This document shows positions 1 through 64,000 of a DNA stretch of 64,000 nt, in pieces (positions within the stretch are counted from its first letter, which is position 1; each line of letters starts with the position of its first letter). A model generated the notes under the pieces. The model had not been told where the DNA came from. It saw only the letters and a program-made list of their open reading frames with translations, and did not search any database. The translations under genes were made by a program, and so were the position numbers. The DNA is from an uncultured Devosia sp. (GTDB lineage Bacteria; Pseudomonadota; Alphaproteobacteria; Rhizobiales; Devosiaceae). The stretch is taken from positions 133,522-197,521 of the forward strand of contig CAUQDV010000003.1 in NCBI GenBank assembly GCA_963517015.1. The letters run 5' to 3'.

Positions 1-2620
1 CGGCGGCGTGGCTGGAATTGGCATTGGGGAAGTTGATCTTGCGGCCAAAGATCGTGGAAACGAAGCCATCCGCTTTCACGCGGCGGCGCTGGTCTTCCAT
101 ATAGTCCTTGATGCCGGGGAAACGCTCGAAATAGGTCTTGATATAGTCGCCGGCCACGCCGCGTTCGATACCCAGCTGATTGGCGAGGCCGAAGGCGGAA
201 ATGCCGTAGATGATGCCGAAATTGATCGCCTTGGCGCGGCGGCGCACGTCGCTCGGCATGCCTTCGACCGGCACGCCGAACATTTCCGACGCCGTCATGG
301 CGTGAATGTCGAGGCCTTCCTCGAACGCGTCCTTGAGCGCCTGGATATCGGCGATATGGGCGAGGACGCGGAGCTCGATCTGGGAATAATCCGCGGAGAT
401 CAGCATCTTGCCCGGCGCCGCGACGAAGGCGGTGCGGATCTTGCGGCCATCGGCGGTGCGGACCGGGATATTCTGCAGGTTCGGATCGTTGGACGAGAGA
501 CGCCCCGTGAGCACCGAATGCTGCGAATAGGTCGTGTGCACGCGGCCCGTGCGCTGGTTGATATATTCGGGCAGGGCGTTGGTATAGGTGCCGATCAGCT
601 TGTTGAGCTGGCGCCAGTCGACAATGGTGCGCGCAAGCGGCACGCCCTTGAGGGCGAGGTCTTCCAGGACATCGGCGCCGGTCGACCAGGCGCCGGTCTT
701 GGTCTTGGTGCCCCCTTCGAGCCCCATGCGGTCGAACAGGATTTCACCCAGCTGCTTGGGCGAGCCGAGATTGAAATTGGACCCGGCCAGCTCATAGGCC
801 TCGGCTTCGAGCGCCGCGGCGCGCTGGGCGAAATCACCTGAGAGACGGGCCAGGATCTGCCGGTCGACATTGATGCCGCGTGACTCCATTCGGCCCAGCA
901 CCGGCGCCAGCGGACGTTCCAGCGTCTCATAGACCGTGGTCATGTTCTCTGCGGCAAGGCGCGGCTTCAGAATCTGCCAGAGGCGCAGCGTCATGTCGCT
1001 GTCTTCGGCCGCATAATGGGCAGCCTTGGCCAGATCGACTTCGGCAAAGGTGATCTGCGACTTGCCGGTGCCGATGAGCTCCTTGATCGAGGTGCCGGGC
1101 ACGCCCAGCCAGTGATCGGCCAGATCGCCGAGCGTGTTGTATTGCGGACCATCGAGCGAATAACTCAGCAGCAGCGTGTCGTCGATCGCATTGACCGCAA
1201 TGTCATAGCGGCGGAGCAGGCCAAGGTCATACTTGGCATTGTGGAAGATCTTGAGGATCGCCTTCGACGCAAACATCGGGCGGACCATGTCGAGCGCCTG
1301 GCGGATATCCATCTGGCCCTCGACGAGCCCGCCACCCAGCAGGTCGCCGGCGCCACTGGTATGGCCGAGCGGCAGATAGGCGCCGGTGCCCGGAGCAATG
1401 GAGAAGCTGAGGCCGACGAGATCGGCGGTCTGGTTGTCGAGGCCGGTGGTTTCGGCGTCGGTCGCGACATAGCCGGTCATCTCGATGGCATCGAGCCAGC
1501 GCTGCAACTGCGTCGCGTCGCGGATGATCTCGTAGTCTTCCGCCTTGAAGGGAATGGCCTTGATGCGCGCATGTTCGGCGGCAGCATGCAGGATCAGCGG
1601 TGCCTCGGCCTTGCCCGAAGCTTCGTTACGCGCGGCGCGGGCTTCGGCGCGGGCCTCGTTGTTGAAGCCGATCGGTCCGGCCTGCTTGACCGCCAGTTCC
1701 GGATCGGGCGCCCAGGCCTCGGGGTCAGCGCCCAGGATGCCGGCGAGGCGCTTGGTGATGGTGGCAAATTCCATCGCCTTGAGGAAGGGGAAGAGCAGGC
1801 TCGGCTCTATCGGCTGGCGGGCCAGCGCGTCGAGATCGAGCTCGACCGGGACTTCCCTCGAAAGCGTCACCAGGCGCTTGGAAATGCGCGCCAGCTCCGC
1901 ATTGGCGATCAGCTTCTCGCGGCGGGCATTCTGCTTAATCTCGGTGGCCCGCTCGAGCAGGGTTTCGAGATCACCATAGGTATTGATCAGCTCGGCCGCG
2001 GTCTTGACGCCAATGCCCGGCACGCCGGGGACATTGTCGACCGTATCGCCGCACAGCGCCTGCACGTCGATCACCTTGTCGGGCGTCACGCCGAACTTGG
2101 TGAACACCTCGTCCATGCCGATCCAGCGCAGCGGCGGCTGCCCGGGGCGTGGGATGGTATCGAGCAGGCGGATGGAGCCGTTCGGCTCGACCAGCTGCAT
2201 CAGGTCCTTGTCGGAGGAGACGATGGTGACCTTGTAGCCGGCATCGCGCGCCATGCAGGCATAGGTGGCGATGATGTCATCGGCCTCCCAGCCTTCCATT
2301 TCGATGGAGGGGATGTTGAAGGCGCGGGTGGCCGACCGCGTCAGCGGGAACTGCGGCACCAGCTCTTCGGGCGCCGGCGGCCGCTGGGCCTTGTATTCGG
2401 GGTAGAAATCGTCGCGGAACGTCTTGCCCTTGGCGTCGAAGATGACGGCCATATGGGTCGGCTCGTCGTCGCCCTTGAGGTCTTCGGTCAGCTTGTAGAG
2501 CATGTTGCAGAAGCCCTGCACGCAGCCCACGGGCAATCCGTCCGACTTGCGGTTGAGCGGGGGCAGGGCATGGAAGGCGCGGAAGATGTAACCCGAGCCA
2601 TCGACGAGCAGCAGATGCAT
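1..2620 (-). CDS. polA: DNA polymerase I (3' end runs off window)
   Basis: Reverse strand from ATG at 2620 reads MHLLLVDGSGYIFRAFHALPPL (5'-3' exonuclease N-terminus); later YAAED (3'-5' exo) and DYSQIELR (polymerase motif A). Absent from the ORF track because the stop lies outside the window. Confidence 0.97.
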   Translation of the reverse strand, partial: MHLLLVDGSGYIFRAFHALPPLNRKSDGLPVGCVQGFCNMLYKLTEDLKGDDEPTHMAVIFDAKGKTFRDDFYPEYKAQRPPAPEELVPQFPLTRSATRAFNIPSIEMEGWEADDIIATYACMARDAGYKVTIVSSDKDLMQLVEPNGSIRLLDTIPRPGQPPLRWIGMDEVFTKFGVTPDKVIDVQALCGDTVDNVPGVPGIGVKTAAELINTYGDLETLLERATEIKQNARREKLIANAELARISKRLVTLSREVPVELDLDALARQPIEPSLLFPFLKAMEFATITKRLAGILGADPEAWAPDPELAVKQAGPIGFNNEARAEARAARNEASGKAEAPLILHAAAEHARIKAIPFKAEDYEIIRDATQLQRWLDAIEMTGYVATDAETTGLDNQTADLVGLSFSIAPGTGAYLPLGHTSGAGDLLGGGLVEGQMDIRQALDMVRPMFASKAILKIFHNAKYDLGLLRRYDIAVNAIDDTLLLSYSLDGPQYNTLGDLADHWLGVPGTSIKELIGTGKSQITFAEVDLAKAAHYAAEDSDMTLRLWQILKPRLAAENMTTVYETLERPLAPVLGRMESRGINVDRQILARLSGDFAQRAAALEAEAYELAGSNFNLGSPKQLGEILFDRMGLEGGTKTKTGAWSTGADVLEDLALKGVPLARTIVDWRQLNKLIGTYTNALPEYINQRTGRVHTTYSQHSVLTGRLSSNDPNLQNIPVRTADGRKIRTAFVAAPGKMLISADYSQIELRVLAHIADIQALKDAFEEGLDIHAMTASEMFGVPVEGMPSDVRRRAKAINFGIIYGISAFGLANQLGIERGVAGDYIKTYFERFPGIKDYMEDQRRRVKADGFVSTIFGRKINFPNANSSHAA

Positions 2621-2836
2621 GAAACCGATTCCGTTCTGAGGCGAGGCGCGACTTTAGGGCAGTTTGCCGCGGGCCAAAAGGGCTTGGATCGCAGCGACGG
2701 ATGCAACCAGCGCAATTAGGCCACGTTCAAGGGCTAAATGACTGTCACAAATCTTGGACACTGCGCTGGTGTCAGGCCGTGTCAGCAACTAGGAAAAGTC
2801 TGGGCAGAGGCCCGTGATGCGCGAGAAAGAAAAGCA

Positions 2837-3226
2837 ATGACCGCTGATGAGACCAAGGCCCGTTCGACCATCCTGGTTGTGGATGACGACGCGCTGATCA
2901 GCATGAATACCGTGGATATGGTCGAGGACCTGGGCCATGTCGCGCTGGAAGCCTTTTCCGGCAAGCAGGCGCTCGAAATCCTGTCTGCCAATCCCGATGT
3001 CAGCGCGCTTGTCACAGACTATGCCATGCCCGGCATGAATGGCGTGGAGCTAGCGCAGAAGGCGCGCGAACTGCGCCCCGGCCTGCCCGTCCTGCTCGCC
3101 ACCGGCTATGCCGACCTGCCGAGCGGCGAAGAGGTCGATCTGCCGCGCCTGCCCAAGCCCTATCAGCAGGCCGAACTGGCGGCCCAGCTCGAACTGATCC
3201 TGGCGCTGGCCACCGAAGCCTCCTGA
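2837..3226 (+). CDS. Single-domain response regulator (receiver)
   Basis: ILVVDDD, LVTDYAMPGMNG, LATGY, LPKPY receiver motifs. Confidence 0.9.
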   Translation: MTADETKARSTILVVDDDALISMNTVDMVEDLGHVALEAFSGKQALEILSANPDVSALVTDYAMPGMNGVELAQKARELRPGLPVLLATGYADLPSGEEVDLPRLPKPYQQAELAAQLELILALATEAS

Positions 3227-3287
3227 GGTTCTTGTTAACCGGCAGCTGTGCTAAGGCTGGGGTCCCGGCCTCAACAGCGTTGTTTTC

Positions 3288-4595
3288 ATGAATCCCCTTG
3301 TCGGCATTGCCCTGATCCTCCTGCTGATCGGGGTCAGCATCATCATCGCCCTGTCCGAAATCGCCTTTGCCGCGGCGCGCGAACTGCGCATCCGCTCGCT
3401 GGCCGAAGCCGGCAACAAGCGCGCCCTGCGCTTCGTGGCGCTGCGCGAAAAGTCCGGCGAGGTGATCACCGCACTCCAGATCGCCACCAATGCCGTGTCG
3501 ATCCTGGCTGGTACGCTCGGAGAGGACACGCTGGGGCCGGTGTTTGGCGCGGGCCTGCTGGCGCTGGGCGTCGAGGTGGGCGCGGCGCGGATTACCGGTT
3601 CGGTGCTGGCCTTCGTGCTGGTCACCGGGCTCTTCGTGCTGTTTGCCGACCTGACGCCCAAGCGCATCGCCATGCTGGTGCCCGAGGATGTGGCGCTGAG
3701 CGTGGTGTGGTTTCCCGAACTGGCGCTGCGCCTGCTCAAGCCCTTGGTCTGGCTGTTCGGCAAGATGTCCGACGGGCTGATCGGCATGCTGCAGCTCGAG
3801 CCAAAGGTGCCGGCCGACGCGGTGACCGCCGAGGATTTCCGCATGATCCTGGCCGGTGGCGCGGCCTCAGGCGTCTTGATGAAGAACGAGCACCGCCTGA
3901 TCGAAAATGTCCTGGCGCTCGAACTGCGCAGCGTCACCTCGGTGATGACCATCCGCGACGACATCGTCTATCTCGATATTTCCGATCCCCATGACATCCA
4001 GCAGGACAAGGTGCGCAAGCGCCCCTTTTCCCATTATCCGATCTGCGACGGCGGCATTGACGCAGTGATCGGCTGCGTCCGCGCCGAGGATGTGCTGGCA
4101 ACGGCGATCGACCGCAACGAGCCGCTCGATTTTGCCAAGGCCCGCCGCGACGTGCTCTCGGTGCCCGATACGCTCAATGTCTGGGAAGTGCTGGCCGAGT
4201 TCCAGGCCCAGAGTACCGGCTTTGCCCTGGTGGTCAGCGAATACGCGCTGGTGGTGGGCGTCGTGACCTTCAAGGACCTGATGGGCGCGCTGATGCAGGG
4301 CCTCGCCAATCCTTTCGAGGAACAGGCTATATTGAAGCGCGACGACAACAGCTGGCTGGTCGATGGCATGGCGCCCTTTGTCGACGTGACGCGGGCGCTG
4401 GGCATTCGTCATCTGGAAGCCGAGGCCGCCTATGAGACCATCGGCGGCTTCATCGTGCATCGCTTGCGCCGTGCCGCCCGCAAAGGCGACAAGGTCGAGG
4501 CGGCCGGCTATGTCTTCGAAGTGGTCGATGCCGACAAGATGCGGCTCAACCAGCTGCTGGTCAGCAAGGCCAAGTCCTCAAAGTCCGGGCTTTAA
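3288..4595 (+). CDS. Hemolysin-family / CNNM (DUF21-CBS-CorC_HlyC) membrane protein
   Basis: N-terminal TM region (SEIAF, LFADLTPKRIA), CBS pair (FSHYPI) and C-terminal CorC-like domain (WLVDG, YETIGG). Confidence 0.9.
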   Translation: MNPLVGIALILLLIGVSIIIALSEIAFAAARELRIRSLAEAGNKRALRFVALREKSGEVITALQIATNAVSILAGTLGEDTLGPVFGAGLLALGVEVGAARITGSVLAFVLVTGLFVLFADLTPKRIAMLVPEDVALSVVWFPELALRLLKPLVWLFGKMSDGLIGMLQLEPKVPADAVTAEDFRMILAGGAASGVLMKNEHRLIENVLALELRSVTSVMTIRDDIVYLDISDPHDIQQDKVRKRPFSHYPICDGGIDAVIGCVRAEDVLATAIDRNEPLDFAKARRDVLSVPDTLNVWEVLAEFQAQSTGFALVVSEYALVVGVVTFKDLMGALMQGLANPFEEQAILKRDDNSWLVDGMAPFVDVTRALGIRHLEAEAAYETIGGFIVHRLRRAARKGDKVEAAGYVFEVVDADKMRLNQLLVSKAKSSKSGL

Positions 4596-5563
4596 GCCGC
4601 TTTCTCCACTTCGATCGTCACATGCGACAGGTCATGGATATGGGCCAGCATGGCGCGATAGGCCGAAGGCTGCTGCGGCTGCCGCGCCATGATCGAGACG
4701 ATGGCTCCGTGATGGCCGGGGCCGAGCTGCCAGACATGAAGATCGGTAATCCTGTCGCCATCCTGCTCGATCGCCGTGCGGATTTCCTTCGGTAGCTCTT
4801 CGCTGGCCGGCACATAATCGACCAGCACGCCACCGGCATTGCGGATCAATCCCCATGACCAGCGCGCAATGACGAGACCGCCGACAATCCCCATGGCCGG
4901 GTCCATCCAGTTCCAGCCATAAAGGCTGCCCAGCACCAGCGCGACAATGGCCAGCACCGAGGTCAGCGCATCGGCAAGCACGTGGAGATAGGCGGCGCGG
5001 AGATTGTTGTCCTGCGCCGGCGCATGGTGGTCATGGTGCTCGTGATCGTGCCCATGCGGATGGGCATGGCCGTGTCCATGGTGGTGTCCATGGTGCCCGT
5101 GATGGCTATGGTCGTCGCGCAATAGCCAGGCGCAGAGCAGGTTCACCGCCAGGCCAACCACGGCCACGGCAATGGCCGAGGTAAAATCGATGGCCACCGG
5201 GTTGGAGAAGCGCAGCAGGCTTTCCCAGCCGATCAGCAGGGCAATCAGCGCCAGTACCACGGCACTGGCAAAGGCCGCCAGGTCGCCCAGCTTGCCGGTG
5301 CCGAAAGTGAAGCGCGGATTGCGCGCGTGCTTGCGGGCATAGCGATAGGCCAGTGCCGCGATCAGCATGGCCGAGGCATGGGTGGACATGTGCCAGCCAT
5401 CGGCGACCAGCGCCATCGACCCGAAGATCGAGCCAGCCGTGATCTCCACCACCATCATCGCGGCGGTAATGGCGATGACCAGCCAGGTGCGGCGCTCGTT
5501 GCGGTTGTGATTATCACCCAGAAAGACATGCTCATGCGGGCTGGCGAGGCGGGTGTCGCTCAT
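4592..5563 (-). CDS. dmeF: CDF-family Co(II)/Ni(II) efflux transporter
   Basis: SMALVADGWHM, FTFGTGK, long His-rich loop, NLRAAYLHVLADALTS; directly downstream of an RcnR/CsoR-family gene. Confidence 0.93.
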   Translation of the reverse strand: MSDTRLASPHEHVFLGDNHNRNERRTWLVIAITAAMMVVEITAGSIFGSMALVADGWHMSTHASAMLIAALAYRYARKHARNPRFTFGTGKLGDLAAFASAVVLALIALLIGWESLLRFSNPVAIDFTSAIAVAVVGLAVNLLCAWLLRDDHSHHGHHGHHHGHGHAHPHGHDHEHHDHHAPAQDNNLRAAYLHVLADALTSVLAIVALVLGSLYGWNWMDPAMGIVGGLVIARWSWGLIRNAGGVLVDYVPASEELPKEIRTAIEQDGDRITDLHVWQLGPGHHGAIVSIMARQPQQPSAYRAMLAHIHDLSHVTIEVEKAA

Positions 5564-5838
5564 TTGAGGTAGGTCCTGACAATGTCGATGAGTTCGGCCG
5601 CGCCCTGGGCGCGCTCCGGGTTGTCGTCCTGGTCGGGGTTGGAGACATGCTCGCGGATATGATCCTCGATCAGCTCGGCGGTGAGCCCGTTGACCGCGCC
5701 GCGCACCGAAGCGACCTGGTTGAGAACCTGGCCGCATGGCGCTTCGCTTTCGAGCGAGCGCTCGATCGCCTCGATCTGCCCCTTGAGCCGCCGGACCCGG
5801 GCCAGCAGCTTGTCTTTGTGCTTGTGTGTATGTGACAT
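5560..5838 (-). CDS. dmeR: RcnR/CsoR/FrmR-family metal-sensing repressor
   Basis: MSHT...LLARVRRLKGQIEAI...C...VLNQVASVRGA...EDHIREH; 4-bp overlap with dmeF. Confidence 0.9.
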   Translation of the reverse strand: MSHTHKHKDKLLARVRRLKGQIEAIERSLESEAPCGQVLNQVASVRGAVNGLTAELIEDHIREHVSNPDQDDNPERAQGAAELIDIVRTYLK

Positions 5839-5839
5839 A

Positions 5840-5860
5840 ATATAGGGGGGTACCCTATAT
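5840..5860. promoter_or_regulatory. DmeR operator (inverted repeat around a G/C tract)
   Basis: ATATAGGG-GGGTA-CCCTATAT immediately upstream of the dmeR ATG; minus strand reads ATAGGGTACCCCCCTAT, the form known for rhizobial dmeRF promoters. Confidence 0.85.
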
Positions 5861-5932
5861 TTGAGCGTTGTGCAAGGCTGGTGGCTCCCGGGCATTCACG
5901 GATCTGTCACACGCCGGGCGCTATTGGGAGCC

Positions 5933-6598
5933 ATGATACAAGGCCCGACCCAGCACAGATTGCGGACAGCCTGCGAGGATCTGCTGCGCGCGGCGCAGCA
6001 TCCCGACGAGGTGACCGTGCGCTCCATCGCCCAGCGCGCTGGCACCAATGTCGCGGCAGTGTCCTATCATTTTGGCAGCCTCGAACAGCTGATCTTCGTC
6101 GTGGCCGAAAAGGTCTACCTCCGGCTCAATGCCGAGCGTCTCGCTCTGCTGCAGGCGGCCGTGCAGCGCGCCCATCCCAAGCCGGCTTCGGTGGAAGACC
6201 TGATCGTGGCCCTGGTCGGGCCTTCGATCCGCTGGAGTCTTGATCCGGCTTCGAACTACAATGTCATGCGCCACATGACGACCCTGGCGCAGTCCAGCGA
6301 TCATCCGGAAATCTTCCGGCCGATGATCGAGGATATTGAACACCACCGCCAGTTCATCCCCCATTTCAGGAAGATCGCGCCCGGACTGAGCGAAGTCGAT
6401 ATCGGCTTTCGCATGTCCTGCCTGCTCGGGGTGCGGACGCAGATGACGCGCAATCGCCACCGCACCGACGAGTTGACCGACCACGCGCTCGATCTGAAGG
6501 ATTCCGAAGTGGTCATCGCCCATGTCGTTGCGGCAACGGCGCCGATGTTCACGACGCCCACGGTTTCAAACACTGTTCCAAACTCGTCACGTCACTGA
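5933..6598 (+). CDS. TetR-family transcriptional regulator
   Basis: VTVRSIAQRAGTNVAAVSYHFGSLEQL helix-turn-helix. Confidence 0.88.
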   Translation: MIQGPTQHRLRTACEDLLRAAQHPDEVTVRSIAQRAGTNVAAVSYHFGSLEQLIFVVAEKVYLRLNAERLALLQAAVQRAHPKPASVEDLIVALVGPSIRWSLDPASNYNVMRHMTTLAQSSDHPEIFRPMIEDIEHHRQFIPHFRKIAPGLSEVDIGFRMSCLLGVRTQMTRNRHRTDELTDHALDLKDSEVVIAHVVAATAPMFTTPTVSNTVPNSSRH

Positions 6599-6641
6599 CG
6601 AGCAAGACGTCTAGATCAGCTCCCGACACAGGAGCACGACC

Positions 6642-7496
6642 ATGGCCGAAACCGTTTTCATTCATCTGACCGATCTGCATGTCGGCAATCCGGCTGTCGC
6701 CGACGACCACCTGTTCAGCGACACCTCGGCGACGCTTGCCCGCGTGCTCGACCTGATCGGCACCATGGATACTAGGCCGCAATTCATCATCGCCAGCGGC
6801 GACCTGACCAATCGCGGCGATGTCGACAGCTATCGCCAGCTCAAGGCCATCATGTCGGCAACCGACCTGCCGGTGGTCTATGCCATCGGCAATCACGATA
6901 CCCGCGCCGGCTTCTACGAAGGCATGCTGGGCCGCACCAGCGACCTCGACGTCCCCTATGATCATGACCAGGTGATCGAGGGCGTCCATGTCATCACGCT
7001 CGATACCACCACGCCCGGCGAAATCGGCGGCAGTCTCGATGAGCAGCAGTTCGCCTGGCTTGAAGCCCGGCTCGAAGACCACGCCGACCTGCCCAAGCTG
7101 ATCGTGGCCCACCACGCTCCGGCGCTGGGCGATACCCCGCCCTGGGACCACTGGCGCACGATCGAATTCTCCCAGAGCCAGAAGCTCGCCACGCTGCTCA
7201 AGGGCCGCAATGTCCTGGCGATCCTCTCCGGTCATATCCACCACGACCGGTTCTCGGTCTGGCATGGCATTCCGGTCATTGTCGGCATGGGCCAGCATGC
7301 GGCGACCGACATCCTGACCACCAACGTCCTGCGCATGGTCGAAGGCGCGTCCTTCGGCATCGGCACCATCCGCTCTTCGGGCCTCACCATGGCTCTTGTG
7401 CCCCTGCCTCAGACCCGCAACGAACTCAATCGCTACGACCTCTCGCTGCTGCGCCAGAAGCAGGAAGCAACTCTGGCCGAAGCGACCGCCGGCTAA
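6642..7496 (+). CDS. Metallophosphoesterase (CpdA/GpdQ-like)
   Basis: DLH, GDL, GNHD, HH, GHIH calcineurin-like metal-binding motifs. Confidence 0.92.
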   Translation: MAETVFIHLTDLHVGNPAVADDHLFSDTSATLARVLDLIGTMDTRPQFIIASGDLTNRGDVDSYRQLKAIMSATDLPVVYAIGNHDTRAGFYEGMLGRTSDLDVPYDHDQVIEGVHVITLDTTTPGEIGGSLDEQQFAWLEARLEDHADLPKLIVAHHAPALGDTPPWDHWRTIEFSQSQKLATLLKGRNVLAILSGHIHHDRFSVWHGIPVIVGMGQHAATDILTTNVLRMVEGASFGIGTIRSSGLTMALVPLPQTRNELNRYDLSLLRQKQEATLAEATAG

Positions 7497-7518
7497 TCCC
7501 TCCCCAAGGACCAATGCA

Positions 7519-8817
7519 ATGCTGAAACGGACTTTCCTGAAACTGCTGGCTGCGGCCAGCCTGGGTGCCACCGCCATGACCGGCCTGGCCCATGCCGAAA
7601 TGGCGGGCGAGATCACCGAGCCGGTGACCATCACCTTCTACAATTACAACCTCGCAACCGCGAGCGCCGGCGCCGATGCAACGCGCGAAATGATCGCCAA
7701 GTTCGAGGAAGAAAACCCGCTGATCACGGTAGAAACCGTTGGCGTCCCCTCCAACGAAATTATCACCCGTCTCCAGGCCGACATGGCCGCCGGTCTTCAG
7801 CCCGACGTTGCCCAGCTTGTCTTCCGCGACCTGATCTACCTGTCGACTGATCTGGGTGCCCAGCCGCTCGAAGACCTCGCCGGCGCGCAAGGCTATGCCG
7901 AACTGGTCGATGGCCTCATCCCGCGCGGCGTGGATCTGGGCAAGGTTGACGACAAGACCTATGGCCTGGCCTATACCTTCTCGACCCCAATCCTCTATTA
8001 CAATGCGGACCTGTTCCGCCAAGCCGGTCTCGACCCGGAAAACCCGCCCAGGACCTGGGCCGAGGTCAAGACGGCGGCCGAGGCGATCGTCGAAAAGACC
8101 GATGCCGACGGCTTCTTCCCCGGCGCCTATGGCCCCGCCGACGGCACCTTCGTCTATCAGGGCATCCTGATGTCCAATGGCGGCAATGTCCGCGAAGGCA
8201 ACACGCTGACCTTCGCCAATGACGAGGGCATCGAGGCCGTGCAGATGCTGCGCGACATGGTCGATAGCGGTGCCCATGCCCGCCTCGATCCGGCCAATCC
8301 GCAGGAAGCTTTCGGCGCGGGCAATCTGGGCATGTATCTTTACACCAGCGCCCTGCAGAACTCGCTGTCCGCCTCAGCCGAAGGCAATTGGGAACTGCGC
8401 GTCACCGGCATGCCGGCCTTCGGCGACAAGCCGACGGCTCCGACCAACTCGGGCTCGGCGCTCTATGCCTTCTCCCAAGACCCGGTCAAGCAGCGCGCCG
8501 CCTATGAGCTGATGAAGTTCCTCACCTCGGACTATGGCTACACCATCATCACCTCCAAGATTGGCTACCTGCCGCTGCGCCTCGACATTGTCGACGATCC
8601 GGAATTCCTTGGTGAATGGACTGCCGCCCATCCGCTGATCCGTCCGAACCTGGAACAGCTCGAACGCCTCACCCCCAATGTTGCCTTCCCCGGCCAGAAC
8701 TATCGCCAGGCCGAAGCCATGATGAAGGAAGCCGTCACCGAAGCCGTCCTCGGCACCGGTGACGTCACGCAGACCCTGCTCGATGCGCAGGCCAATGCCC
8801 AGGGCCTGATGCCCTGA
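7519..8817 (+). CDS. ABC transporter substrate-binding protein (UgpB/CUT1-like)
   Basis: KRTFLK Tat-like signal; STPILYYNADLF, PPRTW, GYLP motifs; in an ABC operon. Confidence 0.9.
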   Translation: MLKRTFLKLLAAASLGATAMTGLAHAEMAGEITEPVTITFYNYNLATASAGADATREMIAKFEEENPLITVETVGVPSNEIITRLQADMAAGLQPDVAQLVFRDLIYLSTDLGAQPLEDLAGAQGYAELVDGLIPRGVDLGKVDDKTYGLAYTFSTPILYYNADLFRQAGLDPENPPRTWAEVKTAAEAIVEKTDADGFFPGAYGPADGTFVYQGILMSNGGNVREGNTLTFANDEGIEAVQMLRDMVDSGAHARLDPANPQEAFGAGNLGMYLYTSALQNSLSASAEGNWELRVTGMPAFGDKPTAPTNSGSALYAFSQDPVKQRAAYELMKFLTSDYGYTIITSKIGYLPLRLDIVDDPEFLGEWTAAHPLIRPNLEQLERLTPNVAFPGQNYRQAEAMMKEAVTEAVLGTGDVTQTLLDAQANAQGLMP

Positions 8818-8899
8818 TCGCGATCGGGCGCGGCCAATGGGTCGCGCCCCCTTCGCCCTCCGCAATTTTCAAAAAACCAAGAACACTCTGGAGGCCGCC

Positions 8900-9634
8900 A
8901 TGCCATTGGTTGCGCCGCGTCACTGGCCCCTGCCTGACACTCACAACATTCGCGACCTGGGCGGCTATCGCCGGCTGACCGGCGGCATGACGCAATGGCG
9001 TCGCATCCTGCGTGGTGAAGCCCTCCATCCGCTGACGGCACAAAGCATGACCGAGCTGATTGGTCACGACCTCTCGCTGGTGATCGACCTTCGCGGACCC
9101 CACGAGACCACGGTCACGCCTCACCCGTTTGTCGGCCATGCCAAGGTCCAGTACCGCAATGTCGTGCTGTTCGACGCGCTGGCGCCCATTGCTCTCGCTC
9201 AACAACCCTTCGACATGGGGCGGCGCTATTGCGATGCCCTGGATCGCTGCGGCGAACAGTTCGGTGACGTATTCCGCGCCATCGCCAATGCCCGGCCCGG
9301 CATCGTCCTGTTTCACTGCACGGCCGGCAAGGATCGCACCGGCGTCGTCGCGGCGATGCTTCTGGCCCTGGCCGGTGTGTCCCGCGAGGACATCGTCGAA
9401 GACTATGCGCTGACCGCTTCCGCCCAAGGCCTGATCGACCAGCTCCGCCTGCGGGCCCTGGCGGCCGGCAGCAAGCCCGAACATGTCGAACGCATGCTGG
9501 CCAGCGACGCGGTCACCATGGAGACCTTCCTCGCCTATCTCGACGGCACCCATGGCGGCATCGTGCCCTATCTCGAAAAGATCGGCCTCGGCCAGTCCGA
9601 GCAGCAGATGCTGACCGACCGGCTATGCGCCTGA
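8900..9634 (+). CDS. Protein-tyrosine-phosphatase-fold phosphatase (IphP/MptpB-like)
   Basis: NIRDLGGY, VIDLR and the HCTAGKDRTG (CX5R) P-loop; GGAGG RBS before the ATG. Confidence 0.92.
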   Translation: MPLVAPRHWPLPDTHNIRDLGGYRRLTGGMTQWRRILRGEALHPLTAQSMTELIGHDLSLVIDLRGPHETTVTPHPFVGHAKVQYRNVVLFDALAPIALAQQPFDMGRRYCDALDRCGEQFGDVFRAIANARPGIVLFHCTAGKDRTGVVAAMLLALAGVSREDIVEDYALTASAQGLIDQLRLRALAAGSKPEHVERMLASDAVTMETFLAYLDGTHGGIVPYLEKIGLGQSEQQMLTDRLCA

Positions 9635-9701
9635 TGCGGCGTTCACACGTTTGTCACGCAGCGGTGACAGGGCGACCCAATCCATTTTGAAGGAACGCGC
9701 A

Positions 9702-10622
9702 ATGGCACTGGCAGCCCAGCCCCCCACACGTCTCCGACGGATGTCCCAGTCCCGCTGGGCCCCCTGGATCTATCTGGCGCCGGCCCTGATCACCCTCGTG
9801 GTCTGGATCTACTGGCCTCTGGTCGACGCCCTGCGGCTGAGCTTTTACCAGTGGAACATGCTGCCCACCTCGCCGCAGACCTTTGTCGGTTGGGAGAACT
9901 ACCAGCGCATCTTTGCGCTGCCCAAATTCTGGCAGGCCCTGCGCAATACCGGCATCTACATCCTGGGGCTGCTGCCGCTGGCCGTGCTGATCCCGCTGGC
10001 CATCGCCATCTATACCCATGACCTCCCCGAACGGTCGCGCAACATCTATCGCGCCATCATCTTCGTGCCGATGATCATCGCCCCCGTCGTGGCCGCTGCC
10101 GTCTGGCGCTGGCTGCTCGATCCCGGCTATGGCCTCGCCAACCAGATGCTCAAGGGCATGGGGCTCGACCCGGTCAAGTTCCTGTCCGATCCCAATGTCG
10201 CCATCTGGACGGTCATCGTCATCACCGGCTGGAAGCTGATGGGGTTTTCGACGCTGATCCTGTCGGCCGCCAATGCCAATATCAATCCCACTCTGGTAGA
10301 GGCCGCCCGCATGGACGGCGCCAGCAAGTGGGAAATCATCCGCGACATTCGCCTGCCGCTCCTTTCCTCCACCGTGCTGTTTCTCGTGGTCATGACCATC
10401 CTGCTCGGGGCGCAGTGGAGCTTCACCTATATCAACGTCCTCACCGGCGGCGGGCCGCTCGGCTCCACCACCAATATCTACTATCTGCTCTGGGATTTCG
10501 GCTTCTCCACCATGTCCGTGGGCTGGGGCTCGGCCTCGGCGGTCATCCTTTTCCTTGGCTTCGGCGTCATAGCCTTCGTGCTGTTCCGCCTGATCGACAG
10601 GTATTCATTCCATGACAACTGA
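9702..10622 (+). CDS. ABC permease (UgpA-like)
   Basis: FVGWENY, EAARMDGA (EAA motif), TGGGP. Confidence 0.92.
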   Translation: MALAAQPPTRLRRMSQSRWAPWIYLAPALITLVVWIYWPLVDALRLSFYQWNMLPTSPQTFVGWENYQRIFALPKFWQALRNTGIYILGLLPLAVLIPLAIAIYTHDLPERSRNIYRAIIFVPMIIAPVVAAAVWRWLLDPGYGLANQMLKGMGLDPVKFLSDPNVAIWTVIVITGWKLMGFSTLILSAANANINPTLVEAARMDGASKWEIIRDIRLPLLSSTVLFLVVMTILLGAQWSFTYINVLTGGGPLGSTTNIYYLLWDFGFSTMSVGWGSASAVILFLGFGVIAFVLFRLIDRYSFHDN

Positions 10623-11478
10623 TGCTCTGGCGCGGCCGCTGGCCCGCCCCCTGCGCCGCATCTCGCACCGCTCAGGCCTCAACAGCGCTGCCGGGCACCT
10701 GCTGATGGTGCTGCTGTCGATCTTTTGCCTCTTCCCGGTCTATTGGATGCTGGCCAGCTCCTTCCGGCCGGCCAATGCCATGTTCGAGACCAACCTCTGG
10801 CCGACCACCATGTCGCTGGACAACTATACCCAGGCCGTGGACGCCATTCCGATCGCCCGCATGCTGGTCAATACGCTGGTCTTTTCCGCCCTTTCGACCG
10901 TTTTCCAACTGCTGACGGGAATTCTGGCGGCCTTCGCCTTTGCGCGCTGGACATTCCGGGGCGACAAGCTGGTCTATACCGCGGTGGCGCTGACCTGGCT
11001 CGTGCCCTTCCAGGTGGTGATGATCCCCAATTACCTGCTGATTGCCCAGATGGGCCTGCTCGACAGCATCATCGCGCTCATCCTGCCCAATCTGGCAGCG
11101 GCCTTGGCCATTCTCTTGCTGGCTCAGGCCATGCGCGGTTTTCCAAGGGAAGTCATGGAGGCCGCTCGCATGGATGGCGCCCGCAACTGGCGCATTCTCT
11201 GGGAAGTGCTGGTGCCCAACCTGCGCGGCACCATCGCCTCGCTGGCCATCCTCATCTTCATTTCGACCTGGAACGAATATTTCTGGCCCCTGCTGCTGTC
11301 GCGCACGGCAGAAAACTCGGTGATCCAGATCGGCATACAGATGTTCATGACCGCCGAAGGCAATCAGTGGGGCCCGCTGATGGCCGCCTCGACCCTCGCC
11401 AGCCTGCCGGTCCTGCTCATCTACATCGTCCTGCAGCGCCAGGTCGTCCAGTCCTTCATGAAATCGGGTATCCGCTGA
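10612..11478 (+). CDS. ABC permease (UgpE-like)
   Basis: EAARMDGA, WNEYFWPL. Confidence 0.92.
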   Translation: MTTDALARPLARPLRRISHRSGLNSAAGHLLMVLLSIFCLFPVYWMLASSFRPANAMFETNLWPTTMSLDNYTQAVDAIPIARMLVNTLVFSALSTVFQLLTGILAAFAFARWTFRGDKLVYTAVALTWLVPFQVVMIPNYLLIAQMGLLDSIIALILPNLAAALAILLLAQAMRGFPREVMEAARMDGARNWRILWEVLVPNLRGTIASLAILIFISTWNEYFWPLLLSRTAENSVIQIGIQMFMTAEGNQWGPLMAASTLASLPVLLIYIVLQRQVVQSFMKSGIR

Positions 11479-11530
11479 TGCAGGTTTCATGCCGTCCCGC
11501 CACGCCGACTGCCCTTCAGAAAGACACCCG

Positions 11531-12643
11531 ATGACCGACCTGACCATCACCGACGTCAAGAAGTCCTATGACGGCAAGCCGGTGCTGCATGGCATCGATG
11601 TTGCCATTCCCGACGGCGATTTCGTCGTCATTGTCGGCCCTTCCGGCTGCGGCAAGTCCACCCTGCTGCGCATGATCGCCGGGCTTGAGGACATCACCTC
11701 GGGCACTATCGCCATCGGCGGCACCGTGATGAACGACATCGAACCCGCCGATCGCGGCTGCGCCATGGTGTTCCAGAACTATGCGCTTTATCCGCATATG
11801 AGCGTGCGCCAGAACATCGCCTATCCCCTGCGCATCGCCAGGCTACCGCAGGCCGAGCGCGACCGGCGCGTACAAGAGGCCGCAAAGATCCTCAATCTTA
11901 CCGACTACCTCGATCGCCGCCCCGCGCAACTCTCGGGCGGTCAGCGCCAGCGCGTCGCCATGGGCCGGGCCATCGTGCGCGAGCCCAATGTGTTCCTCTT
12001 CGACGAGCCGCTGTCCAATCTCGACGCCCTCCTGCGCGTCCAGATGCGCATCGAGATCAAGAAGCTGCACAAGCGGCTCAAGGCGACGTCGATCTTTGTC
12101 ACTCATGACCAGGTCGAGGCCATGACGCTGGCCGACATGCTGATCGTGATGAATGCCGGCAGGGTGGAGCAGATCGGTTCGCCTGCCGAAGTCTACCGCA
12201 GGCCAGCTTCCGCTTTCGTTGCAGGCTTCATGGGCGCCCCCGCCATGAATCTCCTGCCGGCCACGGTCGGCGACGACGGCGAAGTCCTGCTCGATGCCTT
12301 TGCCGGCCAGGTCGGTGTCGGCCACGCCGATCTGCCAAGGGGCAGCGTCATCACGCTGGGCATCCGCCCGGAAAGCCTTGTCCTTTCGGAAAGCTCCGGC
12401 CGCGGCTTTCCCGCCAATGTCGAACTGGTCGAGGAACTGGGTGGCTCCCGCGTCGCCTACTGTAATCTCTCTGGCCACGAAGTCTCGGTAGTCCTGCCGC
12501 CCGGTGAGAGCCAGCTCGAAGGGCAGACCGTCTGGCTTTCCTTCCCCGGCCAACAATTGCATCTGTTTGATCGTGCCAGCGGCCAGCGTCTCGATCTGGC
12601 CATGCGCGAAAGGCACAACAAGCACCGCCAACTGGCAGACTGA
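11531..12643 (+). CDS. ABC ATP-binding protein (UgpC/MalK-like)
   Basis: GPSGCGKST, LSGGQRQR, LFDEPLSNLD, VTHDQ. Confidence 0.95.
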   Translation: MTDLTITDVKKSYDGKPVLHGIDVAIPDGDFVVIVGPSGCGKSTLLRMIAGLEDITSGTIAIGGTVMNDIEPADRGCAMVFQNYALYPHMSVRQNIAYPLRIARLPQAERDRRVQEAAKILNLTDYLDRRPAQLSGGQRQRVAMGRAIVREPNVFLFDEPLSNLDALLRVQMRIEIKKLHKRLKATSIFVTHDQVEAMTLADMLIVMNAGRVEQIGSPAEVYRRPASAFVAGFMGAPAMNLLPATVGDDGEVLLDAFAGQVGVGHADLPRGSVITLGIRPESLVLSESSGRGFPANVELVEELGGSRVAYCNLSGHEVSVVLPPGESQLEGQTVWLSFPGQQLHLFDRASGQRLDLAMRERHNKHRQLAD

Positions 12644-12664
12644 GGATCGTCGGGGGAAGAGAAG

Positions 12665-13291
12665 CTAGATTTCGATCTCGCCGCGCTTGGCCGCTTCCAC
12701 GGCCAGCTGCACCCGGTTGGTGGCGCCGAGTTTGACCATGGCCGCTTGCACATGCTGTTCGACCGTACGGGCCGCGATGCCGATGATGATGGCAATCTCG
12801 TGCGAGGTCTTGCCGGCCGCCACCCATTGCACTACCTGGCGCTCGCGCGGCGTCAGGATGGAGTCGGAACGCCGGCTTCGGGCCATCACTTCCGCACTGG
12901 CATCCGAGCCGACATAGCCGCCCAGCTTGCCGTCGGCAGTGAAATAGGGGTGGCCCACTGCGATGACCCAGCGATACTCTTGGTCATGCCGGCAAAGCCG
13001 ATATTCGGTATGGTAGATCACGCCCTTGGCGGTGGCGGTGAGGAAAGCCTCCAGCGCCGAAGCGCGGTCATCCTTGTGTAGCGCCTTGGTCCAGCCATCG
13101 CCCTCGGCATCGCCCGGCGTCTGGCCAGTGAAGTCATACCAGTTCTGATTGAGATAGACGCAATAGCCGTCCGGATCGGTGATCCACACCATCAGCGGCG
13201 ACTTGTCGGCGACCTGGCGCAGCTCGACCCTTTGCGGGTCCCACACGACATCACGGTCCTGTCCCAGTGCGAGCTTCGATACCTGAGCCAA
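12665..13291 (-). CDS. PAS-domain LuxR-type HTH regulator
   Basis: PAS (WITDPDGYCVYLN...W...LH..D) plus LTPRERQV...GKTSHEIA...TVEQH. Confidence 0.88.
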   Translation of the reverse strand: MAQVSKLALGQDRDVVWDPQRVELRQVADKSPLMVWITDPDGYCVYLNQNWYDFTGQTPGDAEGDGWTKALHKDDRASALEAFLTATAKGVIYHTEYRLCRHDQEYRWVIAVGHPYFTADGKLGGYVGSDASAEVMARSRRSDSILTPRERQVVQWVAAGKTSHEIAIIIGIAARTVEQHVQAAMVKLGATNRVQLAVEAAKRGEIEI

Positions 13292-13425
13292 GAACGCCTC
13301 CTCGCGTGGATTGGTCTAAACGTGTTGCAATGATTCTGGTTGCATCGCGAGGCAGGATTTTTTGCGCGACAGCAGATGCTTGAATTTGTATTCCGGGACC
13401 AGCACACGACCGCAAGGAGTGCGAC

Positions 13426-14094
13426 ATGCTGCCATGGATCAGATTGGGCGACGCGCAGGTGCCGGGCGGCGACAAGCTGCAACTGATGCAGCGCGGCAGC
13501 GAGTTTTCCATCATGGCCGGCACGACCGAGCTGATGAACAGCCGGCTTAGCGGTTCCGAAGAGGCGCTGGCAACGCTCTCCGCCCAACGGCTGGCTGGCC
13601 GGCCCGGGCCCCGTATCCTTATCGGCGGTCTGGGCATGGGATTTACCCTGCGGGCTGCGCTGGCGAGCTTTCCGGCAGACAGCGCCATCGTCATCGCCGA
13701 ACTGGTGCCCGAAGTGATTGACTGGGCGCGCGGGCCACTGGCCGCCATTCATGGCACGAGCCTCGACGACAGCCGTGTTTCCATCCATCAGGGCGATGTC
13801 GGTGAGGCCATGACGCGCGGTTACTTCGACGCCATTCTACTCGATGTCGACAATGGTCCGGACGGCCTGTCGCGCCCGTCCAATGACCGGCTCTACAATG
13901 CGCGTGGACTGGCCGCCGCAAAGACCGCCCTGACTGGCGGCGGTCATCTGGCGGTCTGGTCCTCGGCGCCGGATGCGCAGTTCACCAAGCGGCTAAAGCA
14001 GGCGGGATTTGCGGTGGAAGAGGCCAGCGTGCGCGCCAGCACAAAGCGCCGCGGCGCGCGTCACACCATCTGGTTCGCAACCAAAGGCGCCTAG
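13426..14094 (+). CDS. Spermidine-synthase-like SAM methyltransferase
   Basis: ILIGGLGMGFTL, FDAILLDVDNGP. Confidence 0.85.
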   Translation: MLPWIRLGDAQVPGGDKLQLMQRGSEFSIMAGTTELMNSRLSGSEEALATLSAQRLAGRPGPRILIGGLGMGFTLRAALASFPADSAIVIAELVPEVIDWARGPLAAIHGTSLDDSRVSIHQGDVGEAMTRGYFDAILLDVDNGPDGLSRPSNDRLYNARGLAAAKTALTGGGHLAVWSSAPDAQFTKRLKQAGFAVEEASVRASTKRRGARHTIWFATKGA

Positions 14095-14657
14095 CGCAGA
14101 CCGGCCTGTTCAAGCAGGCCCGCCCGCTTGGCATCGTAATAATAGCCGCGGGCATAGAAACGCACCGCCTGGTCGGAATTGCCGCCGGCCGTCACATAGG
14201 CACCGGCCAGATAGCGCACGGCATAGCGCAGGTTGGTTTCGGCATCGAGCAGGCCTGAGGGCGAACCCTTGTAGCCCTGGCCCGACGCCGTGGCGTGGCT
14301 GATCTGCATCAAGCCATAATAGGGTCCATTGCGCGCCGCCGGATTATAGCCGCTCTCGCGCTCGATGACGCGACGCACCAGGCTCTCCGGCACGCCATAT
14401 TCATGCGCATAGTGGCTGATCAGCGGATCGAGCGATCCATCGGCATAGCCCATGGCACTGGGTGCAGCCGGCACGACGGCCGCCTTGGGCACATGGCCTG
14501 CCGGTGTTGGCGTCGCGAAACTGGCGAGAGCCGCAGTGGCGCCGCCGCCCGGCGCGGGCTTGAAGGCACTCATCGAGCAGCCGGAGACCGCAATTGCCAC
14601 GAGAACCATGGCGCCAAGGGGCCTGATGCTGCTGAAAAGTGTCGTCGTCTGAGCCAT
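14091..14657 (-). CDS. Lytic transglycosylase (SLT) lipoprotein
   Basis: Lipobox VSGC; RESGYNP, GLMQI, TNLRYAVRYL. Confidence 0.9.
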   Translation of the reverse strand: MAQTTTLFSSIRPLGAMVLVAIAVSGCSMSAFKPAPGGGATAALASFATPTPAGHVPKAAVVPAAPSAMGYADGSLDPLISHYAHEYGVPESLVRRVIERESGYNPAARNGPYYGLMQISHATASGQGYKGSPSGLLDAETNLRYAVRYLAGAYVTAGGNSDQAVRFYARGYYYDAKRAGLLEQAGLR

Positions 14658-14825
14658 ATATCCACACTAGCACGGTTTTACCCTCCGCGCGATAAGCCCA
14701 AATCAAGGCGCTCTGATGGCAATTGCAAGACAAGGCCGTTCTGACGCAAAACCCCCGTTGCGCGGATCACCGGCTTTGGCTAGGTTGCGCGCAGTTCAGC
14801 CGGGGCAGGCCCCCGCGTCACGGAT

Positions 14826-14902
<77 letters not shown>

Positions 14903-14949
14903 ATCCTTTCAATGACTTAGCGGATTTTATGAGTTGTAATCTGAGGGCC

Positions 14950-14969
14950 GAGTCACCACAGAGTCACTA
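14950..14969 (+). repeat. Putative integrase arm-type sites (tRNA-proximal end)
   Basis: GAGTCACCA-CA-GAGTCACTA with 11-bp period; degenerate inverted GTGAC pair at 14992-15012. Confidence 0.75.
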
Positions 14970-15033
14970 TCGTACCTTATAATCCGTTCGCGGTGACACC
15001 GCGTAGTGACGAACCAGCATGCCAGTCAGGCGA

Positions 15034-15366
15034 TCAATCCCGGTCTTTGCGATTCAACCATGAGTCGGGGGTTGGCGTCAGCGATTTGAGACGGCGCCCG
15101 CTCGAACGCGCAACGGATGGCTTGGCCTTGCCCCGCCCCAATGGTCGAGGCGGCTTGACTGGATCCGACTTAATGGCAGGCTCCGCCTTGGGTATGACTA
15201 CGGCGGCCTCAATCCAGGCCTCTACATCCTCAGGGCGATAAAGGCATTTATCAGTGGGCTTGTAAAAGCGCGGCCCCCTGCCTTCAGACGCAAGCTTGGC
15301 TAAGGTGTGCTGGGAGATCGGGTAGCGTTCAGCGACCTGTACGCGGGTGAGGTAATTGGTCGACAC
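15034..15366 (-). CDS. Excisionase/AlpA-like HTH protein
   Basis: YLTRVQVAERY..S..TLAKLASEGRGPRFYK...LYRPEDVEAWI. Confidence 0.8.
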   Translation of the reverse strand: MSTNYLTRVQVAERYPISQHTLAKLASEGRGPRFYKPTDKCLYRPEDVEAWIEAAVVIPKAEPAIKSDPVKPPRPLGRGKAKPSVARSSGRRLKSLTPTPDSWLNRKDRD

Positions 15367-15517
15367 TGGAAGTTCTCCTAAGCGAGCCTAGGCTCGCCAT
15401 GTAGGAGCTAAGGCAACCATAAGCGAGTTCACGCCGGCCTGATCGTTCCCGCGTCGGCCGTGGCTCTCTTTGGCCATTCTGAACGCGACGACTCCAGACT
15501 GTCGCCGCCCGATGGTA

Positions 15518-16552
15518 TCAGTCGAAGGGTGACGGCTCCAGATTCCATGGCGAAGCCACAGCCTCGTCTTCCTGAGGCAACAAATCTGCTTTCGCGAGCC
15601 CCGGATGGGGCCGATCTGGCGTGCGAACCTTACGCGCCGCTTCCACGCTAACGAGCGCTAGGCCACCTTTTCGCCCTTGCTGCCGTGTCCCATATGCTTT
15701 TTGCGTCGCCGTGCTGGCGTGGCCGAGCGCCATCGCAATGGCTTTTTTGTCGTAGCCCCAAGCGTGCTTCAACTGGGATGCCAGGTAATGCCTCGCGATA
15801 TAGGCACAGATCGGGGGTAGTCCGGCTTTTCCGGATGCTGACGCCATGTTTTTGTGAAGGGTGCGTGGCTCGCGCTTGACCTGAAGGACGCCGCTCTTGC
15901 GGGAGGTGATCCGCCACAAGACCGCGGCGAGATGGGACAGCCCTACGTCAAACGTCAACTTTCTCCACTGCTGTCCATTCGTTTCGGTGACTTTGGCGCC
16001 ATTGATGGAAATGCACAGGTGCCGGTCATCTATAACGCGGACGGTAATTCCCATGCTCAGTTCCTCCGGCCGGCACCCTGAGAGCAGCGACACTAGAATT
16101 GCTGGAAGCGCCGCAGTGCTCGTGTTGTCGGCAAGGCGCTTCTGCCAATCGTCCGGAAGATTTTTGAGGCAACCGCGTTTCGATTTGCCTTTGCGGGTGA
16201 ACGCGTCTTCGGGCGGATTTTGCGTGCGCAGGTCCTCAATTATCTGGCGATACGCTAAAGCCAGGTCGACGTCAGCTGCGGCCGACATTGTGAGTCCCTG
16301 AATGATCTTCCGTACGGCCTCGCGCATTCTACGCAGGATGCTGGTCCACAGTCCGTGGACCATGGCAGATCGGGTGAGCACGAACTGGCCCGGCGTTACC
16401 ATCGCCACATGAGCAACATACCTCACGACTCCGAGGCGCGACGCATTCATCGCTTTCCAGATACGCTTGTATCTGTCGACCGTATTCGCCTTTTTCGGCT
16501 TAGCCAGAAACGTCTCCGCCTCACTCTGCAGGTCCTTGATTTTAAATGCCAT
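15518..16552 (-). CDS. Tyrosine recombinase (second, no arm-binding domain evident)
   Basis: SGCRPEEL (R), GAKV (K), YIARH (HxxR with Y in place of H), LGHAS and QKAYG (Y). Confidence 0.8.
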   Translation of the reverse strand: MAFKIKDLQSEAETFLAKPKKANTVDRYKRIWKAMNASRLGVVRYVAHVAMVTPGQFVLTRSAMVHGLWTSILRRMREAVRKIIQGLTMSAAADVDLALAYRQIIEDLRTQNPPEDAFTRKGKSKRGCLKNLPDDWQKRLADNTSTAALPAILVSLLSGCRPEELSMGITVRVIDDRHLCISINGAKVTETNGQQWRKLTFDVGLSHLAAVLWRITSRKSGVLQVKREPRTLHKNMASASGKAGLPPICAYIARHYLASQLKHAWGYDKKAIAMALGHASTATQKAYGTRQQGRKGGLALVSVEAARKVRTPDRPHPGLAKADLLPQEDEAVASPWNLEPSPFD

Positions 16553-17228
16553 GGCGGGCCTCAGGTTGTTCTGCTGCGAGGCTAAGCGGAGTGCCTGAAA
16601 ATCGGAAAAGTGGCCCTTGGGCCAGAGCCAGATGGCCTCGGTGTGTCAGATGCTCTTGAGCGCTTCGCCTTGCCACGGCCGCCCCTCGCCCGCTGCGCAG
16701 GCAGGGCGGCAAGGTCTGGCGACCCATGGCCAGGCGCAGCGACGGATGCTCCTTCCGGCCCTCCTTCGCCCAAAGTTGGGCAGGGGGGCGAGCTCTCTTC
16801 GCTCGCCGTAATGATCATCCGTGGCAGCAGATCGAAGCCGATCTCCTGCCCGCCTGCTGGTTTAAACCGACGCCCCCTCGATCCATACTGGATCAGGGGC
16901 GCAAGCTCGCTTTGCTCGTCGATTTGAACCAACAGGCCCTATTTCCGGAACCGCCTTAGGCGCATCCGGAAATAGGGAAAGAGCATCTTATCCGACTGGG
17001 TCGAGGCCATCTTTTCTAAGAGGTGGTTTAATACCCTGAAGGTATCCATAACAGATGAGCTTGACCGAATGTGTATCGCTGCATAAGAGCTTCTGGACGC
17101 TGGAATCCTACGCGATCGTTTTATATTTTCGCTCTGGCGCCTGCGTGGCACGATCGCCTTTTTAATATTAGTCCTCACCATATAGGACAGGGGCGCACAG
17201 TTTTAATTTTACTCAACGAGATATGTAG

Positions 17229-18512
17229 ATGTGGCGGTGTCACCGACTTGTTCTGCTGCTGCGATCGACGTTGATTCAGAATGTTGGCGCCTTAACACTT
17301 GTGCAGATTGCCAATTATATCGCGCCCCTTCTGACCCTCCCATATCTAACGCGCGTGCTCGGCCCCGAGGCATTCGGTACTGTCGCCTTTGCGCAGATAT
17401 TGATGCTCTGGCTGGTAATATTGGTAAACTATGGTTTCCCTTGGAGCGCAACGCGCGACATTGCCGCGAGACGGGATGATCCTGAATATGTGGCCCGTCA
17501 GTTCTCCGCCAACTGGACTGCCCAATGGCTTCTCACGTTGCTCGCCGGTGTCGTTCTCGTACTCGTTGTCACGATGGTGCCCGCAGTGCGCAAGGATGCG
17601 ACGCTATATCTGTCGGGTTACACGATCGTTCTTGGAACTGCCCTGTTTCCTATATGGCTGATGCAGGGACTTGAGCGGCTGCGCGAAGTGGCCGTCCTGC
17701 AGGTCGTCGGGCGATTTGCGCTGCTGGCGCTGGTGTTTATTCTTGTGCGTGGCCCGGAAGACGCCGCCTTGGCGGTCATTGCTCAGGGATCGGGGGGCAT
17801 CGTCGCCGGGCTCTTATGCCTGTGGTGGATCAAGCGGAAAAGGCTGGTACACTATGCGCTTCCTACACGGAAGGAAATCTTGGCGGCAGCGCGCGAAGGC
17901 GGCAAGATTTTTATTTCGCAAGTGGCGATTAGCTTCTATACGGCCTTCATTCCCACAGCGCTCGGCATGGTCTCCGGCACGGTGCCAGTAGGCCAATATA
18001 TGATAGCCGATCGCGCGCGGAGCGCCGCGCAATCGTTTATGGGGCCCATTTCTCAGGCGCTTTTCCCGCGTATGAGCTTTCTATTCGGCACCAACGATCT
18101 AGGCAATGCCCGCCGCATGCTCAAGATTTCGCTGATTGCCACGTTTGTCGTTTCGGGCGCAGCCAGCATCGCGCTCTTCGTCTTGGCCGACTGGATCGTG
18201 ATGCTCCTGGGCGGGCAGGAATTCCTGTTTGCTGCGCAAATCCTGCGCTGGCTGTCTCCGGTTCCATTTTGCGTTGGCCTTTCCAATCTGTTTGGCCTGC
18301 AAATCATGCTGCCGCGGCGCAAGACGCGTGCGTTCAACACGATACTAATTTCAGCGGCCGTTTTGGGGACCGCACTGATTTTCCCCATGGCCAATTGGCG
18401 GGGTGCCGAAGGCGCGGCAATGACTGTGCTAGCGGTGGAAATGTGGGTAACACTGACCATGGCGGCCTATCTGGCCAAAAATGGACTAACAGACGAGAAA
18501 GCAAGCGAATGA
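17229..18512 (+). CDS. wzx: Polysaccharide flippase
   Basis: PLLTLPYLTRVLGPEAFG, YGF..SATRDIA, ~12 hydrophobic segments; start codon uncertain. Confidence 0.9.
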   Translation: MWRCHRLVLLLRSTLIQNVGALTLVQIANYIAPLLTLPYLTRVLGPEAFGTVAFAQILMLWLVILVNYGFPWSATRDIAARRDDPEYVARQFSANWTAQWLLTLLAGVVLVLVVTMVPAVRKDATLYLSGYTIVLGTALFPIWLMQGLERLREVAVLQVVGRFALLALVFILVRGPEDAALAVIAQGSGGIVAGLLCLWWIKRKRLVHYALPTRKEILAAAREGGKIFISQVAISFYTAFIPTALGMVSGTVPVGQYMIADRARSAAQSFMGPISQALFPRMSFLFGTNDLGNARRMLKISLIATFVVSGAASIALFVLADWIVMLLGGQEFLFAAQILRWLSPVPFCVGLSNLFGLQIMLPRRKTRAFNTILISAAVLGTALIFPMANWRGAEGAAMTVLAVEMWVTLTMAAYLAKNGLTDEKASE

Positions 18513-19630
18513 AGACAGACTGGTTGATCGTCGGCGCAGGTTTGACAGGGGCGACTTTCGCCGAACGCATTGCCAATGAGCGCGGCGAAAAGGTCTTGAT
18601 TATCGACCAGCGCGATCATATCGGCGGCAATGCTTGGGATGAATATAATAAGCACGGCATTCTCGAGCACAAATACGGTCCCCATATCTTCCACACCAAT
18701 AGCGACCAGGTCTGGAATTATCTGTCCCGTTTCACCCAATGGCAGCCCTATTCTCATAAGGTGCTGGCGCAGATAGAAGGGCAATTGGTGCCCCTGCCGT
18801 TCAATCTCAACACAATCGAAAAGCTATTTTCTCCGCGCATGGCTGAACGCTTTGCTGATAAGCTCATCGCGCTCTATGGCTTTGGCTCAAAGGTGCCTAT
18901 TCTAAAGCTGCGCCAAGCCGAGGACGAGGACCTTCGCTTCCTTGCCGATTATGCGTATCGCAACGTGTTCGAGAACTACACGCGCAAGCAATGGGACCTG
19001 GGCCCGGAGGACCTGTCGCCTGCGGTGACGGCGCGAGTACCTATCCTCGTGTCCCGCGATGATCGCTATTTCCAAGATCGCTACCAAGCCATGCCCCGCC
19101 ATGGCTACGGCGCTATGGTGCGCCGCATGCTTAAGCACGAAAACATTTCCGTCATGCTCAATACACGTTGGCAGGATGTTGCAGGCGAGATCAATTATGG
19201 CCGCATGATCTTCACCGGCCCGATAGATGAATATTTCGGCTTCAAGCACGGCGAGCTGCCCTATCGAAGCCTGCGTTTCGATGTTCAGACACACCCCATG
19301 CACCAATACCAGAAGGCGGCCGTGGTTAATTATCCAAACGACTACGCCTACACCCGCATCACCGAGCAAAAGGCTTTGACGGGGCAGGATCACGCGCACA
19401 CCACTGTGCTGGTGGAATATCCCCAGCCGCACGTGCATGGGCAGACGACGCCTTACTACCCCATTCCCACCGATGCTAACAAAGCCTTGCACAAGCTCTA
19501 CGAGCAGGAAGCCGAGGCTCTGGCGGAAGAGATCATGTTCGCAGGGCGTCTGGGTGATTACCAATATTACAACATGGACCAAGCAGTCGCCCGCGCATTG
19601 ACGCTGTTTGGACGACATCAGAATGCGTAA
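18509..19630 (+). CDS. glf: UDP-galactopyranose mutase
   Basis: IVGAGLTG, HIGGN, HKYGPHIFHT, YRSL, PYYP, GRLGDYQYYNMDQ. Confidence 0.96.
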   Translation: MKTDWLIVGAGLTGATFAERIANERGEKVLIIDQRDHIGGNAWDEYNKHGILEHKYGPHIFHTNSDQVWNYLSRFTQWQPYSHKVLAQIEGQLVPLPFNLNTIEKLFSPRMAERFADKLIALYGFGSKVPILKLRQAEDEDLRFLADYAYRNVFENYTRKQWDLGPEDLSPAVTARVPILVSRDDRYFQDRYQAMPRHGYGAMVRRMLKHENISVMLNTRWQDVAGEINYGRMIFTGPIDEYFGFKHGELPYRSLRFDVQTHPMHQYQKAAVVNYPNDYAYTRITEQKALTGQDHAHTTVLVEYPQPHVHGQTTPYYPIPTDANKALHKLYEQEAEALAEEIMFAGRLGDYQYYNMDQAVARALTLFGRHQNA

Positions 19631-20771
19631 GGTTCTCGTACTTGCACAGGTGATCAGGCCGGGCGGCGGACCGGGCGGCTATGTTTGCAACCTGGAGCGG
19701 GGTATTCAAAACCTTCCGGAGTTCGAGACGGCCGACCTACATTTTCGGTTCGAAGGCGCACGGGACGGCCGTTCGTCTCCCAATCATTCAGGCCAACGCT
19801 TCAAGCATCTCACGACGATTAGAAACGCACTGGAGGTCACGGGGCTTCGTAGTGTGTTGCTAAAGGCTCGGTTTCATTTTTCTCAGGCGTTCAAATTTCT
19901 TAGAGAAGCAGTCGATGCTTCTGATGTGGTCGTTATTCATGGTCCTTTCTTTTTGGACATACTCAGGTATGCCAATAAAAAGAAGAAGCTGACCATATAT
20001 ATGCCGCACAGCCCGGTTATATATGCCGATGAGTACCGGGATACATTGCTAAACAACGGCCTGAAATTGCCGCGGGCATCATACAATATTCGCTACAAGT
20101 ACGAGCGGGATTGCATCACCGAAGCTTCCTTCGTTGTTTTTCCCAGCCCGGGGGCGTCGAAGGAGTATGTCGATAAGTTTTCGTTAAAAGACACGGGTAA
20201 GGTGCATTACCTCGCGTCTGGAGTAACCGTGGATTTTCAGCCATCGCCCGACGCCACAGACCCTGACCTTGATATTCCCACCGTGCTGTATGCGGGCCGT
20301 TATGTGGATCACAAGGGCTTCGCCGATTTTTGTCAGGCGGCTGAAACAGCAGCGTCCAGGCGATTGCAGGCAAAGTTTGTAAGCGCAGGCGCCGGGCCAT
20401 TGAAGGCCTCGAAGAATGTGCATGATCTTGGCTGGCGATCGGACATCCACGCACTGGTCCAGGGGGCCCAGTTGGTGGCGATACCTAACAGGGTCGCATA
20501 TTATGATCTGTTACCCTTAGAATGCGCGGCTTTGGGAAAGCCGATGGTCATGTCCGCAGTAGGTGGTAGCATAGACCAGGCCGCCTTGCTTCCGGATACT
20601 GTGGCATACTCACCCGAGGGCGAGGACGCTCTCCTTGTGGCCGTCGAAACCGCTTTACGCAGGCTCGCCGCAGACCCTGATTGGGGAAAAGAGAATGCGT
20701 CTCGCTACAAGCTTACTTTCACTTCGGAGGAAATGGCCCGGCGATGGGTGTCGTTAGTAAGAGCTATTTGA
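19623..20771 (+). CDS. GT4-like glycosyltransferase
   Basis: GGGPGGY N-terminus, LYAGRYVDHKG, LPLECAALGKP. Confidence 0.85.
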   Translation: MRKVLVLAQVIRPGGGPGGYVCNLERGIQNLPEFETADLHFRFEGARDGRSSPNHSGQRFKHLTTIRNALEVTGLRSVLLKARFHFSQAFKFLREAVDASDVVVIHGPFFLDILRYANKKKKLTIYMPHSPVIYADEYRDTLLNNGLKLPRASYNIRYKYERDCITEASFVVFPSPGASKEYVDKFSLKDTGKVHYLASGVTVDFQPSPDATDPDLDIPTVLYAGRYVDHKGFADFCQAAETAASRRLQAKFVSAGAGPLKASKNVHDLGWRSDIHALVQGAQLVAIPNRVAYYDLLPLECAALGKPMVMSAVGGSIDQAALLPDTVAYSPEGEDALLVAVETALRRLAADPDWGKENASRYKLTFTSEEMARRWVSLVRAI

Positions 20772-21648
20772 GAAGAGCTCTCAGAAACGTGTCCAGTTGG
20801 GAGTTCACCAGGACGTTCTCCCAGCTTAAGTCGCGCACTGAAACTGGGGAGATGACGAAGTCATTAAGCTGGTTTATCGTTTTAAGGTCATCAAGCCAAA
20901 CGATGTTAGCGCCTCTGTCTCGGGCAAATTGTTCGACCCACTGACCACGCGTAGATATGATCCCGAGCCCGGACGCGAGGTATTCCAGTGTCTTGGTGCT
21001 CGTCTGCCTATTGAACGGGTAGACGTCCGGGGTGAAATTAAGCCCGAACCTGGCTTGCGAATAGAGCCCAGGTAGTTCAGGGCGCGAAACCCTGCCGGTC
21101 AAAACTATATTCTTGTGCAGATGAGATTTGTCTTCAGGAGAAACCTCTCCCACTAGCAAGACTGTGCACCCCATCTCACCCAAGGCGTTGAGTTTTAGTA
21201 TTAGTCCCGTTCGACCCCGAACACTCCCCGCATAGATAATGTCGTAGGCAGGCGAAGAGCTGCGCGTATCCGCAAAAAGTTCTTCATCTATACCCATGTC
21301 TCGAACGATATGCGGGCGGGGGTTGTAGAACCAGAAGCAGGAACGAACAAATTCACTGAGGAAAATTCTCCCATCAGGCGCGCGCTCGGTCGCAGACTTC
21401 AGCAGGTTTTTTGCCACTGGGAACGGGGGGACGGATGCACTGGTATAGTCATACACTACCCTGCGAGAAGAGGATGCGGTCTTCCAAAATGGGAAGTGAC
21501 CGGGAAATAGAATCTCAATGTCGCAATTTGCATCTGCGTGCTCTATTGAGGCAGTGACCGTCCAACCCCGACGATCTAGGAAAGTGCGATATGCACTCGC
21601 CTCGGGAAGATACGCAGTTTTGGTGAGGCGCAGGTGGGCGGTCGGCAT
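20764..21648 (-). CDS. Glycosyltransferase (GT-B), opposite strand to its neighbours
   Basis: IIYAGS, LTGRV, QTSTKTLEYLASGL. Confidence 0.85.
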   Translation of the reverse strand: MPTAHLRLTKTAYLPEASAYRTFLDRRGWTVTASIEHADANCDIEILFPGHFPFWKTASSSRRVVYDYTSASVPPFPVAKNLLKSATERAPDGRIFLSEFVRSCFWFYNPRPHIVRDMGIDEELFADTRSSSPAYDIIYAGSVRGRTGLILKLNALGEMGCTVLLVGEVSPEDKSHLHKNIVLTGRVSRPELPGLYSQARFGLNFTPDVYPFNRQTSTKTLEYLASGLGIISTRGQWVEQFARDRGANIVWLDDLKTINQLNDFVISPVSVRDLSWENVLVNSQLDTFLRALLK

Positions 21649-21680
21649 GTGATTGCAAACTATCGAATAGGTGGTGCTGG

Positions 21681-22856
21681 ATGAGTTTCAACGCGCTCTT
21701 CGCGCAGGCGTACTTGGGGGCGATTTATCTGGCGCTGTACGCTACTGTCGCAGTACTGGCAATGTTAAAAAGACCAGTTTCCCAACTGGACTGGCTTTGG
21801 ATACCCTTCACTGTCTTGCTCGTAATTTTCGTCGGCTTCAGACACGAGGTGGGCGCCGACTGGGCTGACTACGCCACTATGGTGAACGAGGCAGGGGCCA
21901 GAGCGTTTCCAGCGGTATTCCTAATGCGAGATCCCGCATATCAGTTACTCAACTGGCTTGGTAGTAATGTTGGTGGTGGTGTCTATGTACCCAATGTTGT
22001 GTGCGCGATTTTGGCGGTTGTGCCGCTCTTGCTCTTTTGTCGGACCCGATCCAATCCGGCCCTAAGCTTGCTCGCTGCAGTACCATATCTAATCATCGTC
22101 GTCTTTTTGGGTTATACGCGCCAGTCGGCAGCAATAGGCTTATGTATCCTTTCCATACTGTCCCTTGAGCGCGAGAAATTCTGGAGCGCCGCGATTTTCT
22201 CAATAGTTGCGAGTGTTTTTCACTACACCGCTGCTGGTTTCTTTCTGCCAGTAGCAATTATATGTCTTCTGAATTACAAGAAAATTGGCATATTAAGGTG
22301 TGTCTCTATAATTGTAGTTTCTTCGGCGATACTGGCAATTATACTGATTTTTTCCTCCGGGCTTTGGGAGAAGATCAACACCTACATATTTGATCCGACG
22401 GGGATTTCGGAACGAACTAATAATCTTGACGATATTTTTTCACAGGGCAGATCAAATAGTCTGGCATCGAGTCCTGCGCTGAATTCGGCGGGATCTATTC
22501 CTCGGAATGCTTTAAATGTAATTTTTTCTGTTGGGTTTTTGTTGTTGTTATACAATAAATCAAAAATCATAAGACGGGATTACATTTGGGTCCTATTATC
22601 TCTTTCAAGTTTCATTTTGTTTCCTGCGTCCTTTTTTCTATCTACTTTTTCTGACAGGATTGGGTTGTTTTTTATCCCTCTTCAGATGCACGCAGTGAGC
22701 GCGATAGATGGAAGTTTGGCGGATAGATATCAGCCTTTTTACAAGGCTTTTGTAGCTTTATCCTATGGGTCGGTTCTTGTTATTTGGTTATTTTTATCCA
22801 GCTACTCAAATTATTGGATGCCGTACGATAATTTATTTTTTTCATTGTTTCTTTAA
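21681..22856 (+). CDS. wzy: EpsG-family polysaccharide polymerase (Wzy-like)
   Basis: GFRHEVGADW..Y, RQSAA, FHYTA, DRI; many TM segments; AT-rich 3' half. Confidence 0.85.
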   Translation: MSFNALFAQAYLGAIYLALYATVAVLAMLKRPVSQLDWLWIPFTVLLVIFVGFRHEVGADWADYATMVNEAGARAFPAVFLMRDPAYQLLNWLGSNVGGGVYVPNVVCAILAVVPLLLFCRTRSNPALSLLAAVPYLIIVVFLGYTRQSAAIGLCILSILSLEREKFWSAAIFSIVASVFHYTAAGFFLPVAIICLLNYKKIGILRCVSIIVVSSAILAIILIFSSGLWEKINTYIFDPTGISERTNNLDDIFSQGRSNSLASSPALNSAGSIPRNALNVIFSVGFLLLLYNKSKIIRRDYIWVLLSLSSFILFPASFFLSTFSDRIGLFFIPLQMHAVSAIDGSLADRYQPFYKAFVALSYGSVLVIWLFLSSYSNYWMPYDNLFFSLFL

Positions 22857-22864
22857 CTACAGGG

Positions 22865-23992
22865 GTGGGTATGGCGTCTGTTGCTATAATTGGTAATCAA
22901 GGCTTCTCTTTGCTAAATTTTCGCGGCCCTCTCATTGAGGATCTCGTTGCTCGGGGGCATAAAGTCTACGCCCTTGCACCTCAAATAGATGATGACATAG
23001 CAGAAGCCTTGCGGACGCTGGGGGCGGAGCCAGTACCTATCGTGTTGGCGCGCACCGGCACCAACCCGCTTGCCGATTTGGCGTCAGTCTGGCATCTACG
23101 GAAGGTGCTGGGTCGAATCGGACCTGATATATGCCTCGGCTACGCGGCCAAGCCGGCAATCTATGGCACGCTGGCGGCCTGGTTGGCTGGCGTTCCCTCA
23201 CGCTTCGCCATGATCGAAGGCTTGGGTTATGTCTTCATGCCAAGGTCAGGTGAAGGCCTTGCCAAGCGCATTTTGCGCCAGACCGTAATCGGCCTTTTTC
23301 GCGTCGCGCTAGCACGTGCGGACAGGGTCTTTTTCCTCAATCCCGATGATATTGCCGATTTCTCAGCTCTCGGTCTGGTGCAGCCCTTCCAGCCGGTTAA
23401 TATCGGCGGCATAGGGGTCGATCTGGATTACTGGCAGCCTGCGCCGCCCGTGCTTGATCCTGTCACCTTCCTGTTTGTGGGGCGGTTGCTAAAAGACAAA
23501 GGCGTACTCGATTTCATTGCGGCGGCGCGCCAGATCAAGGCGTCCTATCCAGGCGCACGTTTCCTGCTCGTCGGTGGTATCGATGAAAATCCTGAGTCCA
23601 TCGCGCAAAGCGACGTCGACATCTGGGTTGCTGAGGGACTAGTCGAGTGGGCCGGCCATGTTCCGGTTCGGCCTTGGCTGCGCCAGGCCTCAGTCTTCGT
23701 CTTGCCATCATACTACCGGGAGGGCGTGCCGCGCAGCACGCAGGAAGCAATGGCCATGGCGCGGCCTATCATCACCACCGATTCAGTAGGTTGCCGCGAA
23801 ACCGTCGAGGACGGGCGCAACGGTCATCTGGTGCCGGTGCGTGATCCCGATGCCCTCGCCCGCGCGATGCTGGCCTTCATAGAAGTGCCTGACTGTATTG
23901 TCACTATGGGAGCTAACAGCCGGGCGATGGCCGAAGCACGTTTTGACGTCCGCAAGGTCAATGCCACTATCATCGATACGATGGGCCTCTAG
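22865..23992 (+). CDS. GT4 glycosyltransferase (CapM-like)
   Basis: NFRGPLI, KP.IYG, FVGRLLKDKG, SYYREGVPRSTQEAMA. Confidence 0.92.
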   Translation: MGMASVAIIGNQGFSLLNFRGPLIEDLVARGHKVYALAPQIDDDIAEALRTLGAEPVPIVLARTGTNPLADLASVWHLRKVLGRIGPDICLGYAAKPAIYGTLAAWLAGVPSRFAMIEGLGYVFMPRSGEGLAKRILRQTVIGLFRVALARADRVFFLNPDDIADFSALGLVQPFQPVNIGGIGVDLDYWQPAPPVLDPVTFLFVGRLLKDKGVLDFIAAARQIKASYPGARFLLVGGIDENPESIAQSDVDIWVAEGLVEWAGHVPVRPWLRQASVFVLPSYYREGVPRSTQEAMAMARPIITTDSVGCRETVEDGRNGHLVPVRDPDALARAMLAFIEVPDCIVTMGANSRAMAEARFDVRKVNATIIDTMGL

Positions 23993-24079
23993 CGTCTTCG
24001 CTCCTTTACCCTATCTACGCGCAAACTTGGAATAATACATCAGCGTGAAGAGCATGCTGATGCCAAGCCAGAAGCGTTA

Positions 24080-25396
24080 CTACTTTGCGCCTTTGCGAAA
24101 TAGAACGGTTTTTATCGTCTTGGTCAAAATTACTATGTCCATGTCGATAGAAAACTTTTTTATATAATAAAGGTCGTACGACAGTTTAGTTATTTCTTCG
24201 CTGACAGTCGAAGCGTAGCCGGACGTAACTTGAGCCCATCCGGTAATTCCGGGTTGGACTACACATCGGTAGGCATATTTGGGTTCTGCCTTGATGCTAG
24301 CCTTGGCCACATATTCGGCGACCGGACGTGGTCCAACCAGGCTCATGTCTCCCTTTAGGATGTTAAAGCATTGAGGGATTTCGTCGATACGCAGCTTCCT
24401 CAAGATTCCGCAACCGGGAATAATTCGCGCATCGCCAGAATCCGTTGAGCCGCCAGCAGTGCCTTGAAACATAGTCCGGAATTTATACATACGGAAAGGA
24501 CGGTTGCCAAATCCCCGCCGAATTTGAATAAATAAGACCGGGCCTGGGTCGCGGATGAATATATAAATAGCTGTTAAAGCCGATACAAAAATTAATACGG
24601 GAGAAAAAATTACAATGAAGAAGAGATCAAGGATGCGTTTTACTTGGGAGTATAGTAATTGACTTGGTGAGTATACTACATGGAATATTTCGAATTTATC
24701 GATATTTACTCGTCCAGTAACGCGCTCCAGAAAAGTACTGCTATTAATTATGTCGATTCCTAATATGTGCATTCTGGAAATAAATTCGGAATACTTTGAA
24801 TTTTCGTATGAAATATCATCGACAAGCAGAATATCGAAATCAATTTTAGTAGGAAAATTCGCCACCTCATCAAGTGTGAGGATTCGTGATCCGGGGACTT
24901 GTTCTTGAATGATATTTGCCCCCGCGAACGGCATAATCCGTACCTTCTCTCCTCCTAGTAGGTGGAACCGGTAGTTGGCCGCGCAGATTAGGAAAAGGCC
25001 TATCGTGCCACAAATGGATAAGGCTACGTAACTAATTGGCGCACGGGTTGCCGATATTATCGAGACCATTGCCAAAAAGAGCGCGCCGTAGACAGCTAAA
25101 GCGCTGATGATCGGAGAATCGTGGCGTCGAAACGCTGCGAGAACCATTGACGCCGCAGCTACTGGAGTACCTAGAGCAAAAAATGAGAGGAGAATCGAAT
25201 CAGGGTTTACTCCCTTAAAAGGGAATACAAATGCTGAATACGACAACACTTGAACGATGACTGAAATCACAGCGAGCCAAAAGAAGGCCGTTAGATGCGG
25301 TAAGTACCTGTGCTGCCGGGTGTGACCTCCTAAGGAAGTAACGAATGTCAGGTCCCGGGGCATGGACGATTTATGCCTATGTGGTGAATTGGCCAT
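24080..25396 (-). CDS. Initiating sugar-1-phosphate transferase (undecaprenyl-P)
   Basis: KRILD, YKFRTM, LRIDEIPQ, GDMSLVGPRP, PGITGWAQV, YDLYY. Confidence 0.93.
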   Translation of the reverse strand: MANSPHRHKSSMPRDLTFVTSLGGHTRQHRYLPHLTAFFWLAVISVIVQVLSYSAFVFPFKGVNPDSILLSFFALGTPVAAASMVLAAFRRHDSPIISALAVYGALFLAMVSIISATRAPISYVALSICGTIGLFLICAANYRFHLLGGEKVRIMPFAGANIIQEQVPGSRILTLDEVANFPTKIDFDILLVDDISYENSKYSEFISRMHILGIDIINSSTFLERVTGRVNIDKFEIFHVVYSPSQLLYSQVKRILDLFFIVIFSPVLIFVSALTAIYIFIRDPGPVLFIQIRRGFGNRPFRMYKFRTMFQGTAGGSTDSGDARIIPGCGILRKLRIDEIPQCFNILKGDMSLVGPRPVAEYVAKASIKAEPKYAYRCVVQPGITGWAQVTSGYASTVSEEITKLSYDLYYIKKFSIDMDIVILTKTIKTVLFRKGAK

Positions 25397-25975
25397 AAGG
25401 ACGGGGCACCTGCGCTAATGAGTTGAAATTTTGCTATACAGGCGATGCATTGAGTTGGCACGCACTTTAGCCAGACACTTGCGGTTAGTAGGACGCGTTC
25501 CTGGCTCCGACATACATTTTGCGGGCCTACTTGGTCATGATTTCCTGCAACGGCGGTGGAATAACTGAAAAAGAAATAGCCCTCAGTCCAGCCATCGCTT
25601 CCCTTCTCAAATGTCCGCTGAATTTGCCCTCGACCGCTAGTGCTAGGTCGAGGAAGAATAATTGCGTTCGCTGCGCTGCGCGCACATTGAAGAAGTGAGC
25701 CTGGCGATGGCTTTGACTCATAAGCAGGCCGCGGACGCCTTCGGCGTTGCCCCAGCGCCGATGCCGCTGGGGGGATTGATGGTAGGCGGCCTGTTTCTGC
25801 GTCAACTTCGGGCTCGATTGGCTAAATCCCGCCCAAAAGGTTTCCATGACGGGGTCAGTGAACCTCGCTTTCTTTTTCCTTTACCTACTTTATAGTCTAC
25901 GAGAATGCATCCCTCTTGGCTGCCGCTTCGGCGGAGCACTTGCCCTGAGCTCTTGCGAGTGGGGAAGTGGCCGCT

Positions 25976-26010
25976 GGCATGGATGGACTTAGAATGGTCC
26001 AGTCCATGCC
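25976..26010. terminator. Stem-loop downstream of the DUF6035-like gene
   Basis: GGCATGGA-TGGAC...GTCCA-GTCCATGCC inverted repeat just past the stop; no clear U-tract. Confidence 0.4.
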
Positions 26011-26021
26011 TCGCTTGCCAG

Positions 26022-27500
26022 TTATGCCCGGCTTGCCGTAAGACGCAGATTGGGCAGGAACTTGGGCGCCTTCACCAGCAGGCGGAAAGCCAGCCAAGGG
26101 TGAAGTACACAGATCATGCCCGCATACCAGCGCAACAGTGGCTTGACGGTATGCGGCTGGGTCAGCAGCAGATTGAGCCGCGCGCTATTGGCGGGGCCGA
26201 TCACGGGCTCGATAGCCGGCAAAACTTTGAACACATGAAGCATAAGCGGCGCCCAGTGCAGGGCATGCCGGGTGGCCAGCAGGATTTTCAGACGCTGCTG
26301 CAGCTCATTGTGTGCACCCGGGCGCTGCTCCGGCACCACGTTGCAGCAGATTTCAACCTGCGTCAGGAAGGCGAGTACGGCGCCAAGGTCTTGCGCGATG
26401 GCACTGTCTTCGTTCAAACCGCCAATGGTGCGGGCAATATGGTTCCAGTGTTCGAACACCGCTGTGCTGGCCAAGTTCATGGCGGCCGCGCGACGGATCG
26501 CCTGACGCTGCGGACCAAAGCTGGCATTGGCAGCAGTCAGCAGCGCCTGGTTGTACTGCCGCTCGCCCTCCGTTTGGCGCTGGCCGGGGTGCAACAGCAT
26601 TGCGTCGGTCCCAACCAGGCGGGGCTGCCAGACATTGTGGATGGGGCGCCCCTTCACTAGGCGCGGGACAATGCTCAGCTCCTTGAGCTGGAAAGTGCCA
26701 CGGGCGAGTGACGCGGCGATCGAGGCGTCGTCGATGGCAAAGATCCGCCCGCCAGACGTGAGGTGCATATCGCAAAACGCCTGCTGGGTCAGGCGCGCCA
26801 GGTCAACGGCATCGGTCAGCACCACGTGCTGGATGTTGTTGGCGGCATAAAAGTTCGCGCGGTCGTGAATGGTGAAGATCGGCAGAGTGGCCAGTTGCAG
26901 ATCGAAGGCCATCATCCTCCCGTCAACCTTGGCGCTGACATCGGGCACGCGCCAATTGCCATCGCTGCCCGCGATCCGCTTTTCCACCTGAACCTCGGTA
27001 ACGCGAGGATCGTGCCGCAGGCACTCGGCCAGAGCCTGCTTGAGGCTGTGGTGGTCCAGTCCCTCCTGCGCGCCATTATACTGGGCGCTTCCGATGGAGT
27101 GCAGGTTGGGCTGGGTGCGCCAGGAACAGGCCGGCGCGTCCTTGTCGGAAAAGTGCTTGAAGTAGGCCGCATCACCATTGCGCGGCACGTCGGGCGCCGC
27201 CGGGCGCTGCGCAACAAAGACCGGCTGCCCGCACTGTGCGCAGAGGAAAAGAGAATGCCCATTAGCATTCTCTGCGTGCGCTTCGGTGCGAAGCTCGGCC
27301 AGGCTCGCCACCGTCTGGGGATCGAGCACGCTTTGCGCGGTGCGCCGCTGCTGGCCGAGAGGCAGACGTGTGTCGAGCACCTCGGTGATGGCCCGAAAGT
27401 CGCCATTGCCGAGGTGCGGGTGCCCAGAGACCGCAGACTGGCTGGCGGTTGAGGCGACGTTGGACACGGCGCAGGCAGGCTTCTTGGTCGATTTTGTCAT
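26022..27500 (-). CDS. DUF6035-like protein (Zn ribbon + CoiA/PD-(D/E)xK-like domain)
   Basis: CAQC...YFKH...C Zn-binding motif, YNGAQEG..H..LK, WRVPDV...AFDLQL nuclease-like motif. Confidence 0.72.
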   Translation of the reverse strand: MTKSTKKPACAVSNVASTASQSAVSGHPHLGNGDFRAITEVLDTRLPLGQQRRTAQSVLDPQTVASLAELRTEAHAENANGHSLFLCAQCGQPVFVAQRPAAPDVPRNGDAAYFKHFSDKDAPACSWRTQPNLHSIGSAQYNGAQEGLDHHSLKQALAECLRHDPRVTEVQVEKRIAGSDGNWRVPDVSAKVDGRMMAFDLQLATLPIFTIHDRANFYAANNIQHVVLTDAVDLARLTQQAFCDMHLTSGGRIFAIDDASIAASLARGTFQLKELSIVPRLVKGRPIHNVWQPRLVGTDAMLLHPGQRQTEGERQYNQALLTAANASFGPQRQAIRRAAAMNLASTAVFEHWNHIARTIGGLNEDSAIAQDLGAVLAFLTQVEICCNVVPEQRPGAHNELQQRLKILLATRHALHWAPLMLHVFKVLPAIEPVIGPANSARLNLLLTQPHTVKPLLRWYAGMICVLHPWLAFRLLVKAPKFLPNLRLTASRA

Positions 27501-27536
27501 TGATACGGTCCTTTTTTGCGTTTTTGAGAAAAATGG

Positions 27537-28616
27537 TCAGTTGAGGATGGGGCGAGACGACGCGGCAGAGGCGACCTCCAGCAGTTTGTGCAAAGTGCGC
27601 AGGCTGGTGATCTTGCCGCGGCGCACCTCTGCGTTGATGGCGTCCACCAGCTCAGGGTCGAGGCCGCGACGCTCGATCTCGAGCGAAGCGATGTGGGCAA
27701 TTTCTTTGGGAGAGGGTGGCGCCAGGCGAATGACCTGACAGCGGTCGAGCAAGGGCTGCGAGATCCGGCTCAGATCGTTGACCAAAACCACCCAATTGAT
27801 GAAGCTCAGGTCCACAGCCAGTTGGAGATAATTATCCAGGTGGCTGGCGGCGCTCTGCTTCTCGAACAGGCCAACTAGGGATTCGCTGGGCCGCGGGCTG
27901 GCGTGCCGGCCAAAATCCCGGATTTTGTCGAGTTCATCCAGGCACACGATCAGGTTTGCCGACGTTGAGTTCGCTAGGCCTTCCATGACTTCACTGTGAC
28001 GTGCGCCGGACCAGCTCGCGTCTTGACTCACGATTGGGCTCATATTGGTCATGGTCGCGCAGTCGAGATAGACCAGTTTGAGGCCACTATGCGCCGCCAG
28101 CCGATGCACGAAGCGGGTTTTGCCAGCCCCTGCGGTGGACTCGATAACCAATGGGCGAAACTGCAGCCACCGCGCACCACGACGAATGTTCACCTGCGCC
28201 GACCGGCGAATAGCTTCGACCGCTGGAGCAAAGTTGTGCGCTTCCTCAAACAGGGCTGCTGCAAGCTCGTCCACCGCGTGGGTGTTCGAGGGCCCAGCCA
28301 GCGACTTGATCTCGCCCAACCGACCGATCAATCGATTGACCGCCATTCCATCGCGGCGGTCACTGGCACCGCGCCGGGCGTCTTGCTCGTCTCGATCGAC
28401 GCTTTGCGCCAGGCGCACGAATGGCCGGTCGAGGCCCTCCAGCAGCAATACGCGGGGTTTCCCCAAGGCCGCGCGATCGTAGGCCTCGATTACAAACTCA
28501 CTGCGCATGAGGTCGCGCAACGCCTCGTCGTCGTCAGGTTCCGGGCTTGGACCGGACGTCATTTTCCAGTTTTTCACGATTTTCGACATTTCTGCAGGCG
28601 CACGGAGCCGTGGCAC
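27537..28616 (-). CDS. AAA+ ATPase (Lon-like ATPase module, no protease domain)
   Basis: Walker A STAGAGKT, Walker B IVCLDELDK, DLSFINWV...N, PLLDR (Arg finger); start codon uncertain. Confidence 0.8.
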   Translation of the reverse strand: MPRLRAPAEMSKIVKNWKMTSGPSPEPDDDEALRDLMRSEFVIEAYDRAALGKPRVLLLEGLDRPFVRLAQSVDRDEQDARRGASDRRDGMAVNRLIGRLGEIKSLAGPSNTHAVDELAAALFEEAHNFAPAVEAIRRSAQVNIRRGARWLQFRPLVIESTAGAGKTRFVHRLAAHSGLKLVYLDCATMTNMSPIVSQDASWSGARHSEVMEGLANSTSANLIVCLDELDKIRDFGRHASPRPSESLVGLFEKQSAASHLDNYLQLAVDLSFINWVVLVNDLSRISQPLLDRCQVIRLAPPSPKEIAHIASLEIERRGLDPELVDAINAEVRRGKITSLRTLHKLLEVASAASSRPILN

Positions 28617-29343
28617 AAGCGGGTGTGCGGATCAGCGCGATGGATCGGATCGACGGCGCAGTGGCTCAGTCTCGCGCCATCAGCGCGAGGTCGGAGTGCA
28701 ACTGGCAATCAGGACGGGGGCAAGACCTAGAGTGCGTGAACTACCAGGCAGGCGTCGCGCAATGCGGCGACGCCAAGCCATCCGATGATCCCGACGGGAC
28801 CAGAAATGTGGAGGAAAATCTTGCGGCGAATCCGATCGCGGCAATAGAAGTGATCAGCCATGGCGGCTTCTCCTGTGTCTTCAGGATGGTGGCTGCCTGG
28901 TCAGGCCGCCAGAGTTGTTGCAAGCAACGCTGGTGGCCGCCTTATTGGCAACCGGGAATCCGGGATGGAATCCTCGCTTGACCTTCCGTTAGCTTTTTTC
29001 CGTTGTCAGCTGGTTTGTCCAGAGATGGTTAACAGAAAACTGTGGCTGACTGGCCGATAGATCTAGTGGGCAGGCAAAAGCAGGTCGAGCCACATTGGGC
29101 TCCGGCAGAAGACGTCGTCGCACAGCATCCAATTCCCGGACCCAATAAATTCGCATACGCAGTGTCCGGGCTATCAAAAGGTTTGGAAAAAGTATTTCCA
29201 ACCCCCGGGTCGCAAGCGCCTATTTCCATTTTCCACTCACGTTTATTGCTCCGGAAAACGGCAATAAAATCTTTCATTGAGTGATTTTCCAGTGCTGGTT
29301 GGCTCCATTCAACATTGGAGATACCCATGACCAGGATCCGGAA

Positions 29344-29625
29344 ATGACCAAATCAACGAGCTTTTCATATCGCCCCCGTCTGCGCCGGTGGGCCGCCGCT
29401 GAATATCTGGGCGACATCCATGGTGTGCAAATTGCGCCTTCCACCTTGGCTAAGCTCGCCAGCGTGGGCGGTGGTCCAGCCATCACTTACTTCTCCAAAA
29501 TTCCGCTCTACGCTTTGGCGGACTTGGACGACTGGGCCTTTTCCAAACTGCACCTTCCCACGTCATCGACCTCCGAGACACCGGTCCCATTGTGGATCGG
29601 CAATGAACCCGATCTTGAGCCGTAG
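29344..29625 (+). CDS. AlpA/excisionase-like small DNA-binding protein
   Basis: LRR..AAEYL...STLAKLASVGGGP...PLY...DLDDW. Confidence 0.8.
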   Translation: MTKSTSFSYRPRLRRWAAAEYLGDIHGVQIAPSTLAKLASVGGGPAITYFSKIPLYALADLDDWAFSKLHLPTSSTSETPVPLWIGNEPDLEP

Positions 29626-29635
29626 GAGTTTAGAA

Positions 29636-30628
29636 ATGGACTATACGGCCGCCACTGACCTGTTGCTCAAGGCAAGGGAACACTGCGATCATATTTTTAT
29701 GCATCTGGTCGGGCAGCCCAATCCGCGCGCGTCAGGCAACACCGCCCTGCGGTGGCACGATGATGGCAAACTGCTGCTCAACCTGGCTGGAGACAAGCGC
29801 GGCACCTGGCACAATTTTTCCACCGGTGAGCACGGTGATGTTTGTGACTTTGTCCAGGCAGAGCTCTCGCTGACATGGTGGGATGCGGTTGCCTGGATTG
29901 ATCGCTGGTTCGGCTCACCGAACGACCTCGTTCCGTCGAACGACAGTCGGGGCGCTCCCAAGAAAAACACTGCGAACTGTGCTCCGGACACAAAGAGCTA
30001 TGGCCTTGAGCTTTTCCATGCTGCGAACCCCAGCCTGCAAAACACTATTGCCTACCGCTACCTCCAAAAGCGGCTCCACGGGTTTCTTCCCGAAGAGGTG
30101 GTTCAGGGCGGCTCACTTCGCTTTTCGCCAACTCATCGCAAAATGGCAGGCGTAACCTTCGTGGACTGCGTCGGTGCCCTACTGGCTCTGATGACAGACC
30201 CCAAGACAGGCGAAGCCACCGGAGTTCACCGGACTTTCATCAATTCCAAATTGGAGCGAATTGAAAGGGCTACGCTGGGGACCCAAGGCGTTGTCCGGCT
30301 TTTTCCCGATCACGCTGTTGAGACTGCTTTGGCAGTCGGCGAGGGGATCGAAACCTGCCTCAGTGCTCACCTTTTGCTCGACGGGCCGCCTGTCTGGTCC
30401 TGCTTGAACACGGGAGGTCTCTCGATGATGCCCGTTCTCCATGGCATCGCGGCTCTCACAATCTATGCCGACAACGACGAAAACCAAGCCGGCCAGATTA
30501 GCGCTCGCAAGACCTTCGAGCGCTGGCGCAATGCGGGTGCAGAGGTAACGCTGCATCTTCCAATGACTCAGAGTGCTGACTTCAACACGATGCTGGCCGA
30601 TCTCGTTTCGTTCAAGGCCGCAGAATGA
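29636..30628 (+). CDS. Toprim-domain primase
   Basis: GTW.NFSTGEHGD N-terminal domain, YLQKR, GVHRTF, VGEGIET, YADND. Confidence 0.85.
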   Translation: MDYTAATDLLLKAREHCDHIFMHLVGQPNPRASGNTALRWHDDGKLLLNLAGDKRGTWHNFSTGEHGDVCDFVQAELSLTWWDAVAWIDRWFGSPNDLVPSNDSRGAPKKNTANCAPDTKSYGLELFHAANPSLQNTIAYRYLQKRLHGFLPEEVVQGGSLRFSPTHRKMAGVTFVDCVGALLALMTDPKTGEATGVHRTFINSKLERIERATLGTQGVVRLFPDHAVETALAVGEGIETCLSAHLLLDGPPVWSCLNTGGLSMMPVLHGIAALTIYADNDENQAGQISARKTFERWRNAGAEVTLHLPMTQSADFNTMLADLVSFKAAE

Positions 30629-32796
30629 AAAAGCTTCTGCCGCACGAACCGCGCGCCTCGGCAGCGCAACTGACGCAGACCACGACCAGCGCACACCAGA
30701 ACACCCATATCTTGCCAACTTCTGGGGAGCGTGTTCAGCCTCAAGCTGCGGAAAACAATGATGATTTTTTGTGCCGGAACACAGGAACACCTGGAACACC
30801 CAATTTTATTATCTCGTGTGAGGATGCGGCCAACGACATTGTTGGCCTCGATGCGAATGAGCCATTGTCCGATGTCGGTGTGTTAGGTGTTCCGCGTGTG
30901 CCGGACGATAAAAAAGAGAGTTCAAACAAAGCCGTAGCTTCGGAACACCTGCCTGATCTGCTGCCTTTGGCTGGTGTGCCCGGTGTTCCAAGCAGTTTCG
31001 TCTCGTTCGGTCCTTACCATTCATCCGCACGAGGCCTTTTCTACCTTGCGGACGAGGAAGACGACGCCATGTTCCTGTCCAGCCCGATCGCCATCATCGC
31101 GCTGACGCGCAATGACTCCAACCGTGGTTGGGGCCGTCTCGTGGAAATCGAGGACCGGGATGGCCACATCCACCAGATAGTGATCTCCAGCGAAATGCTG
31201 GCGAAGTCGAGCGGAGAAGCCGTTCGTGTTCTGCTGATGGATGCGGGTGCCACGTTGGCGACAAGGCGCACTCCTGCGGCTCACCTGAACGAATATTTTG
31301 CCACCGTTCAGGTCCCGGCTCGCCGCCGCATTGTCCAGACCACGGGATGGCATGACAACGACTATGTTCTGCCCGGCAAGGTCTATTCTTTGGACGGGAC
31401 CAGTGACCGTGTGTTTTTCAACGCCAACGTTGATACCGCAGCGCAGTCGAGATCCGCCTATGCACAGGCGGGAGACCTCGAAACCTGGAAGAAGGAAATT
31501 GGACGCCTGGCCTGCGGCAACAGCAGGCTGTTGCTCGCACTGGCAATTGCATTTGCCGCGCCGCTGATCGGAAGGCTGGATATATCCGGTGGTGGCGTCC
31601 ACTTCCGCGGCGCCTCTTCGATTGGCAAAACGTCCCTTATCCGGGCCGCCTCCAGCATTTTCTCAGATCAGCGCTTCATGCAGACATGGCGAGCGACTAG
31701 CGCGGGCTTGGAGGGAATTGCCGCTCTTCACAATGACGCCTTGCTGGCGCTCGATGAGATCGGACAGGTTGCTCCCGACGCCGCCTCGGAGGCTGCCTAC
31801 ATGCTCGCCAACGGCCTCGGGCGGACTCGTGCGACCAAGGATGGCTTAGCGAAAGAGACGGCGCGGTTTCGTCTGCTGTTCATCAGCACGGGCGAAGAAT
31901 CTCTTGCCGACCGGGTACAGGATGATCGCATGGGGCGGCGCCGCGCGATGGCCGGTCAGGAAATTCGGATGCTGGATATTCCGAGCGAGGTGGGCAAACA
32001 CGGTGTGTTTGAGAACCTTCATGGTTTCCCCAGCGGCGCCGCGCTGGCCGATCACCTACGCGAGGCTAGCCAGAATCAACATGGGACGCCCTTTGAGGCG
32101 ATGGTGAAAGCCATCATCGCCACCCGTCCAGATGGTATCGAAAGTTTGAAGGCCCGCGTCCGGAGCGTCGCCGGTGAACTGTCGAGGGGCCTTGAAGGAG
32201 GCCAGGTCCTGCGAGCGGCCGAAAGGTTTGCGACGGCTTGTGTCGCGGCACAGTTCGCAAGCGAACACCGCATTGCGCCTTGGTCGTCCAGTGAAGCGAT
32301 GGATGCCATTCGCACCTGCTTCGATGCCTGGCTTCTCGAGCGTGGTGGGGATGGCGCCCTGGAGCGCACAAAAGCCATCCAAGCCGTTCAGCGCTTTATT
32401 CAGGCCCACCAGACCTCGCGGTTTGAATGGATTGGTTCGCCGAAGGCGGAAGACTTTGATCCTGATGACATGCCGCGCACCAACAATCTGGTCGGGTATT
32501 ATTTCCGGGATCGCGATGACGTCCGCTACGGCTTCACCAAAGGCGGACTTGACGAGGCACTCGGGGGCCTCAACTTCAAGACGGCCGTCGCTGATCTGGC
32601 AAATGCCAAATTTCTCGAGAAGGACGGTGCCGGAAAGACCAGTGTCTCAAAGAGTGTGCGTGGCTCCAAAATGCGGCTCTATATGATCAACGCCAGCATT
32701 CTGGAGTTTGAACAGAGCGGACGTGAGCTGCCTGCTGCGGACAATCATGGCGAGACGACAGGTGGTGCGGAGAAATCTGTTCCTTCCAGCATCTGA
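30625..32796 (+). CDS. DUF927-domain replicative helicase (Cch-like); true start may be further downstream
   Basis: WGRLVE..D.DG..H, TGWH, Walker A GASSIGKT, WRAT..GLE, LALDE, YMLANG.GR.R, STGE. Confidence 0.88.
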   Translation: MKKLLPHEPRASAAQLTQTTTSAHQNTHILPTSGERVQPQAAENNDDFLCRNTGTPGTPNFIISCEDAANDIVGLDANEPLSDVGVLGVPRVPDDKKESSNKAVASEHLPDLLPLAGVPGVPSSFVSFGPYHSSARGLFYLADEEDDAMFLSSPIAIIALTRNDSNRGWGRLVEIEDRDGHIHQIVISSEMLAKSSGEAVRVLLMDAGATLATRRTPAAHLNEYFATVQVPARRRIVQTTGWHDNDYVLPGKVYSLDGTSDRVFFNANVDTAAQSRSAYAQAGDLETWKKEIGRLACGNSRLLLALAIAFAAPLIGRLDISGGGVHFRGASSIGKTSLIRAASSIFSDQRFMQTWRATSAGLEGIAALHNDALLALDEIGQVAPDAASEAAYMLANGLGRTRATKDGLAKETARFRLLFISTGEESLADRVQDDRMGRRRAMAGQEIRMLDIPSEVGKHGVFENLHGFPSGAALADHLREASQNQHGTPFEAMVKAIIATRPDGIESLKARVRSVAGELSRGLEGGQVLRAAERFATACVAAQFASEHRIAPWSSSEAMDAIRTCFDAWLLERGGDGALERTKAIQAVQRFIQAHQTSRFEWIGSPKAEDFDPDDMPRTNNLVGYYFRDRDDVRYGFTKGGLDEALGGLNFKTAVADLANAKFLEKDGAGKTSVSKSVRGSKMRLYMINASILEFEQSGRELPAADNHGETTGGAEKSVPSSI
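30776..30989. repeat. GGAACAC / GTGT(T/G)CC iteron-like repeat cluster
   Basis: Forward copies at 30776, 30784, 30793 and 30942; reverse copies at 30887, 30896, 30974 and 30983. Confidence 0.7.
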
Positions 32797-34025
32797 CGAT
32801 ACACCTCGTTCGCGATAATGTTGGCCGCCGCCAAGAGGACGGGGTCCAGATGATGGATGTAGTCGGCGGTGATGGAATGCGTCTCGTGGCCGATGATGGC
32901 GCCGATCGTGCTATCGGTAAACCGCAGGTCATTGCCAATGCTGGCAAATGAATGGCGAAGCGTATGGGCGGTAATGCCCTGTAGGCCGGCCCTTGCGGTA
33001 ATTCGGTCTATTGCGCCGTCCAGCCCTCCGTAGTGGCTGGCGAGGTTCCGAACCCCACTCAAGGCATATGTGCTGGCGTCTTTGCGCGGTAGCTTCTGCA
33101 AGATATCGCGCATGACACCTGTCACCGGCCTCAGCGACCTGCCGGTCTTGGTGTCTTCCAGAATAGCAGTGTCCCTCGAAACGGAAATCCACTTAAGCCG
33201 CGCGATTTCGCTGATGCGAGCCCCGGTTAACGCCAGCAGCCAGACACCATCGCGTGCCTGATAGATCTGATCGTCAGCGTCCCGAAGAGCATCGCCCAGT
33301 TTTTTGTATTCGGCTGGCGTCAGGCGGCGATCCCGCTTGCTATAGGCAGGGCGGGGAACGCCAAACGCTGGGTTGGTCGTGATAATCCCCTTGTGTTTTG
33401 CATACGTCAGTATGCCGCTGAGCAGGCCAGTTGTGCGCGTGGCGGTGCCCGCGCCACCAGTAACGACCACCTTTCCGCGCTTATTAGGGGATGGTTGAGT
33501 GGTAGCGGTCTTGCCGAGTGTTACGTCTGCAATGAATTTGTGGATGTCCGACGGTTTAAGATCAATCACCAGGCGCCGCCCAAGCAGGGGCTTTATGTGG
33601 CGAATGATGCGGCCCTCGTCGGTATCGAGAGTTGACGCCTTCTTGGGCTTCTTCTTGCGACCGAGCACCAGCCCCTTGCGCGCATCGACAAGGTAGTCGT
33701 CGCACAGCTCGCTCACGGTAAGAGATTTGCGACGCGTGCGTCGCTCCAGCGCGGCGTCGCCACCGCGCAGCACATCAGCCAGAATAATGCGCGCCTCCTT
33801 GCGTGCTTCTTCGGTCGTCAGCTTGCCGTGGCTGCCCAGCGCCATGCGGCTGCGCTCACCGCTCCTGTTATAATAGTCGGCATAGTAGGATTTTGCGCCG
33901 CTGGGGAACACGCGGACACCGAAGCCTGCCAGTTCCGAGCACCAGATGAAAAAGGGCTTATCTAGCGCTGCCGCACGATCGACAACGGTCTTGGTCAACT
34001 TCTGTGTTTTTGCGCGCTTGGCCAT
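32745..34025 (-). CDS. Tyrosine integrase with N-terminal arm-binding domain (DUF4102-like)
   Basis: LTKTVVD...W..EL.GFGVRV.PSG.KS; catalytic R (TGARISE), K (DTKTG), HTLRH, IGH, Y (DYIH). Confidence 0.93.
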   Translation of the reverse strand: MAKRAKTQKLTKTVVDRAAALDKPFFIWCSELAGFGVRVFPSGAKSYYADYYNRSGERSRMALGSHGKLTTEEARKEARIILADVLRGGDAALERRTRRKSLTVSELCDDYLVDARKGLVLGRKKKPKKASTLDTDEGRIIRHIKPLLGRRLVIDLKPSDIHKFIADVTLGKTATTQPSPNKRGKVVVTGGAGTATRTTGLLSGILTYAKHKGIITTNPAFGVPRPAYSKRDRRLTPAEYKKLGDALRDADDQIYQARDGVWLLALTGARISEIARLKWISVSRDTAILEDTKTGRSLRPVTGVMRDILQKLPRKDASTYALSGVRNLASHYGGLDGAIDRITARAGLQGITAHTLRHSFASIGNDLRFTDSTIGAIIGHETHSITADYIHHLDPVLLAAANIIANEVYRQMLEGTDFSAPPVVSP

Positions 34026-34041
34026 GTGACACCTCCGACTA

Positions 34042-34061
34042 GAGTCACCATAGAGTCACCA
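34042..34061 (+). repeat. Putative integrase arm-type sites (integrase-proximal end)
   Basis: GAGTCACCA-TA-GAGTCACCA, same motif and 11-bp period as 14950-14969. Confidence 0.75.
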
Positions 34062-34188
34062 CGACATCGGAAGCGCTTGCATTGGCGAGTTTACACAGGA
34101 AAATCCGGAAATGGTTTAAGACGCTGAAATCATGACAGAAAAACCGAGCTCTCTGATCGTGGTCAAACCCAGAAAATGCTCAACGTCA

Positions 34189-34236
34189 GCCCTCCGAAGG
34201 TAGAGGTCGTGAGTTCGAATCTCGCCGGGTGCGCCA
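34189..34236 (+). repeat. att site: displaced 3' half of tRNA-Arg(CCG), copy 1
   Basis: GCCCTCCGAAGGTAGAGGTCGTGAGTTCGAATCTCGCCGGGTGCGCCA; no 5' half upstream. Confidence 0.9.
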
Positions 34237-34292
34237 CTCCTTCCCCCAGTGTTTCCAGTGCTTTTGCACCACCTCCGCCACCCAATGAGGCG

Positions 34293-34812
34293 ATGTCTTC
34301 GGCCGCTTCGGCCACAGATTGGCAACAGAATGCGCCCGTTGGGCCGGCGGAGGCTGGCCATGCGTCCCGCGAGCAAACACGACACGGCCGTCGCCAGCTC
34401 ACCTCAGATGACCTGGTCCGAGAGGCTACCGGCCGCCGGATGGAGCCGATCGCATTCCTGGAAAAGCTGGTGGCAGACAGAAAGCTCGCACACCAGACCC
34501 AGGTCATCGTCGAGAAGATGGCAGCTGCGGGCGCGGACCTGCGCCTCTCGAACACCAATAGCCGAGTTGATCTTCTGACGTTGGAGGTCGATCAACCTGC
34601 TGGTTTTCGGGCATGCCGCTTTCTACCGTTAGTGGCTCGCCGGGAGCGCTCCGCCTACCTCACGTCGTTGGAGGCCTTTTTGGCAGACTCCGCAGCACGG
34701 CATGCTCGGTACGGCGTGGTCACCATGGGGCTACCGGTTTGGTCGCGCAACGTGCGATTGCGATCCTTGCTAAAGCGATTTCATCGCAAGATCAGCAAGT
34801 GGGCGGCAAACG
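34293..34812 (+). pseudogene. Truncated possible replication-initiator (rolling-circle Rep-like) N-terminus
   Basis: FRACRFLP...R...RYGVVT.G...LKRFHRKISKW, then the frame runs into antisense umuD sequence; family call tentative. Confidence 0.35.
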
Positions 34813-35191
34813 GCGGCAATCTGGCATTCTCGTTATGCAGTATCATGACCCCGCCGCGACGATTGAGCCGCTTGAGCGTGGGTTCGCCATCAATGATTAC
34901 GAGAACGACATCACGATCTTTGGGTGCCAAGGAGCGGTCGACAACGACAACGTCGCCCGGGAAAATCTTCACGTCGATCATACAGTCGCCCACGACCCGC
35001 CAGAGATAAGACGAAATGGGATTGGGGACGAGAACCTGGTTGAGGTCGATCATCTCCTCGATGAAATCGTCTGCCGGGGATGGGAAACCGGCGTGGACTG
35101 CTTGGCCGACGAGTGGGATGAGTATCTCTATCAGCGTCGAGAGAGGAACCGGCATGCCGCCAGGTGCCATAACAATTCTCGAGATACGCAT
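34781..35191 (-). pseudogene. umuD: UmuD-like S24 peptidase, C-terminally truncated
   Basis: AGFPSPADD, IDLN..L, RVVGDCM, GD..VVDRS, TLKRL; the usual terminal (I/W)GVV strand is missing; no umuC follows. Confidence 0.75.
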
Positions 35192-35234
35192 GCGTCGACT
35201 CCTCGGCGATGTGCCAAGGCTCGGTTATATGCAC

Positions 35235-35249
35235 GAACAAACACAGAAC
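35235..35249 (-). promoter_or_regulatory. Alphaproteobacterial LexA box
   Basis: GAAC-AAACACA-GAAC (GTTC-N7-GTTC on the minus strand) ~45 bp upstream of umuD. Confidence 0.85.
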
Positions 35250-35944
35250 AAAAGTCCGACTTAGATCACAACTGACGGTTCGATTTGCCCGGGTGTGATT
35301 GGAAACTGGCCGACACATCAAGGCAATCAGTTTGCCGATCGATGCTCCAGCTCATTGACGGGCCTTATTGTTCAGAGCAGGCAAACGTGAGGAATTGTGC
35401 GAATCCTGTCGAGAACGGATCTACGATCAACTGGATCGAAGAACGAGAGAGCAATTTGGAGAATCGTGCGGTAGCTGCAACCCGTCAAAGTCGCGGGTTG
35501 ACGCGATCCAAACGGCCAGACACTCACCCCAACCGACCGCCATCGGCGGCGGGGTGAGGCCGCAGGCCCGGCCGTTTGGGTCGAGTCAAGCTGAGCCAAG
35601 GTTCCAGGGAATTGCGGAGCGATTTTCTGGAAAGCTCAGCGACCCCAACTTTGTCGTCCCCGTCTAATCATCGAGCCCAACCAACAGATTGGTAGTCGTC
35701 ATGAGCCGGGCCGTAGGCCTCGTCCCCCCTGGCGCAGAGCGACGAAGGGGGGCGGCTCATTCCAATACCGCGTCAATAAAAGCGGCAAAGTCCCGCAGGG
35801 CCCTCGGAGAGCTCACGAACTTTTGGGGTGGCGAAGCCGGGGCCCAAAAAGTGCAAAGTGAGTTCCCGCTTTTCTACCGAAGCGGGAATCTGGTTTTTTG
35901 TCTTTTGGATTTTCATCCGCTTGCCGGACGTTCGGCTAGGCCGT

Positions 35945-36149
35945 AGTCGGATGCTGCCATCTGTCCGGCCTCTGATGCAGCACCAGAGGCTGCGGGCCCG
36001 TATGGGAGTTCGCGGACCGGATCCATATCACCCACGGCGTGCTCAAGGCACAGTGGATTGCGCTGGTTTTCCGATCCCGTCTCACCGACTGTTGCGCCAT
36101 ACCTTCCTTCGACCGACTCCGTCTTCGACGACCTCTGGTCCGCCTTGGC
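35945..36149 (-). ncRNA. Putative bridge/seek RNA region of the IS1111-type element
   Basis: Non-coding region downstream of the transposase with two stem-internal-loop units carrying guide-like segments; exact ends unknown. Confidence 0.6.
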
Positions 36150-37181
36150 TTATGCCGCAGCCGCGACCGGAGCTTTGTATTCCTCTTGTTTGATGAGCAG
36201 CGCCCAGATGATACGCGCGGTCTTGTTGGCCAGTGCTACGGTGACCAGCATGCGCGGCTTGCGGGCCATCATCTGCTCCAACCACGATCCTGCCGGTGCA
36301 CCTCGTCGACTGGCCTGCAGGACGACTGCACTGCATCCGATGATGAGCAGGCGCCTCAGCGTTCGTTCGCCCATCTTCGTGATCGATCCGAGTTTCTGCT
36401 TGCCTCCGCTCGAGAGCTGACGCGGCGCCAGACCCAACCAGGCCGCGAAGTCCCGGCCTTTGGTAAACGTCTCGGCTGGTGGCGCGAGGGCGGCAATCGC
36501 TGTCGCGGTGATCGGGCCCACGCCTGGTATTGTCATCAGTCTCCTGGCGATCAGATCCTCACGGGCGAGTCGGGCGATCTCCTTGTCCAGTTTGGCGATC
36601 TTGACGTTCAGCACCTCAAGCAGATCGAGCATCATGCGGAACATGGGCTTGGCCGCATCCGGAAGCGACGCGCCTATCTCGCCATCAAGCAGGTCACCGA
36701 GCACAGCTATGTGCGACGGTCCCTTTGGCGCCACCCAGCCATACTCGGTCAGGTGACCGCGGATCGCATTGATCAACTGGGTCCGCTGCCGCACCAGCAG
36801 GTCGCGGGTTCTAAACACCAGCGCCGATGCCTGTTGCTCCTCGTTCTTGATGGCCACAAACCGCATGTTGGGTCGCTGCGCGGCTTCGCAGATGGCTTCT
36901 GCATCGACGGCATCGTTCTTGTTCCGCTTCACGAAGGGCTTCACATAGGCCGGCGGGATCAGCTTGACCCTATGACCCAGCAGCGTCATTTCCCTGGCCC
37001 AGTGATGCGCACCGCCGCAGGCCTCCAACGCCACCAGGCAACGGGGCTGTTTGGCGAAGAACTCCAGCAACTTGGTCCGGCTGATCTTGCGACTGAACAG
37101 CGGCCTGCCGCTGGCATCTGCGCCATGCGCATGAAAAACGTTCTTCGCGATATCCAGACCGATTGTGGTAACTTCCGACAT
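36150..37181 (-). CDS. IS110-family recombinase/transposase
   Basis: IGLDIAK, LEAC, KNDAVDAEA (DEDD), IPGVGPITA, SSGGK (catalytic Ser); GAGGAGG RBS. Confidence 0.95.
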   Translation of the reverse strand: MSEVTTIGLDIAKNVFHAHGADASGRPLFSRKISRTKLLEFFAKQPRCLVALEACGGAHHWAREMTLLGHRVKLIPPAYVKPFVKRNKNDAVDAEAICEAAQRPNMRFVAIKNEEQQASALVFRTRDLLVRQRTQLINAIRGHLTEYGWVAPKGPSHIAVLGDLLDGEIGASLPDAAKPMFRMMLDLLEVLNVKIAKLDKEIARLAREDLIARRLMTIPGVGPITATAIAALAPPAETFTKGRDFAAWLGLAPRQLSSGGKQKLGSITKMGERTLRRLLIIGCSAVVLQASRRGAPAGSWLEQMMARKPRMLVTVALANKTARIIWALLIKQEEYKAPVAAAA

Positions 37182-37255
37182 GGGCGCCTCCTCAAGTGGT
37201 GTGTTCAACACCTCCACTTTGGCACATCGATGCCGCCGGGGGGCGTCCACCCCAT

Positions 37256-37299
37256 CACCCCCGAGGCGACGGTCGGCCGTCGACCCCATTTCAGTCATT
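37256..37299 (+). repeat. Degenerate tandem ACCCC-core repeat, copy split by the IS
   Basis: CACCCCCGAGGCGACGGTCGGCCGTCGACCCCATTTCAGTCATT aligns with 37620-37662. Confidence 0.7.
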
Positions 37300-37619
37300 C
37301 AACATGACGCCGTCGCTTTATGTAAGCTGCTATAGCCAGTCATGATCCGACTGCTTAGTCGGATCAAGGTCCGCGCCAAGGGGCTCTAACAGAATGTCGA
37401 GTCTCCGGTAGTACTCGTCGGTTTTCGGTAAGCCGAAGTTGTCCCGAACATGGCGGCGTACGGATCCGATGATGGTATCCATCTCGTGCCTGAAATGTGG
37501 CGGATAATCAGCGAGGTCCATGCCCGGTCTCTAAGACTAAGTCCCAACGAACATATCACCGGAGTCAGGGCATGTCCCTTTCCAGGAGGCGGTATCTTAT
37601 TAGCAGTCCGTCTTCTACC

Positions 37620-37662
37620 CACCCCGGAAGAGCCGGTCTCACACCGACCCGTTTCAGTCAAT
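37620..37662 (+). repeat. Degenerate tandem ACCCC-core repeat
   Basis: CACCCCGGAAGAGCCGGTCTCACACCGACCCGTTTCAGTCAAT. Confidence 0.7.
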
Positions 37663-37724
37663 AGCTCCATGTTTGCGTTCATGAAATCGGCCAGTAAGAT
37701 TACTCCTTTGGGAGGAAATAGCGA

Positions 37725-38336
37725 TCAAGCGTCGTCGCTGATGACAATCTGGCAGTCTCGCTCGTGGCCCGCTGCGATATTGGCCTCGTTACAGGCATCC
37801 AAAGCGCCGGCTGCATTCTCACCCGCCCAGATCTCGAAAATGGTGCTGCTGGAGGAGCGTGCCACGACGGCGCCTTCCGGCAACTGATTGGCGGTTTCGG
37901 CCAGCGCCCTGATTGCCTCGTGATGCAGTTGCGGCATGGCCTCTGTCCAGCCTTCGGGCAGGATCTCGCCGAACAGGCTGCATTCGCCATCGCCCGCTTC
38001 CCTGGCTTCTTCGCAATCGGCAAGCGCGCCCGCCTTTGCCGCGTCGCGAGAGTGCAGGCCGCTACGGAGCTTGATTTCCATAATGCCGCCGTCCGCCGGA
38101 ATATATGCGTAGATGGCACCATAGAAATGGTTGTTCATGACATCCATGCCGATCTGGCCTGCAAGCTCCTGCAACTGTTCCTGTGGTAACAGGTCGGAGG
38201 AAACGTCTATGGTAAAGCTCACATGGTCGGGCAGGTTTTCCAGGGCCGCAGCTAACGTCATGGGTGCAGGGCCTTCCTGGGCCGTTGCCGCGCCGGTCAA
38301 TGCCATCGCCATTCCCAGAGCCAAAAGCGTCTTCAT
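37725..38336 (-). CDS. Secreted protein with two DUF4189-like repeats
   Basis: Signal peptide (ATA-Q); YGAI...A...ALADC...EC and A..AL.ACN...DC repeats. Confidence 0.6.
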   Translation of the reverse strand: MKTLLALGMAMALTGAATAQEGPAPMTLAAALENLPDHVSFTIDVSSDLLPQEQLQELAGQIGMDVMNNHFYGAIYAYIPADGGIMEIKLRSGLHSRDAAKAGALADCEEAREAGDGECSLFGEILPEGWTEAMPQLHHEAIRALAETANQLPEGAVVARSSSSTIFEIWAGENAAGALDACNEANIAAGHERDCQIVISDDA

Positions 38337-39017
38337 CGTGTCTCTCCGTGGATTCATATCAATGTGACGATGGCATTAGGTCGGACCTTGGTCGAAGGAT
38401 AAACATCGTGCTCGCCATGACCACAATCATGGCAATCCTTCTCATAGTCCGCACAGCGCCGAGGTCGTTGTTGTCCCTCATCGCAAGCCACCTGCCAAGG
38501 TTTCCTGGTCTGCGAGCGTCCTACTGTCAAATCCAAGAAGGGACACCATCATGCCTGTGAGGTTGACCAATGCATTTGACCCGTCGACGGAACGCCTGAT
38601 CCAGATATCGATGGCAGTGGGCATCGCTGGACTTTCCTGTTTTCCATCCCTCGCGAGTGAAAGCACCGTGCGAGAATTGGACGCCTACTGCATCACGGCC
38701 GAAGGCACGCGCATGGGCGTAGCGGCCAGCCAGGATGGTGCGACAAACACCTATGTCTGGCCGCATGGCGCGGACATGGAGATTACCCGAAGTGCGCACA
38801 ACCGCATGATCGTTTCCCTTTGGCACAGGGAACTGGATTTGATTGGCTTCGACAGCCTGACAAGTCACGCAATCCCGCCACCCCATTGTGCGATCGCGCG
38901 AGAAGAGCAGGGGCAGTACCACGTCGTTCGCTGGCCTGAGGGTCAGACGCCGCCGTCGCTTGCGGCAGTGTTCGCTGCCATGCTGGTTGGTAGCTCGACG
39001 CAAGGAAGGCCAGTCCG

Positions 39018-39362
39018 ATGATGCGTGCTTCGGTCTTCATGGGCGCGTGGAATTTCAGCCTTGGCTTTGGCCTTGTCCTGTCGGCCATGGCCACTCCGGC
39101 CGTGCAGGCAGCTTTGCCGCCCGAGAGCCGGCGCGTATCCGAAGTCCACGCCGTGCTCGATGCAACAGCCAGGGCCCTCGCCGGTCGCGGCGAGATCATC
39201 GTCTCGATCGAATTTGCGGATCCGGACTATGTGGTCCGGTCGCGAAACTGCACCGTGACTGCTCGACTGGTTGCACCAGAGTCTGCGGCCGGTCCGGAGG
39301 CGGTGCCAGTTCCCGGACCGCGGCAATTCTCAGTCACGATAGAGCCGCCCATTTGCGACTGA
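39018..39362 (+). CDS. Small secreted hypothetical protein
   Basis: Signal-like N-terminus (VQA-ALPP), two Cys, ends C-D-stop. Confidence 0.55.
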   Translation: MMRASVFMGAWNFSLGFGLVLSAMATPAVQAALPPESRRVSEVHAVLDATARALAGRGEIIVSIEFADPDYVVRSRNCTVTARLVAPESAAGPEAVPVPGPRQFSVTIEPPICD

Positions 39363-39421
39363 ATTTGTGGATTTTGACTGCGTTTTCGCGGCTGTCGATC
39401 GCGAATCCGCGGTGAGATTTC

Positions 39422-40072
39422 ATGCTTTTGCTCGGTAATCCCTGGATCGGCGCCATAGGGAAGTCGTCTTTCGCGCTGGCGCTCGATGACGTGGTGATCC
39501 AGGCGCCAGCACCCGAAGCCATGGCTGCCTTGACCAAAACCGATCCGTCCGTTGCCGACAATACCATCCTGGCGGCCGCGCTTGACGGACTGAGTGGGAG
39601 TGTCAAGAGCGACGGGCATCAGATCGTACAGGCCGTGGTCATTTCACCTGCATTCGGCCTTGCCGACATCGACCCTGCCGCCGTGATTGGGGCGACCAGT
39701 ATCGATGAGGCCAAAACCGTGCTGGAGGCAGCGATGTTCGAAGGGACGCAGGGCATCCCACCTTATCTCGGCGGCATTGTTGCCGATGTGCAGCATGAAC
39801 TCGGCCCAACCGTCACGATCGCACTGACCTATCCCGACTGTGAAACCGCCGACAAAAGCGTTGCTGCGCTTGAGGAGCGCTGGGCTGCCAACATGGCCAC
39901 GGTGGCTCAGGCAAATGGGCTGTCCATTGCCGCAGAAGGGGCGCTTTGTGCCGCAGTGGTGAGCTTTATCGGAGAAGATGCGGGCGACGCCGGCAATCCT
40001 TTATTCGTCGAAACCCTCAGCCGCCATACCAGGCGTGAATTCAACCTGCTTCAGATCGGAGCCGCATCCTAG
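39422..40072 (+). pseudogene. Probable C-terminal fragment of a larger periplasmic protein
   Basis: Coding-like composition with no RBS or signal peptide; begins abruptly. Confidence 0.4.
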
Positions 40073-40124
40073 GCAATCGATCAAAATTGATAGATCAGGC
40101 CGGATGGCAACATGAGAGGCGCGC

Positions 40125-40595
40125 TTGAGCGACAACAGTCTTCATCTCGTACCCGTCCACCAGGGCGACTATCCCAATGCCAGGGACAAAGCGCACCAGG
40201 CCCTGGCCTTTCTCGTTGAAAGAGACATGGTGGAGGCTCAGCCATCCGACTGCACGCTTGCGACAGCTCCTGGCCACCGTTTCCTGCCGGGTGCCAGGGA
40301 GCTGTTTGAGGATGGCGATGCAATCCATCTCGGTCTCGCCGTGTCTGGCGTCAGTCTCGAATGCGAAGGCCGTCGGGCTTTCCACCCCATGGAAAGCGCG
40401 GATTTGAACCTGACCTGCGCCACCTGTGGCCGGGTCCATATGTTCGACGAGGCGGTCGAATTCATTCCCGGCTGGCTGTCCGGCGAACAGGAATTTCCCC
40501 GCTGTCTGGCCTGTGGTACCGCGCGGCATCTTGCTGAGTGGAATTGTCAGCCCGAATGGGCCTTCAGCAATCTGGGTCTCACCTTCTGGAATGGC
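40125..40595 (+). pseudogene. Cys-rich (2x CxxC) hypothetical protein, 3' truncated
   Basis: LTCATCG...CLACG...W...P.WAFSNLGLTFWN, then reads into the antisense of a convergent gene. Confidence 0.5.
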
Positions 40596-40816
40596 GGCAC
40601 GTCGTCCGAACGTTCGACGAGCACGGCGCAATCAATATCCTCCCGCTCAGACAGTTCGCGAGGGTACCCCGGTCGCACTTCACCCCGGCTGGGGTCCATT
40701 TCTCGCGAGATGTCCGCAATGCGCTCCGCCAAGGCGATACACTCGGGAGGTACGCCGGCGAATGAAGGTGTCGAGACAATCGCCAAGATGGCCACTAACA
40801 GAGAACGCTTTATCAT
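40590..40816 (-). pseudogene. Secreted protein N-terminus, truncated
   Basis: MIKRSLLVAILAIVSTPSFA signal peptide; collides with the convergent ORF near 40595. Confidence 0.45.
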
Positions 40817-40953
40817 TGATGGGTCCACCCCGTCGGTCTACGATTTCCAACGTTGTATCAGCGTGTTGAGGCCGCGTCCCGTTGATAGCGACAGCAGGAC
40901 GGACCGCGTAGCGCCGAACCGAAGGGTCACCTGCGCCGCCTGTGGAGAGTAAC

Positions 40954-41454
40954 ATGAGGAAAATTCTGCACGTAACGATCTCGCTGGCAGCGTTGCTGCC
41001 CCTCCCGGCCGTCGCGGCGCCGACGTGCTTCTCGCGAGTTTACTCGCCCGATCATCTCGATAACAATCCTGGCCAGCAGGTCGCCCAAATCCGAGCTCTG
41101 CACATCCCCAGGATCAACGACATGCCGGAAAGTTATGACATCCGCGTCAGGTTCCGCGACGACACTCGGGAGTTCTCTGCCATAACATATTGCGACGATA
41201 TCGACGGCACGACGACCTGTATGATCGAATGCGATGGCGGGATCGTTCTTCCAACGTTCGATCAAAGTGGTCGATTGCGATTGAACACCGAGTATCTGCG
41301 CGCGGAATACGCGAGATCGGCGGCAGAGGAGATTGGCTGCGCGGAACCAGTGACGCGTTCGATTGCCGATGTTTCGCCATCAGGAGATGCCATGCCGACG
41401 GTATTTCTTCTGCATTCAGAAGAACCTGGGCTGTGCGACTGGGACGGTCGATAA
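40954..41454 (+). CDS. Secreted Cys-rich hypothetical protein
   Basis: Signal peptide; CFSRVY...HL..NP.QQV and CMIECDGG motifs; GGAG RBS. Confidence 0.7.
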   Translation: MRKILHVTISLAALLPLPAVAAPTCFSRVYSPDHLDNNPGQQVAQIRALHIPRINDMPESYDIRVRFRDDTREFSAITYCDDIDGTTTCMIECDGGIVLPTFDQSGRLRLNTEYLRAEYARSAAEEIGCAEPVTRSIADVSPSGDAMPTVFLLHSEEPGLCDWDGR

Positions 41455-41511
41455 GTCCGGCAGTCCAAATTGACGACATGGAATACAGCCTATGACCCAG
41501 ATTAAGCGCTC

Positions 41512-41988
41512 ATGATTGCCTCTGCCACACTTTCGATTGCTGCTGGTGTTCTCATGTGCCTTTTTACGGCATTCCCCCAGCCCATGGCGCAATCGACGTC
41601 GATCTATGAAGACAGCGCCGTCATACCGCCAAACGCCGCCTATGTCGGCACCGCCGACGGTGGCCAATTCATAGTTCTGGAACGGCGGGACATTCCATCC
41701 GATGACGGCAACGCACAGGTCGGGTTCTATATGCAGGTCTTTTATGCCTGGTCCACCGGCGGGCCCTACGGGAGAGAGCGCATAGGCGATCTCGCATTTG
41801 AAGGTAACACAGTCTACGTCCCACCGCCGGGATTGCCGCCTGACCTCCAGGTGCCGACGGTAGACTACATCCTTGGCACCACGGACGGGGATGCAAATTC
41901 CTCCTTTGAAGACGGTGTGCTGTCCATCCGCATGCCGGAGACCCACGGGAGTCAAAGCAAATGGATATCCCGCCTCGTACCCTTTTAA
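41512..41988 (+). CDS. Secreted hypothetical protein
   Basis: Signal-like N-terminus (PMA-Q); coherent acidic coding sequence. Confidence 0.55.
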   Translation: MIASATLSIAAGVLMCLFTAFPQPMAQSTSIYEDSAVIPPNAAYVGTADGGQFIVLERRDIPSDDGNAQVGFYMQVFYAWSTGGPYGRERIGDLAFEGNTVYVPPPGLPPDLQVPTVDYILGTTDGDANSSFEDGVLSIRMPETHGSQSKWISRLVPF

Positions 41989-42081
41989 TGGAGCTGGAAC
42001 GCGATTATGCGGCAACGTTTATGCGCTCGGGCGGCATCCATGCAATTGTCGGTTCATCATCAACAATCGAAGGGTCTGGTC

Positions 42082-42561
42082 ATGGTCCGCGTTCGCGCCA
42101 CCGTCTTGATGGTCGCCTGTTCAATGGCCATCGGTTTGCCGGCGGCAGCCAAGTCAGAGAGCGTTTTTACGCCTGCGCCGGGCTCAAATGAGCGCACTGC
42201 CATACTGGATGCGCTACGTAGCGGCACCGAAGTTTTCGTGGTCGAGGAGATGAATGTCCAGGTCACCGATTGCGGAGCATCGGCATTCGTTATCGCTGAT
42301 AGCGGCGGTGCCAGCGCGATTTCCGCACTTTTGGTCAGCGACAGGGATGGCCCGTGGTTGCCAATACTGATCATGAATGATGGCAGCGAGATTTGCGGAC
42401 AGGATATGGCCCACCGATTTGAGACCGTTGCTGCTGCGATTGAGGAACATGGCGGAAATGCCGACAGCATCATGCCCGGTTTCTCGGAATTGGTCGTAGA
42501 AGTAGCATCGTCAGACGGTCTGCATTGCCTTCCTGACGTCTCTTTTCCGTCCCTCGAATAG
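42082..42561 (+). CDS. Secreted hypothetical protein
   Basis: Signal peptide; TPAPGSNERTAILDALR motif. Confidence 0.65.
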   Translation: MVRVRATVLMVACSMAIGLPAAAKSESVFTPAPGSNERTAILDALRSGTEVFVVEEMNVQVTDCGASAFVIADSGGASAISALLVSDRDGPWLPILIMNDGSEICGQDMAHRFETVAAAIEEHGGNADSIMPGFSELVVEVASSDGLHCLPDVSFPSLE

Positions 42562-42655
42562 GGTCGCAGTAGCAATCGTCTTTGCCGATTGCCCTTGATG
42601 CAAGCCCGCCTCTGGCAAGGGTTGGCCCCGCCGCCCGCGCTATGCACCTATGAAG

Positions 42656-43060
42656 CTAGATCTCGGGACTTTCCGCTGGTGCCCTAGCGATATGCGCGAG
42701 GATCAATTCTCGCGTCACCCGCTGATTGCCCGGATATTCGTTGAAGCGGGACGAAACTGCGGGGCCGTAGCCGGACAGGGATCGATCACTCTGGCTGGAC
42801 AGCCAGTTCGTAAATTCCTCGTCGCTGTCAAAGGTGAGTAAGGGCTCTCCGTGCGGCAGGCCATCCTGCGACTGGGAGAGGAAGAAGACGCAGGCCTTGC
42901 GATCGTGGAAGAGACCGTGGCCTGTATAGTCGCGATGCGCCCGGACAATGGCGCCCAGATCGCCAAACCATCTGTGCCGTTTCAAAAAGGCGGCCGCGTC
43001 AAGCGCCAAAGCATTGCCGAACTGCAATCCGTCATATCGATCTAAACTGAAGGATGTCAT
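42656..43060 (-). CDS. Hypothetical cytoplasmic protein
   Basis: 134-aa ORF with globular composition; ATGA overlap with an upstream gene remnant. Confidence 0.55.
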   Translation of the reverse strand: MTSFSLDRYDGLQFGNALALDAAAFLKRHRWFGDLGAIVRAHRDYTGHGLFHDRKACVFFLSQSQDGLPHGEPLLTFDSDEEFTNWLSSQSDRSLSGYGPAVSSRFNEYPGNQRVTRELILAHIARAPAESPEI

Positions 43061-43207
43061 TGGCTGATCTCGTCCGTGTACTCACCGCAATAGATCGTGT
43101 CATCGACTATGCGGAAGTAGATGTCATAGGGTCGACCGAAATTGGCCTGCATTTCCACAATTGCTGCCCTCTGCTGAATGGCCTGTCAGTCACGAATTCG
43201 CGGCCCC

Positions 43208-43801
43208 CTATTGCGCGACCAGCACGGCGCGGATCGGAATGGAAAACGTCTCCGACACGGGGATGGTACTTGCATCATTTTCGTAGGATATCGCCAGATC
43301 GAACCGCACGACAAAATCCTGCGGCGCGTTATTGGCGGGTCGGCCCCAGCTCGGCAATATACGGCTGCGAATTGCGTCAACGTGCCTTGTCCAACTGCTG
43401 ATCAGCAGATCCTCGCCGGCTCCGATTGTTTTGTGCTGCGCATTGGTGCCGCCGGTGACATCGTTGAAATCCACAGCCTGATTGGCCCTGCCTGCAGGCC
43501 AGATGGCCGTGGACCGGAAAGATCGCGCAGGGTCTAGCTGATAGCTTACAGTGACCGGTTCAGGACCTGTATTACGGATGCGCACTGTCGGCGTGTAGGG
43601 AGCAAGATTCGCGGTCCCCTGCGGCTCGATACACAAAGTGTCCGCACCGAACACCTCAAGCACCAACATACCGCTGGATTTCGTATCGAGTGTCCTGCTT
43701 TCCATACTGCATCCATCGGACGATGCCCCATTTGCAGGCGCGCAGACCAAAACTGCGGTGAGTGCTGTTTGGATAAGTTTGCCCGATATCCGCTTGAACA
43801 T
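43208..43801 (-). CDS. Secreted beta-rich hypothetical protein
   Basis: Signal peptide; V.IRNTG.EPV.V Ig-like pattern. Confidence 0.6.
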   Translation of the reverse strand: MFKRISGKLIQTALTAVLVCAPANGASSDGCSMESRTLDTKSSGMLVLEVFGADTLCIEPQGTANLAPYTPTVRIRNTGPEPVTVSYQLDPARSFRSTAIWPAGRANQAVDFNDVTGGTNAQHKTIGAGEDLLISSWTRHVDAIRSRILPSWGRPANNAPQDFVVRFDLAISYENDASTIPVSETFSIPIRAVLVAQ

Positions 43802-43824
43802 CTCTATTGCTCCCTATCGCGACT

Positions 43825-43877
43825 GTCCGAACCTAGCCCGCCACTGCCGGGCTGCGATCAACCCCATTTCGGTCATC
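43825..43877 (+). repeat. Degenerate tandem ACCCC-core repeat
   Basis: Ends GGCTGC-GAT-CAACCCC-ATT-TCGGTC-ATC; further copies at 44032-44073 and ~44507-44558. Confidence 0.6.
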
Positions 43878-44093
43878 GCGCACCTCGGGACTAGCACCGG
43901 AAGGCGGACCTGCCCAAGTCGGGTCCTTTTCAGTTTTCGGAACATCAGGATACTCCGTCGAAGCCTAAACTGCGATTCCGGGTCAAAGCAGAGACAAGTC
44001 TGCTTTGGCCTTTCCCTGGCTAATGCCGCATGTCTGCTAACTACCCCGACGACGTCGGTCTCCACTCCACGCCTTAGATGTGGCTTAGGAGAT

Positions 44094-44450
44094 CTAGACG
44101 GCAAGCTCCCGTCGGGATGCCAAAGCCAGCGCTGCGATCAAGTCATCGGGGATTGGTTTCGACGGTGAAAAGGCGACACCAGTTTTGGAAGCCTTAAGGC
44201 CAGCTGAAGCGATGTCGTCAGCATGGTGAGCAATGGCGCCTTTCGCCACGTAAAGACCGCACTGTTTGCTGAACGCACCATAGCCTGCGATGATTTTCTT
44301 CCCGAAACCAAAACCTGGCATGCCGTACTGATTGATCTCCTCAGCGTCGGGGAGAGTCCGTCTTAGCTGGTCGCGGACGTGAGCAAGCTGCGGCCGTAGA
44401 GCTTCCGGTGCAGCAGCGATATATGATGCGTGGTCGAGAAATTCCGTCAT
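44094..44450 (-). CDS. DUF1801 (YdhG-like) protein
   Basis: YIAAAP...R..L...R..LP.AEE...YGMP.F; GGAGG RBS. Confidence 0.8.
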   Translation of the reverse strand: MTEFLDHASYIAAAPEALRPQLAHVRDQLRRTLPDAEEINQYGMPGFGFGKKIIAGYGAFSKQCGLYVAKGAIAHHADDIASAGLKASKTGVAFSPSKPIPDDLIAALALASRRELAV

Positions 44451-44720
44451 GTCTGATCCTCCGCTACAGTTCGGTAATTCGCACACATAGCCATGTTCGA
44501 TTTAAGCCCGAAGTTCACCAAAACCAGACGGACTGCAAACCACCCCATTATGGACATCCGTGATAGCAAACTCTTGTTGCTCATTGACCAACTGGCAGGA
44601 CAGTTTTGGGACAACGCAACACACAAAGAGCAGTAAAGACGCCTTGAAAAAATACGAAGCCATCCTATAAGTTTCAATGCGTTAGCAGTATTGACAAAAC
44701 GGGAAAAGTCTAAAATCGAA

Positions 44721-44765
44721 CTCCGAAGGCAGAGGTCGCAGGTTCGAATCCTGTCGGGTGCGTCA
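44721..44765 (+). repeat. att site: displaced 3' half of tRNA-Arg(CCG), copy 2
   Basis: CTCCGAAGGCAGAGGTCGCAGGTTCGAATCCTGTCGGGTGCGTCA; begins exactly at the anticodon loop. Confidence 0.9.
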
Positions 44766-45132
44766 AGTTTTATATTTAAATTCAGTTACTTAAGCTTCTG
44801 TTCTGTAGGATTTTGATCCTCAATCAAGCGGCTTGCAGGCTTTATACCGATCTAAAAAGCCCAATCCTTTCAAAGGCGCCCAAATCCGCGAATACTGCAA
44901 CGAGGGGCTGATATGCGCTCTGATAGCGTTGGTATGCTCCGCACTATCGCAATATCTGGAAATCCTTGTCATGCTCTTCTGCGTCTCCATGGCGATCAAG
45001 AGCTGGCAGAGCATGACTACGACAGATATCTGGCACGATTCTCAAGGGAAAGTTTCTCACGGCGGAGGCTGCGACCAAAGCGATGAAGGCTGGCGGCGGT
45101 TCTATCTTTCAGACCGAGTCCGTTTGGGCGAT

Positions 45133-45246
45133 CTAAGTACTGGGCGCGCCGCCCTCAATTGTCAGCCCAAGATCGGTGAAGAACGCGACCTTCACGTCGA
45201 GATCCTCGAAGGCAATCCCAACATTGTCCATCCGCCTAGGCGCCAT
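45133..45246 (-). pseudogene. VOC/glyoxalase-family N-terminal fragment
   Basis: Manual translation MAPRRMDNVGIAFEDLDVKVAFFTDLGLTIEGGAPST*; AGGAG RBS upstream. Confidence 0.65.
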
Positions 45247-45313
45247 AGCCGCAGCTCCTGAGCCTATCAGCCGATACTCACAAAACAGATTGCATGATCC
45301 AAGTGGTTTTCAC

Positions 45314-46528
45314 TCAAGCGCCTGCGCCCATCAGCCTAGCACGGTGTGCATAGACCGCGTCCTCGTCATAATGCTCGCCCGATTGCGCCGCCTGCTCGAC
45401 GAGGCGCGCCAGCCGCGCCCTATCGAAATGCAGCGCCACCACAGCCCCGGCCAGCGCCTCGACATCATCGCGTGGCGTCAATAGGGCACCACCGTGCTCT
45501 TCAGCTAGGCCCTTCGCATAGGCCGAGTCATAGCCTACCATCGGGCAACCCGACACCAGTGTCTCGATCAGGCACCGCGCCGATTCCATAGTCTTGTGAC
45601 AGAAGAGCAGCATGTCGCTGTCGCGCAGCGCTGCCAGCAGTTTCTCGCGATCCGTCTCGAACCCGGGCAACATGATCTTGTCGCCCAGCGAGGCCGCCTC
45701 GACCCGCTGCCGCATCTTATCGATATCAGGCCCATCCCCGATCCAGCGCGCCCGAAAGGGCACGCCGCGCCCGTTCAGAATTTCGAGGACACCCAGCCAG
45801 TCCCCGGTCCCCTTCATCGTCGCCGCGCGACCTGTGTATACGATTTCAAGCGGCGCGCCCGATCTGATCCGGGCCAGCTTGCCTTGTAGCTGCGCCGCGC
45901 CGATCTGGTCTGTCGCCGTCGTATGCGTATCGTATATGCAGTGCGGGTCGGGCGCCGAGGCCCTGAAGTAATTGAATGTATCCATGCCTTGCAGCAGAGC
46001 CCTTCGGCTACTGCCGAGGATGAATCGCTGATAGCGATCCATCAGTGGCAACTCGATTGTAGACTTGACCCTGCGCTTGAGCGATGACCCCGCCATCGCC
46101 TGCCGGATGATCTGCGGCTCGACGCGATCGATCCAGACGACATAGTCGCGCTTCTGCTTGCGCGCCTCTAGCGCTGCAATGGCCGGCCAGTCACCAATCA
46201 GCCCGCCAATGGTGAAGCACAGATGCTCATGCTCTGCAATCGCTCCCCGCAGCGTCTTCCGCACGGACCTATAATGCTTGATCATACGCGACAAGGCATA
46301 GCCGTCGGGCAGCACAATGGTCCTGCAGTCTGCCGTACCTAGCTGCTGCTCAAGAGCCACCCAGGCCGATGAACTGCCCGCCCCCTCGGCGGTCATTCCC
46401 ACATAAGTCACTCGATCGAAGTGCTTCCGCCACTGGGCAATCCCCCTGGCTGTCTGTTCATCGATGAAAGTGCCGTCGGCACTTTCGTGGATCGGAACAT
46501 GCGTCACCACCAAGATACTGCTTGCCAC
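45314..46528 (-). CDS. GT4-like glycosyltransferase
   Basis: VYTGRA..MKG, WIGDGP, ESARCLIETLVSGCP; GGAGG before the GTG start. Confidence 0.85.
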   Translation of the reverse strand: MASSILVVTHVPIHESADGTFIDEQTARGIAQWRKHFDRVTYVGMTAEGAGSSSAWVALEQQLGTADCRTIVLPDGYALSRMIKHYRSVRKTLRGAIAEHEHLCFTIGGLIGDWPAIAALEARKQKRDYVVWIDRVEPQIIRQAMAGSSLKRRVKSTIELPLMDRYQRFILGSSRRALLQGMDTFNYFRASAPDPHCIYDTHTTATDQIGAAQLQGKLARIRSGAPLEIVYTGRAATMKGTGDWLGVLEILNGRGVPFRARWIGDGPDIDKMRQRVEAASLGDKIMLPGFETDREKLLAALRDSDMLLFCHKTMESARCLIETLVSGCPMVGYDSAYAKGLAEEHGGALLTPRDDVEALAGAVVALHFDRARLARLVEQAAQSGEHYDEDAVYAHRARLMGAGA

Positions 46529-46684
46529 GTCGCCTCCCCACGCGAATGATAATGAGGTCATACAACTATTCAGACATGACATCCTGAATACTGGACAAAT
46601 CGCCGGGAGAAAAGCCATGGCTTCGCACAAAACGGCCCCGAAATGGACCGGAGCCCACTTTCAATTCTGCGCTGGAAACGAAGC

Positions 46685-46801
46685 TTATGCGGCGTCATAG
46701 CCGTAGTCTTCGAGCACCCGGACCGGACCTAAGTCCTGACCCTTAGCGAAGTCGCGATCGTTGAATTCGATCACGGCCATCGGGGCGTTGTCGCCGTAGC
46801 G
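46685..46801 (-). pseudogene. rplQ: Orphan 3' fragment of ribosomal protein L17
   Basis: Manual translation RYGDNAPMAVIEFNDRDFAKGQDLGPVRVLEDYGYDAA*, matching the alphaproteobacterial L17 C-terminal pattern. Confidence 0.75.
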
Positions 46802-47715
46802 GACCCTTCGCCTCTATGTTGGGCTTACCTTCGCTTTTAGCCTTCCCTTGGACCAAGCTAATCCTGCGATAGCTTGGCTTGCTGGGTGCCGAATCTGCTT
46901 GCTGCGGAATGGTATTTTCGTCGTCATGACATTGTCCCTTTGCCAGTGTGATAGCCAAAAAGCTGTCAGCCGACCGTTAGGCTAAAGCCTATGGGGAAGG
47001 GCAATTATCAACCTAAATGAATTGCTCGTGATCTGGAGGAATTGGCCGGCTACGATGCTTCGAACAGACCTCGCGAGCCACGATGGTGGGCGGGCAAACC
47101 ACCTCAACTCCTGCATCCTTGCCACCGTGCGGGGTTGTCTTAGGATAAACCTTGATGGACGGAACTCGCATCTCCCAGTAATATTTAGGACCATTGGTGT
47201 GGCAATCTGTCATCGATATTTTATTCCACGATGCCAATGTACGCCACAAAATTGCTCGTGTCGGAGACTTGTTTTTAAAGTGGCGCCGATAGAACCTGAC
47301 ATTTACAAAGCTAGTTAGCTATTTGGGATTCTAGTGAACAAGTTTGTTCTCTTTGCCATTGCTGGTGCACTGTCGACCTAGACAGCATTTGCTGCTAATC
47401 TGATCAATCCGCTTCCAACCAGACACCGACATATGAGGCCGACTTTAACTGGACCGGTTTCGCAACAGGCGAAAAAGTCTCCCAAAAAAACCAGTCGACA
47501 TTGGCCCCATACACCCCGCGATTTACTGCGGGAATGCATACCGAGATGGGTGCGTGGTGTATGTCGGGTAAGAACCTACAAATCGAATTTGTGATGATGC
47601 TCATCGGCTGCCTGCACGGGCAGCAGACCGGGGCCCGTCGGCAACCCCTCGGGGTCCACCACAGCTTAGTCGATTCTGGAAAGGCCCGGACGCGGCTGGG
47701 CTGGCATTACCCGGC

Positions 47716-48597
47716 CTAGGGTCCCGGTTCGGCCAGCACCTGCATGTCGTCGGCATCGCGTCGAGGCGGGGCACCGAAGAAGCGCTTGTACTCGCGGGAA
47801 AACTGCGATGCGCTCTCGTAGCCGACCGCATAGCCGACGGACGCCGCTTCCGCGCGTTCCGTGATCAGCCGGCGCCGCGCTTCGTGCAGCCGGATATGCT
47901 TTTGATACTGTAGCGGGGTGATCCCCGTGACCGCCTTGAACCGCCGGTGAAACACGGAAACGCTCATGCCCGCCACTTCCGCCATGGCGTCGATGCTCAG
48001 GCGGTCGGCGAAATGCTGCTTGATCCAGGCCATGGCCCGCCGGACATGGGCGAGTCGCGAATCTGCATTGGCAATCTGCCGGAGCAGCCCGCCCTGCGGC
48101 CCCATCAGCAGCCTGAAGATGAGTTCATGCTCCAGATGATGCGCCATGACGCGAGCCTCATCGGGCTGGTCCAGCAGATTGGCAAAGCGCCGCCACGTAT
48201 CGATCTGTGCCGGGCTGGCTTGGGTAACGCCGAAACCAGATTGCAAGGACGGCTCCGGCTGCCGGGCCATGTCCAGCAGCAGGCTTGATATCACCGCCGG
48301 GTCGAGCAGCAGGTTCAGCGCCAGATAGGGTTCGTCCGGGCTGGCTTCGCACACCTGTCCCATGGCCGTCAGCTCGGCCGCGACCACGATATATTCGCCG
48401 GCGCCATATTCGAGCACGGTGTCGCCGATGAAGGTGCGCTTGCGTCCCTGCAGCACCAGGCACACCACAGGTTCATAGATGAGCCCCGCTGCATCGGTCA
48501 GGTCGTCGATGCGATAGACCAGCACGCGCGGCAGTGCCGGATTGTGTCGGCCCGCGTGGCGCAGCGCAATGGCGCGAATGTCGTCAAGCTCACTCAT
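47716..48597 (-). CDS. AraC-family regulator (YqhC-like)
   Basis: YEPVVCLVLQGRK; TPLQYQK..RL.EARR, VGYESASQFSREYKRFFG. Confidence 0.93.
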   Translation of the reverse strand: MSELDDIRAIALRHAGRHNPALPRVLVYRIDDLTDAAGLIYEPVVCLVLQGRKRTFIGDTVLEYGAGEYIVVAAELTAMGQVCEASPDEPYLALNLLLDPAVISSLLLDMARQPEPSLQSGFGVTQASPAQIDTWRRFANLLDQPDEARVMAHHLEHELIFRLLMGPQGGLLRQIANADSRLAHVRRAMAWIKQHFADRLSIDAMAEVAGMSVSVFHRRFKAVTGITPLQYQKHIRLHEARRRLITERAEAASVGYAVGYESASQFSREYKRFFGAPPRRDADDMQVLAEPGP

Positions 48598-48599
48598 GA

Positions 48600-49703
<1,104 letters not shown>

Positions 49704-49757
49704 ACGCAGGACGGCGGCGCGACAGCGTCGCCGTTCATTTCGGAAATGGACGGGCCA

Positions 49758-49934
49758 TCACGACCAGACGTTATAGTCCTTTCCGGCAAAGCCATCCTCC
49801 CAGGCTTCATCCCAATTGGCTTCGTCGGCGTTCTTCTTGCCGCGATGGGGATTGGTGTTCTTGTCCTTTTCACTGGCGCCGGCGGTCCAGCCTGCCAGCC
49901 GGACCTGCTCCACATGCCGTTTGTCGTCTGCCAT
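49758..49934 (-). CDS. Small Rmf/CrpP-like protein
   Basis: 58 aa with G..AG.......NP........W..AW.DG pattern. Confidence 0.5.
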   Translation of the reverse strand: MADDKRHVEQVRLAGWTAGASEKDKNTNPHRGKKNADEANWDEAWEDGFAGKDYNVWS

Positions 49935-49935
49935 C

Positions 49936-50880
49936 TCAGTCTCCGGTTTGCTTGGGCACAGGAAGGTCCAGTGCCGATGTTCGATTGCTCGCCTCTGCAT
50001 ACTGGCTCGGCGGCATGCCGGCAAACCGGGAAAAGGCCACGCTGAACGCACTGGCCGAGCCATAGCCGATCCGCCGCGCCACTTCCTTCATCCCGCCATC
50101 GCGGCGGCGCAACATGTCCTTGGCCAGCGCCATGCGCCACGACAGCAGATATTCCATCGGCGCCATGCCTGTCAGCTTCTGAAACCTGTCAAAGAACACC
50201 GAGCGGGACAGCATGGCCGTCGCCGCCAGGTCTTCTACGCTCCAGGCTTTGGCCGGCGCTTCATGCATCTGGCGGATCGCTGGTCCCAGGTGGCGGTCCG
50301 CAAGACCCCGCAACAGTCCCGGTGTTTCCAACCCCGCCGCGTCCGAGCGCAGGGCCTCGATCAGCAGCAATTGCAGCAACCGCTCCAGCACGACCTCTCT
50401 CGCCGGTCTTGCCGCCTGCGCCTCGCTGCGGATCATCCGCACAAGGTCCGTCAGGCGTGGCTGGCCGCGCACCAGCAGCAGGCAGGGCAGCAGGGCGAAC
50501 ACCAGCGTGCTGTCCGGCGATCCGAAGGCCAGCCGGCCGATCAGCACGCGCATGTTGGGCGTCCCTGTCGGGTCGCCATGCCGGGTTTCGTCACCCAGCC
50601 GTGTCACCCGAAGGGGATCCGTGCCGTCGTCCGGTGTGTCCGCTGTGCTCGCCATCTTGAAGCGGTAGGCAGCGGGAATGAGCACGAAGTCATTCTCTTC
50701 CAGCGCGATGTCGGGTTCGTCATTGACCGACAGCCGCGTCGAGCCTTCGAGAATTACCGCAAAGAACGGGCTGCCGTCACTTGGGGCATCGACGCGCCAA
50801 TGCCCCGACCCGCTCGCCGTTTTGGAAAACGGCAGGCTGGGCTGAAGCATGGTCACGATCTCGGCCAGCGGATCGATCAT
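49936..50880 (-). CDS. AraC-family regulator (RclR-like, cupin N-terminus)
   Basis: MIDPLAE, WSVEDLA...SRS.F, PMEYL.WRM, GYGSASAFS.AF. Confidence 0.93.
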   Translation of the reverse strand: MIDPLAEIVTMLQPSLPFSKTASGSGHWRVDAPSDGSPFFAVILEGSTRLSVNDEPDIALEENDFVLIPAAYRFKMASTADTPDDGTDPLRVTRLGDETRHGDPTGTPNMRVLIGRLAFGSPDSTLVFALLPCLLLVRGQPRLTDLVRMIRSEAQAARPAREVVLERLLQLLLIEALRSDAAGLETPGLLRGLADRHLGPAIRQMHEAPAKAWSVEDLAATAMLSRSVFFDRFQKLTGMAPMEYLLSWRMALAKDMLRRRDGGMKEVARRIGYGSASAFSVAFSRFAGMPPSQYAEASNRTSALDLPVPKQTGD

Positions 50881-50975
50881 TTGGACGCTCGCTAATGCAA
50901 TCAGGATGCATCGTGATAGCGCGTCCCGGCTGCGCCGTCCACATAGGGAGCGTTGGACTACGAAAGGACTTTGAC

Positions 50976-51722
50976 GTGAAAACCGTTCTCATCACCGGCT
51001 GCTCCTCCGGCTTCGGCCTCGACACCGCAAACCACTTCCTGGCGCGCGGCTGGAAGGTCGTCGCCACCATGCGCACGCCGCGCACCGACCTGTTTCCTGC
51101 CTCCGAAAACCTGACCGTGCTGCCGCTCGACGTCACGGACGACCAGAGCATTCGCAGCGCCATCGACGCGGCTGGCCCTATAGACGTGCTGGTCAACAAT
51201 GCCGGCATCGGCTGGCTCAACGCCCTCGAGGGCACGCCCATAGAGGTGGCTCAGTCCATCTTCGAGACCAACACAATCGGTACCATGCGGGTGATCCAGG
51301 CGGTTCTGCCGCAGTTCCGCGCGCGAAACACAGGCCTCATCATCAACGTGACCTCGAGCGTCACCATGAAGCCGCTGCCGCTGCTGTCCGTCTATACCGC
51401 CAGCAAGGCCGCCGTGAACGCCTTCACCGAGTCCCTGGCGATTGAGCTTGAGCCTTGGGGCATCGAGGTCAAGATCGTTCTGCCGGGCGCGGCTCCCGAT
51501 ACCAGCTTCGGCAGCACGGCCCTGTCCCGCCTGCAGGAGAACGGCGGCTTTCCCGAGCCCTATGGCGATTTCGCAAATGCCGTCATCACCGCCATGCGCC
51601 AGCCTGGCGCGCCAAAAACGCTGTCCTCCGACGTCGCCGAGGCCGTCTGGTATGCCGCAACCGATCCGTCTGCACCCACACGGATTCCCGCCGGGGCCGA
51701 CGCAGTCGCCCTGGCGAACTGA
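50976..51722 (+). CDS. Short-chain dehydrogenase/reductase
   Basis: TGCSSGFG, NNAG, YTASK. Confidence 0.93.
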   Translation: MKTVLITGCSSGFGLDTANHFLARGWKVVATMRTPRTDLFPASENLTVLPLDVTDDQSIRSAIDAAGPIDVLVNNAGIGWLNALEGTPIEVAQSIFETNTIGTMRVIQAVLPQFRARNTGLIINVTSSVTMKPLPLLSVYTASKAAVNAFTESLAIELEPWGIEVKIVLPGAAPDTSFGSTALSRLQENGGFPEPYGDFANAVITAMRQPGAPKTLSSDVAEAVWYAATDPSAPTRIPAGADAVALAN

Positions 51723-51758
51723 AGCAGCAGGAAAGACACGTGTGATTTCCGGCTGGGA

Positions 51759-52445
51759 TCACCGATAGCCTTTGTCGAAACCCTTTTCGAACCAGTGGGC
51801 GGCGGGCGCGGACACCGCGCTCGCCTCGTTCGTAAAGGCGATGATGATCCATTCTGCGGCTGTCTCGTCGGCGGCGGGCACGGCAAGGCCGAAGCGGGTG
51901 GCAATAGCCTGCCCGGCGGTGGCCGAACTTTTGTCATCAGACCATGGGAGCCAACTGTCCGACCTGTTGCCGTCAAGAACAGCCGCAAGGCTTCCCGCGA
52001 AAAAGCCCGCCTGCTCGGCTTGGGGAAACCAGACAGAGCCATCCTGCGATTGCGACGCGTTGAGCACATCGGCCAACGGCTCATGCGGTCGCCCGCCATG
52101 CATGACGACATGGAACTGCTCGACGAGCGCGGTGTGGTCCCCGTCTTCGACCATGGCTTGCAGATAGGCGCGCAAGGCTCGACCGCCGCCTGAACTGCGC
52201 TCCAGGTCATCGCTGACGCCCACCGGGTCTTCCAGAAGGGCCGCGCCGAGCAGTTTCATCTGCTGCGCTTTTCGCTCCGCCGGCAGATCGTTCAATTCCT
52301 GCGGTGACGACATGAACGCGTGCCAGGTTTGGACAGCGGGGGAAGCGGTGTCCATCTCTTGTGCCCAGGCCGGTTGGAGCATTCCAGCCAAAACAGCTGC
52401 CATGGCCATCAAGTACTTCCGCTTCATCCGCACGATCTCCTGCAT
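51759..52445 (-). CDS. Secreted hypothetical protein
   Basis: MKRKYL...AWA-Q signal peptide. Confidence 0.6.
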   Translation of the reverse strand: MQEIVRMKRKYLMAMAAVLAGMLQPAWAQEMDTASPAVQTWHAFMSSPQELNDLPAERKAQQMKLLGAALLEDPVGVSDDLERSSGGGRALRAYLQAMVEDGDHTALVEQFHVVMHGGRPHEPLADVLNASQSQDGSVWFPQAEQAGFFAGSLAAVLDGNRSDSWLPWSDDKSSATAGQAIATRFGLAVPAADETAAEWIIIAFTNEASAVSAPAAHWFEKGFDKGYR

Positions 52446-52627
52446 TCCTCTGCCAACTCTGCCATGCTGTTCCCTGGATCACCACCCCGCGACACCTTGC
52501 TCGTACCAGCAAAGCCACCGCTGGACGCGACGCGCTGAAATGCCGATATTGGATGGCAAGGGTGCCAAAGGGGTGTGTCCGGCAGGACAGGGCCTCTGCC
52601 GGGCACGGAGGTCAGCACGAGGACGCG

Positions 52628-53185
52628 ATGAGTCAGATCAAGACCGAATTGCACTGGTCCAAACCCACGGGCATGCTGCCCAACAGCCGCTTTCCGCTGC
52701 TTGTGCACCGCAATGCCGTTCCTGGTGGTGGTGAAGAGGCAGTGCTGGACCGCCTGCGCAGCAATGGCTGGCTCAACAACTGGCGCTATCCCGGCATCTA
52801 TACCTATCACCACTTCCACTCCACCACGCACGAATGCCTCGGCTGCGCCCGCGGCTGGATGGAAGTCGTGCTGTTCGGCGAGAATGGCGTGACGGTCCGC
52901 GTCGAGGCCGGCGACATCGTCGTCCTGCCCGCCGGTGTTTCCCATTGCATGACCGGCAATTCCGAGGACATCCAGATGGTCGGCGGCTATCCCGACGGCC
53001 GGGATTGGGACAATTGCCAGCAGGCCAGGCTGACCCCGGACCTGCATCGCGAAGCTGCCAAGCGCATCATGATGCTGCCCATTCCACCGAGAGATCCGGC
53101 CACCGGTGCCGCCATGCAGGAATGGCTTGATGCGCCGTCATCGGTCGACGCCGATCTCAACGCCTTCCGCGACAATCTGGGCTAG
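52628..53185 (+). CDS. Cupin protein (YjlB-like)
   Basis: PNSRFPLL, NGW...W..GIY.YHHFHSTTHE, GD.VVLPAGVSH. Confidence 0.85.
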   Translation: MSQIKTELHWSKPTGMLPNSRFPLLVHRNAVPGGGEEAVLDRLRSNGWLNNWRYPGIYTYHHFHSTTHECLGCARGWMEVVLFGENGVTVRVEAGDIVVLPAGVSHCMTGNSEDIQMVGGYPDGRDWDNCQQARLTPDLHREAAKRIMMLPIPPRDPATGAAMQEWLDAPSSVDADLNAFRDNLG

Positions 53186-53223
53186 GGGGAGGGGCGCCTG
53201 GGCGCCGCTCCCCGCGGAGAAAA

Positions 53224-55143
53224 TCAGGCCTCGGCGCCTTCTGCCAACTGCCCGAGCTTGACCTGCACCAGCAGGCTCAACTCGTCATAGACATTCCACT
53301 CGTCGACGATCTTGCCGTCCTTCCAATGGTAATGGCTCATGCCCATCACCTGCACCCGCTTGCCGGTCGGATCGCCCAGCTCGCCCAGAATGCCATAGCC
53401 CAGATGATGACCCTCCATCACCCAGCGCACGGCGACCTTCGTGCCACCCTCTTCGCAGGGGTTTGACGCCACATGCTGGATTTCATAGCTCGCGTCCGGC
53501 AGCGAACCGATCAGGCCCAGATGCTGGTGAATGATGGCAGCGACGCCATAGAGCTCCTTCATGAGCGGACCGTGGTATTGCGCGGTCGGCGCATAATCCT
53601 GCGCAATGCGGCCGAACATGCGCTTGACGAACACCTCGTGCAGCATCTCGATCGTCTGCGCTTCGATATCGTTATGCGCAAGGCTCAGGTCCGCCTTCTC
53701 GTTCGGCCGGGTCTGGCCGAGAAAGCGTCGGTTTTCGCCGATATCGAGCGAGGTCAGGCCAGCGGCAAATTTCTGCTTGGCCGTGCGCAGGGCGAAATGG
53801 TTTGGATCGAGCCCGAGCTGCTTGATGATCGCCATCTGATCGGCCACCACCCATTCGCGATAGATCATGTTGCGGTGGATCATGCAGTCGGCAATAGTCC
53901 GCGACACGAAAGGCTTGCCCGTCGGCTGGCCGAGATGGCCATATTGGGTATGCCGGCCCGATCCGGTCACCAGATGGCTGGTATAGAAGCCGTCCTTGTC
54001 ATTGCCGTTCCAGATCACCTGTGTGCCCATGCCCCGGCGCTCGGGGAAGGAAACCAGCCGCTGGATCGTGTCGCGCACCACGTCTTCACGATTATAGATG
54101 GTGCCCGTCGTGCCATAGAGCACGCAGTTGTGGGTGTAATGCGTATAGATCAGCCCGATATCGCGCTCGTCCCAGATCTTGTGCGTGCAGCGAATGATGT
54201 AGTCGACGATGTCGGTATAAATGTCGTCGAACCCGTCCAGAGACTGCGAGCGCGGGCGATCCGTTGGCGCCAGATCGGGATAATCGCGGCGCTCCACCTG
54301 CAGCACGCTTTCCTCCAGCGCCACGGCTGATGCGCCCTTGCTCTTGGGGTTGCTGGTGGTCTCGCTCATGGTCGCTCCTCGTGCGTCTGCCGGATTGGCG
54401 GTGGTGTCCGCCAGCCAGTCGCGCACATGACGCGCCACTGCGGCGGGATTTTCAAGCGGGGCGAAATGCCCTGCCTTGGGAATGGTGAATAATCGGGCGC
54501 CCGGAATGGCTTGCGCCATTTCCTCATGCGCTTCCAGCGGGCAAACCTTCTCGGCCTCGCCCGCCAATATGAGTGTCGGAACTGCAATGGCAGAAAGCCT
54601 CGGCCGGCTGTCGGCGCGGTGGATCGCCACCTCGGATTGCCTCGCCAGCACATCCGGCCCGGCATCGCCCGCCATGGCCGCGATTAATGCGGCCAATTCG
54701 CCATCCGCGACATTCTCCGGCGCCACCAGATTGTGCCACGCATCGGCTATATAGCCATCCATGCCCTCAGCGCGCGCCTTGGTCACTGCCGACCGGCGCT
54801 TGGCTGCATTGGCCTCGGGATCGGGCCGGGCTGTCGTGTCAATTAGCGCCAGACGCGCGATCCGCTCTGGGGCCTGCGCCATCATCTCCAGCGCCACGAT
54901 GCCGCCCAGCGAAAATCCAAGCAGAGAGAAGCGCTCCGGCGCTTGGTCAAGGATGCGCGCCGCCAGCTCGGGTGTCGTTTCCGCGCCGGTCATATCCCCG
55001 ATGATCGCCACCGGCATATCGAGCCGGGAAAGCAGCGGTGCGAATAGCCGCGCATCGCAGACCGTGCCAGGCAGCAACAGCAAGGGCAGGGGCGCCGCGA
55101 CGGCACCCTCATGACTTTCCCTGTCGTGGATAGCTTTGTTCAT
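53224..55143 (-). CDS. Alpha/beta hydrolase fused in frame to tandem SnoaL/ester-cyclase (NTF2-like) domains
   Basis: GFSLGG nucleophile elbow and AGH His motif; then two NTF2-like repeats ending IYREW and GKIVDEW; internal GAGGAG-N5-ATG at 54369. Confidence 0.8.
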   Translation of the reverse strand: MNKAIHDRESHEGAVAAPLPLLLLPGTVCDARLFAPLLSRLDMPVAIIGDMTGAETTPELAARILDQAPERFSLLGFSLGGIVALEMMAQAPERIARLALIDTTARPDPEANAAKRRSAVTKARAEGMDGYIADAWHNLVAPENVADGELAALIAAMAGDAGPDVLARQSEVAIHRADSRPRLSAIAVPTLILAGEAEKVCPLEAHEEMAQAIPGARLFTIPKAGHFAPLENPAAVARHVRDWLADTTANPADARGATMSETTSNPKSKGASAVALEESVLQVERRDYPDLAPTDRPRSQSLDGFDDIYTDIVDYIIRCTHKIWDERDIGLIYTHYTHNCVLYGTTGTIYNREDVVRDTIQRLVSFPERRGMGTQVIWNGNDKDGFYTSHLVTGSGRHTQYGHLGQPTGKPFVSRTIADCMIHRNMIYREWVVADQMAIIKQLGLDPNHFALRTAKQKFAAGLTSLDIGENRRFLGQTRPNEKADLSLAHNDIEAQTIEMLHEVFVKRMFGRIAQDYAPTAQYHGPLMKELYGVAAIIHQHLGLIGSLPDASYEIQHVASNPCEEGGTKVAVRWVMEGHHLGYGILGELGDPTGKRVQVMGMSHYHWKDGKIVDEWNVYDELSLLVQVKLGQLAEGAEA

Positions 55144-55222
55144 CAACCCAGTCCGCCCCACCATCGGGGCAGGCCTCGACCAATGGCCAAGACCGATTTT
55201 GCCAAAAAACTCTGGCAAAATT

Positions 55223-55236
55223 TGAATACGTATGCA
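55223..55236. promoter_or_regulatory. LacI-type operator, copy 1
   Basis: TGAATACGTATGCA in the divergent intergenic region. Confidence 0.8.
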
Positions 55237-55329
55237 AGATCAAATTGTGGACACGGCAAGGTGACGTTTGTGTCACGCCAATTGCTAGCACTTTTGTCCC
55301 AAATGCTGCTGCTGATCGAAGGCGATGCG

Positions 55330-56625
55330 ATGACCCAGAATACGAATTCTCCTTATCCCGGCGTAACTTACGTCAAGGCCCCCGAACGCTCCTCGGTCAG
55401 CGACAACGCGCCGGTCGAAACACTGGTCAGCGAGATCATCGCCAACGTTCGCAAGAATGGCGACGCCGCCGTACGCGAATACTCCGCCAGGTTCGACAAG
55501 TCGGACCTGGAAGTCTTCGAAGTCACTGCTGCAGAACGAGAATCTGCCCTCGCCGAGCTCGATCCTCAGACCCGCAAAGACACCGAATTCGCCATCGCCA
55601 ATGTGCGAAAATTCGCCGAAGCGCAGCTCGCCACCATCCTGCCGCTCGAAGTCGAAACCCTACCGGGCGTCCACATGGGCCACCGCGTCATCCCTATCCA
55701 GCGCGTCGGCTGCTACGTCCCCGGCGGTCGCTATCCCCTTCTCAGCGCTCCAATAATGACCATCGTCCCGGCCAAGGTCGCCGGCGTCGACGAGGTCATC
55801 GCGTGCCTTCCGCCGAACGCCCACAAGGCCATGATCGCCGGCTGCCATCTCTCTGGTGCTGACCGAATTTTCCGCATCGGCGGGGCCCAGGCCATCGCCG
55901 CCATGGCCTATGGCACCGAGAGCGTTCCCGCCGTCAACAAGATCGTCGGCCCCGGCAATGCCTTCGTTAACGAAGCCAAGCGTCAGGTCTTTGGCCCCGT
56001 CGGTATCGACCAACTCGCTGGCCCGTCTGAGATTTTCGTCGTTGCCGATAGCACCGGCGATGCCGAAATGATCGCCACCGACCTCCTGGCTCAGGCCGAA
56101 CACGACATCCGCACCCGCGTTGGTCTCATCACCACCGACAAGGCCTTGGCCGAAGCCGTCCAGGCCGAAGTCGAAGCTCAGCTCCAGACCCTCTCGACAG
56201 CGACAACTGCCCGTGAGGCCTGGATAAATTACGGCGAGATCACCGTCTGCGAAGACGAAGCAGCCATGATCGCCTATTCCGACCTGATCGCCGCCGAACA
56301 CCTGCAGGTCCACACCAAGGACGCCAAGGCTTTCGCCAAAAAGCTTCGCAATTACGGTTCGCTCTTCATCGGTGAACTGGCCAGCGTCGTTTATTCCGAC
56401 AAATGCTCGGGCACCAACCACACCCTCCCCACCATGGGCGCCGGCGCCTACACCGGCGGCCTCTGGGTCGGCGCCTATGTAAAAATCGCGACGCACCAGT
56501 GGCTTGATGAAGAGGGCGTCAAACAGGTCGCCCCTCCCGCCGCCCGCCAATCTGCCAGCGAGGGCCTCGAAGGCCACCGCCGCGCCGCCCAGCTCCGGCT
56601 GGATCGCATGCAGGCAGGCAAGTAA
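55330..56625 (+). CDS. Histidinol-dehydrogenase paralogue A (HisD/HpsN family)
   Basis: [40 protein letters not shown]; not in a his operon. Confidence 0.9.
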   Translation: MTQNTNSPYPGVTYVKAPERSSVSDNAPVETLVSEIIANVRKNGDAAVREYSARFDKSDLEVFEVTAAERESALAELDPQTRKDTEFAIANVRKFAEAQLATILPLEVETLPGVHMGHRVIPIQRVGCYVPGGRYPLLSAPIMTIVPAKVAGVDEVIACLPPNAHKAMIAGCHLSGADRIFRIGGAQAIAAMAYGTESVPAVNKIVGPGNAFVNEAKRQVFGPVGIDQLAGPSEIFVVADSTGDAEMIATDLLAQAEHDIRTRVGLITTDKALAEAVQAEVEAQLQTLSTATTAREAWINYGEITVCEDEAAMIAYSDLIAAEHLQVHTKDAKAFAKKLRNYGSLFIGELASVVYSDKCSGTNHTLPTMGAGAYTGGLWVGAYVKIATHQWLDEEGVKQVAPPAARQSASEGLEGHRRAAQLRLDRMQAGK

Positions 56626-56626
56626 C

Positions 56627-56654
56627 GAAAAAGGCCGGCGAAAGCCGGCCTTTC
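56627..56654. terminator. Bidirectional intrinsic terminator
   Basis: AAAAAGGCCGGC-GAAA-GCCGGCCTTT between convergent genes. Confidence 0.88.
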
Positions 56655-56678
56655 TGTTTGCTGCCAGATACTAACCGA

Positions 56679-57380
56679 CTAACGGATCTCATCCGCTTCC
56701 AGCCACGCCGCCCGCAGCTTCTCCACCGTGAACCCCGGCGCCCGTGCCGCCGTCAGGATCGGCACTTCCTTGCGCATTACCACGTCGATCGCCCAGGCCA
56801 TGCGCTCGATATGCTCGGCCGGGATCACCACCGCACCATGCCGGTCGGCATGAATCAGGTCGTCCGGTTTCACAGCCATACCAAACACCGTCACCGGGCG
56901 ATCGAGCTCTGTCACATGCACGAAGGCATGGCTGGGCCCGACCGACCCGGCAATCACTTGATAGCCTTCGTCGAGCATGCCCAAGTCGCGCAAAACGCCA
57001 TTGGTCACCGTGCCGGCAATGCCCAGCCCCTTATGCTGAGCCACCTGCATTTCACCCCAAAATCCGCCAATGGCATGGGGATAGTCAGTGTCCTCGATCA
57101 CCACCACATGCGGCTCGTCGCCGTCCGAGACATATTCGTAGTACTGCATGCGCAGCGCCCGCACCTCCGCTGCAGGCTTTTGCGCAGGAGAGGTGGCGCG
57201 GATCTTTGCCGTGCGGGCAAAGCCCACCACGGGCGGCAGGGCAGGGTCGGCGCAGACCACCGGCGTCTTGGTGAACCCCTCGGCCGTGCGTCCGCCCATC
57301 ACATGCTCCAGGGCGTTGCAGACCGTCGGCGTATCGGCCTTGCGCAAGGCATCCAGTACCTCGGGGGATATTGTGGGCAT
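56679..57380 (-). CDS. RraA/HMG-aldolase family protein
   Basis: DTPTVCNAL, WGE, G.VTNG.LRD, V.P.DLIHAD.HGAVVIP. Confidence 0.85.
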   Translation of the reverse strand: MPTISPEVLDALRKADTPTVCNALEHVMGGRTAEGFTKTPVVCADPALPPVVGFARTAKIRATSPAQKPAAEVRALRMQYYEYVSDGDEPHVVVIEDTDYPHAIGGFWGEMQVAQHKGLGIAGTVTNGVLRDLGMLDEGYQVIAGSVGPSHAFVHVTELDRPVTVFGMAVKPDDLIHADRHGAVVIPAEHIERMAWAIDVVMRKEVPILTAARAPGFTVEKLRAAWLEADEIR

Positions 57381-57452
57381 GGCGACATTCTCCTCAAAAA
57401 ACACGAGTGACCCCGCCCGGCAAAAGGCGAGGCCATTCAGGTATCTGGCAGC

Positions 57453-58490
57453 TTATTCCGCTGCCTTGGCCTCTGCCCAGACCGGGGCCGCAGGCGCCGC
57501 CGCACCGCGCACCACAAAGGCGATCGCATCGGCCGACGCCGGGTTGCGGAAGCCATGCACTAGGCCAACAGGCACGGTCAGCGTATCGCCAGCGCCCAGG
57601 ATCAGCGCGCCATCGGCCCAGTTCACTTCCAGCGTGCCGGACTGCACAAAGATCACTTCCTGCTCGGAGCGACTATGCGGCGCGATCACCGCACCGGTCT
57701 CAAGCTTCAGCCGTCGCAGCGCGAAATCATGCTGCCAATGGCCGATGATCGGGCCTGCCGCAAAGCCGTCATTGGCATCGACGTCGCCGATCAGCGCAGC
57801 CTCTTCCACGCCTTCGCCCGCCAGCGGTGAGTTCGGATTGCCCTTCATCTGCTCAGGCTTCAGCGCATATTTGGCCAGTTCCTCGATCGGTGGCGTCGCC
57901 AATTCCTTCATCTTGGCTTCGTCGGGTGGCAGTTCCATCTCGGCGCCCTCTGGCACCTTCTCGCCAATCGTCGTGTCGATCAGCTTGCCACCCTTGAGCA
58001 GCTTCAGGCCAAAATCCTCGGCCATCTTGAAGACGGAGGGCGCCCAGACCACCTTGCCCGGATCATCATGGCCCAGCACCACGGCGAGGAAGCCCGTGCC
58101 TTCGTCGCGTTTTTCGAAGCCGCGGAACATATGGGTCGGCACCGTCGCCACATCGCCGGGCTCGACGTCGAGATAACCCTCGTCCTTGTTGGCGCCAAAG
58201 ACGAAACGCCACTTGCCGGTATGGACGAGGAAGGTCTCGGCTGTCAGGTGCGAATGCTGCGAATTGGTGCAGCCGAAGGGCTGGCGCGCTGCGCCGAAAT
58301 TGAAGCCGTGCGCCTCGGGGATATGCACCACCTGCGCCTTGTTCTCGCTGACGCCCGGCCCAATGATGGTGAAATTCTCCTTGCGGTCCGAACCAGGCGT
58401 CCGCGCATCGATGAAGGCATTGCGCAACCCCTTGAGGTCGGCATAGCGCACCAAGCGCTTTTCCATTTCAGATTGAGTCCACTTGGTCAT
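57453..58490 (-). CDS. Bicupin protein
   Basis: HSH..AETF.V..G.W, PGD...P...FRGF; second cupin HSR..QEV...GD...P....HGF. Confidence 0.82.
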   Translation of the reverse strand: MTKWTQSEMEKRLVRYADLKGLRNAFIDARTPGSDRKENFTIIGPGVSENKAQVVHIPEAHGFNFGAARQPFGCTNSQHSHLTAETFLVHTGKWRFVFGANKDEGYLDVEPGDVATVPTHMFRGFEKRDEGTGFLAVVLGHDDPGKVVWAPSVFKMAEDFGLKLLKGGKLIDTTIGEKVPEGAEMELPPDEAKMKELATPPIEELAKYALKPEQMKGNPNSPLAGEGVEEAALIGDVDANDGFAAGPIIGHWQHDFALRRLKLETGAVIAPHSRSEQEVIFVQSGTLEVNWADGALILGAGDTLTVPVGLVHGFRNPASADAIAFVVRGAAAPAAPVWAEAKAAE

Positions 58491-58523
58491 CTGTTTGTCC
58501 TTTCATCGCAGGTTGGGTCAATT

Positions 58524-58537
58524 TGCATTCGTATGCA
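58524..58537. promoter_or_regulatory. LacI-type operator, copy 2
   Basis: TGCATTCGTATGCA upstream of the bicupin gene. Confidence 0.8.
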
Positions 58538-58582
58538 TCAATAGTCTAAGTGCTGACGCGACTGGAATATCCGTCATATCGG

Positions 58583-59653
58583 TCAGAGCTCTTTGGGTCG
58601 GAAAATGGTCTGGCCGTCGCGCTCGACCAGCCCGCTCTGCGGCAGGCGGGCCGACGTGCGGACCACGAGATCGCCATTGAGAATGCGATGCTCGGCCTCG
58701 ATGTCGCCGCTGGCAATCTGGTCCATCAGGATATCGACCGTGGCCTCCACCATGCGCTTGACCGGTTGGCTCATCGAGGTGATGCCATAGGAGGTCCAGG
58801 TGGATGGGCCCACATCGTCATAGCCGACGATGGAAATGTCCTCCGGGATTTTGAGCCCGAATTCGTAGCGCGCTACATCCATCACCGCGACCGCCATATG
58901 GTCATTGGCGACGAACAGCGCTTCCGGCCGGTCCTTGCGACCAAACATCCGCCGCGCCGCATCCTGCGCTTCCGTGCGGGAATAATTGCCCGTCTCCGTC
59001 ACCACATTGGCAAAGCCATGCGCGGCCAGCCCTTCGACAAAGCCCTGCTGGCGATCGCGATTGGTCGAGGAATTCTCAAGGCCCGCAATATAGCCAAAGC
59101 TCTTGTGCCCGCCGGCTACGAGGAATTCGGCAATGCGCTTGCCGCCTTCGCGATTGCGCGTCGTGACGCTGGACACCGCATCGCGCTCGGTGGTTCGGTT
59201 GAACAGAACCACGGGAATCCCGGCCGTCGCACACTCTTCCGACAGTTCGGAGGAGAGCGAGGTCGAGGCGAGGATGATGCCATCGACGCGATATTGCATC
59301 AGCTGGTCAAAGACCGGGTCGCTGTCGCGATCCATGAAGCCGGTAAACAGCAGCAGGTGGTAATTCTCCGCCGCCAGCGCCCGGCCCAGCTCTTCAAGCA
59401 CATCGGGATAGAACAGGTTTTCGAGATAGGCCATCACCACGGCAATGATGCGCGAGCGATTGGTGATCAACGAACGGGCAATGGCATTGGGCCGATAGCC
59501 CAGCATCTTGGCCGAAGCGAGCACTTTCTGCCGTGTCTTGGGCGAGATCGAAGCGCCGGGCGTAAAGGTGCGCGAGACAGCCGACTGCGAAACGCCCGCA
59601 TGTTCGGCGACTTGGCTGGACGTGACGCCCGGTTTCTTTACTCCGCTGTCCAT
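58583..59653 (-). CDS. LacI-family transcriptional regulator
   Basis: VTSSQVAEHAGVSQSAVSR, LGYRPNAIARSL, IPEDISIVGYDD. Confidence 0.95.
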   Translation of the reverse strand: MDSGVKKPGVTSSQVAEHAGVSQSAVSRTFTPGASISPKTRQKVLASAKMLGYRPNAIARSLITNRSRIIAVVMAYLENLFYPDVLEELGRALAAENYHLLLFTGFMDRDSDPVFDQLMQYRVDGIILASTSLSSELSEECATAGIPVVLFNRTTERDAVSSVTTRNREGGKRIAEFLVAGGHKSFGYIAGLENSSTNRDRQQGFVEGLAAHGFANVVTETGNYSRTEAQDAARRMFGRKDRPEALFVANDHMAVAVMDVARYEFGLKIPEDISIVGYDDVGPSTWTSYGITSMSQPVKRMVEATVDILMDQIASGDIEAEHRILNGDLVVRTSARLPQSGLVERDGQTIFRPKEL

Positions 59654-60402
59654 CCGCCATCCACCAGAAGCGATGTGCCGGTCACGAGGCCCGCGGCATC
59701 GGATGCCAGGAACACGATCGGGCCCATCAGGTCTTCCACTCTTCCCAAACGGCCCAGCTTTATCTTGGAGAGCACCCAGTCGCGAAACTCGGGATTGCTC
59801 AGGTTTTTGGCCGTCAACTCGGTCTCGACAAAGGTCGGGCAGACCGTGTTGACGCGGATATTATTGCCACCGAGCTCGATTGCCATGGCTTTGGTCAATC
59901 CCTCCACAGCATGTTTGCTGGCGGCATAGACCGCGCGGGCAGGGCCCCCGACATGGCCCATCTGCGAGGAGATATGGATGATCGAGCCGGGCAGGCCGGC
60001 CTGCACCAGTTTCGCAACCACGGCCTGCGACACAAAGATCGTAGCGCCCAGATTGACGTCCATTACCGCCTGGTAGCTCGCCGGAGTGATTTCGGCAAAG
60101 CTGGAATGCCGCGCTGTCCCGGCCGAATTGACCAGCACCTCGAACGGCTCCACGTCGTCGACAAAGTTTCTCACGGCAGCGCTGTCGGTGATGTCGAGCG
60201 CCACGCCCTCGGCACTCAAACCCGCATCAGCCATCTCATTGACTACGGCTTCGATATCGCCCGCCGTGCGCGCCGCAATGGTCACCGCAGCGCCCGCCTC
60301 CGCTAGCGCCACTGCCGCACCCAGCCCGATGCCGCGCGTGCCCCCGGTGACGAGGGCTCGCTTGCCATCAAGCCGGAAACTGGGTGTGCGTGGCAGGATC
60401 AT
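59638..60402 (-). CDS. Short-chain dehydrogenase/reductase
   Basis: TGGTRGIG, NSAG, SSQMG, YAASK. Confidence 0.93.
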   Translation of the reverse strand: MILPRTPSFRLDGKRALVTGGTRGIGLGAAVALAEAGAAVTIAARTAGDIEAVVNEMADAGLSAEGVALDITDSAAVRNFVDDVEPFEVLVNSAGTARHSSFAEITPASYQAVMDVNLGATIFVSQAVVAKLVQAGLPGSIIHISSQMGHVGGPARAVYAASKHAVEGLTKAMAIELGGNNIRVNTVCPTFVETELTAKNLSNPEFRDWVLSKIKLGRLGRVEDLMGPIVFLASDAAGLVTGTSLLVDGGWTAE

Positions 60403-60403
60403 G

Positions 60404-61732
60404 TTACTCGGCGGCCTCGGTGCGTGGGGTGGCACCGGTACCATAGGGCACATTGCGGCCACCATAGCGGCGGACTCGAATATTGGCCTGCTCGGCATGG
60501 CCGACAAAGCCCTCGAGCATCGACAGGCGTGAACCATATTCGCCAATCATCGCCGAAGCCTGGTCCGTCGTGACGGTCTGCCACGTGCAGGTCTTCATGA
60601 ACTTCCCCACCCAGAGGCCACCGGTGTAGCGCGCGGCCTTCATCGTGGGCAGGGTATGATTGGTGCCGATCACCTTGTCGCCATAGGCCACATTGGTGCG
60701 CGGCCCGAGGAACAGCGCGCCGTAGTTGGTGATATTGTCGCGGAACCACATGTCCCGGTCGGTCATCACCTGCACATGTTCGGAGGCAATGCGGTCGGCC
60801 TCCGCCAGCATTTCTTCGTAGCTCTCGCAGACAATCACTTCGCCAAAGTCGTTCCAGCTTTTCCGAGCAATTTCGCCGGTCGGCAGGATGGCTAGAATCC
60901 GCTCGATCTCTGCCATGGTTTCCCGCGCCAGCTTTTCCGAATTGGTCAGCAGGATTGCCGGCGAGGTCGGCCCATGCTCGGCCTGGCCCAGCAGGTCCGT
61001 GGCGCACATCTCGCCATCCACCGTCTCGTCGGCAATGACCAGCGTTTCTGTCGGCCCGGCAAACAGGTCGATACCCACACGGCCAAACAATTGCCGCTTG
61101 GCTTCAGCCACAAAGGCATTGCCCGGCCCAACCAGCATGTCGACCGGCGCAATACTCTCGGTGCCGATGCCCATGGCGCCGACGGCCTGGATGCCACCAA
61201 GGACATAGATTTCATCGGCACCGGCCATCGCCTGTGCGGCAACGACAGCCGGTGCCGGCTTGGCTCCAAAGGGCGGAGCACAAGTGATGACGCGCTCGCA
61301 GCCAGCCACTTTGGCGGTGATCACCGACATATGGGCGGAGGCGAGCAGCGGATATTTGCCGCCGGGGACATAGCAACCCACGGCGTTGATGGGGACGTGC
61401 TTATGGCCCAGCGTCACGCCGGGCAGCGTCTCGACTTCGAGGTCCTGCATGGTGGCGCGCTGTGCCTGCGCGAAATTACGCACCTGAGTCTGAGCAAATT
61501 CAATGTCGCTCAGATCCTGATCGGTCAGCTGATCCATGCAATCCTGGATTTCAGCCGGGGTCAGGCGGAAATCCTCGCGGTCCCATTTGTCGAACTTTTG
61601 CGACAGCTCACGCACGGCTCGGTCGCCTCGTTTTTCAATGTCGCCGAGAATGCCTTCCACCGTGGCGCGGACCTGCCGATCCGCTTCCGCCCGTTCCTCG
61701 ACATCCTTGCCGCGCTTGAGCCAAACTGGCAT
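60404..61732 (-). CDS. Histidinol-dehydrogenase paralogue B (HisD/HpsN family)
   Basis: [42 protein letters not shown]. Confidence 0.9.
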
Positions 61733-61764
61733 TTTCGCGCCTCCCGTTTCGTTGTTTGTCATTC

Positions 61765-61778
61765 TGCATACGTATGCA
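61765..61778. promoter_or_regulatory. LacI-type operator, copy 3 (perfect palindrome)
   Basis: TGCATACGTATGCA ~33 bp upstream of paralogue B. Confidence 0.85.
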
Positions 61779-61816
61779 AATTTGTAAATGCGGGCAGCAA
61801 AAACTGCCACTGTTCT

Positions 61817-63364
61817 TTAGTCTGTGAGGGCTGGCGGGCGCTGCACGCTGTGGTCAGTAGCCCGCTCGAAAGCGTGACCGATCTGCACGATCCCGGCCTC
61901 GTCATGATGCCTGCCGACTACTTGCATACCCATGGGCAAGCCGCCGTCGAACCCTATGGGTAGCGCCAGTACCGGATGGCCGCTGACATTGAAGCCAATG
62001 GTCCGCATCGGGGTCCACACCGCTTCCTTCTCGAAAGGCGCCGCCAGAGGGGCCGTCGTCAGGGCACCGATTGTCACGATGGCGTCGTGATGCTCCAGCA
62101 GGCGATTCACTTCGGTCTTGAATCTGGCACCCGCCTTGCGGGCCAGCGCCAACTCTTCATCGGTCACGGCGACACCGGCCGACAGGCTGAGGAAGGCGCG
62201 ACGGCCAAAGGCTTCGGGATGATCACGCAGCTCTGCCGCGTGATAGTCGAAGCTCTCCTTATGCAGGATCGTCGCTGCAGCCACCTCGATCTCGTAATAG
62301 TCCGGCAGGTCCACCTCATGGATTACCGCGCCGAGTTCCGAAAATGTCGAGACGGCAGCATCCATTGCTGCGAGAACTGCCGGCTGGGTCTGGCCATCCG
62401 TGGCAAACCAGTTGCGGGCATAGGCGATACGCTTGCCGGTGATCATCTGGCCGATATGGCATGCGCTGGCCCTGTCGCCCGCAAGACCGGCCAGCACATC
62501 CAGCGTCACCGCGGCTTCGGCCACGCAGGCGCTCATTGGTCCGACATGATCCATGCTCTGCGACATCGGTAGCACGCCACCGTTGGGCACGAGCCCGGAT
62601 GTGGGCTTGAGACCAACCACGCCGCAATAAAAGCTCGGTCCGCGCAGCGATCCGCCGGTATCGGTGCCAATTGTCGTCCGCAGCAGCCCGCCGGCAACAG
62701 CGGCAGAGCCGCCTGAAGACGAACCGCCGGTAATATGGTCGAGACTCCAGGGATTGCGGGCAGGCGGATAGAGCCCGCCTTTGTCTGGCCCCACCGTGCC
62801 CCACTCATAGGTTGCGAGCTTGCCGAGAAGGATGGCGCCGGCCTCCCGCAGCCGTGTCACCACTTCGGCGTCCGCCGCTGCAATCGCATCCCTGCGCCCG
62901 GGCGCATCGGCCGTGGTGGCAAGGCCTTCCATGTCGATCAGGTCCTTGACCCCGACCGGAATGCCATGCAGCGGACCACGATCTTGTCCCGTCGCTAATT
63001 CCGCATCGGCCTTTGCCGCCGTTGTCAGAGCGCGCTCAGCCTCGACGACATAAAAGGCGCGATAGCTTGAGTCTCGCTTGGCGATCCGCACGATATGGGC
63101 CTCCACAAGGGCGACCGAAGTAAGACTGCCATTGCGCAGCAGGCGACCCTGCTCGAAAAGGTCGAGATCCAGCGCATCCGCACCGGAAACCGCAACGGTC
63201 GATCCAAGCCGCGACAGGCCTTCGCTCATCCAGTTTGCGAGCTTGTAGGTACTTTCGGCCTCATCCGAGGTCAGGCGCAGGCCATGTCGCGCAACGCTAT
63301 CGGCAAAACCCTGCCGCTTCGCCGCGTCATGTTCATCTTTGGCCAATGTCGACACTCCGCTCAT
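61817..63364 (-). CDS. Amidase-signature family amidase
   Basis: GPLHGIPVGVKD, GGSSSGG, GTDTGGSLR (Ser-cisSer-Lys triad); short helical N-terminal extension. Confidence 0.92.
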   Translation of the reverse strand: MSGVSTLAKDEHDAAKRQGFADSVARHGLRLTSDEAESTYKLANWMSEGLSRLGSTVAVSGADALDLDLFEQGRLLRNGSLTSVALVEAHIVRIAKRDSSYRAFYVVEAERALTTAAKADAELATGQDRGPLHGIPVGVKDLIDMEGLATTADAPGRRDAIAAADAEVVTRLREAGAILLGKLATYEWGTVGPDKGGLYPPARNPWSLDHITGGSSSGGSAAVAGGLLRTTIGTDTGGSLRGPSFYCGVVGLKPTSGLVPNGGVLPMSQSMDHVGPMSACVAEAAVTLDVLAGLAGDRASACHIGQMITGKRIAYARNWFATDGQTQPAVLAAMDAAVSTFSELGAVIHEVDLPDYYEIEVAAATILHKESFDYHAAELRDHPEAFGRRAFLSLSAGVAVTDEELALARKAGARFKTEVNRLLEHHDAIVTIGALTTAPLAAPFEKEAVWTPMRTIGFNVSGHPVLALPIGFDGGLPMGMQVVGRHHDEAGIVQIGHAFERATDHSVQRPPALTD

Positions 63365-63365
63365 C

Positions 63366-64000
63366 TCAATCGCCCGTCACGATACGCTGGCCGGTAGAGC
63401 GGTCAAATAGGTGGCAGGCGACGGGCGCAATATTGGCCCGCACCACGTCGCCGATCTCGGCGCGATAATCCTTGCCCACCTTGATCGAGATCAGCTCGCC
63501 CGCCACGCGCTGCGAGATCATCGTCGCCTCGCCGAGCAGTTCCACCGAATAGATAGGTGCTTCGATATGGCCCTTGGTATCCGCCAGCACGGCATCCTCG
63601 GCGCGGAAGCCAAGCGTTACTGGACCCTTGACCGACTGCGGCAGGCCGTCGACCCGAATGCCGGCGCCCGAAAAGACGCCGTTCTGGATCTCGCCATGCA
63701 CCAGGTTCATCGCCGGCGAGCCGATAAAGCTGGCGACGAATGTATTGGCCGGACGGTCATAGATCTCCATCGGCGTGCCGACCTGCTGGATCAGCCCCTT
63801 GCTCATCACCACCACGCGGTCAGCCAGGGTCATTGCCTCGATCTGGTCATGCGTCACATAGATGGTGGTGCGCTTGAGCGTGTGATGGAGATTCTTGATC
63901 TGCGCCCGCGTCGAGACGCGCAGCTTGGCATCGAGATTGGACAGCGGCTCGTCCATCAGGAAGGCATTGGGCTCGCGCACGATGGCGCGGGCCAAGGCCA
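63366..64000 (-). CDS. ABC ATP-binding protein (MalK-like), 5' end outside window
   Basis: LMDEPLSNLDAKLR, YVTHDQIEAMTLAD. Confidence 0.93.
   Translation of the reverse strand, partial: ALARAIVREPNAFLMDEPLSNLDAKLRVSTRAQIKNLHHTLKRTTIYVTHDQIEAMTLADRVVVMSKGLIQQVGTPMEIYDRPANTFVASFIGSPAMNLVHGEIQNGVFSGAGIRVDGLPQSVKGPVTLGFRAEDAVLADTKGHIEAPIYSVELLGEATMISQRVAGELISIKVGKDYRAEIGDVVRANIAPVACHLFDRSTGQRIVTGD

Follow-up and report, generated by a model that had tools for sequence, protein, structure and literature searches.

The window analysed here, a stretch of 64,000 nt from an uncultured Devosia sp., carries a tRNA-Arg(CCG) gene at 14826-14902 and, downstream of it, two copies of the 3' part of this gene (34189-34242 and 44718-44771; 78-81% alike), which mark tandem islands. 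The second island segment, 34242-44718, yielded no integrase and harbors the insertion sequence (IS) described below. Ahead of this segment, 29420-34025 encodes a Toprim primase, a DUF927 helicase and a converging tyrosine integrase adjoining the att copy at 34189, genes which we take to be a satellite/PICI-like replication and integration module. Within the segment, a lone UmuD-like S24 peptidase is encoded at 34781-35191 (minus strand), with an 81% identical paralog at C1:1183188, just past a tRNA-Met and beside a cluster of the repeat discussed below; it is followed by a GC-rich non-coding block (35702-35938) with hairpins and a terminator-like site (35862-35889), which is 80% conserved in two genus genomes. 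On the other side of the IS, about ten short genes in both orientations, none with a Pfam match and several with signal-peptide-like starts (judged by eye), occupy 37728-43801; they lie between repeat copies, and most neighbors among them are not separated by a scoring repeat. The last 62 nt of the subsequent DUF1801 gene (44094-44156) recur at C1:498105-498166 (81%), directly behind the sole repeat copy that matches the guide perfectly. The idea that this gene is a repeat-bounded cassette was rejected, as it found no DNA match in 300 order-level genomes (E 1e-15) and only the 62-nt end fragment recurs, beside the repeat at C1:498105.

Judged by its sequence, the element is an IS110-family, IS1111-group insertion sequence, in which the recombinase gene is followed by a structured 3' region, the predicted bridge/seekRNA (Table 1). 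The 343-residue recombinase matches both PF01548 (DEDD_Tnp_IS110) and PF02371 (Transposase_20), scores 333 bits with the NCBIfam model for IS110 RNA-guided transposases, NF033542 (cut-off 140), and finds the ISCro4 and IS621 recombinases in the PDB. D10, E53, D90 and D93, presumably the catalytic residues as in the rest of the family, are present, as is a GLAPRQLSSG motif at 250. Position 205 is L where 54 of 54 relatives have R (R205L); the deviations at conserved columns number four in total, which is typical for the family. The G--P----SG motif is named as an IS110-family hallmark in section 6 of PMC11187229, and sections 6 and 7 of the same source give the IS1111 group a transposase of 330-350 aa and a 7-bp left extension; the window element fits these sizes with its 343 aa and the left extension TG+ATGGG, and has the short left end (76 nt) and long downstream non-coding region (at least 210 nt) of the IS1111 type. 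Members of this group also carry subterminal inverted repeats of 7-17 bp at both ends. It is single-copy in the 4.07-Mb genome (4 contigs) at both DNA and protein level, and its nearest named relatives are from Devosia. For comparison, 79 related loci were drawn from the best 80 of 575 confirmed candidates.

Table 1. Coordinates of the element, its RNA and the neighboring repeat copies in the window.
Feature	Position	Strand	Remarks
Breakpoint in GGCTA microhomology	35934..35938	.	Lost beyond: -35 box, inverted repeat, AGA, core
Predicted bridge/seekRNA (3' non-coding region)	35940..36149	-	All family-consensus helices present (27-sequence alignment)
Right donor guide CAGATG	35958..35963	-	Compared with right ends of 55 relatives
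Candidate left donor guide CCCAT	36002..36006	-	Equals left-end extension
Right target guide (GT)GGGTG	36029..36035	-	Reverse complement CA-CCC(AC)
GTGC/GCAC stem closing target loop	36039..36051 (GTGC 36051-36048, GCAC 36042-36039)	-	4 pairs, 100% of cells paired
Left target guide GCAATCCA (6 nt plus CA core)	36054..36061	-	Covariation with right-junction flank
IS110-family (IS1111 group) DEDD recombinase	36150..37181	-	343 aa, open frame
Left subterminal inverted repeat GTGGACGCCCC, 11 bp	37240..37250	-	Its inverse closes the right end in intact relatives
Left-end extension: core TG (37257-37256; CA on plus strand) plus ATGGG	37251..37257	-	Constant in relatives, flank variable
Right part of interrupted repeat: guide-read CCC, spacer, then GTC...GACCCC-ATTTCAGTCATT unit	37258..37299	+	Two-unit layout as in intact copies C3:8348 and C1:1218277
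Degenerate repeat copy	37598..37660	+	18.2 bits, under the 19-bit level separating from controls
Degenerate repeat copy	43996..44075 (matrix match 44020)	+	20.2 bits; HMM 10.8 bits
Empty repeat	44492..44560 (matrix match 44519)	+	24.0 bits, matrix from other genomes

Folded alone, the window RNA is no better than a shuffled sequence (z -0.89), and an Rfam scan gave no family at gathering score for it, the sole Rfam match being a tRNA. The consensus fold of 27 hand-picked aligned sequences has 40 pairs, 15 of them with two-sided changes, a number that none of 500 shuffles reaches, the structure being derived from the same alignment. In this fold the GTGC/GCAC stem is flanked by the two target guides, both left single-stranded; one pair of the stem shows 6 two-sided changes among the 27 sequences. 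Sequencing runs were searched as well; none covered half of the stretch, four proved to be contigs of relatives covering the IS alone, and a 20.5-kb 'RNA' contig shows no expression. An earlier note on this DNA had read the non-coding region as an IS1111-type bridge RNA, and family assignment, consensus fold and guide covariation bear this out; the motifs it had picked, CGCAATCCA at 36062-36054, the GTGC/GCAC stem, GGGTG at 36033-36029, CCCAT at 36006-36002 and CAGATG at 35963-35958, are all found where it placed them.

Guides and flanks were compared in 80 rows (the 79 loci plus the window). The target loop could be parsed in 60 of these, after correction of one by hand, and 40 of the 60 also had a right and 38 a left junction. 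The left guide matches the right flank at 5.25 of 7 non-core positions, against 2.14 +/- 0.24 in permuted pairings (n=40), and the right guide matches the left flank at 2.87 of 3, against 1.08 (n=38); counting one row per distinct guide, the values are 5.1 against 2.05 for 29 left guides and 2.86 against 1.12 for 21 right guides. None of 10,000 permutations reaches the observed match for either guide, also with one row per distinct guide; since the relatives are kin, the corresponding p-values overstate the significance. The changes in the guides of related copies are thus mirrored in their flanks. The outermost base of CGCAATCCA is matched in only 12% of cases (0.12) and does not co-vary; the left guide is therefore GCAATCCA, and comparison of the relatives points to the 11-mer GCAATC-CA-CCC as the target of the guides. 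Of the previously proposed target, CGCAATC-CA-CCC, all but the leading C is thus retained, with CA as the core. The 12-mer CGCAATCCACCC was rejected as a target; it has no exact match in the genome and its first base does not co-vary. G-U wobble is unsupported as a source of guide mismatches (11/161 vs 7/145, p 0.31).

The 60 parsed rows contain 39 distinct left guides. In a prospective test, metagenomes were scanned with the left-guide pattern alone, which gave 17 loci, 14 of them parsed and 12 with a right junction; with two relatives from the genus added, there are 14 right junctions, 13 of them distinct. Nine of these 13 read GCAATC-CA exactly, in line with the predicted target; the other four deviate from it, by 1, 2, 3 and 3 mismatches. 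One relative with the same guide, L089, is inserted at GCAAAC-CA, the variant also found at the 44534 site of the window. On the other side of the core, all 17 distinct left junctions of relatives with the GGGTG guide read CCC.

The left junction of the window copy reads CCCCAT-CA-CCCC (37250-37261), and an uninterrupted site from 44534 reads TGCAAAC-CA-CCC, both as previously reported. The second of these had been taken for an empty repeat; this is supported by its score (Table 1) and by the insertion of L089, with the same guide, in exactly that variant. Its guide-read 11-mer, GCAAACCACCC at 44535-44545, has one mismatch to the guide. The repeat itself is laid out as GTCCGCTT-N17/18-AAAGCGGAC, then GTCCGC-WWY-CCACCCC-AAAGC, then GTC...GACCCC-ATT.CGGTC.TT; in a gap-free alignment, its copies show one dyad after another. 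When the genome was scanned with a matrix built from 27 insertion sites of other genomes (with one column set by hand to allow C or G), 21 sites reached at least 19 bits, while three Markov controls gave 1, 0 and 0; two or three of the 21 have the appearance of chance matches. Plain regular expressions for the repeat perform at chance level (8, 50 and 118 matches vs 7, 49 and 118 in a Markov control). The repeat is thus real, with about 20 genomic copies, and the 11-mer target is the center of its dyad. In the part of it that abuts the left end of the IS, the GTC...GACCCC-ATTTCAGTCATT unit is weak when taken alone (11.2 bits with the repeat HMM, E 0.52), and the remnant left of the break yields only 2.7-4.1 bits as repeat context; as the right junction of the window copy itself is gone, the left half of its target is not observable.

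Thirteen of the 21 repeat copies lie in 3-kb windows below the 10th GC percentile of the genome, and clusters of them adjoin tRNA genes and recombinase genes. A strict 20-mer derived from the genome's repeat copies occurs in 52 of 109 genus genomes (reversed control 0) and in none of 400 other genomes sampled from the phylum; of its 95 matches in the genus, 13 carry the triplet that fits the window guide exactly. In two regions, C1:795000-925000 and C1:1187000-1218000, the copies point mostly in one direction per cluster (the second is minus throughout, the first largely plus beyond 810 kb), and an open reading frame for a 214-residue tyrosine recombinase lies amid repeat copies at C1:813853. 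PF04986, for an IS91-type enzyme, was not found in the genome, and the control genomes gave none either; no integron integrase was identified among the 11 tyrosine-recombinase matches in the genome, which are unclassified. A literature search, with most subscription journals outside its scope, returned no description of the repeat.

That the IS is guided by RNA into a local repeat family, as the note had it, holds insofar as the window copy sits in the repeat; the repeat, however, is genome- and genus-wide rather than local, and not all relatives share it as a site. Among sites of relatives with the GGGTG guide, 15 of 27 have repeat context of at least 3 bits outside the bases that the guide reads (leave-one-out); the same level is reached by 3 of 31 sites of relatives with other guides and by 21 of the 258 GCNNNCCACCC sites in the genome. 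With the repeat HMM, 7 of 15 reconstructed empty sites give a match, compared to 0 of 25, in a comparison that is partly circular. The repeat is thus strongly over-represented and yet accounts for only about half of the sites. On an alternative reading, the guide recognizes an 11-mer and nothing else; insertions would be common in the repeat because its copies provide matching 11-mers in intergenic DNA that can be disrupted without harm, and the element would not be specifically adapted to it. This reading fits the 12 of 27 sites that lack repeat context, the 8 of 15 reconstructed empty sites that stay under 10 bits with the repeat HMM, and the 104 genomic sites within one mismatch of the 11-mer. 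It does not readily explain why guide variants of the GGGTG group differ mostly at three positions that are variable in the repeat, why L083 and L091, with 2-3 mismatches to their guides, are nevertheless inserted in variants of the repeat type, or why the GGGTG guide is spread over several branches of the recombinase tree. On this quick tree of 62 recombinase proteins (26 loci being left out as duplicates or partial proteins), the GGGTG guide shows 6 changes, at least 4 of them forced, and GCAATCCA occurs in three places, so that the history of the GGGTG guide is that of an old target often lost or of one repeatedly regained. In the genome itself, one of the 21 repeat copies matches the guide perfectly and five with one mismatch, and two of the three exact 11-mers lie outside repeats. 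On balance, a guide that reads only the 11-mer is a reading we consider quite possible, if at somewhat less than even odds.

Conversely, the recombinase could read more than the guide does, recognizing the dyad (hairpin) of the repeat and tolerating guide mismatches inside repeats, as for ISPpu10, for which a preprint (10.64898/2026.03.19.712850), in its available text, provides a precedent. The insertion point is in fact the center of the dyad, and the mismatched insertions of L083, L089 and L091 have repeat-like flanks; these are three cases only, however, their mismatches could reflect drift of the guide after insertion, and about half of the sites have no repeat context, which makes dyad reading rather unlikely. 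A wider proposal, which we consider unlikely as well, is that a module-exchange system not yet described recombines at the repeat, with copies pointing mostly one way in tRNA-anchored islands. Several lineages of IS1111 elements would then exploit this system, their guides for the spacer of the central dyad having been retained or gained anew in step with its variable triplet, much as IS1111-attC elements do with integrons. If this were so, it would explain the gathering of small accessory genes in islands, and the IS guides would provide a probe for finding the system across Alphaproteobacteria. The target repeat is in any case a more open lead than the IS itself.

In 50 of 55 relatives the right donor guide repeats the final 6 nt of the element exactly, and in all 55 it agrees with the first 4 of these (counted by hand); the five exceptions differ in the core only, and three variant forms change together with the element end. 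By this comparison, the right donor guide co-varies with the end that it would read. CCCAT, in contrast, is almost invariant in the relatives; in a single clade (9 loci) the left donor guide and the element end both change at position 5, with position 4 mismatched, and this is the one clade-level co-change seen. The consensus fold, moreover, pairs CCATAC (36005-36000) with the upstream GTATGG (36103-36098; both minus strand), 2 of the 6 pairs showing two-sided changes, so that CCCAT does not clearly lie in an open loop; the pairing is possibly a switch, or the sign of a structural segment. Of the previously proposed donor, CCCAT-CA-TCTG, the right half is thus supported by the relatives, whereas CCCAT, which equals the left-end extension, is a plausible but weakly supported candidate for the left donor guide.

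Intact relatives start with TG-ATGGG-GTGGACGCCCC and finish with TTGC..-GGGGCGTCCAC-AGA-TG, which is the IS1111 layout as given in the available text of PMC11187229 and PMC11208160. The window copy has its left end intact (37240-37257), including the left 11-bp inverted repeat; the right one, present in intact close relatives, is deleted. Homology to the relatives ceases near 35940, 40-45 nt before the right end, at the GGCTA that is common to the IS and the host side, and the IS-free homologs L139 and L140 match the host side up to the same breakpoint; as their homology does not continue into the repeat, the deletion may exceed these 40-45 nt. The other end, noted before as missing, is indeed absent: the right end of the family was found neither after the window RNA nor elsewhere in the genome, with up to one mismatch allowed. 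The left end, likewise, is unique in the genome. In three loci of one species (L068, L069 and L076), a second, inverted copy of the same IS right end follows about 1.1 kb downstream, with identical flank.

These considerations suggest, with a probability of about 85%, that an IS1111-group element entered the center of a dyad repeat by RNA-guided recombination and that its right end was lost at a later stage. The guide-target correspondence, the right donor guide, the repeat context and the truncation are supported by comparison with the relatives; RNA expression, protein binding, circle formation and chemistry would follow by analogy from published IS110/IS1111 work. The ends of an intact element would join into a circle, placing the donor CCCAT-CA-TCTG between the two 11-bp inverted repeats and building a promoter at the junction (TTGCGT, 17 nt, GATGAT); the 3' RNA would bind the recombinase, its target loop would pair with both strands of the target (GCAATC-CA on one, CA-CCC on the other), and strand exchange would take place at the CA core. 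The rebuilt circle junctions of intact relatives show such an arrangement (TTGC.., 17 nt, GATGAT), with the spacing fixed in 48 of 49.

The window copy has lost the -35 half of this promoter together with its right end, and should thus be immobile. The features of an active IS, namely two intact ends, a circle junction promoter and multiple copies, are not found in it; since it cannot rebuild a circle and the genome offers no donor partner, the copy has most likely been stranded. The earlier note had suggested that it might nonetheless still act in trans, as a working source of recombinase and RNA, and the open frame with its catalytic motifs and the intact RNA helices would allow for this. 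Read-through transcription suffices for low-level excision of IS621 according to the available text of PMC13626964, so that weak expression of the window copy is possible, and the non-coding region of ISEc11 works in trans (section 7 of PMC11187229). There is, however, no evident substrate: neither a second copy nor a MITE-like end pair was found in the genome, and the bare donor 11-mer, which occurs four times, lacks the inverted repeats. With the -35 box lost, no sigma-70-like promoter found in 35600-37800 and R205L at an invariant column (albeit among four deviations, a typical total), activity in trans is very unlikely, and we do not retain the suggestion. That the right end is missing through an assembly error, the element being intact in the organism, is scarcely credible, for although there is only a single assembly and no sequencing run of the strain was found (best share of words 0.19), the break sits in a 5-nt microhomology common to the IS and the host side, in a genome of only 4 contigs in which the element is single-copy.

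The preferred reading, RNA-guided insertion followed by truncation, makes the element a clear new instance of a mechanism already known, rather than a new system. For an IS1111 clade that uses a CA core and has often been retargeted in nature, it adds a natural guide-target pair with good support, and the natural guide variants form a ready set for bridge-recombinase work, best taken from the intact relatives. Homing of IS1111 elements to a repeated site in accessory DNA has a parallel in the IS1111-attC group (Post and Hall, 2009), which reportedly behaves in this way. Unlike the integron attC targets of that group, the repeat described here has, judged by eye, no attC layout.

Target choice by RNA in IS1111 elements is covered in the available text of PMC11187229 and PMC11208160, and insertion of IS110-family elements into repeats in that of PMC1525189, PMC12288879 and 10.64898/2026.03.19.712850. 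The motifs of the window RNA gave no match in the searchable text supplements of PMC11187229 and PMC11208160; one protein motif matched a row of the latter that lists IS1114, ISBcen2, ISBj4, ISPfl1 and others, which is a motif match and not an identity. As far as their available descriptions go, the seekRNA elements ISEc11, ISPa11, ISKpn4 and ISPst6 (Siddiquee et al., 2024; PMC11187229) share with the window element a recombinase of 330-350 aa with the GL-P----SG motif, subterminal inverted repeats with a 7-bp left extension, a long downstream non-coding region, and a pair of short matches to the target, which overlap there; the window element differs from them in its target, its CA core, its alphaproteobacterial host range and its missing right end, and in being known from sequence alone. 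As in the IS621 and IS1111 bridge RNAs (Durrant et al., 2024; PMC11208160, available text), the left guide corresponds to the top strand and the right guide to its reverse complement around a 2-nt core, the donor guides lie in a second, multi-branch region, and the RNA is located in the right end, as for IS1111; the core, however, is CA and not CT, and the left donor guide can pair within the RNA. The closest parallel for the target is found in the REP-targeting elements ISPa11, ISPpu9, ISPpu10 and ISRm19 (Tobes and Pareja, 2006, PMC1525189; PMC12288879; and the ISPpu10 preprint, each in its available text), whose insertions likewise fall at one set position within a dispersed palindromic repeat; going by these descriptions, the Devosia repeat is set apart from REPs by its low copy number (about 20), its several dyads and its location in low-GC regions.
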